Shown here in pieces: positions 1 to 6,281 of a stretch of 6,281 nucleotides of DNA. The DNA lies in the IMG/VR virus record IMGVR_UViG_2541047777_000002; one strand, written 5' to 3'. The notes beneath the pieces were generated by a model. The model did not search any database. It was not told the DNA's origin and worked only from the letters and a program-made list of their open reading frames with translations. Source of the stretch: a virus (lineage: Duplodnaviria; Heunggongvirae; Uroviricota; Caudoviricetes). The position numbers and the translations under genes are program-made. Numbering within the stretch: position 1 is the stretch's first letter; each line of letters starts with the position of its first letter.

Positions 1-1
1 A

Positions 2-1303
2 GCCGCAATTGAAGCGACTGCGCGTAACGACTACGCCAGCAACATGATCTGCATCATGCACAGCGACGGTTATAAGGTATCGCCGCTGGCCACCGATTAT
101 GCTGCGAATGATATCGGTAAAGATCTGCGTAAAGAAGCGCGGGATATTGTGTGGGAACAGACACTGGATCTGCACCTCAATACAGAAACTCCACAAGAAT
201 CAGAGCGTGAAGAACTGCTAAAAAAACGCGCGCTGACGCTTGAAGAACAGGCAAAACTTGTCCGCTGGGATATTGAAAACGAACTGAAACTACCGGTTGA
301 AGAAGGCACACTGAAATTCTATTTCGATGGTGCTCGAGACAAAGTTCGCCGCTATGAAACAATGCTTTTAGATGAGGTAACAGCTCGTCGTTACGACCGG
401 GAAGAAGCAGCCATCAATTTTACCTACGCATACCGTCAGGCGGGACAGTGGCAATATTTTGTAGTGACCGCGATGACTCGCGAGCAGGCTGATGATGTCT
501 TTAAAACTAAATTCCCTGGAATAATCGATCACAAGGTAAAAGCTACTCCTACTGTTGAAGTCGGGGCTCGCGGTTTCTATGCGCTTAAATCAGCAACTCT
601 CCGGCAGTACTTTATCGACTGCGGTATCAACCCTGAGACTATGACCGGCGAGGCGACTCAGGAGCGTCTCAAATTCGCTCGAGATAATCTCATGACAGCC
701 GAACGCCGTGACCTGTTGAATAACGTTCTGCACATTGGTGGTTTTATGACGCCAAAAGGGAAGCCTAAAGTGCCGGAAGCGTTGTTTAAAAACATTTGCG
801 ACTCTCTTGGCCTTAAAACAGGTAAACGTCGCGGCAGAGACGGCGATAAGCGTCCAACCTTGCGTTTTGTTGAGCCTGAATCAGCGGCATTTATGCTGGA
901 TATTCTTGTTCAGCGTCAGAAAGATGGCCTAACCCTAAAAACGCGTAAAGCCGAGAAGACAGCCATCGAAATGGATCGCGATTTGGATCTCAATATATAT
1001 ATGGATGATAAAACGCGATCCACAAACGAGCAGGTTCAAAACGCCCCTCATTCAGTAATTTCTGAGGCTTTGGCCGTATTGCCGGTGGCTGTTCCTGAGT
1101 CCTGGGCGATGAGTGCGCTTTCCGGTGAGGAGCTGGCCACTATGTCATCATGGTCATCAACCAGCATAGCTATGACGTTTGCATCTCTGTACCTCACAGA
1201 GTTCATGGATCACTTGTCCAGCAATGAACTGCGGCGGTTACGAGAATACATTACCGGGAATAGCTCATGCAGCTACGAAGAGCAGGGCGCTTTCTATGGG
1301 TAA
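2..1303 (+). CDS. hypothetical protein, 5'-truncated at window edge (at least 433 aa of C-terminal sequence)
   Basis: Seen: the reading frame is open from base 2 with no stop until TAA 1301-1303; the track ORF 44..1303 is only the first internal ATG. Balanced, charged composition with ordinary coding appearance. No domain recognised by eye. Confidence 0.6.
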   Translation, partial: AAIEATARNDYASNMICIMHSDGYKVSPLATDYAANDIGKDLRKEARDIVWEQTLDLHLNTETPQESEREELLKKRALTLEEQAKLVRWDIENELKLPVEEGTLKFYFDGARDKVRRYETMLLDEVTARRYDREEAAINFTYAYRQAGQWQYFVVTAMTREQADDVFKTKFPGIIDHKVKATPTVEVGARGFYALKSATLRQYFIDCGINPETMTGEATQERLKFARDNLMTAERRDLLNNVLHIGGFMTPKGKPKVPEALFKNICDSLGLKTGKRRGRDGDKRPTLRFVEPESAAFMLDILVQRQKDGLTLKTRKAEKTAIEMDRDLDLNIYMDDKTRSTNEQVQNAPHSVISEALAVLPVAVPESWAMSALSGEELATMSSWSSTSIAMTFASLYLTEFMDHLSSNELRRLREYITGNSSCSYEEQGAFYG

Positions 1304-1388
1304 TCAGTGGATATTATCTTTGTGTCTCTTGCTTTGTGTGTTCCAGCAATGGTTTTGGTTCATAGATCGAAAGTCTCACAAGGAAAAC

Positions 1389-1487
1389 ATGAAGGCCAGG
1401 AAGGCGATGTTTCGTGGTGAACAACTCGCGCAGACTTATCGTATGTGGAAACGCTTCTATCGTGATTTTTCGGTGAACGGGGAGTAA
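1389..1487 (+). CDS. possible small basic peptide (32 aa)
   Basis: Seen: ATG 1389 preceded by AAGGA (1380-1384) at 4 nt spacing; stop TAA 1485-1487 sits 4 nt before the ATG of the next gene. It is the 3' part of track ORF 1179..1487, whose upstream part overlaps the preceding CDS. Short and unsupported by homology. Confidence 0.2.
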   Translation: MKARKAMFRGEQLAQTYRMWKRFYRDFSVNGE

Positions 1488-1491
1488 AAAT

Positions 1492-1818
1492 ATGTCTACT
1501 ACTGCATTTTTGGACAAACTTGATTACCGTCAGCTGCAGTTCTGCCGGGATGAATGCGATCGACGCATTAAGGCTATCCAGGAGGAAGAAAAAAAGGTCG
1601 CCTGGGCTGTAACAGATCGTGGCCTTATCTTTGGCTGGTTCCGTACGGAGGATTACCTGAAAGCAGTGGAATTATTGGCGCGTAAGGCTGCTGAGCGTTG
1701 GGAACGAGCCGACAAGGAAAACCCGGAGACGAAGTATGAACTGAATCTCTACATCGAGGGCAACCGTCTACCATTGTCAGAGTATAACGCTTTGTTTGCT
1801 GATGGTGAGTGGGGTTAA
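1492..1818 (+). CDS. hypothetical protein, 108 aa, predicted cytoplasmic
   Basis: Seen: ATG 1492 with GGGGAG about 7 nt upstream; stop TAA 1816-1818 is 2 nt before the next start (translational coupling). No hydrophobic segment. No recognised domain. Confidence 0.6.
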   Translation: MSTTAFLDKLDYRQLQFCRDECDRRIKAIQEEEKKVAWAVTDRGLIFGWFRTEDYLKAVELLARKAAERWERADKENPETKYELNLYIEGNRLPLSEYNALFADGEWG

Positions 1819-1820
1819 AA

Positions 1821-2216
1821 ATGGCTGTTCAATCATACAAACACCAATCCCTCTTGGATAAGGGATACATTCGCATCAAGCTAAGTCGTTCTCAGCATAA
1901 GGCCATTTTTAGGGTAAGGAAAATTCGTATATGGGATACGTATGCGTATTACTATAACGGTGAAGAGGTTATTGTTGAGCACTTTCTTGCCCGATGGTTT
2001 GTAGCCCTGATTTTTGTCCCTTTTCTGTTAATTGGCACTTTGGCAGACGGTTTTCCTAGCACATGGCAGGAGCTAAAGAAATGCCTTTTCCCGCATAGAT
2101 ACGGTAGCCTTTCGGCAGACAGCTGGCGAGTTATACCTGGTAAACATTCTGTGGATGAGCAGCCGATTGTTGATTACTGGTTGAAGCGTATGGCTGATGC
2201 TAAAAAAGTTGATTGA
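1821..2216 (+). CDS. hypothetical single-pass membrane protein, 131 aa (alternative GTG start at 1809)
   Basis: Seen: ATG 1821 preceded by GAGTGGGG; one strongly hydrophobic segment (WFVALIFVPFLLIGTLA) after a basic N-terminal region; stop TGA 2214-2216. AT-rich coding sequence. Confidence 0.55.
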   Translation: MAVQSYKHQSLLDKGYIRIKLSRSQHKAIFRVRKIRIWDTYAYYYNGEEVIVEHFLARWFVALIFVPFLLIGTLADGFPSTWQELKKCLFPHRYGSLSADSWRVIPGKHSVDEQPIVDYWLKRMADAKKVD

Positions 2217-2243
2217 GTTGTGATAACTGTTACAGGAGATAAA

Positions 2244-2531
2244 GTGAAGAGTTTTATTTTGGTTTTATGTTTTGCCTTTTCTGCTGCGGTTTATGCCCAG
2301 GAAGATAGCATTTCTGTTATTAACTCATCAGCGGAGCTTGCATGTAAAAATAATCCCGATGCTGCATCAAAAGAATCATGCAAAGAACTGCTCCTTTCGA
2401 CGGCTGCTTTTGCTTCTGAAAATGCGAAATTTTATTCAGCCTTCTGTCGCGGCTATGTTAAGGAAGAAGATAAAGAAAAATGTGATGATGCCGGTAAGTT
2501 AGTTAGGTATTTCCACTCTCTTAATCCGTAA
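2244..2531 (+). CDS. hypothetical secreted/periplasmic small Cys-containing protein, 95-aa precursor (track start 2220 is an upstream in-frame GTG)
   Basis: Seen: GTG 2244 preceded by AGGAG (2233-2237) at 6 nt; N-terminus (M)KSFILVLCFAFSAAVYA/QE looks like a Sec signal peptide with an AxA-type cleavage site; mature part has 4 Cys; no lipobox. Stop TAA 2529-2531. Confidence 0.55.
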   Translation: MKSFILVLCFAFSAAVYAQEDSISVINSSAELACKNNPDAASKESCKELLLSTAAFASENAKFYSAFCRGYVKEEDKEKCDDAGKLVRYFHSLNP

Positions 2532-2592
2532 TGGCCTTTGATTAACGATCAACTTCTGATCACTCGTTCAAGCAAACTATAAAAACACCTGT

Positions 2593-2612
2593 CCCCGTGA
2601 CTGGTCACGGGG
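2593..2612. repeat. perfect 20-bp palindrome CCCCGTGAC-TG-GTCACGGGG
   Basis: Seen: 9-bp arms around a 2-bp centre, 62 nt after the stop of the upstream cassette and about 20 nt before a candidate -35 box. Flanked by GTTTTTAT on the minus-strand side; only a weak T-rich tract on the plus side. Function (terminator, operator or partition-type site) is not decidable from sequence. Confidence 0.5.
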
Positions 2613-2632
2613 TAAAATGTCTTTGCAAATTA

Positions 2633-2662
2633 TTGACGTGTGCGTCGTTTTGACGGTAAAGT
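2633..2662 (+). promoter_or_regulatory. candidate sigma70 promoter for the anti-immunity operon (TTGACG - 18 nt - TAAAGT)
   Basis: Seen: TTGACG at 2633-2638 and TAAAGT at 2657-2662. The -10 match is weak (4/6) and there is a second TTGACG at 2650-2655. Inference only. Confidence 0.25.
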
Positions 2663-2691
2663 TACTCCGCTGCGGCAAATTCCGCAGCCGG

Positions 2692-2715
2692 GCGTGAGAA
2701 CCCGGATAAACGAAG
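2692..2715 (+). promoter_or_regulatory. upstream copy of antisense-RNA target sites (a1 GTGAGAA 2694-2700; b1 AAACGAAG 2708-2715)
   Basis: Seen: both elements are exact reverse complements of two single-stranded segments of the downstream RNA (TTCTCAC 2828-2834; CTTCGTTT 2813-2820). The 10-mer GCGTGAGAAC (2692-2701) recurs at 2862-2871. Knowledge: phage P1 immI has a1/b1 upstream and a2/b2 downstream of c4. Confidence 0.5.
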
Positions 2716-2720
2716 CGCAC

Positions 2721-2743
2721 AACACGCGCCAGCGTGTTTTTTT
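2721..2743 (+). terminator. intrinsic-terminator-like hairpin (AACACGC-GCCA-GCGTGTT) followed by a T run
   Basis: Seen: 7-bp stem with 4-nt loop; seven consecutive T at 2737-2743, of which the first two pair in the stem. Lies between the a1/b1 elements and the structured RNA. The stem is short, so efficiency is uncertain. Confidence 0.5.
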
Positions 2744-2772
2744 GTGTGTATATACCTGCGCATATCCGATTT

Positions 2773-2855
2773 ATGGTGGCTCAGGCGGGGCTGACTTCGG
2801 TCAGGCCGGTTTCTTCGTTTGCCGGTATTCTCACCCCCGCTTGGGCTACCACCAT
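2773..2855 (+). ncRNA. c4: c4-type antisense (repressor) RNA of an immI-like anti-immunity locus; ends approximate
   Basis: Seen: 7-bp closing helix (ATGGTGG 2773-2779 with CCACCAT 2849-2855); inner helix GCGGGG 2785-2790 with CCCCGC 2835-2840; hairpin CTGAC-TTCG-GTCAG (2791-2804); hairpin CCGG(T)/(G)CCGG (2806-2825) whose loop carries CTTCGTTT; unpaired TATTCTCAC (2826-2834). Both single-stranded segments are complementary to short elements upstream and downstream. GC-rich, with no convincing ORF. Knowledge: this matches P1/P7 c4 and N15 CA RNA. Confidence 0.65.
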
Positions 2856-2861
2856 TCAAGA

Positions 2862-2901
2862 GCGTGAGAACTCTGGTGGTAGCACGACCAATTAAACGGA
2901 G
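2862..2901 (+). promoter_or_regulatory. downstream antisense target sites (a2 GTGAGAA 2864-2870; b2 AAACGGAG 2894-2901, overlapping the SD of the Icd-like ORF)
   Basis: Seen: a2 is identical to a1; b2 pairs with the RNA loop CUUCGUUU using one G-U wobble and contains GGAG 8 nt upstream of ATG 2910. Inference: pairing would occlude the ribosome-binding site. Confidence 0.6.
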
Positions 2902-2909
2902 TGCATACC

Positions 2910-3074
2910 ATGTTCAAATTCAAATTTGCGGCAGTCGTTCGCACAGACAAAAAGTCACACATCCATCATCTTTCCACCATCGCGTCATCTGAACGGGAAG
3001 CTCGTCGCCAGTTCGCCAGCCGGTTTGTCCTGGTATTGTCTGCCCGTATTCCGGTGCGCGAGGTGGCTGCATGA
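2910..3074 (+). CDS. icd: Icd-like small protein (putative cell-division inhibitor), 54 aa; not in the supplied ORF track
   Basis: Seen: ATG 2910 with GGAG 8 nt upstream; translation MFKFKFAAVVRTDKKSHIHHLSTIASSEREARRQFASRFVLVLSARIPVREVAA; stop TGA 3072-3074 overlaps ATG 3071 of the next ORF. Knowledge (from memory, not searched): resembles Icd-like proteins that follow c4 in P1-type immI loci. Confidence 0.6.
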   Translation: MFKFKFAAVVRTDKKSHIHHLSTIASSEREARRQFASRFVLVLSARIPVREVAA

Positions 3075-3304
3075 ATCAGGTAAAAATGAACACTGTTGGC
3101 CTGCTGGAATCGTTGGATGAACGTCTGGCTCAGGTCTATGCGCTCGTATCATCAGCCCATCGGACAGTCTCCAGCTGTGAGGCGTCGATTTATCTCTCAG
3201 AAGCAGGGAAACTCCTTCAAATTGCGTGTGAGTTAACACACGAAGCACAGGGATATTCAGCATCGCTCTCGTCGCAATTGCTGCACGGTAAGGAGGCTGA
3301 ATGA
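3071..3304 (+). CDS. hypothetical protein, 77 aa, within the antirepressor operon
   Basis: Seen: ATG 3071 with GAGGTGG (3060-3066) 4 nt upstream; ATGA overlap with the previous stop and with the next start at 3301. No recognised domain. Confidence 0.6.
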   Translation: MNQVKMNTVGLLESLDERLAQVYALVSSAHRTVSSCEASIYLSEAGKLLQIACELTHEAQGYSASLSSQLLHGKEAE

Positions 3305-4074
3305 GCGCGTTAGCAGTCTTTTCCTTTCAGGAAGAGCATCAGGTACGTGTAGTGATGATTAACGGCGATCCGTGGTTTGTGGCGAATGATATTTGCAATG
3401 CTTTAAGCATCCAGAATGTCACACAAGCTATCGCTCGATTAGATGAAGATGAGCGATCTATGTTTAACATAGGCCGTCAAGGTCAAGCCAATATCATCAG
3501 TGAATCAGGTCTTTACACGCTCATTCTCCGCTGCCGTGACGCTGTAAAACAGGGCACGACCGCGTGGCGTTTTCGTAAATGGGTAACGAACGAGGTCTTG
3601 CCCTCTATTCGCAAGAATGGAGAGTACGTTTACGTCGAGCCTGAGCCAATGCGAGCAGCAGAGCCGTTGAACTGGAGGCAGAAGGAGTATCTGCGAGGGC
3701 TGATTAACGATATTGCACAAAGTTTTCAATACCGAAATGCCTGGATTAGTGGTGTATGGTTGGCTTTGCGTCGGGCGTGTCGTAATCCATCCCCGAACCC
3801 CATAACGGTTGATGATTTGCCAGCAATTACGGCAGAACTGCGCCGGATTTTGACGGCTGCTGAGTCGGCATTGGGGAACATGCGCACGTATGAACGAGAG
3901 TTGTTGCGTGATGTTGTTCGTGGGGGTAGGCGGAGTATGTCGTGTGGTGATTTGCCCATCACCGATATTAACTCTGATCTGGAAAAGGCGTTACCCGCGC
4001 ATTTTGAACTGGCAGTTCAAAAACTTGAGCAGTTATCCGCGCAGCTAAAGCCAGCAGAAATCACCAATAAATAG
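3301..4074 (+). CDS. ant: phage antirepressor with N-terminal Bro-N-type domain, 257 aa
   Basis: Seen: ATG 3301 with strong SD TAAGGAGG (3289-3296). N-terminus FSFQEEHQVRVVMINGDPWFVANDICNALSI...GLYTLILRCR...FRKWVTNEVLPSIRKNGEY matches the Bro-N / antirepressor pattern (FxF, DGxxWFva-Dva, GlY-li, VLPxiRk-G) as recalled. Gene order (antisense RNA, icd-like, ant) supports the call. Confidence 0.8.
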   Translation: MSALAVFSFQEEHQVRVVMINGDPWFVANDICNALSIQNVTQAIARLDEDERSMFNIGRQGQANIISESGLYTLILRCRDAVKQGTTAWRFRKWVTNEVLPSIRKNGEYVYVEPEPMRAAEPLNWRQKEYLRGLINDIAQSFQYRNAWISGVWLALRRACRNPSPNPITVDDLPAITAELRRILTAAESALGNMRTYERELLRDVVRGGRRSMSCGDLPITDINSDLEKALPAHFELAVQKLEQLSAQLKPAEITNK

Positions 4075-4212
4075 GGTTGACCAGCCCGAATTTATGCCCT
4101 TCTTAGAGAAGGGAAGCCTCGCAGTCGGGGCGGTGATGTCTGTGGTTGCAGCCGCGTTTCCTCCGTTACTTCTGCCCTTTGCAGGGGGCAGGCGAGGTAG
4201 GTCACACAACAA

Positions 4213-4235
4213 GGCACCGTTAATTCGGTGCCTTT
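4213..4235. terminator. candidate bidirectional terminator between convergent ant and telN (GGCACCG-TTAATT-CGGTGCC)
   Basis: Seen: 7-bp stem with 6-nt loop. Followed on the plus strand by TTTACTGTATGCTTT; on the minus strand by TTGTTGTGTG. Lies 13 nt beyond the telN stop and 139 nt beyond the ant stop. Both U-tracts are imperfect. Confidence 0.4.
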
Positions 4236-4245
4236 ACTGTATGCT

Positions 4246-6135
4246 TTAACCGAAATATGTCAGCCATGCTAACTGCATTGCTGACATGGGGCTGTTTGCA
4301 CTGCCGGACCACGCATAATTCTGGCCATTATAATGAAACTCAACAACGTATGAGCCATCACCAATATTTCTCACCGGCTTAAATACCGGCTTAGATACAG
4401 GCGAAGAAGGTGCAGGCGGTTGCTGTTCTTCTACGCTCTCTTCCTCTTCCTCTATCTCAATTTCGTCGTCATCCAGATCGTCATCCTCTGACAATTCATC
4501 CGCCAGTTCAGGTATTGCTTCCAGTTCTTCTTCGTCAGGCATAACGATTTCTGGAGTATCTATTTTCAGTTGCCATTGTCCGTTTTCGCCAACAAATTGC
4601 CCCAGAGCATCAGCAGCAAATTCCAGGTATCGACTAATCATTGTTGGGCTAAATTTGAACGCTCTTAGAGTGCTGTTCGTGATTTTTATAGAGGGGTCCT
4701 GCTCTACCAGCTGCTTAACTGTGTTATGCAGACGAACCCCGGCATCTCCTCTGGCGAATCCAGGCATTTCGTCATCAAGCTGCTGCAATGCTTCCAGCCT
4801 GGTATTTTCGTTTCCAGTATTTGGCCTCCATGTCTTTGAGAAGTTGGCCAGCTTGAATTGCTTATAGTGTAATTGAGTGTTTTCATCGTCATGGCCTAAA
4901 ATTTCCATAAAGAAAACATCTTCATCTACGTTTTTCCAACGAGGATCTACGCGGAAAAACATTTCATACGCAATACGGGCATAAATAGCACGACTATCTT
5001 TATAAACACGGCGGTCATCTTTGAAAAATGATTTAACCCACGGGTTAAAAGCCTTTGCTAATATGGCATTAATACGTCCGTTTTCAGAGCGTGTGTCGTT
5101 ATCTCCATAACCTTTAACGACATCATCAAAATCAGATGCTGCTGGGCATGAGCGAAGTACATTTATTAAATAAACAAATGTTTTTGCTTCGCATAATGTA
5201 TATATTTTTCTGGTTATATCATCAGAAGTTCTTTTTTTAGCTTGGCCTAAAAAATCAACGGTATACTTACCAGAAACAGTAAATGTACCTTGATACATAA
5301 TCTCAATCATTCGTCTTCCTGACAATGCAGCAAGTGCAAATGCCAAAGGAGCCATACCTGAACGAGTGTTTAGATTATTTAATGTAGCAGGGCTATTTAT
5401 AATATCGTAAATAGCTTGCATATATTTAGGGTAATCAATGACCACCACGTTACGTTTCTTATTGTGCAGAACGTCCGCCCATCGTTGCTGGATAGATGCA
5501 CGTTCGGCAGGGCTTAGTTGAAGATGATAGAGAATCTCATGGTTAACTTTTAGCTGATTCAACTCCTCAAGTAATGCAGATCCTTGCTGTAGTAATTTAT
5601 ATAAATAATCGCGCTTATCTTTCCAGTTATCGCTAGTTAAATCAGAAATGGCGAATTGCCACTCTTTATATTTATTTGATAATTTCAATAACTTATTATG
5701 ACTTTTGTTATCGCCAATTCTGATATTAGATAAATCTTCTGATAGAGGGAGAATTAATTTTAATTTTGCCTGTAAAGCTGACATTCTCTGGCGAATATCG
5801 GCAGCAGGTAGAGAAAGCCATGACAATAGCTCCTCATTATATAAAGGATACTTTTCAGATAGGCGATGTATATTTTTTTCAAAGCTATGATGAAGTTTAT
5901 CATCAAACCGTTTTCTGGCCCTGCTCATATAGGCATTGAATGTGTTGGCTGTAATTCTTTTTTCTAATCCTTTCCCCCTAAACTTTCGCTTGTCATTAAA
6001 TAATGCATTTTTAAATTTTAATGCAACAGCCTTTATTTTTTTTGTTTTCTCCCCTTGAGGACGGTCAGAGTTATCTATTGACTCAACATCGCTAACAAGT
6101 GAGTTTATTAATTCACCGATTTTTACTTTGCTCAT
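4246..6135 (-). CDS. telN: protelomerase (telomere resolvase), TelN-like, 629 aa
   Basis: Seen: intact 629-aa ORF with SD AGGAGAGG upstream of ATG (minus strand). Knowledge (from memory): long stretches (N-terminus MSKVKIGELIN..., RSGMAPLAFALA, RSENGRINAILAKAFNPWVKSFF, RRVYKDSRAIYARIAYEMFF, NTQLHYKQFKLANF) match phage N15 TelN, including a tyrosine-recombinase-like catalytic region, an acidic linker and a C-terminal domain. Confidence 0.9.
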   Translation of the reverse strand: MSKVKIGELINSLVSDVESIDNSDRPQGEKTKKIKAVALKFKNALFNDKRKFRGKGLEKRITANTFNAYMSRARKRFDDKLHHSFEKNIHRLSEKYPLYNEELLSWLSLPAADIRQRMSALQAKLKLILPLSEDLSNIRIGDNKSHNKLLKLSNKYKEWQFAISDLTSDNWKDKRDYLYKLLQQGSALLEELNQLKVNHEILYHLQLSPAERASIQQRWADVLHNKKRNVVVIDYPKYMQAIYDIINSPATLNNLNTRSGMAPLAFALAALSGRRMIEIMYQGTFTVSGKYTVDFLGQAKKRTSDDITRKIYTLCEAKTFVYLINVLRSCPAASDFDDVVKGYGDNDTRSENGRINAILAKAFNPWVKSFFKDDRRVYKDSRAIYARIAYEMFFRVDPRWKNVDEDVFFMEILGHDDENTQLHYKQFKLANFSKTWRPNTGNENTRLEALQQLDDEMPGFARGDAGVRLHNTVKQLVEQDPSIKITNSTLRAFKFSPTMISRYLEFAADALGQFVGENGQWQLKIDTPEIVMPDEEELEAIPELADELSEDDDLDDDEIEIEEEEESVEEQQPPAPSSPVSKPVFKPVRNIGDGSYVVEFHYNGQNYAWSGSANSPMSAMQLAWLTYFG

Positions 6136-6147
6136 CTTTCCTCTCCT

Positions 6148-6167
6148 GATTATCCGCTCGGATTATC
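6148..6167. repeat. direct repeat GATTATC-N6-GATTATC 13-32 bp upstream of the telN start codon
   Basis: Seen: two identical 7-mers with a 13-bp period, between the telN SD and the AACACAAT repeats. On the telN-sense strand they read GATAATC, so they could be -10-like boxes or a regulator site. Inference. Confidence 0.3.
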
Positions 6168-6169
6168 GT

Positions 6170-6267
6170 AACACAATTTGAGAATAAGATAACTAATAAC
6201 GCGTTAACTTAGGCACAAACTAACAGAACACAATAACGGATAATAAATAAAAACACAATATCAGAAC
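6170..6267. repeat. three copies of AACACAAT (6170-6177, 6227-6234, 6252-6259), CAGAAC at 6224-6229 and 6262-6267, and a 10-bp palindrome TAACGCGTTA (6197-6206)
   Basis: Seen: the repeated motifs as listed. Knowledge (from memory, unverified): the N15 telRL arms contain CAGCACACAAT-like repeats bound by TelN; here 6224-6234 reads CAGAACACAAT. Inference: TelN-binding repeats flanking a telomere site that lies past the window end. Confidence 0.35.
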
Positions 6268-6281
6268 GTTAAAATTTGTTC

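Follow-up and report, generated by a model that had tools for sequence, protein, structure and literature searches.

The end of the repA operon in this E. coli N15-like telomere (linear) phage-plasmid is best explained as a mosaic in which each accessory gene has been inherited separately, with no three-part machine. Of three small packed genes found there (A, B and C), C behaves like a stand-alone, moron-like family and like the sole mobile add-on. We regard this explanation as probable, a grading which applies to the account as a whole, that is the mosaic together with the role proposed for C below. The statements on the anatomy and evolution of the repA-operon stretch, taken jointly, are made with considerably more confidence.

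The distal repA operon and its surroundings

The window, meaning the whole 6,281-nt stretch analysed (IMG/VR record IMGVR_UViG_2541047777_000002), covers the distal repA operon and runs from the repA 3' end through orf63, A, B and C to the C4-RNA/antirepressor locus and telN (Table 1). An earlier note on this DNA had taken it for a phage-plasmid prophage, which agrees with the presence of a TelK-type protelomerase, an N15 RepA and the C4 RNA/Ant locus. The repA product, labelled primase/CyRepA1 in the annotations of relatives, matches phrog_4913 'replication' (E 4e-151, profile positions 883-1289 of 1290). The three same-strand open reading frames of the earlier note are present, the gaps of 2 nt between A and B and 27 nt between B and C are borne out by the ORF coordinates, and a Shine-Dalgarno-like motif precedes each gene, namely GGGAG (7 nt 5' of 1492), GAGTGGGG (before 1821) and AGGAG (5 nt 5' of 2244).

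Table 1. Features of the repA-operon end and of the adjoining anti-immunity locus (window positions)
Feature	Position	Strand	Description
repA 3' end	1..1303	+	N15 gp37-type replication protein; ORF passes the left edge of the window
orf63	1296..1487	+	Small protein with N-terminal hydrophobic helix; first gene 3' of repA
Gene A	1492..1818	+	108-aa soluble protein, N15 gp35 family; ATG start
Gene B	1821..2216	+	131-aa protein, one transmembrane helix (residues 60-78); ATG start
Exchangeable single-gene module with C	2222..2554	.	Breakpoints 2222-2231 (left) and 2543-2554 (right)
Gene C	2244..2531	+	95-aa precursor, 4 mature Cys; GTG start
C signal peptide (predicted)	2244-2297	+	Cleavage between VYA and Q
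C mature protein (predicted)	2298-2528	+	77 aa, two C-x11-C pairs
G+C-rich 8-bp hairpin	2593..2612	+	CCCCGTGAC-TGGTCACGGGG; in the spacer from the repA operon to the anti-immunity promoter
N15 immA-type anti-immunity locus, start	2633..2856	+	Outside the cassette; Rfam matches

A fourth packed gene, orf63, is absent from the cassette of the earlier note. Its start codon overlaps the repA stop (ATGGGTAA) and it ends 4 nt before A. The hydrophobic helix (Kyte-Doolittle 1.85) spans residues 5-23. The gene is annotated in PhiR46_1, its homologues come after repA in most N15-like loci as well as in NAR688, and its dN/dS is 0.2-0.5.

The description of the cassette as AT-rich holds for C (38.9% GC; 30% at third codon positions, GC3) and partly for B (43.2%), but not for A, which at 48.9% resembles neighbours such as repA (48.5%) and the ant genes (49-53%, up to 52.7%). 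The telN gene (39.0%) is AT-rich like C, and the entire window has 44.9% GC. For comparison with the figures sampled earlier, the lowest 200-nt window in the cassette is not below 36.5%, against a reported 32%, and no 200-nt window of the whole stretch exceeds 55%, against 50-60% reported for its GC-rich parts.

Downstream of C, the hairpin lies within a stretch of spacer conserved at 79-92% among all relatives, and RNAfold gives -16.2 kcal/mol for the region 2580-2632. The hairpin has no T-run on the + strand and was not called by a terminator scan; it may be a transcription barrier. The anti-immunity locus that follows is 81% identical to the cA region of N15 and comprises a promoter-like site (2633-2662), c4-a1b1 targets, an isrK-like element, a terminator (2721-2738) and the C4 antisense RNA, with Rfam matches above the gathering score for RF03163 (2656-2708), RF01394 (2669-2742) and RF01695 (2769-2856).

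The earlier note recognised none of the three proteins, and neither they nor orf63 had a match in Pfam, NCBIfam or PADLOC. The PHROGs matched by the trio and orf63 are all families without known function, and no homologue of known function was found for A, B or C.

Separate inheritance of A, B and C

The distribution of the genes was surveyed in 38 loci anchored on repA in viral contigs and through plasmid counts in PLSDB (TelN 219, A 115, B 47, C 19); a repA-anchored scan of genome contigs yielded 2 loci only. The trio had been proposed as a cassette inherited as a unit, with a failure to co-occur elsewhere named as evidence against it, and such a failure is what the survey found. A single near-clonal E. 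coli lineage (95-100% identical) accounts for every case in which A, B and C occur together, and all independent samples break the trio. B is found without C in L010, L011, L013 and about 8 Escherichia plasmids, and without A in YDC107_1 and L029 (survey loci L002 and L029). C is found without A and B in L043 and in ten distant loci. Distant homologues of B lack C, and those of C have neither A nor B within 6 kb.

One further locus, L036, has C without A and retains the last 27 nt of B alone. This is a recombinant with its breakpoint in the 3' end of B, and shows C existing alone, not selected alone.

The trio could in principle be one envelope-spanning exclusion or defence system, with A in the cytoplasm, B in the membrane and C in the periplasm, gained together as an AT-rich moron. 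Tight same-strand packing, intactness in 12 of 17 complete E. coli genomes with the region as well as in the 19 plasmids, and complementary predicted compartments all speak for it. However, co-occurrence is limited to the one lineage and independent samples split the trio; moreover A is a backbone gene of normal GC, and the alleles of B reassort independently of A and C. PADLOC gave zero matches, and the components of a putative multi-gene anti-phage system do not co-occur across unrelated genomes. We therefore consider a single system very unlikely, and largely refuted by the distribution. A, B and C do travel together in most E. coli N15-like plasmids, 19 of about 29 in PLSDB, so that B and C may be functionally linked within this lineage.

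Within the mosaic, A belongs to the backbone of N15-like phage-plasmids, is shared with N15 and is no moron. It shares 64% identity with N15 gp35 over 107 of 108 residues (E 2e-50), the two proteins being of similar size (108 aa for A, 109 aa for gp35) and both encoded 3' of repA in the operon. The neighbours differ: N15 has gp36 on the 5' side of gp35 and gp34 and gp33 on the 3' side, whereas A lies between orf63 and the pair B and C. The family, which matches phrog_10878, comprises 72 protein clusters from several enterobacterial genera and retains 26 invariant columns among 17 diverse members. As had been claimed, A is soluble: it lacks a hydrophobic segment, the highest Kyte-Doolittle mean over 19 residues being 0.57. 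Its sequence predicts a cytoplasmic protein, remotely related to DUF5448 (PF17526), a family of 127-173 aa found at the same locus (E 7e-19), where it alternates with other small genes. Hhalign of the A family against the DUF5448 family of the locus gave 94% probability over 83 columns; A itself has no Pfam match at E<=0.1 and falls below the DUF5448 gathering threshold. Sequence and profile searches of the PDB with A found nothing significant (best OspC, E 0.021, taken as noise). A is probably made in the lysogen along with RepA; in keeping with this, a protein named gp35 appears in the NAR688 lysogen proteome discussed below.

B is an inner-membrane protein of a family limited to N15-like phage-plasmids, and matches phrog_15458. 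Its single transmembrane helix, also claimed earlier, has a Kyte-Doolittle value of 2.15 and keeps its position in the family down to 26% identity, with Klebsiella and Enterobacter relatives at 26-32%. The positive-inside rule gives conflicting answers: the flanks of 15 residues point to a C-terminus-in orientation, the net charge of whole domains to N-terminus-in. B usually lies directly 3' of A and is swapped among lineages as an allele; there are two alleles, with a dN/dS of about 0.3, indicating purifying selection. Searches of the PDB by sequence and profile gave nothing significant for B. Homology of B to N15 gp33, which also has one transmembrane segment at the same position, was considered and rejected (hhalign probability just 0.5%).

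The packing of these genes can be read in another way, with orf63, A and B as replication or maintenance accessory factors co-translated with RepA, and C as unrelated lysogenic-conversion cargo altering host physiology. In its favour, the orf63 start overlaps the repA stop, A and B follow at 4 and 2 nt, and orf63 and A have been kept alongside repA in different genera. The proteome of the NAR688 lysogen includes TelA, ImmA and a protein named gp35, which is placed among the genome-maintenance proteins in lysogens (PMC12042878); this gp35 was matched to the family of A by name only. However, orf63 and B are missing from N15, A is missing from YDC107_1 (in which B is frameshifted) and from about half of TelN plasmids, so each of the three is non-essential for replication. 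No DNA-binding or enzymatic domain was found in them. This reading is thus improbable, and the mosaic of separately inherited genes remains the preferred account.

Gene C as a predicted exported protein and a movable module

C is predicted from its sequence to represent a genuine family of exported (periplasmic) proteins. The signal peptide and the four cysteines described in the earlier note both stood up: there is a lysine in the n-region, a hydrophobic core and a VYA cleavage site, and Cys residues 34, 46, 68 and 80 lie in the mature part, with one further Cys before the cleavage site. Both the signal peptide and the four mature cysteines are invariant in homologues down to about 32% identity and over five subfamilies of C at 30-45%, in precursors of 91-98 aa. 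A dN/dS of 0.2-0.36 indicates purifying selection. The family is small, as a search of 1.84 billion representative proteins with C returned 12 matches only.

A first AlphaFold2 model of C, built from 3 near-identical sequences, reached a pLDDT of 64, and the fold search on it was uninformative. The second model, from 7 sequences, has four helices and a pLDDT of 85.4. Foldseek with this model found nothing at E<=0.001 in the PDB or BFVD; there were 49 PDB matches at E<=10, the best with E 1.4. Sequence and profile searches of the PDB also gave nothing significant, the best being a plant invertase inhibitor (E 0.79), which we took as noise. An internal duplication in C was tried and rejected, the alignment score of the two C-x11-C halves being equalled in 15% of shuffles.

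Of the cassette that had been suggested to be a horizontally acquired moron, C does behave like a gene moved horizontally: its breakpoints are clean and enclose one gene, its GC is the lowest, and its homologues occupy moron slots of unrelated phages. The suggestion fails for A. Presence or absence between collinear genomes with sharp boundaries is seen for C alone and not for A, and base composition is deviant in C, intermediate in B and not deviant in A. The boundaries can be placed closely. Homology to L010 stops at 2231 and restarts at 2554, homology to YDC107_1 stops at 2222 and restarts at 2547, and in N15 and L043 it restarts at 2543-2546; E. coli plasmids without C align only to window position 2231. 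In close relatives a lipoprotein gene or another small gene replaces C.

The distant homologues of C form AT-rich islands in lambdoid tail operons, followed by rho-independent terminators. They sit between tail genes I and J in L056 and L059, and directly upstream of the tape-measure gene in L042, L057, L058 and L060. The island in L056 has 38% GC against 55-61% around it. In the window, consensus scans, which are weak evidence either way, found no promoter-like site on the + strand from 1100 to 2632, hence none for B or C, and no canonical terminator 3' of C. With neither a promoter nor a canonical terminator detected for it there, C fails the strict (Juhala/Hendrix) definition of a moron.

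A known exclusion moron, HK97 gene 15 (PMC3594210), occupies the same slot as the C homologues upstream of the tape-measure gene, and both gp15 and C (the latter by prediction) are small envelope proteins of temperate coliphages. They differ in that gp15 is described as a membrane-inserted, YebO-like protein (PMC3594210), whereas C is predicted to be cleaved, soluble, disulfide-bonded and periplasmic. HK97 gene 15 also lies in a tail operon, whereas C in the window lies in a replication operon.

A possible protective role for C

An identical protein to C in PhiR46_1 (GenBank PV340565) is labelled 'Spackle exclusion protein'. That C would be a T4 Spackle homologue, inhibiting the tail lysozyme of superinfecting phages, is exceedingly unlikely. 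The proteins are near in size (95 vs 97 aa), each has a Sec signal peptide and each has Cys in its mature part, but Spackle has two mature Cys against four in C. A phmmer search of the PDB sequences with C brought up no Spackle protein at E<=10, and when the C family was compared with T4 Sp in hhalign, the alignment covered signal-peptide residues 1-16 alone, at 41% probability. The structures 6x6o, 6xc0, 6xc1, 7cn6 and 7cn7 were in the PDB searched, and none is among the Foldseek matches of the C model. Homology is rejected on the results of phmmer, hhalign and Foldseek, and the database label in PV340565 can be corrected, 'Spackle' being unsupported by sequence or fold. A conserved n-region, h-region and A-x-A-type site nevertheless predict for C the Sec export and periplasmic location seen in Spackle. 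T4 Spackle (gp61.3) is a periplasmic inhibitor of the gp5 tail lysozyme, and by analogy C may act similarly; Spackle is from a lytic phage and C from a temperate prophage.

The place of C in the operon is also the place of bacteriocin cargo. Klebsiella telomere phages carry telocin:immunity cassettes (TelA-E / ImmA-E), some telocins being peptidoglycan-degrading toxins that act in the periplasm, and the TelA-ImmA locus is situated in the interval from repA to the protelomerase gene (PMC12042878). Telocin cassettes and C thus share a slot, from repA to the C4/ant/telN region, and the telocin cargo, which the lysogen expresses, acts at the envelope (PMC12042878). In NAR688, homologues of orf63 and A lie immediately upstream of the telocin/immunity slot, and L023 has a Colicin_im-like 181-aa gene at the same place. 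The slot turns over fast, holding a lipoprotein gene, an ImmA-like gene or C.

B, C or both may therefore be seen as orphan bacteriocin-immunity genes, left in the telocin slot or recruited to it. C would act against a peptidoglycan-targeting telocin or colicin and B against a pore-former, guarding the lysogen against the toxins of rival telomere-phage carriers. Both are small and predicted to be envelope-located, and both share their quickly changing slot with the telocin:immunity cassettes, some with periplasm-acting toxins (PMC12042878). However, neither B nor C matched Colicin_im or other immunity families in family-library scans and with profiles, and homologues of C also occur in the tail operons of phages without a bacteriocin locus. 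Because an exhaustive search found only five small phage subfamilies, C has no detectable kinship to published Imm proteins. In contrast to a telocin cassette, the window holds no bacteriocin gene or domain; from 1304 to 3300, on both strands, no open reading frame exceeds 135 aa, hence there is no toxin gene or remnant. We consider orphan immunity an unlikely explanation.

For C within the mosaic, we propose a protective periplasmic role, which is possible but tentative. Since it has no promoter-like site of its own, C would depend on read-through transcription from the repA operon, and we assume that it is expressed in the plasmid-prophage state. The precursor would be exported by Sec and cut after VYA, and the mature protein would be oxidised in the periplasm to a four-helix protein with two C-x11-C disulfides. 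It would then act alone, as a binding or blocking protein shielding the envelope of the lysogen. Its target could be an agent that crosses the periplasm, for example the tail of a superinfecting phage or its lysozyme, or a bacteriocin. The neighbourhood of tail genes and of the telocin slot gives circumstantial support to such a role.

More speculatively still, and with considerable doubt, the C family could be a new class of prophage periplasmic protection proteins, built on a four-helix scaffold for which no structural relative was detected and hopping singly between moron slots. These slots would be the repA operon in telomere phage-plasmids and, in lambdoid phages, the I/J junction and the position upstream of the tape-measure gene. 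C would block a component of an incoming phage or toxin in the periplasm, playing in soluble form the part of membrane exclusion proteins, HK97 gp15 among them. In the E. coli lineage it may have come to act jointly with the membrane protein B.

As matters stand, the trio counts as ordinary accessory content of a prophage. In N15-like plasmids the repA-to-ant interval is assembled from single-gene modules and forms a recombination hotspot, and is therefore the wrong place to seek a multi-gene system. If C protects the envelope, a soluble, disulfide-bonded periplasmic type would join the short list of characterised superinfection-exclusion or immunity proteins, and the telocin slot would hold defensive besides offensive cargo in E. 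coli.

The element and its gene order

The ORF at the left edge of the window (ending at 1303) encodes the C-terminus of an N15-type RepA (phrog_4913), and 2543-3079 is 81% identical to the secondary-immunity (cA) region of N15. Together with the TelK-type domains, the Rfam matches and the gp32, gp31 and gp30 matches (see the table), this establishes the order repA, orf63, A, B, C, immA-type anti-immunity locus and telN (convergent), which parallels N15 genes 37 down to 29. The window is 97% identical over its whole length to Escherichia phage PhiR46_1 (PV340565.1; L001 among the loci compared), and 93% identical to the Ravinvirus YDC107_1 (CP025712.1; L002). In YDC107_1 both B (3076-3470) and the protelomerase gene (5434-7333) are broken into several ORFs, reflecting either frameshifts/pseudogenes or sequencing errors in record CP025712.1.

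Features of the window from orf63 to the protelomerase gene
Feature	Position	Strand	Remarks
orf63	1296-1487	+	63 aa
A	1492-1818	+	108 aa
B	1821-2216	+	131 aa
C	2244-2531	+	95-aa precursor
Hairpin, strong, 8-bp, G+C	2593-2612		In spacer kept by all relatives between repA operon end and anti-immunity promoter
N15 immA-type anti-immunity locus, complete	2633-3304	+	Known biology, well detected
Promoter-like site	2633-2662	+	Anti-immunity locus
c4-a1b1 targets	2656-2708	+	Rfam, above gathering score
isrK-like element	2669-2742	+	Rfam, above gathering score
Terminator	2721-2738	+	Anti-immunity locus
C4 antisense RNA	2769-2856	+	Rfam, above gathering score
icd/gp32-like ORF	2910-3074	+	54 aa; N15 gp32 homologue
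antA	3071-3304	+	Homologue of N15 gp31
antB, Bro-N antirepressor	3301-4074	+	257 aa; homologue of N15 gp30
Protelomerase ORF	4246-6135	-	629 aa; all four TelK-type protelomerase domains present

The antB gene is full length in the window. PhiR46_1 (L001 4803-4967) and several IMG/VR relatives have instead a 54-aa ORF matching only the first 20% of N15 gp30. The hairpin is not followed by a T-run on the plus strand, and on the minus strand a T-run starts 7 nt beyond; it may shield the ant locus from repA-operon read-through.

Anatomy and distribution of orf63, A, B and C

The earlier note had read A, B and C as one AT-rich three-gene cassette, suggested to be horizontally acquired and a candidate for a single system. 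The underlying observation is largely correct, but this framing is not. Coordinates, start codons, Shine-Dalgarno motifs and gaps (2 and 27 nt) all agree with the note. As had been proposed, A is soluble, having no hydrophobic segment; B has a single transmembrane segment (residues 60-78), found at the same position in relatives down to 26% identity; and C has a Sec-type signal peptide (MKSF..., cleaved between VYA and Q) and four cysteines in its mature part (34, 46, 68 and 80). All three are real genes. They are members of PHROG families; B has a dN/dS of ~0.3 and C one of 0.2-0.36. AT-richness does not extend to the whole cassette. Only C is clearly low in GC (38.9%, GC3 30%), equal to telN (39.0%), whereas B is at 43.2% and A, at 48.9%, resembles repA (48.5%) and the ant genes (49-53%).

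The genes are indeed packed, although the string begins one gene earlier, at orf63, whose ATG shares bases with the repA stop codon (ATGGGTAA). The orf63 protein has an N-terminal hydrophobic helix and a basic C-terminus that includes a conserved F.GE.FA..YRMW.R.YRE-like motif. Most N15-like loci have a homologue behind repA, as does the Klebsiella relative NAR688. The gene is absent from N15 and is left unannotated by PGAP in the E. coli plasmids of RefSeq.

A is 64% identical to N15 gp35, and its family, with 26 invariant columns among 17 diverse members, also occurs in Klebsiella, Salmonella, Enterobacter, Citrobacter and Serratia. Profile comparison relates it (hhalign 94%) to a 127-173-aa family of the same locus, Pfam DUF5448. 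Small A-paralogue-like proteins of the repA-to-ant interval in relatives (L004 7185-7568, L018 7309-7695, L028 7074-7595, L003 4468-4797, L002 3489-3713) include this family and a 74-aa family with 31% to A; N15 gp34, with 66% to the DUF5448 family, looks like another A paralogue. In the NAR688 lysogen proteome nine phage proteins were detected, 'gp35' among them (PMC12042878), which may be the A homologue, matched by name alone.

The B family has 16 invariant residues and a conserved transmembrane position. The positive-inside rule gives an ambiguous topology, and profile and family searches detected no relatives outside the family. Homology to N15 gp33, which occupies the same position, was rejected by hhalign comparison. 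Between the window and PhiR46_1, A and C are 100% identical in nucleotides and B only 90%, which argues that B is also swapped as a patch. The two B alleles (window 1801-2200, L001 3301-3700) are 85% identical in amino acids, with dN/dS ~0.3. Patchwise recombination is also indicated by the reassortment of B and C alleles across IMG/VR contigs.

Distribution was surveyed at 38 loci anchored on the RepA C-terminus, not on the cassette, and a plasmid collection was searched separately with each protein. TelN-type protelomerase matched 219 plasmids, A 115, B 47 (27 closely, and 20 from Klebsiella and Enterobacter at 26-32% identity) and C 19, all Escherichia or Shigella. The region was found in 17 of 5,426 complete E. 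coli genomes, plasmid-borne every time; twelve of these have the full string and three end exactly at window position 2231. N15 has A and lacks B and C, and YDC107_1 has a frameshifted B without A or C. In three loci (L010, L011, L013) orf63, A and B are 99-100% identical to those of the window, and a 270-aa lipoprotein gene stands where C would be. A is missing from L029, which has a distant B. L036 combines C with neither A nor an intact B (window homology begins at 2190, leaving B's last 27 nt), and in L043 the slot is filled by a C homologue of 45% identity, again with no A or B.

The earlier note had made co-occurrence of the trio elsewhere the test of a single system. Packed as the genes are, they occur together only in one nearly clonal E. 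coli lineage and independent loci split them, so that reading fails, and we consider a three-part system very improbable. The region amounts to a set of ordinary accessory genes, as yet uncharacterised, in an N15-like phage-plasmid. A division in which orf63, A and B would have a maintenance role and C would be unrelated conversion cargo is something we think unlikely.

Gene C as a mobile single-gene module

Homology to relatives lacking C stops at 2222-2231, right behind the B stop codon, and restarts at 2543-2554, right behind the C stop codon. C is a mobile module of a single gene. Cargo is known to occupy the interval from repA to the anti-immunity locus: Klebsiella telomere phages have their genes for the bacteriocin telocin and its immunity in the stretch from repA to the protelomerase gene, and lysogens express them (PMC12042878). 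NAR688 has orf63 and A homologues (A 65% identity) directly upstream of the telocin slot, and three loci (L023, L033, L034) encode at the same place a 181-aa protein with a Colicin_im match below threshold. It is conceivable, if rather doubtful, that B and/or C are orphan bacteriocin-immunity genes.

The slot seems to favour exported proteins. The 270-aa predicted lipoprotein (MRNKKTTALLLSILLLSGC...; L010 / L013 7564-8376) replaces C in otherwise near-identical elements and has no match in Pfam or PHROG, and L004 has a different lipoprotein, of 143 aa, at that end of its interval (7951-8382).

The C protein family and its possible role

Searched exhaustively with HMMER, a set of 1.84 billion representative proteins gave only 12 matches to C. 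Four are genuinely divergent subfamilies (32-45% identity), in all of which the signal peptide and the four cysteines are invariant. A or B was never found near these divergent homologues. Some fill the corresponding slot in another N15-like element (L043, L044). Others are inserted between tail genes I and J of lambda type, accompanied by a 137-aa lipoprotein (L056, L059), or immediately precede the tape-measure gene (L042, L057, L058, L060). The tape-measure slot also holds HK97 gene 15, the first described moron, which encodes a superinfection-exclusion protein (PMC3594210). The L056 insertion is a 38% GC island among tail genes of 55-61% GC and ends in a canonical terminator; in L058 a terminator lies immediately behind the C-family gene. 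In L056 (6001-6915) and L059 (5944-6730), the C-family gene and the lipoprotein gene (phrog_6823, a PHROG without an assigned function) make up an AT-rich island of two genes that has a terminator of its own. It is flanked, in a lambda-like phage, by tail assembly gene I and a J-like gene of 1277 aa, and may be a moron pair.

An AlphaFold2 model of C, with family sequences as input (pLDDT 85.4, pTM 0.69), has four helices (mature residues 4-15, 22-39, 43-53 and 56-75). Every C-x11-C pair spans one helix-turn-helix in the model, and we infer that these pairs would form disulfides. Foldseek searches of PDB and BFVD found no structural relatives at E<=0.001. Plant invertase/pectin-methylesterase inhibitors are four-helix, two-disulfide proteins; the similarity of the C family to them (2cj4, E 0.79), as to TIGR02301 (E 0.066), is non-significant and at most a lead.

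The identical protein of PhiR46_1 (L001 3744-4031 = PV340565.1 3086-3373) is labelled 'Spackle exclusion protein' in GenBank, an assignment that we reject. Against translated T4 sp, hhalign with the C family aligned 16 signal-peptide residues and nothing more (probability 41%). Spackle was not found by phmmer with C among PDB sequences and was absent from the Foldseek matches of the model, though PDB contains Spackle structures. The likeness is therefore limited to the signal peptides and C falls outside the Spackle family; true homology is exceedingly unlikely. By analogy, C may still work in a Spackle-like manner, as a small periplasmic blocker.

No promoter-like site was found on the plus strand in 1100-2632, which suggests that the orf63-A-B-C string would be read from the repA operon and, therefore, expressed in the plasmid-prophage state. 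Sec would export C, and the protein, once oxidised in the periplasm, would act alone. From the insertion places of the family and the other occupants of the same slots, we tentatively propose that C could guard the lysogen against something crossing the periplasm, a possibility that we favour without thinking it probable. C represents one genuinely mobile family of small periplasmic proteins, and it merits a simple exclusion and immunity assay.

Follow-up and report, generated by a model that had tools for sequence, protein, structure and literature searches.

The region around positions 2692–2909 of the window (the whole stretch of 6,281 nucleotides analysed here) is a small antisense immunity RNA of the c4/CA type together with its upstream and downstream target sites, and the window itself belongs to an N15-like linear phage-plasmid. 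The unit is real and complete but ordinary, a switch of the well-known type that silences phage anti-repressor genes. It is the orthologue of N15 immA, a secondary-immunity (immA/immI-type) riboregulator, and represents a new specificity allele of a known system. Taken as a whole, the explanation that an immA/immI-type C4 riboregulator silences icd-antA-antB is one that we hold with considerable confidence.

In profile searches of the window, a replication-protein C-terminus was found at 44–1303 and TelK/ResT domains at 4246–6135 (-); the locus has repA on one side and the protelomerase gene (telN) on the other. Moreover, three curated Rfam families, C4 antisense RNA, c4-a1b1 and isrK, match above their gathering scores. 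The initial annotation had described a complete c4-type unit, with the order a1/b1 - C4 - a2/b2 - icd - ant that P1 immI and N15 immA show. This description is upheld by the Rfam matches, by synteny and orthology with N15 immA, by an NCBIfam Icd-like match and by compensatory variation of a' and b' with four targets. The sequence elements of the unit, its fold, family membership, covariation and gene orthology are documented below.

A typical C4 RNA

2769–2856 (+): C4/CA-type antisense RNA gene; span of the Rfam RF01695 match (82.2 bits), stable fold, helix covariation
2774–2851 (+): structured core of C4; 17-bp closing helix (2774–2790 with 2835–2851), UUCG hairpin (2791–2804) and hairpin 2 (2805–2826)

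The match to the C4 model (gathering score 45, E = 1.3e-15) covers model positions 1–87 of 87. The MFE fold of 2769–2856 has an energy of -47.9 kcal/mol (z = -6.6) and is identical to the centroid; it comprises the closing helix, HP1 with its UUCG, HP2, whose loop has 10 nt, and a junction of 8 nt. The loop (2811–2820) holds b' and the junction (2827–2834) holds a', and both words are left unpaired, with mean unpaired probabilities of 0.98 and 0.985, respectively, in the predicted fold. Thus both the covariance model and the folding bear out the earlier reading of this segment as a C4 RNA with two exposed words. In a set of 24 non-redundant related loci, 90% of cells in the C4 helices are paired vs 34–47% in slid controls.

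Some details had to be revised. The closing helix had been given as 7 bp and is in fact 17 bp long, and the RNA had been thought a possible distinct variant, marked by its UUCG hairpin. A UUCG-capped hairpin belongs to the Rfam C4 consensus, however, the model is matched end to end at 82 bits, and the N15 RNA has the same architecture. The C4 RNA here is a typical family member.

Paired words and their covariation

2694–2700 (+): a1, target word GTGAGAA, upstream complement of a'; exact match, compensatory change at 6/7 a1:a' pairs
2708–2715 (+): b1, target word AAACGAAG, upstream complement of b'; compensatory change at 8/8 b1:b' pairs, 92.6% of cells paired
2813–2820 (+): b', antisense word CUUCGUUU in the loop of hairpin 2; complementarity, unpaired probability 0.98
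2828–2834 (+): a', antisense word UUCUCAC in the single-stranded junction; complementarity, unpaired probability 0.985
2864–2870 (+): a2, target word GTGAGAA, downstream complement of a'; compensatory change at 6/7 a':a2 pairs
2894–2901 (+): b2, target word AAACGGAG; pairs with b' including one G-U wobble, spans GGAG, the Shine-Dalgarno (SD) of the icd-like gene

The pairings claimed in the initial annotation were confirmed at their coordinates: TTCTCAC at 2828–2834 complements GTGAGAA at both a1 and a2, and the loop at 2813–2820 complements b1 exactly and b2 with one G-U pair. The order is antiparallel as needed, a then b in the targets and b' then a' in the RNA. The overlap of b2 with the icd-like SD also holds, GGAG lying inside b2 at 2898–2901, 8 nt 5' of the icd-like ATG at 2910.

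That such an arrangement is very unlikely by chance had been asserted, and we put a number on it. We asked how often dinucleotide shuffles of 2640–2925 contain both a perfect 7-mer triple (x...rc(x)...x) and, nested with it, an 8-nt triple in which a single G-U pair was tolerated; the complete arrangement was absent from all 40,000 shuffles. A reading of the repeated words as chance matches, or as duplication remnants without regulatory role, can point to the lone 7-mer triple, which occurs in 1.6% of shuffles, and to one further GTGAGAA at 4368–4374 (-), which is at chance level. Against it stand the shuffle result for the nested set, the curated covariance models that match here, and the words themselves, which covary at three sites each across the 24 loci. 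The covariation analysis refutes this reading, to which we assign next to no probability.

Among the 24 loci, there are 11 different a' words, each with an exact 7–8-nt complement upstream and downstream, and 13 different b' words, each with matching complements on both sides. None of the 492 non-cognate a' pairings reaches 7 nt on both sides, and therefore the antisense-target relationship is under selection; for b', less than 1% of the non-cognate pairings reach 7 nt. In all relatives listed, b2 shares bases with a GGAG/GAGG motif and is followed within a few nt by the next ATG. The comparison of cognate and non-cognate partners is based on exact-word and column-pair counts, not on duplex energies of the whole C4 against the flanks (cognate -31.9, non-cognate -25.1 kcal/mol), which discriminate poorly because the helix arms contribute.

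An IsrK-like leader upstream of C4

2633–2662 (+): sigma-70-like promoter, TTGACG-18-TAAAGT; promoter scan, transcript start predicted near 2669
2669–2743 (+): IsrK-like leader RNA unit; Rfam isrK and c4-a1b1, terminator scan, fold
2669–2688 (+): leader hairpin 1; fold
2689–2704 (+): a1 hairpin, stem 2689–2692/2701–2704 with a1 (2694–2700) in the loop; fold
2708–2715 (+): b1, single-stranded in the leader; fold
2721–2743 (+): intrinsic terminator, stem 2721–2738 and T-run 2737–2743; terminator scan
2845–2883 (+): alternative bipartite hairpin formed by GCUACCACC (2845–2853, the last nucleotides of the C4 3' arm and CC) and GGUGGUAGC (2875–2883); full-leader fold

The upstream words a1 and b1 sit inside a separate promoter-to-terminator unit that is an IsrK homologue. 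The isrK model (RF01394) matches 2669–2742 at 68.1 bits (gathering score 50, model positions 1–77 of 77), and it also scores above gathering in 7 of 12 diverse loci. The c4-a1b1 model (RF03163) passes narrowly over 2656–2708, at 48.8 bits vs 46.7, and a1 is in the loop of the second hairpin (2689–2704), as in that family. A -35/-10 pair occurs at an equal distance 5' of the first hairpin in nearly all of the 24 loci; the predicted promoter here is likely the counterpart of the N15 immA promoter. A hairpin of the terminator type with at least six Ts behind it stands between b1 and C4 in 21 of the 24 loci (T7 in 20).

The a1/b1 block is predicted to pair with C4 over about 23 bp, beyond the 7 + 8 of the words. 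In the fold of the full leader, a1/b1 is paired with the b'/a' side of C4, and the alternative hairpin forms around the a2 hairpin (stem 2859–2862/2871–2874, a2 at 2864–2870 in the loop). This alternative helix recurs, in differing sequence, across N15-like, P1-like and further lineages, with 82% of cells paired, 28–52% in slid controls, and compensatory change at 4/9 pairs. The initial annotation had noted none of these three features, the separate leader unit, the longer pairing with C4 and the alternative helix.

The downstream operon

2910–3074 (+): icd-like gene, 54 aa; NCBIfam NF033153 phage_ICD_like, 67 bits (cutoff 25)
3071–3304 (+): 77-aa gene in the antA position, orthologue of N15 gp31; 62% identity, PHROG 10889 'anti-repressor'
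3301–4074 (+): gene of a Bro-N domain protein in the antB position, orthologue of N15 gp30; Pfam Bro-N 74.7 bits, 73% identity

The icd-like protein shares 94% identity with the last 54 aa of N15 gp32, and the Bro-N protein matches PHROG anti-repressor Ant families. A scan of genome contigs with the 77-aa protein gave no confirmed relative. The three genes overlap, the start of the 77-aa gene overlapping the icd stop, and the start of the Bro-N gene overlapping the stop of the 77-aa gene, in both cases as ATGA.

Proposed model of regulation

From these elements and from homologous systems we infer processing of C4, a translational block, polarity and a decoy role for the leader. A constitutive promoter (about 2633–2662) would transcribe the leader, and the terminator at 2721–2743 probably ends most transcripts, which would give an IsrK-like RNA of ~75 nt with a1 in a hairpin loop and b1 single-stranded. 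The C4/CA RNA (core 2774–2851) would be carried on read-through transcripts and is probably excised from them, with its 5' end probably made by RNase P by analogy with the C4 of P1/P7, and would accumulate as the 77–80-nt species expected of a c4-type unit. Consistent with a processed RNA, the closing helix resembles an acceptor helix directly followed on its 3' side by CCA (2852–2854), and a consensus promoter scan found no separate promoter between the terminator and C4. The CCA is not universal, being CCC in N15 and several relatives, and therefore the suggestion of RNase P draws mainly on P1/P7 homology.

Mature C4 would expose b' (loop 2813–2820) and a' (junction 2828–2834), which are expected to pair with b2 (2894–2901) and with a2 (2864–2870, at a hairpin tip) on operon transcripts. 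The icd Shine-Dalgarno lies within b2, and this pairing would therefore block ribosome binding at icd; as the icd, antA-like and Bro-N/antB-like genes overlap by ATGA, the block would pass down the operon through lost coupling of translation and, probably, through Rho-dependent polarity. A lysogen would therefore keep both the anti-repressor and the cell-division inhibitor silent. The most likely role of the a1/b1 copy is to titrate or refold C4 through its far longer predicted pairing (about 23 bp), both in trans as the short leader RNA and in cis within the unprocessed precursor, and the copy may, by analogy with IsrK in Gifsy-1, set the threshold of the switch. The 7–8-nt a' and b' words would set specificity (heteroimmunity); for repression of icd/ant and for superinfection immunity specificity, the covariation of the words gives indirect support.

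We also offer, tentatively and as somewhat short of an even chance, a view of the unit as a three-RNA switch, not a two-component antisense system. Here the IsrK-type leader would be a dedicated anti-antisense decoy, and the unprocessed precursor would alternate between two folds, one modular and one cis-paired, the latter stabilised by the conserved, covarying helix of 2845–2853 with 2875–2883. If true, IsrK-type activation and c4-type repression would be two faces of one widespread module in P1-, N15- and Gifsy-like elements, and the 'Ash'/orf45/gp32 protein families would be largely translations of C4 RNA genes.

Alternative explanations

The main mode of control could instead be transcription termination of the P4 CI kind, with occlusion of the ribosome binding site secondary. 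C4 would then pair with nascent a1/b1 and/or a2/b2 and increase termination, either at 2721–2743 or at a site within icd or beyond it that depends on Rho. P4 CI works by seqA/seqC pairing and premature termination, and in P1 the repression of ant by c4 involves Rho-dependent termination once icd translation is blocked. The intrinsic terminator lies 5 nt 3' of b1 and is kept in 21/24 loci. In Gifsy-1, IsrK supplied in trans raised a transcriptional fusion 8-fold, and the IsrK authors proposed a P4 CI-like action of the processed RNA at the IsrK terminator (PMC4825925). On the other side, every lineage that we examined has b2 on the SD, which suggests that the contact under selection is the one at translation initiation; the P1-like loci are without the terminator and yet keep a1/b1, and the predicted terminator hairpin forms whether b1 is paired or unpaired. 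We give termination as the main mode a lesser but real probability and prefer a block of icd translation by C4.

Far less probable is that the regulator is not the RNA but a protein read from 2773–2895, known as 'Ash family', as 'cA/gp32 secondary immunity repressor' in N15 and as 'orf45' in Gifsy-1. RefSeq places a 40-aa 'ash family protein' CDS exactly on this region in a 98%-identical plasmid, and the translation matches Pfam PF10554 (Phage_ASH) at 37.5 bits (cutoff 26), as do those of N15, locus L023 and one P1-like locus. Moreover, an ATG stands at the 5' edge of the closing helix in 20/24 loci, and translation of orf45 has been reported in Gifsy-1 (PMC4825925). However, the ORF lies on the C4 RNA without any SD 5' of its ATG, the ATG is absent in 4/24 loci, and both the length of the ORF, from 38 aa to a read-through of >100 codons, and its frame relative to icd vary. 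Compensatory double changes in all helices, and between a'/b' and their targets, are variation of the RNA type, and the nucleotides of orf45 are conserved while its amino acids vary (PMC12197685). In N15 the anti-immunity operon is controlled by a small processed RNA, according to the citation of Ravin et al. (1999) in PMC4488713. The PF10554 match more likely reflects translation of a conserved RNA gene. This has a practical side for annotation, since the public records of near-identical plasmids bear an 'ash family protein' CDS on C4, where the RNA feature belongs and is absent.

Relation to known immunity systems

C4/CA antisense immunity was reportedly described in 1990 (P1/P7) and in 1999 (N15), and every RNA part of the present unit is already covered by a curated model, so for the field our result is confirmation and not discovery. 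Among the closest systems is N15 immA (Ravin, Svarchevsky & Deho 1999), which like the present locus lies between repA and the protelomerase gene and has the same order of promoter - a1/b1 - terminator - RNA - a2/b2 - icd - gp31 - gp30. DNA identity over the region is 81%, and the Icd, gp31 and gp30 proteins are 94%, 62% and 73% identical. The CA RNA of N15 has the same architecture as C4 here, and the words differ: a' is AUUCUCAC here vs GUUGAGAA in N15, b' is UUCUUCGUUU here vs UUCUUCUUGU in N15, and all four targets have changed to match, which predicts heteroimmunity at the immA locus. An L010-type locus has a' = AUUGCGAA. With a'/b' words unlike those of N15 and of a roughly 90%-identical relative, the locus is a naturally occurring specificity allele and could serve in tests of heteroimmunity among N15-like phage-plasmids, which are now common in clinical E. 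coli and Klebsiella. The ORF that overlaps C4 ends at 2893 in the present locus; its N15 counterpart continues in frame into icd. The exact mechanism in N15 may be a translational block or premature termination. The 'ImmA' of a 2025 telomere-phage paper is an unrelated bacteriocin immunity protein.

With c4 of P1/P7 immI (Citron & Schuster 1990; RF01695), the locus shares the three-way RNA with its UUCG hairpin, b' in the loop and a' in the junction, two target sets a1/b1 and a2/b2, b2 on the icd SD, and an anti-repressor gene downstream. In P1, the C4 antisense RNA is required for full icd-ant repression (PMC8198154), and C4 of P1/P7 is a substrate of RNase P, as Hartmann et al. (1995) are cited in PMC2190699. 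A P1-like locus on a 93-kb contig (L026) aligns throughout with the locus here. The P1-like loci differ in having no intrinsic terminator between b1 and C4 and an a1-b1 spacing of 21 nt vs 7 here, and the anti-repressors differ as well, Ant1/2 in P1 and an AntA-like plus a Bro-N protein here.

The CI RNA of satellite phage P4, with seqA/seqB/seqC, is a small RNA cut from the leader of its own operon, as C4 here is presumed to be, with complementary sites on both sides. Its main mode of action is premature termination of transcription, and the genes under its control are replication genes, not an icd-ant operon. According to the IsrK authors, IsrK is a structural homologue of P4 SeqA (PMC4825925).

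The leader at 2669–2742 fits the isrK model end to end and so recalls IsrK/STnc1160/orf45-anrP of the Salmonella prophage Gifsy-1 (Hershko-Shalev et al. 2016, PMC4825925; RF01394). There, transcription of IsrK ends at its terminator or continues through it into STnc1160, a stable processed RNA, and the pairing is proven by the compensatory mutations G28/C162 and G31/C159 (PMC4825925). Mapped by position and Rfam consensus, the pairs G28:C162 and G31:C159 fall in a1 and a' here, and the full-leader fold, with a1/b1 on the b'/a' side of C4, resembles 'structure A' of Gifsy-1. Both loci have a promoter, two hairpins, a terminator, read-through into a processed RNA (presumed here) and then an anti-repressor gene. 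In Gifsy-1, however, the short RNA, of an Hfq-binding type that the leader RNA here may share, activates the downstream operon in trans, and the C4-equivalent region is treated as a translated orf45, needed for downstream expression and coupled directly to anrP (PMC4825925), whereas here a separate icd-like gene carries the b2/SD target. A simple antisense model does not account for the role of orf45, and with that reading and no obvious icd step, the transfer of Gifsy-1 details is uncertain. The comparative set shows the IsrK-like terminated leader and the alternative helix to be conserved parts of the module, which links the c4 and IsrK literatures, usually cited apart.

The C4 RNA and its complementary words

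The RNA unit of the window is a known system, and it was correctly identified in the initial annotation as a c4-type unit. The sequence at 2769–2856 matches the full Rfam model of C4 antisense RNA (RF01695; 82.2 bits versus a gathering score of 45), in agreement with that identification, and gives one dominant predicted fold of −47.9 kcal/mol, whose MFE and centroid structures are the same (z = −6.6 versus 200 shuffles). The elements of this RNA, its antisense words a' and b' and their upstream (a1, b1) and downstream (a2, b2) targets are as follows.

2694–2700 (+): a1, GTGAGAA (exact word search)
2708–2715 (+): b1, AAACGAAG (word search)
2774–2790 with 2835–2851 (+): C4 closing helix, 17 bp (predicted fold)
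2791–2804 (+): C4 hairpin capped by UUCG (predicted fold)
2805–2826 (+): second C4 hairpin, with b' in its 10-nt loop (predicted fold)
2813–2820 (+): b', complement of the b1/b2 words (word search)
2827–2834 (+): 8-nt single-stranded junction of C4, with a' inside (predicted fold)
2828–2834 (+): a', reverse complement of GTGAGAA (exact word search)
2864–2870 (+): a2, GTGAGAA (exact word search)
2894–2901 (+): b2, AAACGGAG (word search)

All six words lie exactly where the initial annotation had placed them, and a' and b' are both exposed, as it had proposed, with an unpaired probability of about 0.98 each in the predicted fold. The closing helix had been described as 7 bp long, far shorter than in our fold, and the UUCG hairpin, regarded as a special feature, belongs to the C4 family consensus. 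The suspected distinct variant is thus no structural variant, and the RNA is particular only in its pair of specificity words.

The complementarities had also been considered very unlikely to arise by chance. As the criterion we used an exact 7-mer triple (a word, its reverse complement and the word again) together with a nested 8-nt triple in which one G-U was allowed. The real sequence passes, while none of 40,000 dinucleotide shuffles of 2640–2925 does, which bears out that judgement; the 7-mer triple by itself occurs in 1.6% of the shuffles. Compared with the exact complement of b', b2 carries an A-to-G change, which leaves a G-U pair at this position and yields a GGAG Shine-Dalgarno (SD) sequence. 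Two related loci with the same b' loop (L041 and L132) have an exact 10-nt b2, CAAACGAAGA. Several G-U pairs are present at b2 of a P1-like locus too. A fourth GTGAGAA is located at 4368–4374 (−) within the protelomerase coding strand, which is at chance level (0.88 copies expected per window), and no b-type word is adjacent to it.

The upstream leader and alternative pairings

The promoter-to-terminator unit holding a1 and b1 is a homologue of IsrK, the leader RNA of Salmonella Gifsy-1. It matches isrK (RF01394) at 2669–2742 with 68.1 bits (gathering 50) and c4-a1b1 (RF03163) at 2656–2708 with 48.8 bits (gathering 46.7). The unit consists of two hairpins, the second with a1 in its loop, followed by single-stranded b1 and an intrinsic terminator. 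Its boundaries are as follows.

2633–2662 (+): predicted sigma-70-like promoter (promoter scan)
2721–2743 (+): intrinsic terminator (terminator scan)

The −35/−10 pair is found at equal distance in nearly all relatives, and the terminator is kept in 21 of 24 loci; the P1-like loci are without it. Every sequence-testable feature of the C4, c4-a1b1 and isrK families and of the N15 immA locus was found in the element.

The pairing of a1/b1 with C4 extends beyond 7 + 8 nt because the stem of the a1 hairpin matches the 3' arm of the second C4 hairpin as well as the beginning of the closing helix, so that 2689–2715 can pair with 2813–2839 in segments of 8 + 4 + 7 + 4, about 23 bp. The MFE structure of the whole leader (2669–2925, −106.8 kcal/mol) uses this cis duplex, compared with about −94 kcal/mol for the modular folds added together. 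At the downstream site, a2 and b2 are separated by 23 nt and only two short contacts with C4 are possible; therefore, the upstream site is potentially a much stronger partner of C4.

Moreover, the terminal part of the C4 3' arm, GCUACCACC (2845–2853), has an exact 9-nt complement at 2875–2883, and with this pairing the a2 hairpin (stem 2859–2862/2871–2874) would cap a bipartite stem. The helix is predicted to compete with the C4 closing helix. It was found with other sequences in N15-like, P1-like and further lineages (82% paired cells, compensatory changes at 4 of 9 pairs), and precursor folding, processing or a2 presentation may be considered its candidate roles.

Conservation among related loci

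We scanned IMG/VR with the C4 core motif and obtained 120 stretches. Over all collected sequences there were 129 motif matches, of which 32 fold as C4; 24 of these remained once redundant loci and those with inadequate flanks were set aside. Between them, the 24 loci show 18 combinations of 11 a' words with 13 b' regions. Without exception, a' has an exact 7–8-nt complement on either side, at −68 to −126 upstream and at +1 to +12 downstream. The b' complements are likewise found on both sides, in a few cases with G-U, b2 of the window among them. Each pairing, cognate or non-cognate, was then scored by its shorter flank match. By this measure, cognate a' reaches 7–8 nt in 24/24 loci, while 0 of 492 non-cognate pairings reach 7 nt; for b', less than 1% of non-cognate pairings do so.

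In the alignment of the whole unit, the C4 fold together with a1:a' and b1:b' accounts for 90% paired cells, versus 34–47% with slid partners. Compensatory double changes were detected in 6/7 pairs of a1:a', 8/8 of b1:b' and 6/7 of a':a2. Among diverse loci, Rfam reported C4 in 12/12 and isrK in 7/12. In the closely related locus L010, identity to the window is 88.5% outside the words but only 71% inside them, with a1, a' and a2 jointly changed (GTGAGAA to TTCGCAA), and N15 differs from the window in both a' and b'. Within a well-populated family, the window therefore represents a specificity allele of its own. The same words already exist in several public contigs: L003–L009 match the query at 100%, L008 is identical over the whole unit, and plasmids show up to 98% identity.

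Among the 24 units, the a' words AUUCCUAC and ACUGCAAA are each paired with two different b' loops; such reassortment points to modular exchange, or to diversifying selection acting on immunity specificity. In unrelated viral contigs, Rfam also reported other RNAs close to C4 units: int-alpA in L034 at 5981–6049 (−), 62 bits, and TwoAYGGAY in L053 at 2832–2951 (−), 59 bits.

Host element and downstream genes

The window is part of a linear, N15-like phage-plasmid. It shares 81% DNA identity with the N15 cA/immA region and 98% with Escherichia coli plasmid-prophages, and it encodes the following.

44–1303: replication protein C-terminus (family search)
2910–3074 (+): Icd-like gene (NF033153, 67 bits versus a cutoff of 25; 94% identity to N15 gp32 over its C-terminal part)
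3071–3304 (+): 77-aa gene (62% to N15 gp31; PHROG anti-repressor)
3301–4074 (+): Bro-N protein gene (Bro-N domain; 73% to N15 gp30)
4246–6135 (−): protelomerase with all four TelK/ResT domains (domain search)

The three genes behind C4 are joined by ATGA overlaps, each start lying on the stop of the gene before it. The N15 map has the same gene order and marks a "putative rho-independent terminator" at the site corresponding to 2721–2743, and the N15 immA operon is described as comprising icd, antA and antB (PMC4488713). Shifted by +1, the icd-like gene has a second frame, 2911–3074 (+), that is stop-free over the entire gene (54 codons), and in L010 an ORF beginning on C4 stays open in this frame over more than 100 codons; with a gene this short and GC-rich, the stop-free frame may be due to chance. 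The interval from repA to the immunity unit holds three small genes at 1492–2531 (+) (PHROGs 10878, 15458 and 26765). We regard this as a variable cargo region, since the repA-protelomerase interval of Klebsiella telomere phages carries telocin toxin-immunity cassettes (PMC12042878).

A protein encoded on the C4 gene is unlikely to be the regulator, although databases annotate one. At the position of 2773–2895 (+), a 98%-identical plasmid carries a 40-aa RefSeq "ash family protein" CDS. The translation of this ORF in the window passes Pfam Phage_ASH (PF10554; 37.5 bits versus 26), and the C4 genes of N15, L023 and a P1-like locus, when translated, hit the family too. The old N15 "cA/gp32" CDS and PHROG "transcriptional repressor" families lie on the same DNA, and Gifsy-1 orf45, reported to be translated, corresponds to this ORF by position. 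However, variation here obeys base-pairing rules, the ATG is absent in 4 of 24 loci, and neither the length of the ORF nor its frame with respect to icd is constant. Phage_ASH may largely be the translation of a conserved RNA gene. The main rival concerns the mode of action: premature termination, as with P4 CI-like RNA, may be the primary effect, and may also coexist with a translational block.

Proposed mechanism and comparison with known systems

The P1/N15-type model is best supported for this unit. C4 would be freed from leader transcripts that read through the terminator; its a' and b' would then bind a2 and b2, occluding the icd SD and blocking icd translation, and the loss of ATGA coupling, probably with polarity, would silence the anti-repressor genes. 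CCA is present at 2852–2854, right after the closing helix, and also in some relatives; a tRNA-like CCA in this place is expected of an RNase P substrate. In contrast, N15 and many others have CCC, so the 3' CCA is not a conserved family feature. The unit is of use mainly for annotation and as a putative natural heteroimmunity allele.

C4 of P1 and P7 is a substrate of RNase P (Hartmann et al. 1995, cited in PMC2190699), and in P1 this antisense RNA is needed for full repression of the c4-icd-ant operon (PMC8198154). For N15, the title of Ravin et al. 1999 (cited in PMC4488713) assigns immA control to "a small processed RNA". In Gifsy-1, IsrK ends at the terminator or reads through, the stable processed RNA STnc1160 comes after it, the long transcript in "structure A" is translationally silent, and short IsrK in trans activates that transcript more than 100-fold (PMC4825925). 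The compensatory pairs G28:C162 and G31:C159 of that study fall by position on a1 and a' of the window (counted from 2669, +28 = 2696, +31 = 2699, +159 = 2827 and +162 = 2830). By analogy with these experiments, the short leader RNA of the window may titrate C4, and the precursor may take a cis-paired inactive fold. The IsrK authors noted that IsrK is complementary to STnc1160 and likened it to P4 SeqA (PMC4825925), and in APSE phages the c4 and isrK families have been noted to co-occur, with no functional link drawn.

Follow-up and report, generated by a model that had tools for sequence, protein, structure and literature searches.

The locus

The window (the whole 6,281-nucleotide stretch of DNA analysed here, IMG/VR virus record IMGVR_UViG_2541047777_000002) is a region of an N15-like linear plasmid prophage and matches the stretch that adjoins telN in such prophages. 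The protelomerase gene lies on the minus strand (4246-6135) and the plus strand carries a run of small genes, as beside telN in N15-like prophages. Identity is 99.4% to a 46-kb E. coli plasmid and 93% to phage PhiR46_1; compared with N15 it is approximately 80% across 2520-3080, with the same gene order beside telN. On the plus strand, an icd-like ORF (2910-3074; from the ORF list, named 'Icd-like' in RefSeq), an antA-like ORF (3071-3304; from the ORF list and synteny with N15) and an antB-like ORF with a Bro-N domain (3301-4074; E = 9e-21) occupy 2910-4074 and are syntenic with N15 genes 32-30 and with the annotation notes of phiKO2. Judged from its sequence, the hairpin at 2721-2743 that is the subject of this study is the intrinsic terminator in the leader of an N15-type immA (anti-immunity) operon, a member of the IsrK / P4 seqA / P1 a1b1 leader family.

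All elements of this leader lie on the plus strand. A promoter-like site (TTGACG, an 18-nt spacer and TAAAGT; 2633-2662) is the only sigma-70-like site that a consensus scan finds in 2400-3200; N15 and phiKO2 share it, and it is likely the equivalent of N15 Pa. The transcript would start near G2669, the position at which the Rfam isrK model begins. It opens with a 7-bp hairpin with loop CAAAUU (2669-2688), which is found in the minimum-free-energy fold and forms the first helix of the isrK and c4-a1b1 models, followed by the a1 hairpin (2689-2704), which in the fold and in the Rfam models holds the a1 box GUGAGAA (2694-2700) in its loop. A search for the longest contiguous complement places the b1 box, (U)AAACGAAG, at 2707-2715. 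Beyond the terminator hairpin lies a C4-type antisense RNA (2769-2856), matched over its full length by Rfam C4 (RF01695; 82.2 bits vs a gathering score of 45) and carrying the boxes b' (2812-2820) and a' (2828-2834); on the upstream side, Rfam c4-a1b1 (RF03163) matches 2656-2708 by a narrow margin (48.8 bits vs 46.7). The sequence and its alignment with N15 and phiKO2 then give the a2 hairpin (2858-2873, box 2863-2869) and b2, AAACGGAG (2894-2901), within which lies the ribosome-binding site (GGAG) of the icd-like ORF, 8 nt ahead of its ATG at 2910.

The a' box is complementary to a1 and pairs with a2 as well; likewise b', CUUCGUUU(G), is complementary to b1 (T2707/A2708-G2715) and pairs with b2. 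These boxes evolve in concert: a1, a' and a2 differ in step among the window, N15 and phiKO2, and b1 and b' co-vary across relatives. A two-box RNA with target pairs on both sides, the downstream one over the ribosome-binding site of the icd operon, is the arrangement of the c4/CI/CA type, and we assign the C4-type RNA as the equivalent of N15 CA RNA and P4 CI RNA. The a and b boxes differ between the window (GTGAGAA / AAACGAAG), N15 (TCTCAA-type / ACAAGAAG) and phiKO2 (GTAGGAA / CCAGTCAGC), which therefore should be heteroimmune at this locus.

The consensus scan finds no promoter-like site between 2743 and 2775, a result consistent with production of the C4-like RNA by read-through and processing of the upstream transcript, as in Gifsy-1. 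In systems of the c4/CI/CA type the small RNA is excised from the leader transcript, with RNase P acting at its 5' end. The same stretch is not conserved across the family, and a separate promoter there was rejected on both grounds. As for the folding of the precursor, a long cis fold pairs a1/b1 with a'/b'. In addition, the C4-like RNA has a closing stem whose 3' strand, GCTACCACC (2844-2852), is complementary to GGTGGTAGC (2875-2883), just after the a2 hairpin, and phiKO2 has a compensating double change in this pairing (TCACCACC with GGTGGTGA), which suggests an alternative precursor fold that may compete with the closing stem of the mature RNA.

Several further features surround the leader. 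A 75-codon ORF with a GTG start (2640-2867, plus strand) overlies the leader, the terminator and the C4-like RNA and has no Pfam match; its counterpart is called 'ash family protein' in RefSeq records of close relatives, and N15 gp32/cA or P4 'cI gene product' in older records. It is probably a spurious CDS over RNA elements, in which case the RefSeq label is wrong. Just upstream of the locus, a 103-aa ORF (2220-2531, plus strand) has a signal-peptide-like N terminus and no Pfam match; the matching region of PhiR46_1 bears the feature 'Spackle', although the assignment of this name to the ORF is uncertain. Finally, the leader promoter is closely preceded by a perfect palindrome, CCCCGTGAC-TG-GTCACGGGG (2593-2612), which hardly varies in N15 and phiKO2. 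No T run follows it on the plus strand, and it could mark where the upstream operon ends or serve as a protein-binding site.

A terminator hairpin after b1

The preliminary description placed a hairpin followed by a T run directly after b1, and its coordinates are right (stem 2721-2738, T run 2737-2743). On the plus strand, A2721-C2727 pairs with G2732-T2738 in a G+C-rich stem of 7 bp, with four G-C pairs and the loop GCCA (2728-2731), and seven U follow (2737-2743), the sequence pattern of an intrinsic terminator. The consensus scan of 2400-3200 lists this hairpin among its terminator-like sites, with six overlapping calls vs 0.8 expected from shuffles. The hairpin alone folds at approximately -10 kcal/mol and the whole 75-nt leader at -28.7 kcal/mol (z = -2.1).

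Homology agrees with the fold. Rfam isrK (RF01394) matches 2669-2742 with 68.1 bits vs a gathering score of 50 (E = 1.9e-13), and it does so over the full model (positions 1-77): the two 5' hairpins, the linker, the terminator hairpin and the U tail are all present, and the terminal hairpin and U tail of the model align to the 2721-2743 hairpin. The equivalent hairpin is labelled 'putative rho-indep. transcription terminator' in the N15 record and 'terminator' in the phiKO2 record. The identity proposed earlier for the hairpin is borne out by this full-length match and these annotations; with the consensus scan, folding and the covariation described below, they support a terminator homologous to the Rho-independent terminator that ends the Salmonella IsrK RNA. 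The block AGCGCACAACACGCGCC(A/T)GCGTGTTTTTTTGTGTGT is shared unchanged by the window, N15 and phiKO2, whose a and b boxes differ, and the terminator region thus appears to be under selection of its own. This invariance within the N15 group means that the window's own lineage gives no covariation. We also considered a terminator serving a minus-strand gene, and rejected it: the minus-strand calls are the complement of the alternative helix described below and lack a proper T run, and the ORF list contains no minus-strand gene running into the hairpin.

An alternative helix, exclusive with the terminator

As the preliminary description stated, b1 ends at G2715, the start of a GCGC (2715-2718) that recurs at 2726-2729. 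Folding and family conservation indicate that the two copies can form an alternative hairpin (2715-2729, plus strand; G2715-C2718 : G2726-C2729, 7-nt loop), which takes the top two bases of the terminator 5' arm together with two loop bases; in the window, this helix and the terminator (2721-2738) are mutually exclusive. Its energy is -5.7 kcal/mol vs approximately -10 for the terminator, and when the nascent 3' region is folded the alternative helix is the minimum-energy fold for chain ends 2729-2736.

We sampled the family by two pattern scans of IMG/VR with a motif of the first hairpin and a1 stem, which gave approximately 240 loci. Of the 134 leaders recovered, 115 distinct ones, left after removal of unrelated matches and duplicates, have a simple hairpin and then a run of five or more T; the other 19 are mostly unrelated pattern matches. 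In an Rfam check of 11 diverse loci, every one had isrK and/or c4-a1b1 just upstream of C4.

The 4-bp alternative pairing, called speculative in the preliminary description, proves to be a family trait. A helix worth at least four G-C pairs over the terminator 5' arm or loop is carried by 99% of the 115 leaders, compared with 18 +/- 4% after shuffling of the upstream bases. A contiguous helix of at least four pairs is found in all of the first 68 distinct loci with a C4-like hairpin, where it connects the sequence immediately beyond b1 with the top of the terminator 5' arm and the loop. Its sequence varies: the 115 leaders hold 26 distinct versions, among them GGCG:CGCC (P4 type), GCGC:GCGC (N15 type, including the window), AGCGC:GCGCT, TGCGG:CCGCA (P1/P7), GGCGG:CCGCC, GAGCGC:GCGCTC, GGAGC:GCTCT and GGCGT:ACGCC. 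Pairing is stronger between cognate than between non-cognate partners (the observed mean is reached in 3 of 5000 permutations), by a margin (-6.6 vs -6.1 kcal/mol, with an equal fraction of terminator tops sequestered) that is small because most variants are G/C permutations that cross-pair. The main signal is a conserved, largely G+C-rich complementarity well beyond base composition (-6.6 vs -3.0 kcal/mol after shuffling). In folds of the whole nascent segment, the alternative helix belongs to the minimum-energy structure at 58 of 115 loci, the number being limited because other pairings in the variable b1 region competed; this count was set aside.

The balance between the two helices differs from leader to leader. 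Over the 115 leaders the alternative helix averages -6.7 and the terminator -7.9 kcal/mol; the helix comes within 2 kcal/mol of the terminator in 75 leaders and equals or exceeds it in stability in 28, the Pseudomonas phage type (L084/L126) being one example. In such leaders the terminator should rarely form unless the helix is removed. Taken together, the comparison of leader sequences indicates that an alternative helix exclusive with the terminator is conserved, with compensating variation, across the family.

Overlap with the antisense target

Across the family, the pairing of b1 with b' (7-11 pairs) extends into the 5' strand of the alternative helix, with an overlap of 1-4 nt, most often 2 nt, in 67 of 68 loci. 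Given that the alternative helix overlaps the 3' end of b1, antisense pairing would be expected to free the terminator. Folding models with b1 blocked are in line with this expectation, as the nascent structure then averages -1.2 kcal/mol, compared with -6.6 when b1 is free. With b1 blocked in the window, the alternative helix is worth -2.4 kcal/mol instead of -5.7, and the terminator is the preferred fold from 2734 on, 3 nt earlier than otherwise. The structural features of an antisense attenuator are therefore in place, namely mutually exclusive helices and an antisense site that overlaps the pre-emptive strand, by 1 nt in the window. That single nucleotide is G2715, the last base of b1 and the first of the alternative helix, and the window and its N15 relatives represent the weakest type of alternative helix, with 4 bp and a 1-nt overlap; for this reason, termination here may be largely constitutive.

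An outer helix in read-through transcripts

The segment 2715-2721 has a second possible partner. Folding and covariation point to an outer helix in which GCGCACA (2715-2721) pairs with UGUGUGU (2743-2749, plus strand), three of the pairs being G-U. This helix encloses the terminator hairpin, turns the U run into an internal loop and can form only in read-through RNA; in the window, terminator and outer helix together reach -17.3 kcal/mol.

Covariation was counted for the terminator and outer helices in a MAFFT alignment of 67 distinct leaders; the alternative helix was not counted by column, as the alignment shifts N15-type and P4-type leaders by one column relative to each other. Over the 67 leaders, 81% of cells in the two helices are paired vs 69% in shuffles, and the covariation score is 0.325 vs 0.144, a value that none of 500 shuffles reaches (slid controls score at most 0.109). 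Changes on both sides are seen for six of seven outer pairs and five of seven terminator pairs. When cognate and non-cognate energies of the outer helix are compared, none of 5000 permutations reaches the observed mean. Examples are GCGACA/TGTCGC in P4, CGGACA/TGTCCG in P7 and GCTGAC/GTCAGC in L058, one of the sampled loci. To our knowledge, and within the literature that we read, the outer helix and the family-wide pre-emptive helix over b1 are new; the hairpin itself is already known and the idea of its regulation has been voiced before.

Comparison with known systems

Among the closest known systems is Gifsy-1 IsrK/STnc1160, which like the window has a promoter-adjoining leader with two hairpins and a terminator, and an antirepressor-type operon downstream. 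Gifsy-1 is, however, a lambdoid prophage with orf45-anrP, where the window has icd-antA-antB, and the alternative and outer helices are absent from the Rfam isrK structure. Transcription in Gifsy-1 either stops at a Rho-independent terminator, which yields the short IsrK, or in part continues beyond it; processing of the longer transcript gives the C4-like STnc1160, and deletion of the isrK promoter abolishes this RNA (Hershko-Shalev et al., 2016; PMC4825925). The demonstrated role of the short RNA is activation in trans: IsrK raises translation of the read-through mRNA more than 100-fold and a transcriptional fusion 8-fold (PMC4825925). Regulated termination at isrK was suggested by the same authors, although constitutive STnc1160 made IsrK toxicity stronger, not weaker (PMC4825925). 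They also describe P4 CI RNA as causing premature termination through seqA and seqC (PMC4825925), which agrees with the preliminary description, where this RNA was likewise said to act by termination.

IsrK has been equated with P4 seqA in the literature, and C4 with P4 CI RNA; seqA is essential for establishing P4 lysogeny. As in the window, the P4 seqA is followed by a hairpin (GACGCG-CCA-CGCGTC) and seven T, and both isrK and C4 match P4. Its alternative helix is GGCG:CGCC, with a 2-nt overlap with b1, and P4 has approximately 100 more bases than the window between the terminator and the RNA. The P4 CI-dependent terminator, as mapped, is Rho-dependent, lies downstream of cI and is other than the seqA hairpin. 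The P4 a box and its RNA partner (GTGAGAA / TTCTCAC) are identical to those of the window (2694-2700 and 2828-2834), whereas the b box differs, and partial cross-talk between the window prophage and P4-type satellites is conceivable from these matches. A literature search on N15 CA RNA, over the papers available to it, gave no matches.

For P1 and P7, the published mechanism is a translational block at a2/b2. The immI region of these phages (RF01695, RF03163) has the same order of elements as the window, with a1, b1, c4 RNA, a2 and b2 (Citron and Schuster, 1990). The interval between b1 and c4 in P7 likewise holds an alternative helix (TGCGG:CCGCA), a hairpin with a T run and an outer helix (CGGACA:TGTCCG). 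Unlike in the window, the promoter is under the C1 operator, the hairpin is longer and contains an internal loop, and the T run is broken by an A. Mutations close to the c4 binding site are mentioned in the P1vir papers, with no positions bearing on the terminator. A terminator hairpin in the equivalent place is found in a Pseudomonas phage as well.

Induced termination by a small RNA has precedents in pT181, pIP501 and pAMbeta1, where an antisense RNA blocks an upstream helix that pre-empts the terminator. The logic that we propose for the window is alike: a small RNA acts on the nascent leader and a pre-emptive helix is prevented. The RNAs themselves differ, those of the pT181 type being encoded on the opposite strand and fully complementary, whereas the RNA of the window is a processed downstream part of the same strand and the same transcript, makes contact by two short boxes and would also regulate its own synthesis.

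Proposed regulation of the terminator

In the reading that best accounts for these observations, the leader is a terminator that the C4-like RNA switches by means of the pre-emptive helix; we consider the evidence for and against it about evenly balanced. The sequence comparison establishes the anatomy, the homology, and the conservation and overlap of the structures; the direction and size of the small-RNA effect are inferred. Transcripts from approximately 2669 expose a1 in a hairpin loop, then b1, then the 2715-2721 segment with its choice of partners. As the chain grows, this segment would first pair with 2726-2729 and delay nucleation of the terminator, and some polymerases would then read through to produce the C4-like RNA precursor and the icd/ant mRNA. 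Once plentiful, mature C4-like RNA would kiss the a1 loop and zip onto b1; since G2715 is common to b1 and the alternative helix, the latter would then fail, the terminator would form in time, transcription would stop at approximately 2742-2744 and a 74-nt a1/b1 RNA would be released. Because the C4-like RNA would be made only by read-through, the result would be negative feedback on its own synthesis. Termination would be a first layer of operon repression, and a2/b2, at the ribosome-binding site of the 2910 ORF, would catch the transcripts that escape. After read-through, 2715-2721 would re-pair with 2743-2749 and lock the terminator hairpin in a long stem, while the released 74-nt RNA could titrate the C4-like RNA, as IsrK does.

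There are arguments against such a switch. The RNA would have to bind within the approximately 30-45 nt transcribed between a1/b1 and the U run, which needs fast pairing, high concentration or a pause. By analogy with Gifsy-1, the stronger IsrK toxicity seen with constitutive STnc1160 would also speak against it. So would the weak form of the alternative helix in the window and, in P4, the mapping of the CI-dependent terminator to a Rho-dependent site downstream of cI. Extended to the family, the reading becomes more tentative, and we hold it as somewhat less than an even bet that the a1/b1 leaders of P1, P4, N15, Gifsy-1 and many uncultured phages are RNA-sensing attenuators. The immunity RNA would act in trans to displace the antiterminator helix on the leader of its own precursor and thereby switch the terminator on; it would be kept at a set level, each termination event would free an a1/b1 decoy that titrates it, and the outer helix would reset the leader in escaped transcripts.

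The main alternative is a constitutive, leaky terminator that makes a short a1/b1 RNA acting as a decoy or activator in trans, as IsrK does. The C4-like RNA would then have no effect on termination, and the alternative helix would only set a fixed ratio of short to long transcripts. The window itself lends weight to this idea, as its alternative helix falls far short of the terminator in stability and shares a mere 1 nt with b1; so does Gifsy-1, where the short IsrK ending at the homologous terminator is an activator in trans of read-through mRNA translation (>100-fold), and where the STnc1160 co-expression result misfits regulated termination. A constitutive terminator nevertheless leaves unexplained why b1 and the 5' strand of the alternative helix adjoin or overlap in 67 of 68 loci, and why 28 leaders have a helix at least as stable as the terminator. 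We see it as rather unlikely to be the whole answer, bearing in mind that constitutive termination and the switch are compatible and not mutually exclusive.

The remaining alternatives fit the data less well than either of these. The nested helices might mainly be a processing or stability module of the precursor, with termination incidental, for example as a nuclease site that splits a1/b1 from the C4 precursor or as a clamp that brings a1/b1 to a'/b' in cis. The outer helix, which forms only after read-through and yet covaries strongly, would suit such a module, as would the processed isrK-orf45' and STnc1160 seen in Gifsy-1 and the long cis fold of a1/b1 with a'/b'. Processing needs no T run, however, and a run of at least five T is kept in the 115 leaders; moreover, a short RNA ending at the terminator is observed in Salmonella, and we regard a pure processing role as improbable. 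Regulation in the opposite direction or by another factor, with C4-like RNA pairing or Hfq at the U tail lowering termination, is very improbable: IsrK is listed as an Hfq-binding RNA in its Rfam description and constitutive STnc1160 enhanced the downstream Gifsy-1 phenotype, but we found no structure in which occupancy of a1/b1 disfavours the terminator, blocking b1 favours it in folding and P4 CI RNA is described as promoting termination.

Significance for phage immunity

The upstream target copy (a1/b1, seqA) is conserved in a very widespread immunity family of phages and satellites, in which only the downstream copy has a clear mechanism; we know of no settled role for the upstream copy since c4 was described in 1990. 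If the RNA-switched terminator is correct, it would give the upstream copy a function and account for the need for both target copies in establishing immunity. The circuit would be a compact, self-measuring one, in which an RNA made by read-through limits in trans its own read-through. The comparative data give the exact bases to mutate and show heteroimmune relatives retaining the proposed switch with changed specificity boxes, a property that could aid the design of orthogonal RNA-controlled terminators.

Other observations at the sampled loci

Some true members of the family (L076, L138, L182 and L243) have the two 5' hairpins and a hairpin like the alternative helix, without a clear T run behind the hairpin that comes next; they may be natural variants without intrinsic termination. 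RNA matches unrelated to the leader were also seen at two of the scanned loci: an RT-15 RNA (L135, 5856-6047, minus strand; 173 bits) and a type II hammerhead ribozyme (L132, 7644-7710, minus strand; 65.6 bits).

Follow-up and report, generated by a model that had tools for sequence, protein, structure and literature searches.

A conserved alternative helix, apparently undescribed, at the C4-type antisense RNA of an N15-like phage immunity locus

Results

An antisense RNA immunity locus upstream of an antirepressor operon

The stretch of DNA analyzed here, a window of 6281 nt, is part of a linear phage-plasmid of the N15 type (a telomere phage). An ORF of 629 aa on its minus strand carries all four protelomerase domains, and positions 2540-3080 share 93% identity with Escherichia phage PhiR46_1 and 81% with the "cA / secondary immunity" region of N15. 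Along the plus strand, an isrK-like module with the target copies a1 and b1 is followed by a terminator, a C4-type RNA, the targets a2 and b2, and then the genes icd and ant. Judged by its sequence, this is a C4/CI/CA antisense-RNA immunity locus in the textbook layout of P1 c4, P4 CI and N15 CA, which have been grouped as structurally similar RNA immunity systems (PMC3632133, PMC4825925). In every feature that sequence can test, it conforms to the C4 family, of which it is an unremarkable new representative. When phages were searched by blastn with the Rfam C4 consensus as query, SfV was the sole match.

The antirepressor operon presumably controlled from this locus starts with an icd-like ORF of 54 aa (2910..3074, plus strand), which is 94% identical to its N15 homologue and whose homologues in phiKO2 and PY54 carry the annotation Icd. 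It continues with an antA-like ORF (3071..3304, plus strand) and an antB-like ORF with a Bro-N domain (3301..4074, plus strand; Pfam Bro-N, 9e-21), and the homologues of both in phiKO2 are annotated AntA and AntB next to Icd.

Upstream of the C4 RNA, the isrK / c4-a1b1 module occupies 2656..2745 on the plus strand (Rfam RF01394, 68.1 bits; RF03163, 48.8 bits), with the c4-a1b1 match at 2656-2708 and the match to an isrK-type RNA with terminator at 2669-2742. A sigma-70-like promoter is proposed at 2633..2662 (plus strand; TTGACG, 18-nt spacer, TAAAGT) from a consensus match only; its predicted start near 2669 coincides with the 5' end of the isrK-like RNA. On the same strand, the module comprises a first hairpin (2669-2688), the a1 hairpin (2689-2706; CCGGG-CGUGAGAA-CCCGG, with a1, GUGAGAA, at 2694-2700), b1 (UAAACGAAG, 2707-2715) and an intrinsic terminator recognized by a terminator scan as a hairpin plus U run (2721-2738). 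A rho-independent terminator is annotated in N15 at the equivalent position. The module thus supplies the upstream copy of the targets that is characteristic of the C4 family (RF03163, RF01394).

The C4-type antisense RNA itself lies at 2775..2854 on the plus strand. The Rfam match (RF01695, 2769-2856) covers the full length of the model (positions 1-87) and scores 82.2 bits, where the gathering score is 45 (E = 1.3e-15); the predicted fold has a minimum free energy (MFE) of -47.9 kcal/mol (z -6.2). It consists of a 16-bp closing stem (2775-2790 / 2835-2850, plus strand, from G2775-C2850 to G2790-C2835), hairpin 1 (2791-2804, plus strand), hairpin 2 (2805-2826, plus strand) with b' (CUUCGUUUG, 2813-2821) in its loop, and the a' junction UUCUCAC (2828-2834, plus strand). 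The first pair, G2775-C2850, and the tail A-C-C-A, which is unpaired after the C4 stem (2851-2854, plus strand), give the molecule a tRNA-like appearance, and it would probably be cut from a longer transcript, with RNase P generating its 5' end. The original prediction had closed the RNA by a helix of 2773-2779 with 2849-2855, which is off by 3 nt: the register given here is backed by the Rfam alignment, by the MFE and by covariation (column 7/80: UA 67, UG 12, CG 7). Across an alignment of 86 sequences, the 16 closing-stem pairs are 99.4% paired, and 11 of them show compensatory changes.

Both targets of the C4 RNA are present in the leader of the operon. Pairing of a' with a2 is kept in 97% of cases, with compensatory changes at 7/7 pairs. 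The b2 target (AAACGGAG, 2894..2901, plus strand) is complementary to the b' loop, and the two covary in the telomere-phage alignment; b2 includes the Shine-Dalgarno sequence GGAG (2898-2901) of the icd-like ORF at 2910.

A perfect hairpin shares a strand with the C4 closing stem

We refer to the strands discussed below as W (2775-2780), X (2845-2853), X' (2875-2883) and X'' (2901-2911). As had been proposed, GCTACCACC (2845-2853) matches the reverse complement of GGTGGTAGC (2875-2883) at every position, and the perfect match grows to 10 bp when A2854-U2874 is counted (2845-2854 / 2874-2883, with 19 nt in between). The whole 6281-nt window contains only two other perfect inverted repeats of the hairpin type of at least 9 nt. 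Folded alone, 2845-2883 reaches -17.6 kcal/mol (z = -5.0), and 0/200 dinucleotide shuffles fold as well. The 5' arm, X (GCUACCACC, plus strand), consists of the final 6 nt of the 3' strand of C4, followed by A2851 and C2852-C2853. The 3' arm, X' (GGUGGUAGC, plus strand), is a pivot that can pair either with X or with the downstream strand X''.

The target a2 (GTGAGAA, 2864-2870) lies in the 21-nt loop between the two arms, just as the prediction had it; what the prediction had missed is a conserved mini-stem nested within this loop (AGAG 2859-2862 / CUCU 2871-2874; whole element 2859..2874, plus strand), which places a2 in an 8-nt loop, CGUGAGAA. This mini-hairpin copies the design of the a1 hairpin, and its three inner stem pairs covary. 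The claim that the 5' arm overlaps the closing helix of the C4 RNA holds in either register of that helix: positions 2845-2850 belong both to the closing stem, where they pair with W (GGUGGC; 2775..2780, plus strand; outer pairs G2775-C2850 to C2780-G2845), and to the X/X' helix. The W:X and X:X' folds are mutually exclusive by virtue of this shared strand, and both helices show compensatory changes across 86 homologues. W is therefore the rival of X' for X.

Several other readings of the repeat were discarded. One MFE structure contains a shifted register, ACCAUU 2851-2856 / GGUGGU 2875-2880, which we rejected since the bases following ACC vary among homologues. An intrinsic terminator is not supported, as the terminator scan gives none at 2845-2890; after 2883 the sequence continues with ACGACCAAUUAAAC and not with the U tract that would have to follow a G+C-rich hairpin directly. 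Nor does the hairpin mimic an external guide for RNase P, which would call for an unpaired 3' RCCA after the guide/target helix: here, A2851-C2852-C2853 of the tail are engaged with U2877-G2876-G2875, in pairs that are conserved. Whether X/X' is a product of chance or of selection was judged by comparison of homologues, not from the window alone.

X and X' covary across the C4 family

X and X' are both kept in 12 telomere phages. In phiKO2 (GUCACCACC / GGUGGUGAU) two of the pairs are compensatory, and in Aeromonas phage ARM81ld one pair has changed from A-U to G-C. The helix is also present in P4 (GCUAUCGCC / GGCGAUAGC) and in P1, a more remote relative (CCUGCCACC / GGUAGCAGG), where 8/9 pairs form, two of them compensatory relative to the window, and where a2 occupies a 12-nt loop. 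The annotated mature 3' end of the P1 C4 RNA is the last base of X. By homology with this annotation, X would be contained in the mature RNA, in keeping with the earlier proposal that the hairpin is limited to the unprocessed transcript.

For an unbiased sample, IMG/VR was scanned with a C4-core pattern that leaves out X and X'. X was anchored by the 5' strand and an RCC tail, and X' was anchored separately, 4 nt past the a2 site predicted from a'. In the resulting MAFFT alignment (A1) of 86 distinct C4 loci, X/X' is paired in 95.3% of cells, compared with 85.3 +/- 0.7% in shuffles (0/500), and 98 cells have changed on both sides, compared with 31 in shuffles (0/500); the aligned sequences are related, so these shuffle statistics overstate independence. 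Slid controls are paired in 18-49%. Double (compensatory) changes occur at 6/9 of the X/X' pairs. Among 26 distinct (X, X') haplotypes, 8.15 Watson-Crick pairs form on average, as opposed to 6.39 when haplotypes are permuted (0/20000). In nearly all homologues X' starts 4 nt past a2, while the spacer between X and X' ranges from 12 to 21 nt.

The W/X helix is conserved as well (columns 5-10 with 77-82: 100% paired, compensatory changes at 4/6 pairs). Three observations show that X' tracks X itself instead of riding along with the C4 stem. First, the discriminator A2851 is unpaired in C4, yet A2851-U2877 has become G-C in 11 sequences, while U2774 is invariant. Second, where X has changed from C to U, X' compensates (U-A, 10 sequences), whereas W does not (G.U, 11). 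Third, the Watson-Crick share of X cells is 90% with X' and 76% with W. Internal X/X' mismatches comprise 40 G.U cells and 2 others, and this dominance of G.U points to selection at the RNA level on the plus strand. Consistently, RNAalifold predicts X/X' together with the mini-stem when it is given 54 P4-like leaders with W omitted from the input. Because both of the exclusive helices covary, both the W/X and the X/X' folds appear to be under selection.

The predicted balance between the folds depends on transcript context

We denote the structure with W:X as fold A and the structure with X:X' as fold B. A comparison of the hairpin with the C4 fold as separate elements (-17.6 vs -47.9 kcal/mol) would suggest that the former is negligible; we rejected this notion, since under constrained folding the two differ by 1-3 kcal/mol. 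The gap is small because the C4 stem gives up no more than its outer 6 bp, in return for 9 bp. For the window, the predicted ddG(B-A) is +1.6 kcal/mol once transcription reaches X' (P about 0.15), +2.9 with the start codon made, and +5.7 to +7.5 after removal of the leader by RNase P. The nascent precursors of 68 relatives have a predicted ddG(B-A) of +1.0 +/- 2.3 kcal/mol, with 43% of them below zero. In a short precursor that extends past the start codon, fold A wins at equilibrium, P(X/X') being 0.01 in the window and 0.03 family-wide.

Long transcripts behave differently in the model. Upon read-through from about 2669, a1/b1 is predicted to pair with a'/b' in cis, forming a composite 24-bp helix (2689-2715 / 2813-2839); this helix would open the C4 fold and thereby leave X free to pair with X', and the MFE structure of 2669-2930 indeed contains X/X'. 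For RNA ending at X', P(X/X') is 0.98 in long transcripts (59/59 loci) and 0.42 in short-leader RNAs, and after the start codon has been made it is 0.27 and 0.03, respectively (59 relatives), in a pseudoknot-free model that cannot hold an intact C4 kissing a1/b1 and hence biases the long-transcript numbers toward fold B. Precedent for such a rearrangement comes from the homologous isrK locus of Gifsy-1, where native gels and compensatory mutants revealed that a1 and a' pair in cis and thereby displace the C4-like fold (PMC4825925).

X' has a second conserved partner at the icd initiation region

The original prediction made no mention of a second conserved partner of X', located at 2901-2911 and reaching into the icd start codon, which turns the competition into a three-way one. 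In the MFE structure, this strand, X'' (GUGCAUACCAU, plus strand), pairs with 2876-2885. The predicted X'/X'' helix covers the A and U of the start codon and leaves b2 and the Shine-Dalgarno sequence in a loop. In leader-only RNA, X' is paired downstream with a probability of 0.84, compared with 0.52 when the downstream sequence is shuffled (63/65 loci). X' is nearly invariant among close N15 relatives, and in one locus (L056) we read by eye a compensatory change from C-G to U-A in the X'/X'' helix. We rejected X'' as the chief covarying partner of X', as it fills that role in N15-like phages only and the start region of P4-like loci does not follow X'; in the latter, the downstream partner is a local hairpin adjoining b2.

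The proposal that the alternative hairpin presents a2 is supported by the model, in which a2 resides at the tip of the hairpin and its unpaired probability in the window is predicted at 0.87 in fold B, compared with 0.43-0.63 otherwise. The two folds might, as the prediction also suggested, couple RNA processing to the accessibility of the target. Fold B also raises the predicted unpaired probability of the Shine-Dalgarno sequence in the window from 0.27 to 0.56 and that of the AUG from 0.13 to 0.46. Family-wide, the predicted accessibility of these two elements does not differ significantly between folds A and B (p = 0.08 and 0.16), and attenuator-style opening of the ribosome binding site was therefore rejected as a property of the family. 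For the same reason, we do not claim a general translational switch.

Discussion

C4, CI and CA RNAs are founding examples of bacterial antisense control, and they decide the silence of P1, P4, N15 and many enterobacterial prophages. RNAs of the C4 type are cut from the same transcript that bears their target. We know of no structural explanation so far for a single molecule that gives rise to a repressor and is also the message for an antirepressor. X/X' is apparently an undescribed conserved switching helix added to this classical phage immunity system, and as a helix that excludes the putative RNase P-substrate fold it would provide a concrete element of nine bases with known compensatory partners. 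We propose that X/X' is a conserved cis-acting alternative helix that competes with this substrate fold in the unprocessed RNA, a reading to which we assign a probability of roughly 55%.

How might such a competition operate? We envision that X and the ACC tail are contested by W and X'. If W prevails (fold A), it would pair with X and create an RNase P-type substrate from which the mature C4 RNA arises, while X' would find its partner downstream; in the window this partner is 2901-2911, which reaches into the icd start codon. If X' prevails (fold B), its helix with X would tie up the acceptor-like end and the tail of C4, present a2 at the end of a lengthened hairpin, and take X' away from the region where icd translation begins. 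Only RNA not yet processed at its 3' end could adopt fold B, which the predictions favour in nascent RNA and above all in long read-through transcripts, where pairing of a1/b1 with a'/b' in cis opens C4. We infer that fold B forms in vivo and partitions transcripts between repressor RNA and translatable antirepressor mRNA. A consideration that speaks against competition in cis is that the order of transcription allows W to pair with X before X' exists.

Conceivably, the scheme might reach further, and we offer this extension tentatively, as a possibility well short of an even chance: the choice of promoter and the presence of free a1/b1 might decide the fate of each transcript while it is being made, with X' as the pivot that sets the balance between repressor and antirepressor. 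One outcome would be a tRNA-like C4 precursor that yields repressor RNA while the icd start site is closed. The other would combine the a1b1:a'b' helix with X/X', so that no C4 is made, a2 is displayed and the icd start site is open. If true, X' would be the pivot of a three-way helix competition common to P1, P4, N15 and their prophage relatives, and the repressor/antirepressor balance would be set by RNA folding. X/X' may also explain why an upstream element of the IsrK/seqA kind is needed in lysogeny.

Covariation alone fits pairing in cis and in trans alike, and the main rival of the cis reading is accordingly a contact in trans, in which X' serves as a third target site of the mature C4 RNA. 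Here, the single-stranded ACC(A) tail might act as a toehold on GGU 2875-2877 and then invade the outer 6 bp of the C4 stem, adding a 9-bp intermolecular helix to the a'/a2 and b'/b2 contacts. Such a contact predicts the same covariation as the cis reading; it would also account for complementarity whose limit is precisely the 3' end annotated for mature C4 in P1 and for the position of X' 4 nt from a2 in nearly all loci, and strand exchange would not be uphill base for base, given that X' beats W in Watson-Crick pairing. However, the upstream a1/b1 target has no X'-like element after a1: the best complement to X found there scores 5.0/9, compared with 8.79/9 after a2. If X and X' are made to pair between a mature C4 and a processed leader, the predicted cost is moreover +7.0 kcal/mol relative to the separate monomers, and by geometry the 4 nt that link a2 to X' would have to span a 10-bp inner stem and both helices whenever a single C4 molecule also held a'/a2. 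On this balance we consider the trans contact unlikely.

The hairpin might instead be a processing aid only, that is, a transient 3' hairpin of terminated or cleaved precursors that does not switch expression, stalling 3'-to-5' exonucleases and protecting or helping to define the C4 3' end. PNPase takes part in the maturation of P4 CI RNA, the boundary of X is the annotated mature 3' end in P1, and the hairpin is stable on its own; all three fit such a role. Yet the 16-bp C4 closing stem by itself puts a strong obstacle in the way of exonucleases at this position, and the conserved downstream partner of X' would be left unexplained, so that we regard a mere processing function as decidedly unlikely. 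Should X/X' turn out to be no more than an aid to processing or a contact in trans, it would still add a defined feature to the model of the family.

Less probable again is that X' is kept only for its downstream pairing (with X'' or Y) or for some other reason, and that its match to X is a functionless by-product. Such an origin would agree with the near-invariance of X' in close N15 relatives and with the predicted leader-only ensemble, 84% of which has X' paired downstream, well above shuffles. It is difficult to reconcile with the co-change of X and X' at at least 6/9 positions over the 26 haplotypes, including A2851 in the tail, for which no other partner is known, and with the GCTATCGCC/GGCGATAGC class, in which inspection shows that the start-codon region does not follow X'. 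Finally, the arms might be half-sites for a dimeric DNA-binding protein, as two perfectly matched 10-bp arms set 19 bp apart would permit and as symmetric operators too can show concerted half-site changes, but the internal mismatches, nearly all of them G.U on the plus strand in an RNA-like pattern, and the variable spacer length leave this idea with hardly any credit.

How does the competing helix relate to what is known of these systems? The N15 immA locus, in which CA RNA controls icd-antA-antB, was reportedly described by Ravin, Svarchevsky and Deho in a 1999 paper that PMC4488713 cites. It resembles the window in its gene order, in 81% DNA identity, in a terminator upstream of the RNA and in identical X and X' sequences, and differs in that the window comes from another phage (nearest to PhiR46_1, 93%) with a'/a2 of UUCUCAC/GUGAGAA in place of UUGAGAA/UUCUCAA. 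No mention of X/X' was found in the accessible descriptions of N15. More broadly, we found no description of it in the accessible literature, a scope that left aside the primary papers of the 1990s on P1 c4, P4 CI and N15 CA. X/X' also lies outside the Rfam C4 model, which stops at the C4 tail.

The immI locus of P1/P7 shares with the window the order a1 b1, C4, a2 b2 and icd, and its c4 RNA, which in P1 is annotated with a length of 77 nt, controls icd-ant through two target pairs. In P1, too, X (CCTGCCACC) and X' (GGTAGCAGG) flank a loop that contains a2. Unlike the window, P1 shows no intrinsic terminator or isrK match between b1 and C4 (Rfam: c4-a1b1 only), its loop is shorter (12 nt) and its helix contains one C.A mismatch, and X' finds its other partner in a local hairpin that overlaps b2 instead of the start codon. 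In P4, where CI RNA has the targets seqA and seqC and is processed from an untranslated leader (PMC4825925, PMC3632133), Rfam matches to both C4 and isrK are present and X/X' belongs to the GCTATCGCC/GGCGATAGC covariation class. P4 differs from the window in a spacer between isrK and CI that is about 108 nt longer, and its output is described as premature transcription termination and not as a translational block (PMC4825925, PMC3632133).

The isrK-orf45-anrP locus of Gifsy-1 has a homologous arrangement of isrK and a C4-like RNA (STnc1160), and two alternative cis structures have been demonstrated there by experiment, in which helix b-I, formed by the a1 and a' regions, rivals local folds and sets translation (PMC4825925). 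The same composite helix is predicted in the window. X/X' is not among the helices of that work, which treats the C4-like region as an ORF, orf45, and considers RNAs that end near the C4 3' end (PMC4825925).

In the abstract, the locus shows two marks of an alternative-helix switch: exclusive helices that share a strand and each covary, and predicted energies that are nearly balanced. The a1/b1 segment would be a candidate trigger, as it raises P(X/X') from 0.42 to 0.98 in the pseudoknot-free model, and the icd ribosome binding site of the window a candidate expression platform. The layout is similar to that of a trp-type attenuator, with four segments in a row (W, X, X' and X''/Y) and regions 1:2 (W:X), 2:3 (X:X') and 3:4 (X':X'' or Y), of which W:X and X':X'' are compatible with one another and each exclude X:X'. 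It departs from the trp attenuator in that neither a leader peptide nor ribosome stalling is evident and in that the 3:4 helix lacks a U tract and forms no terminator; in addition, one of the two alternative folds is itself the processed regulatory RNA.

Pairing and transcription at the C4 locus

At the 3' tail of the C4 antisense RNA, a second pairing register joins ACCAUU (2851-2856) to GGUGGU (2875-2880) and is present in one minimum free energy structure. This register would keep the entire C4 stem while still masking the CCA tail; as a conserved pairing it was ruled out, because relatives do not keep it. In two compared viral contigs, L089 and L101, there are two C4 loci each, and within a contig the specificities of the C4 segment a' and its target a2 differ while X/X', the alternative helix that excludes the C4 closing stem, is the same or similar. 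Such contigs provide natural test material for a possible contribution of X/X' to immunity specificity.

Downstream of the terminator and ahead of C4 is a TATATA-like -10 element (GTGTATATAC; 2748-2766), which could be a second promoter yielding C4 precursors with a short leader, similar to the Pb promoter of N15. A promoter consensus scan did not call this element.

The single match of the Icd-like protein (2910-3074), to LtuB, is sub-threshold (18 bits versus a cut-off of 25) and probably spurious, and a Pfam search assigned the protein to no family.

Flanking features

Upstream of the immunity promoter, a 103-residue open reading frame (2220-2531) encodes a protein whose N-terminus (KSFILVLCFAFSAAVYAQ) resembles a signal peptide. 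The homologous protein of Escherichia phage PhiR46_1 bears the annotation Spackle exclusion protein, and a Pfam search with the window's protein returned no match. Between the end of this frame and the promoter, within the region 2581-2624, is a strong hairpin, CCCCGTGAC-TG-GTCACGGGG (2593-2612), which is bordered by A-rich DNA on its left and T-rich DNA on its right and resembles a bidirectional terminator. This hairpin sequence recurs in L032 (IMGVR_UViG_2571042784_000001), there after an extra C4 copy. In the alignment, a2, X' and b2 are absent 3' of that copy, and the DNA downstream of it resembles the stretch that precedes the immunity locus in the window (positions ~2560-2610). The L032 copy appears from its sequence context to be an orphan C4 gene with no adjoining target.

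Further downstream, the convergent antB-like and protelomerase genes are separated by a perfect 9-bp hairpin (AAGGCACCG/CGGTGCCTT; 4211-4234) that probably serves both as a common terminator. In the AT-rich DNA upstream of the protelomerase gene (6136-6281), ACACAAT occurs three times at intervals (near 6171, 6228 and 6253), and these copies could represent regulatory or telomere-proximal repeats.

Follow-up and report, generated by a model that had tools for sequence, protein, structure and literature searches.

The open reading frame at 2910..3074 of the window, by which we mean the whole 6,281-nt stretch of DNA analysed here, is very probably the icd gene of a secondary-immunity (immA, anti-immunity) operon carried by an N15-like linear phage-plasmid and controlled by the antisense mechanism proposed below. 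The 54-codon frame is a real gene under purifying selection. It is, however, a gene described before and called as a matter of routine by annotation, and its description here adds no new biology.

Genomic context

Megablast of the window returned PhiR46_1 (97%), YDC107_1 (93%) and N15 (81%, central part), and judged by its sequence the window comes from an N15-like (Ravinvirus) linear phage-plasmid, of which it covers a part. Its gene order is N15-like, with the 3' end of repA followed by small ORFs, a C4 RNA, three overlapping genes and a convergent protelomerase gene, and the order repA...C4-icd-antA-antB-telN is common to the window and N15. The order and orthology of icd, antA and antB, together with the adjoining protelomerase gene, place the operon with the N15-type immA operons (megablast, record tables, PHROG and Pfam); the operon shows synteny with those of N15 and P1. 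The protein-coding features and overlapping frames referred to in the text are as follows.

44..1303: replication gene (repA), 3' end
2910..3074, plus strand: icd, gene for a 54-aa Icd-like protein (NF033153, phrog_1743, N15 identity, pN/pS, PGAP CDS)
2926..3120, plus strand: overlapping ORF of 64 aa with a TTG start (ORF listing)
2985..3263, minus strand: overlapping ORF of 92 aa (ORF listing)
3071..3304, plus strand: antA-like gene, 77 aa (phrog_6301, E 2.4e-36; phrog_10889 'anti-repressor')
3301..4074, plus strand: antB-like gene of the Bro-N antirepressor family, 257 aa (Pfam Bro-N, 74.7 bits; phrog_130 'anti-repressor Ant', E 1.7e-45)
4246..6135, minus strand: protelomerase gene, convergent

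The immA operons of N15 and phiKO2 encode Icd (inhibitor of cell division), AntA and AntB (PMC4488713, PMC10612081). The antA-like product of the window has matches in N15 (gene 31) and phiKO2 (gp28, 'similar to N15 AntA'), as does the antB-like product (N15 gene 30, phiKO2 gp27). Elsewhere in the window, 2244..2531 (plus strand) encodes a protein of 95 aa whose N terminus, MKSFILVLCFAFSAAVYAQ, resembles a signal peptide; the PhiR46_1 record gives this product the label 'Spackle exclusion protein', to be regarded as tentative, and its sole match was PHROG 26765 (function not assigned), with no Pfam family matched.

The icd reading frame and its conservation

The icd frame runs for 54 codons from the ATG at 2910 to the TGA at 3072-3074, with the translation MFKFKFAAVVRTDKKSHIHHLSTIASSEREARRQFASRFVLVLSARIPVREVAA, and an in-frame TAG at 2880-2882 closes it upstream. 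The initial annotation had credited this ORF with a proper Shine-Dalgarno sequence and with an ATGA overlap with the next gene, and both are present: GGAG lies at 2898-2901, 8 nt 5' of the ATG, and the stop overlaps the ATG of the 77-aa ORF 3071..3304 within GCATGA (3069-3074). It had also supposed that the ORF fell under the size cut-off of the ORF track, which is correct, as the listing starts the frame at GTG 2901 and the resulting 57-aa form is below the default cut-off of 60 aa.

Conservation was assessed across 11 N15-like phages (the window, N15, PhiR46_1, YDC107_1, phiKO2, PY54, KpLi5, NAR688, MStein-2023a, 020009 and 48ST307), with Kpn74 left out because of a frameshift in its record. 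The 54-codon frame is open in all 11, with a conserved ATG and GGAG or GAG 8-9 nt upstream; variable alignment columns number 18, 18 and 47 at codon positions 1, 2 and 3, respectively, and the pooled pN/pS of the icd frame is 0.18. More widely, the frame is intact in 40 of 42 loci with a C4 pattern upstream (41 IMG/VR loci and the window), and 19 columns are invariant among 24 Icd homologues. The overlap of icd with antA is kept as ATGA or GTGA in all relatives and is also found in P1, and antA and antB in turn overlap in an ATGA at 3301.

In Kpn74 (locus L010, 1301..1461), the icd frame is broken by a frameshift after codon 14, which reflects either a sequencing error or a pseudogene, and the record has minus-strand ORFs annotated across the C4-icd region.

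An Icd-like protein

By profile search, the 54-aa protein belongs to the Icd-like family. Its comparison with Icd-like families, a check put forward in the initial annotation, gave a full-length match to the NCBIfam model NF033153 (phage_ICD_like), with a score of 67 bits (cut-off 25; E 1.1e-18) and residues 2-49 aligned to positions 1-48 of a 48-position profile, and the same model matches P1 Icd (52.6 bits, E 3.4e-14), PY54 Icd (73.4 bits) and the 54-aa ORF of P4 (76.9 bits), in a family whose spread takes in P1, P4 and Pasteurella phages. The icd product also matched phrog_1743 (E 4.5e-20), and tblastn identities were 94% to N15, 87% to phiKO2 gp29 and 59% to PY54 Icd, all of 54 aa; the phiKO2 record describes gp29 as 'similar to inhibitor of cell division encoded by Bacteriophage N15 icd'. 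A BLASTP comparison of the 54-aa product with P1 Icd, the one member, N15 aside, that has been studied biochemically, gave no alignment, and the relation to P1 Icd is at the profile level only, through one profile. A Pfam match to LtuB was sub-threshold (18 bits against a cut-off of 25) and was taken as noise.

A PDB sequence search with the 54-aa protein found nothing at E values up to 10, and a large protein search returned 35 close relatives (59-98% identity), which do not suffice for a deep alignment. An AlphaFold2 model built with 24 close homologues was moderately confident (pLDDT 73.8) and has a beta-beta-alpha-beta order, with predicted strands at residues 2-13, 18-25 and 39-47 and a helix at 28-34; Foldseek with this model against the PDB found no significant neighbour (best E 0.88). 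The last five residues are probably constrained by the antA Shine-Dalgarno sequence, since they lie outside the family profile and overlap that signal (GAGG, 3060-3063, within the last icd codons).

Extrapolating from experiments on P1 and N15, the most likely effect of the 54-aa product is a reversible block of host cell division: icd of P1 is reported to have this effect (PMC8201110, PMC5944126), and the N15 product is described in reviews as a cell division inhibitor (PMC4488713).

Leader, antisense RNA and target sites

The region upstream of icd contains the following RNA features and candidate signals.

2633..2662, plus strand: sigma-70-like promoter TTGACG-18-TAAAGT, candidate operon promoter (Pa of N15; consensus scan, 9/12)
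2656..2742, plus strand: leader with the upstream C4 target sites a1 and b1 and a terminator (Rfam, terminator scan)
2694-2700, plus strand: a1, GUGAGAA
2708-2715, plus strand: b1, AAACGAAG
2721-2738, plus strand: terminator hairpin, followed by a U run (terminator scan)
2769..2856, plus strand: C4/CA-type antisense RNA gene (Rfam RF01695)
2813-2820, plus strand: b', CUUCGUUU, hairpin-2 loop of the C4 RNA
2828-2834, plus strand: a', UUCUCAC, single-stranded segment of the C4 RNA
2864-2870, plus strand: target a2, GUGAGAA, complementary to a' and forming the loop region of a small AGAG...CUCU hairpin
2894-2901, plus strand: target b2, AAACGGAG, complementary to b' with one G-U pair and containing the icd GGAG

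The C4 RNA gene matches RF01695 over the whole model (82.2 bits against a gathering threshold of 45, E 1.3e-15, positions 1-87 of 87), and a C4 RNA was found at the matching place in 13 of the related phage loci scanned. Upstream of it, the leader matches both c4-a1b1 (RF03163, 48.8 bits, 2656-2708) and isrK (RF01394, 68.1 bits, 2669-2742). The isrK model describes an Hfq-binding sRNA of Salmonella Gifsy-1, and its match overlaps that of c4-a1b1 in the window; the two appear to be models of one element, consisting of the a1/b1 hairpins and the terminator. The operon promoter at 2633..2662 is a candidate on grounds of position only, and promoter-like sequences in the region are no commoner than in shuffles.

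Both recognition segments of the C4 RNA have two potential targets, a' being complementary to a2 and a1 and b' to b2 and b1. Across 13 phages including P1, a' and b' covary with a2 and b2 (a2 with a' across 5-6 variants, and b2 with the loop variants), and the cognate duplexes average -9.1 (a) and -10.4 (b) kcal/mol compared with -4.5 and -6.4 kcal/mol for non-cognate pairs. Among distinct IMG/VR leaders, the cognate a helix has at least 7 bp in 27 of 27, a length reached by 1.7% of non-cognate pairs, and the b helix ends 8-13 nt before the ATG in 27 of 27; in several b variants the contiguous helix ends 5 nt short of the GGAG. These patterns are strong comparative evidence that the ribosome-binding region of icd is the regulated site, and the comparative pattern of both pairings gives independent support for ATG 2910 as the start codon.

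A pairing of ACUCCG (2664-2669) with the Shine-Dalgarno region, present in the minimum-energy fold, was set aside, as by eye it is not conserved in relatives. Just 3' of a2, GGUGGUAGC (2875-2883) is conserved in all N15-like leaders and shows full complementarity to GCUACCACC (2845-2853), the 3' strand of the stem that closes C4; the minimum-energy fold of the unprocessed transcript pairs these two segments, and this pairing may be an alternative structure relevant to RNA processing. One IMG/VR locus (L037, IMGVR_UViG_2571042784_000001) has a second C4-like RNA in tandem, about 330 nt upstream of the regular C4 RNA; this copy has different loop and J segments and lies 5' of the normal leader-C4-icd module.

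Proposed control of the operon

In the mechanism that we propose, the operon would be transcribed rightwards from a promoter near 2633-2662 to give, in order, the a1/b1 leader with its terminator, the C4/CA RNA, a2, b2, icd, antA and antB, and the C4/CA antisense RNA would be processed out of this transcript. In a lysogen, the C4/CA RNA would pair through a' with a2 and through the hairpin-2 loop segment b' with b2, and the b2 pairing would cover the icd Shine-Dalgarno sequence, blocking icd translation; antA and antB would also be silent, because of their translational coupling to icd and because an untranslated leader would be prone to premature termination. Where the C4/CA RNA is titrated or absent, icd would be translated, ribosomes would continue into antA and antB, and the antirepressor would then counteract the prophage repressor.

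The translation block and the coupling are modelled on P1 and on the isrK-orf45-anrP locus of Gifsy-1, in which translational coupling of a small ORF to an antirepressor gene has been shown experimentally (PMC4825925); the conserved ATGA overlaps suggest that ribosomes translating icd feed antA and antB. As the entry of the antirepressor operon, icd would make its ribosome-binding site the switch point of secondary immunity. The C4/CA RNA of this lineage may act mainly by blocking initiation, as in the P1 model, or by bringing about premature termination, as in the P4 model; in a 1999 study of N15, Ravin and colleagues reportedly described the CA RNA as ending transcription prematurely, in the manner of P4, and not as blocking translation alone.

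Alternative interpretations

An alternative interpretation is that icd is a coupling or leader ORF only, the translation of which opens antA and antB while the peptide itself has no function. Such a role would fit the ATGA overlap, the position of the antA Shine-Dalgarno sequence inside the last icd codons, the orf45-anrP coupling in Gifsy-1 (PMC4825925) and the need for icd in ant expression in P1 (PMC8201110; P1 record notes, where icd is 'apparently required for expression of ant'), but we consider it improbable because purifying selection acts on the amino acids (pN/pS 0.18, 19 invariant residues), the family is conserved from P1 through P4 to Pasteurella phages, and division inhibition has been reported for the P1 product and attributed in descriptions to that of N15 (PMC8201110, PMC4488713). 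Moreover, PY54 has an intact icd behind its C4 RNA without an ORF of at least 30 aa starting at the overlap.

The remaining interpretations concern which frame is the gene, and we find neither credible. On one reading, either 2926..3120 (plus strand) or 2985..3263 (minus strand), both of which are longer, is the genuine gene and the 54-aa frame is incidental; but pN/pS is 2.45 for the former, whose TTG start is missing from 7 of 10 relatives and whose frame is interrupted by stops in 5 of 10, and 1.81 for the latter, which has a stop in 8 of 10, and the products of both had no match in Pfam, PHROG or NCBIfam. The comparative data already refute this reading: with pN/pS above 1.8, frames broken in relatives and no family match, the two ORFs are artefacts, as the initial annotation had thought probable, and conservation across relatives, which it had named as a check, favours the 54-aa frame and neither of the overlapping ones. 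It is just as hard to accept a longer protein, a 'secondary immunity repressor' with its start within the C4 region, the form found in the annotation of N15 gene 32 (96 aa), YDC107_1 (66 aa) and the P4 'cI' ORF (137 aa) and echoed by the PHROG label 'transcriptional repressor' on phrog_1743 and phrog_6928. The TAG at 2880-2882 closes this frame in the window, its upstream part is the C4 RNA gene, and among relatives the length of the upstream translation varies from 14 to more than 80 codons, with frameshifts caused by loop indels; the Icd profile begins at residue 2 of the 54-aa form, and the sole conserved start is ATG 2910 with its Shine-Dalgarno sequence 8-9 nt upstream. The 'transcriptional repressor' or 'secondary immunity repressor' label on N15 gp32, the P4 cI ORF and phrog_1743 is a historical misannotation. 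Our preferred reading remains that of an icd gene of 54 codons, starting at ATG 2910 and encoding a functional Icd-like protein.

Annotation of the locus in public records

The expectation in the initial annotation that pipelines would miscall this locus was borne out in part. Plasmid CP088379.1 is 100% identical over 2760..3310 and carries a PGAP CDS with the exact bounds of icd ('host cell division inhibitor Icd-like protein'), PGAP makes the Icd-like call as the exact 165-nt CDS in 18 of 18 E. coli RefSeq records holding the region, and the PhiR46_1 record also calls a 165-nt CDS. Compared without gaps over the whole window, CP088379.1 agrees at 4886 of 6281 positions, so it differs from the window, or has indels, outside the identical stretch. 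Other records are wrong: RefSeq gene 32 of N15, the 96-aa 'transcriptional repressor', fuses a translated RNA gene to icd, the P4 record has its analogous 'cI' ORF, YDC107_1 has an N-extended call, and Kpn74 (PHANOTATE) and 48ST307 have no icd call. The lesson for annotation is that a 54-codon regulatory or toxic gene can fall under ORF-length cut-offs while shadowed by two longer, spurious ORFs.

In plasmids of identical or related sequence, PGAP also places an 'ash family protein' CDS at 2773..2895 (plus strand), where it covers the C4 RNA gene. Its translation matches Pfam PF10554 (Phage_ASH) with 37.5 bits against a cut-off of 26, and in 14 relatives the frame is between 14 and more than 80 codons long, shifted by 1-nt indels in the RNA loop; on this comparison, the CDS seems to be the translation of an RNA gene and not a member of a true protein family. 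The ash frame of N15 and P4 continues into icd, and this accounts for the long 'cA' and 'cI' ORFs of older annotation.

Reassortment of C4 recognition segments

Among 50 loci, 5-6 variants of the a segment and about 7 of the b segment occur in 18 combinations. Between the window and PhiR46_1, 97% identical, a1, a' and a2 alone have changed, and in a coordinated manner (GUGAGAA/UUCUCAC in the window, UUCGCAA/UUGCGAA in PhiR46_1), which predicts different secondary-immunity specificities for the two. We raise as a tentative idea, towards which we are slightly sceptical, that the a and b recognition modules reassort independently and form a two-key code if repression needs both contacts. If true, this code would determine which pairs of phage-plasmids, whether co-resident or superinfecting, can shut down one another's icd-ant operon. 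P1/P7 heteroimmunity is a known precedent, and for the N15-like group we found no description of a reassorting two-segment C4 code in the literature.

Comparison with known systems

The closest counterparts are the icd genes of N15, phiKO2 and PY54, which, as in the window, lie behind a CA/C4 RNA, are coupled by ATGA to antA and then antB, and are flanked by repA and protelomerase genes. The C4 recognition segments of N15 are UUGAGAA (a') and CUUCUUGUA (b'), compared with UUCUCAC and CUUCGUUU in the window, so the immA specificities of the two are predicted to differ; in addition, the N-extended 96-aa ORF of the N15 RefSeq record is impossible in the window because of the TAG at 2880.

The P1 record lists c4, a2, b2 ('repression of icd ant translation'), icd and ant1 in this order, with a 4-nt overlap between the last two. 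The immI locus of P1 (c4-icd-ant1/2) shares with the window the NF033153 match, a b2 site over the ribosome-binding site and the 4-nt overlap, and the C4-to-ATG spacing is 53 nt in the window and 47 nt in P1. However, P1 Icd has 73 aa rather than 54, the downstream antirepressor is Ant1/Ant2 in P1 and AntA with a Bro-N AntB in the window, and the P1 promoter is under C1 control. The P1-like placement proposed in the initial annotation is right as to the arrangement, with C4, a2, b2 over the ribosome-binding site, icd and an ATGA leading into an antirepressor gene, but the operon is of the N15 immA type and not a P1 locus.

P4 resembles the window in that a C4-family RNA is followed directly by the gene for a 54-aa Icd-like protein (50% identity), which overlaps the gene after it; this ORF, between the CI RNA and epsilon, we take to be P4 kil. 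Unlike in the window, the downstream genes of P4 are epsilon, orf151 and alpha, which are not antirepressor genes of the AntA/AntB type, and the P4 RNA is described as acting by premature transcription termination via seqA and seqC (PMC4825925). Gifsy-1 has in common with the window an isrK-type leader element and a small ORF coupled to an antirepressor gene (PMC4825925), but in Gifsy-1 the short leader RNA activates translation in trans.

Follow-up and report, generated by a model that had tools for sequence, protein, structure and literature searches.

The locus in front of telN raises the question of whether the short stretch at positions 6136-6281 belongs to a telomere and, if so, which part of it is present. 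This stretch closes the 6,281-bp viral DNA that was analyzed as a whole (the window), and an earlier note, made from the letters alone, had seen in it repeats resembling protelomerase target arms and had expected a hairpin telomere or a telRL palindrome within about 100 bp of the last base. From the comparisons described below, it is very likely that 6136-6281 belongs to an N15-type telomere region (tos), of whose left arm it covers the inner three quarters, and that it carries degenerate copies of the distal TelN box. The window would then hold the subtelomeric part of telL.

The adjoining gene, telN (4246-6135, minus strand), codes for a protein of 629 aa that was assigned as a protelomerase (telomere resolvase) by its Pfam domains and by homology. 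The domains TelK_N, TelK_muzzle, ResT-TelK_cat and TelK_stirrup were found with E values of 1e-25 to 1e-50, above the cut-offs, and the protein is 77% identical to N15 TelN, 73% to phiKO2 TelK and 41% to PY54 Tel. Against the TelK crystal structure 2V6E, 536 residues could be aligned (E 2e-295), and the catalytic Tyr424 is kept in the motif LHYKQF, which aligns with the TelK active-site region of this structure. On these similarities, the ORF can be regarded as a full TelN/TelK protelomerase, a tyrosine-recombinase-like telomere resolvase. The gene is complete and the first one inward from the left telomere, with transcription running away from the telomere. Its Shine-Dalgarno sequence AGGAGAGG (6140-6147, minus strand) was read directly 4 nt before the ATG, and the CTCC(T/C) core of this element is conserved in the homologue alignment.

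The gene content in the remainder of the window is N15-like, with the end of RepA, a C4/isrK antisense-RNA immunity module and a Bro-N protein. Positions 2-1303 (plus strand) hold the C-terminal end of a 1331-aa RepA primase/replicase that is open to the window edge. Between immA and telN, a 77-aa ORF (3071-3304, plus strand) is followed by a 257-aa Bro-N domain protein (3301-4074, plus strand). Rfam models scored above the gathering score within 2656-2856 (plus strand), namely c4-a1b1 at 2656-2708, isrK at 2669-2742 and C4 antisense RNA at 2769-2856; this segment corresponds to the P1/N15-type secondary immunity (immA) antisense switch and is approximately 81% identical to the gene 31-33/cA region of N15. 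Within 6136-6281, no RNA family match was obtained with Rfam.

A megablast search of phages and complete E. coli genomes returned no record identical to the whole window, the best one reaching approximately 97%. Positions 5900-6281 are 98.4% identical to Escherichia phage PhiR46_1 (PV340565.1) and 99.2% to YDC107_1 (CP025712.1), and 17 plasmid records of E. coli match positions 5000-6281 at 98.4-99.8% identity. The sequence was located at 25 places in E. coli, every one of them on a plasmid and none on a chromosome. PhiR46_1 was deposited as a linear molecule with telL and telR annotated, and the end of the window corresponds to base 57 there. The element can be placed by sequence with the linear plasmid-prophages of E. 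coli in the Ravinvirus group, clade PhiR46_1/YDC107_1. All boxes described below are present in PhiR46_1, YDC107_1 and the approximately 17 E. coli "plasmids" as they are here, while single-nucleotide differences between the clade and the window occur at 6211 (G/T), 6218 (C/T), 6226 (G/T) and 6262 (A/G).

The telomere itself was sought by extending the sequence past 6281, and the palindrome outside the window was taken from an identical contig and from relatives of 97-99.8% identity. The contig (ENA ERZ13448270 NODE_860, L015) was retrieved by a look-up of the exact TelN protein, matches the window with 0 mismatches over 5,036/5,036 positions and extends 56 bp past 6281 before it stops inside the CCATTATACGCGCGTATAATGG palindrome. 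These added 56 bp read CTTGACTTTGTTCTGAAAATCAGCACATAATTACCCATTATACGC up to the symmetry centre and GCGTATAATGG after it, so that the contig terminates in ATCAGCACATAATTACCCATTATACGC on the near side of the centre and GCGTATAATGG on the far side. In this contig, the palindrome arm begins 19 bp beyond 6281, and the symmetry centre, i.e. the hairpin tip, lies 45 bp beyond. The 22-bp telO core CCATTATACGCGCGTATAATGG occupies the positions 35-56 bp past 6281 and is found in all relatives. A distal box, ATCAGCACATAAT, is located at -19 in the contig and its relatives, outside the window, and agrees with the pattern CAGCACAYAAT; the L3 box of the resolution site at -19 reads AGCACATAAT. A tip at 56 bp beyond the window was considered and rejected, because PhiR46_1 and the contig both overrun the symmetry centre by 11 nt, and the centre is therefore 45 bp and not 56 bp beyond 6281.

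The intact form of the site is available in p19KM1803_4 (L004), a relative of 98-99% identity, in which the uncut site is a perfect palindrome of 54 bp (ATCAGCACATAATTTCCCATTATACGC followed by GCGTATAATGGGAAATTATGTGCTGAT, meeting at the centre) with a central CGCGCG, followed by sopA. Counted from the centre up to and including the ATG, the region measures 194 nt for the present telN, 195 nt for N15 and 193 nt for phiKO2, which places the ATG 190-192 bp from the symmetry centre, at 191 bp in the present element. From these data, we infer a covalently closed hairpin end, telL, 45 bp past 6281. Since a palindrome of about the expected 50 bp exists well within 100 bp of the window end, and since the repeats are present at the verified tel sites of N15 and phiKO2, the telomere prediction of the earlier note holds.

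The earlier note had also proposed to look for a contig end or a hairpin artefact in the assemblies, and both were found. Other contigs with an identical TelN stop 180, 202, 227 or 229 bp in front of the telN start codon and thereby bracket the tip at 191 bp, ending either 11 nt short of it or 11-38 nt past it, a pattern that hairpins usually leave in short-read assemblies. In long-read records such as YDC107_1 and pG749_3, telN is duplicated head to head across this centre. These records comprise L001 (CP025712.1), L005 (NZ_CP014491.1), NZ_LT906558.1, NZ_CP126957.1 and NZ_CP019258.1; each arm of their palindromes measures 200 bp or more, the plasmids among them are 61-75 kb in size, and a circular topology is given for pG749_3 at least. 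The head-to-head duplications are artefacts of long-read read-through of a hairpin telomere, not larger plasmids. A hairpin thus explains the assembly breaks, fold-backs and inverted duplications at this place, and RefSeq contains several "circular plasmids" of 61-75 kb that are hairpin artefacts.

It is improbable that the window was derived from the genome in its virion or circular form, or that it belongs to an integrated and degraded remnant, in which case an uncut telRL or nothing at all would follow instead of a hairpin end. Sequences with an identical or near-identical TelN that run through telRL into sopA/sopB (L004, L010-L012) speak for such an origin, but the window-identical contig ends 11 nt after the symmetry centre, and the location of 25/25 E. 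coli places on plasmids and none on chromosomes argues against it as well. Moreover, such a form would leave the palindrome in place 19-45 bp past the window end, so that the predicted proximity would stand in either case.

Regarding the stretch itself, its GC content is 32% as compared with 45% in the window, and the AT-richness reported earlier is real. The 8-mer AACACAAT starts at 6170, 6227 and 6252, all three copies lying inside 6170-6259 and hence within 90 bp as had been noticed, and no further copy exists in the 6,281-bp window when both strands are considered. It would be expected 0.36 times per whole window, and three copies were reached in 3/200 shuffles, while some 8-mer reached three copies in 26/2000 (1.3%) local dinucleotide shuffles of the 146 bp. 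By composition alone, the cluster is therefore unusual, yet not overwhelming, and we regard the conservation in other phages, rather than composition statistics, as the decisive evidence for these boxes in the alignments. The reading of 6224-6234 as CAGAACACAAT was confirmed by a direct check of the coordinates, and the arm sequence CAGCACACAAT, which the earlier note had given for N15, does occur in N15 telRL.

Two further repeats named there fared less well. CAGAAC is present twice by direct match, starting at 6224 and 6262; the second copy differs in one base from CGGAAC, the form found at 6262 in PhiR46_1, YDC107_1, pG749_3 and p19KM1803_4, with CAGAAC at this place being common to some contigs with an identical TelN, and the pair was rejected as a true repeat. 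GATTATC likewise exists as two copies 13 bp apart (6148-6154 and 6161-6167) beside the telN Shine-Dalgarno sequence, which had been taken as a possible sign of autoregulation. A 7-mer direct repeat within 20 bp was found in 316/2000 shuffles (16%), and the alignment confines the pair to the PhiR46_1/YDC107_1 clade, as N15, MStein-2023a and phiKO2 lack it. Being at chance level and clade-specific, it was rejected as a regulatory repeat and probably has no function as a repeat.

To describe the boxes, each lineage was scanned around the centre for AGAACACAAT with no more than two mismatches, and the boxes were named by their distance from the tip. Three of them lie in the window on the plus strand and point toward the tip: the outermost left-arm copy, box -154 (GTAACACAAT, 6168-6177), box -97 (AGAACACAAT, 6225-6234), which together with the preceding C forms CAGAACACAAT, and box -72 (AAAACACAAT, 6250-6259). 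The last 20 bp of the window (CAGAACG...TTTGTTC, 6262-6281) contain the second CAGAAC and the start of GTTC-type boxes of the opposite orientation, which run on beyond the window, with a weak one at -49 and a clear one at -36.

The arrangement is shared to a large extent. Toward-tip boxes were located at -154, -97, -72 and -19 in this clade, at -154, -97, -73 and -19 in both N15 and MStein-2023a, at -154, -135, -97 and -19 in phiKO2, and at -154, -135, -97, -73 and -19 in KpLi5. The -72/73 box of phiKO2 (GTAACATAAT) is visible in the alignment with 3 mismatches, above the scan cut-off of 2. Thus, the five lineages have boxes at -154, -97 and -72/73 and L3 at -19, while the left-arm DNA outside them is only approximately 50% identical. 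Boxes that point away from the tip were scored at -36 in this clade, N15 and MStein-2023a, the latter two having a further one at -49. Box -154 is identical to N15 at 10/10 positions and to phiKO2 at 8/10, and box -97 is identical at 9/10 positions to both N15 and phiKO2, whereas the adjacent spacers reach 40-53%. When all columns between -160 and -28 were compared with N15, phiKO2, KpLi5 and MStein-2023a, 24-26/30 box columns were identical as against 49-56/103 non-box columns (Fisher p = 0.0003-0.0013, with the box columns chosen after seeing the reference sequence). As judged from these alignments, the boxes of the window are homologous in both sequence and position to the N15 flanking boxes, and the -154 box is probably L1 of the N15 tos.

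The right arm could be followed in p19KM1803_4, in which seven copies of the motif lie in inverse orientation next to sopA. Across the intact site of this relative, 10/12 motif copies point to the centre, and 12 matches occur in the 520 bp around the centre as compared with 5 elsewhere in the locus (3,762 bp). The flanks thus carry degenerate L3/R3 boxes that are inverted between the arms. Over the whole window, degenerate AGAACACAAT (no more than two mismatches) was not enriched, with 7 copies found and 7.4 expected; the box signal is one of local clustering and conservation, not of whole-window enrichment. As a separate observation, the -49/-36 boxes are directed away from the tip on the left arm and the +29/+42 boxes toward it on the right arm, so that TGTTCT lies on one and the same absolute strand in both arms. 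telL and telR were found to differ in this way in p19KM1803_4 (L004 2775-2800 and 2855-2875) and N15 (L003 1875-1897), and also in MStein-2023a.

For N15, the overall design is the same as here. The gene order is telN, tel site and sopA in both, the ATG lies 192 bp from the centre as compared with 191 bp here, the 22-bp telO is identical, and flanking boxes at -154, -97 and -72/73 point toward the centre. The L3 box follows the pattern ATCAGCACA(T/C)AAT, with T here where N15 has C. Away-pointing boxes are shared at -36, and the one at -49 in N15 is weak here. The N15 telRL spans 56 bp and each of its arms has two mismatched positions, whereas the palindrome of p19KM1803_4 is perfect over 54 bp. 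Between the boxes, the spacers share no more than 45-60% identity, and the 5' leader of telN differs, the GATTATC duplication being specific to the present clade. In phiKO2, a telRL of 50 bp is annotated that shares telO and the L3 box with the present site, and flanking ATAACACAA(T/A) boxes lie at -154, -135 and -97, of which the -135 box is additional with respect to this clade. phiKO2 further differs by a longer repeat unit, ATCATAACACAAT, by a weaker -72 box and by its right-arm distal box R3, which reads AACAGCACACAAC instead of ATCAGCACATAAT.

The Yersinia phage PY54 shares the principle, as its tel gene adjoins a palindrome that has a TACGCGCGTA core and is accompanied by additional repeats, but its Tel is only 41% identical, the palindrome arms differ and the target sequence is a different one. 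A 15-bp inverted repeat flanks the PY54 pal site, where its necessity is uncertain, and in the PY54 relative P840 the flanking inverted repeat is dispensable. No AGAACACAAT-type box with two or fewer mismatches was detected in the 801-bp PY54 locus that was scanned, and the box family is thus confined to the TelN/TelK group.

Elements with an identical TelN provide natural variants of the distal boxes. One of them (L014) has CAGAACATAAT as its real L3 box, one transition away from the -97 box AGAACACAAT, and L010-L012 have CGAAACATAAT as a real L3 or R3 box. Among the elements with a 100% identical TelN (L010-L014), L3 reads ATCAGCACATAAT, ATTAGCACATAAT or ATCAGAACATAAT and R3 reads AACGAAACATAAT. 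The spacer tetranucleotide located 12-15 nt from the tip also varies between these clade members, with TTAC in some and TTTC, TTGC or TTCC in others. Since CAGAACATAAT and CGAAACATAAT are in use together with the same enzyme, flanking boxes of the AACA type fall within its accepted range at a working telomere. Distal boxes of the AGAACA and GAAACA types are tolerated in real telomeres of such elements, and the natural variation of distal box and spacer indicates the positions at which TelN is tolerant.

The mechanism of resolution is established for N15 TelN and phiKO2 TelK and would, by homology, apply here as follows. The resolution site would be a palindrome of approximately 54 bp, in which distal boxes ATCAGCACATAAT lie on either side of the 22-bp telO core CCATTATACGCGCGTATAATGG, and the three boxes in the window would be degenerate copies of the distal TelN recognition box, (A/G/T)AACACAAT. 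A TelN dimer is predicted to bind the palindrome and to cut both strands 3 bp on either side of the centre through Tyr424. Each strand would then be rejoined to its complement, giving the covalently closed hairpin ends telL and telR, and after replication the telLL and telRR junctions would be resolved in the same manner. The boxes themselves would most probably be low-affinity accessory sites that keep TelN concentrated on the subtelomere, where the enzyme may serve both resolution and the protection of the end against SbcCD.

Previous work offers a framework for the flanking boxes. TelN requires the 56-bp telRL, which consists of telO and the L3/R3 motifs, while its natural target comprises approximately 310 bp, in which the degenerate L3/R3 copies L1/L2 and R1/R2 flank telRL (PMC12624138, EMBO J 2025, summarising Deneke et al. 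2000, 2002 for the requirement). A tos of approximately 310 bp centred on the tip extends approximately 155 bp to each side, which is the site of the outermost box in the window. Furthermore, the N15 "tos" primer tosROC-2 of the pJAZZ paper (PMC2847241) ends on GGATATCGTAACAC, the homologue of 6160-6174 in the window. The authors of the former study found it "conceivable" that C-terminal domain 1 of TelN reads the flanking repeats and recruits several TelN molecules, reported that CTD1, the domain expected to read these boxes, is dispensable for end protection, and raised the existence and role of a higher-order complex between TelN and the subtelomere as a question (PMC12624138). The 56-bp telRL alone is described in the literature as sufficient for resolution in vitro and in vivo, and our literature search found no experiment showing TelN binding to the flanking boxes. 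We consider it likely that the three boxes are weak putative TelN sites which hold extra TelN near the end.

A further feature of the stretch is a predicted extended -10 element, TGTTACGAT (6165-6173, minus strand), which is located 29 nt before the telN start codon. The string TGTTA(C/T)GAT was found 28-30 nt upstream of this ATG in 5/5 lineages scanned, and ATCnTAACACAA is invariant in 7/7 aligned sequences. The call stems from a looser scan across homologues and comes with a weak -35; a strict consensus promoter scan gave no minus-strand match between the tip and telN, and its hits were not above those in shuffles. In phiKO2, the same -10-like string also appears in the repeat unit at its -97 box. 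From its position and conservation, the element is the probable telN promoter; a literature search for "telN promoter" found no paper. Apart from this, a promoter-like TTGACT-18-CATAAT with 10/12 matches was noted in p19KM1803_4 (L004 2784-2813, plus strand), which corresponds to 2-31 bp beyond the window end. It points into the palindrome and, only in the uncut circular form, toward sopA, and the number of promoter-like matches in this region is not above the shuffle expectation.

In the five lineages, the -10-like element overlaps the -154 box, and in the window the distal copy of GATTATC overlaps the predicted -10 region. As the outermost box covers the telN -10, TelN could damp its own transcription; autoregulation through this overlap is a tentative suggestion, for which the -154 box is a better candidate than GATTATC. 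The weak -35, the negative strict scan and the presence of the -10-like string in the phiKO2 repeat unit speak against it.

The same overlap bears on the view that the boxes are purely promoter or regulatory DNA of telN (-10, spacer and UP-like elements, or sites for IHF, Fis or a repressor) whose likeness to L3 is incidental. It would account for the coincidence of the best-conserved box, -154, with the predicted extended -10, for the reach of the invariant ATCnTAACACAA beyond the box core, for an AT-richness that promoter-upstream DNA often has and for the dispensability of the flanking repeats in resolution. However, the motif recurs 6-7 times in inverse orientation on the other arm by sopA, far from any telN promoter, it matches real L3/R3 boxes of elements with an identical TelN, and it is missing from PY54, whose Tel has a different target sequence. 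We regard this explanation as quite unlikely. That the repeats are functionless chance matches of low complexity in AT-rich intergenic DNA, as some 8-mer in triplicate in 1.3% of the local shuffles and the window-wide 7 versus 7.4 expected AGAACACAAT matches (no more than two mismatches) might suggest, is effectively refuted by their conserved position and sequence in five lineages with spacers diverged to approximately 50% identity, and is also at odds with their orientation toward the palindrome centre on both arms.

The interpretation as the subtelomeric arm of an N15-type left telomere places the physical left end of the linear phage-plasmid 45 bp beyond the window, which is of value for annotation. 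The feature is already known in kind, as the N15 tos and the L1-L3/R1-R3 repeats were described before, and since members of the clade are also deposited and annotated, the finding has to be considered as known. A modest comparative gain remains in the fixed distances of the boxes, the overlap of the outermost box with a conserved -10-like element, the box variants that occur with an identical TelN, and the conserved difference in orientation from arm to arm. These data offer testable substrates for the question of what role the flanking repeats have, and AAGTGAAT was noted as an altered form of AACACAAT for single-box mutants. The accessory boxes may also be more than leftovers, as their fixed distances (-154, -97 and -72, with oppositely oriented boxes at -49/-36) would fit a defined higher-order complex of TelN and the subtelomere, formed by looping or wrapping, that shields the end from SbcCD and covers the -10 of telN, although we consider this idea rather doubtful. 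If it were true, the synthesis of TelN would be tied to the number of unoccupied telomeres.
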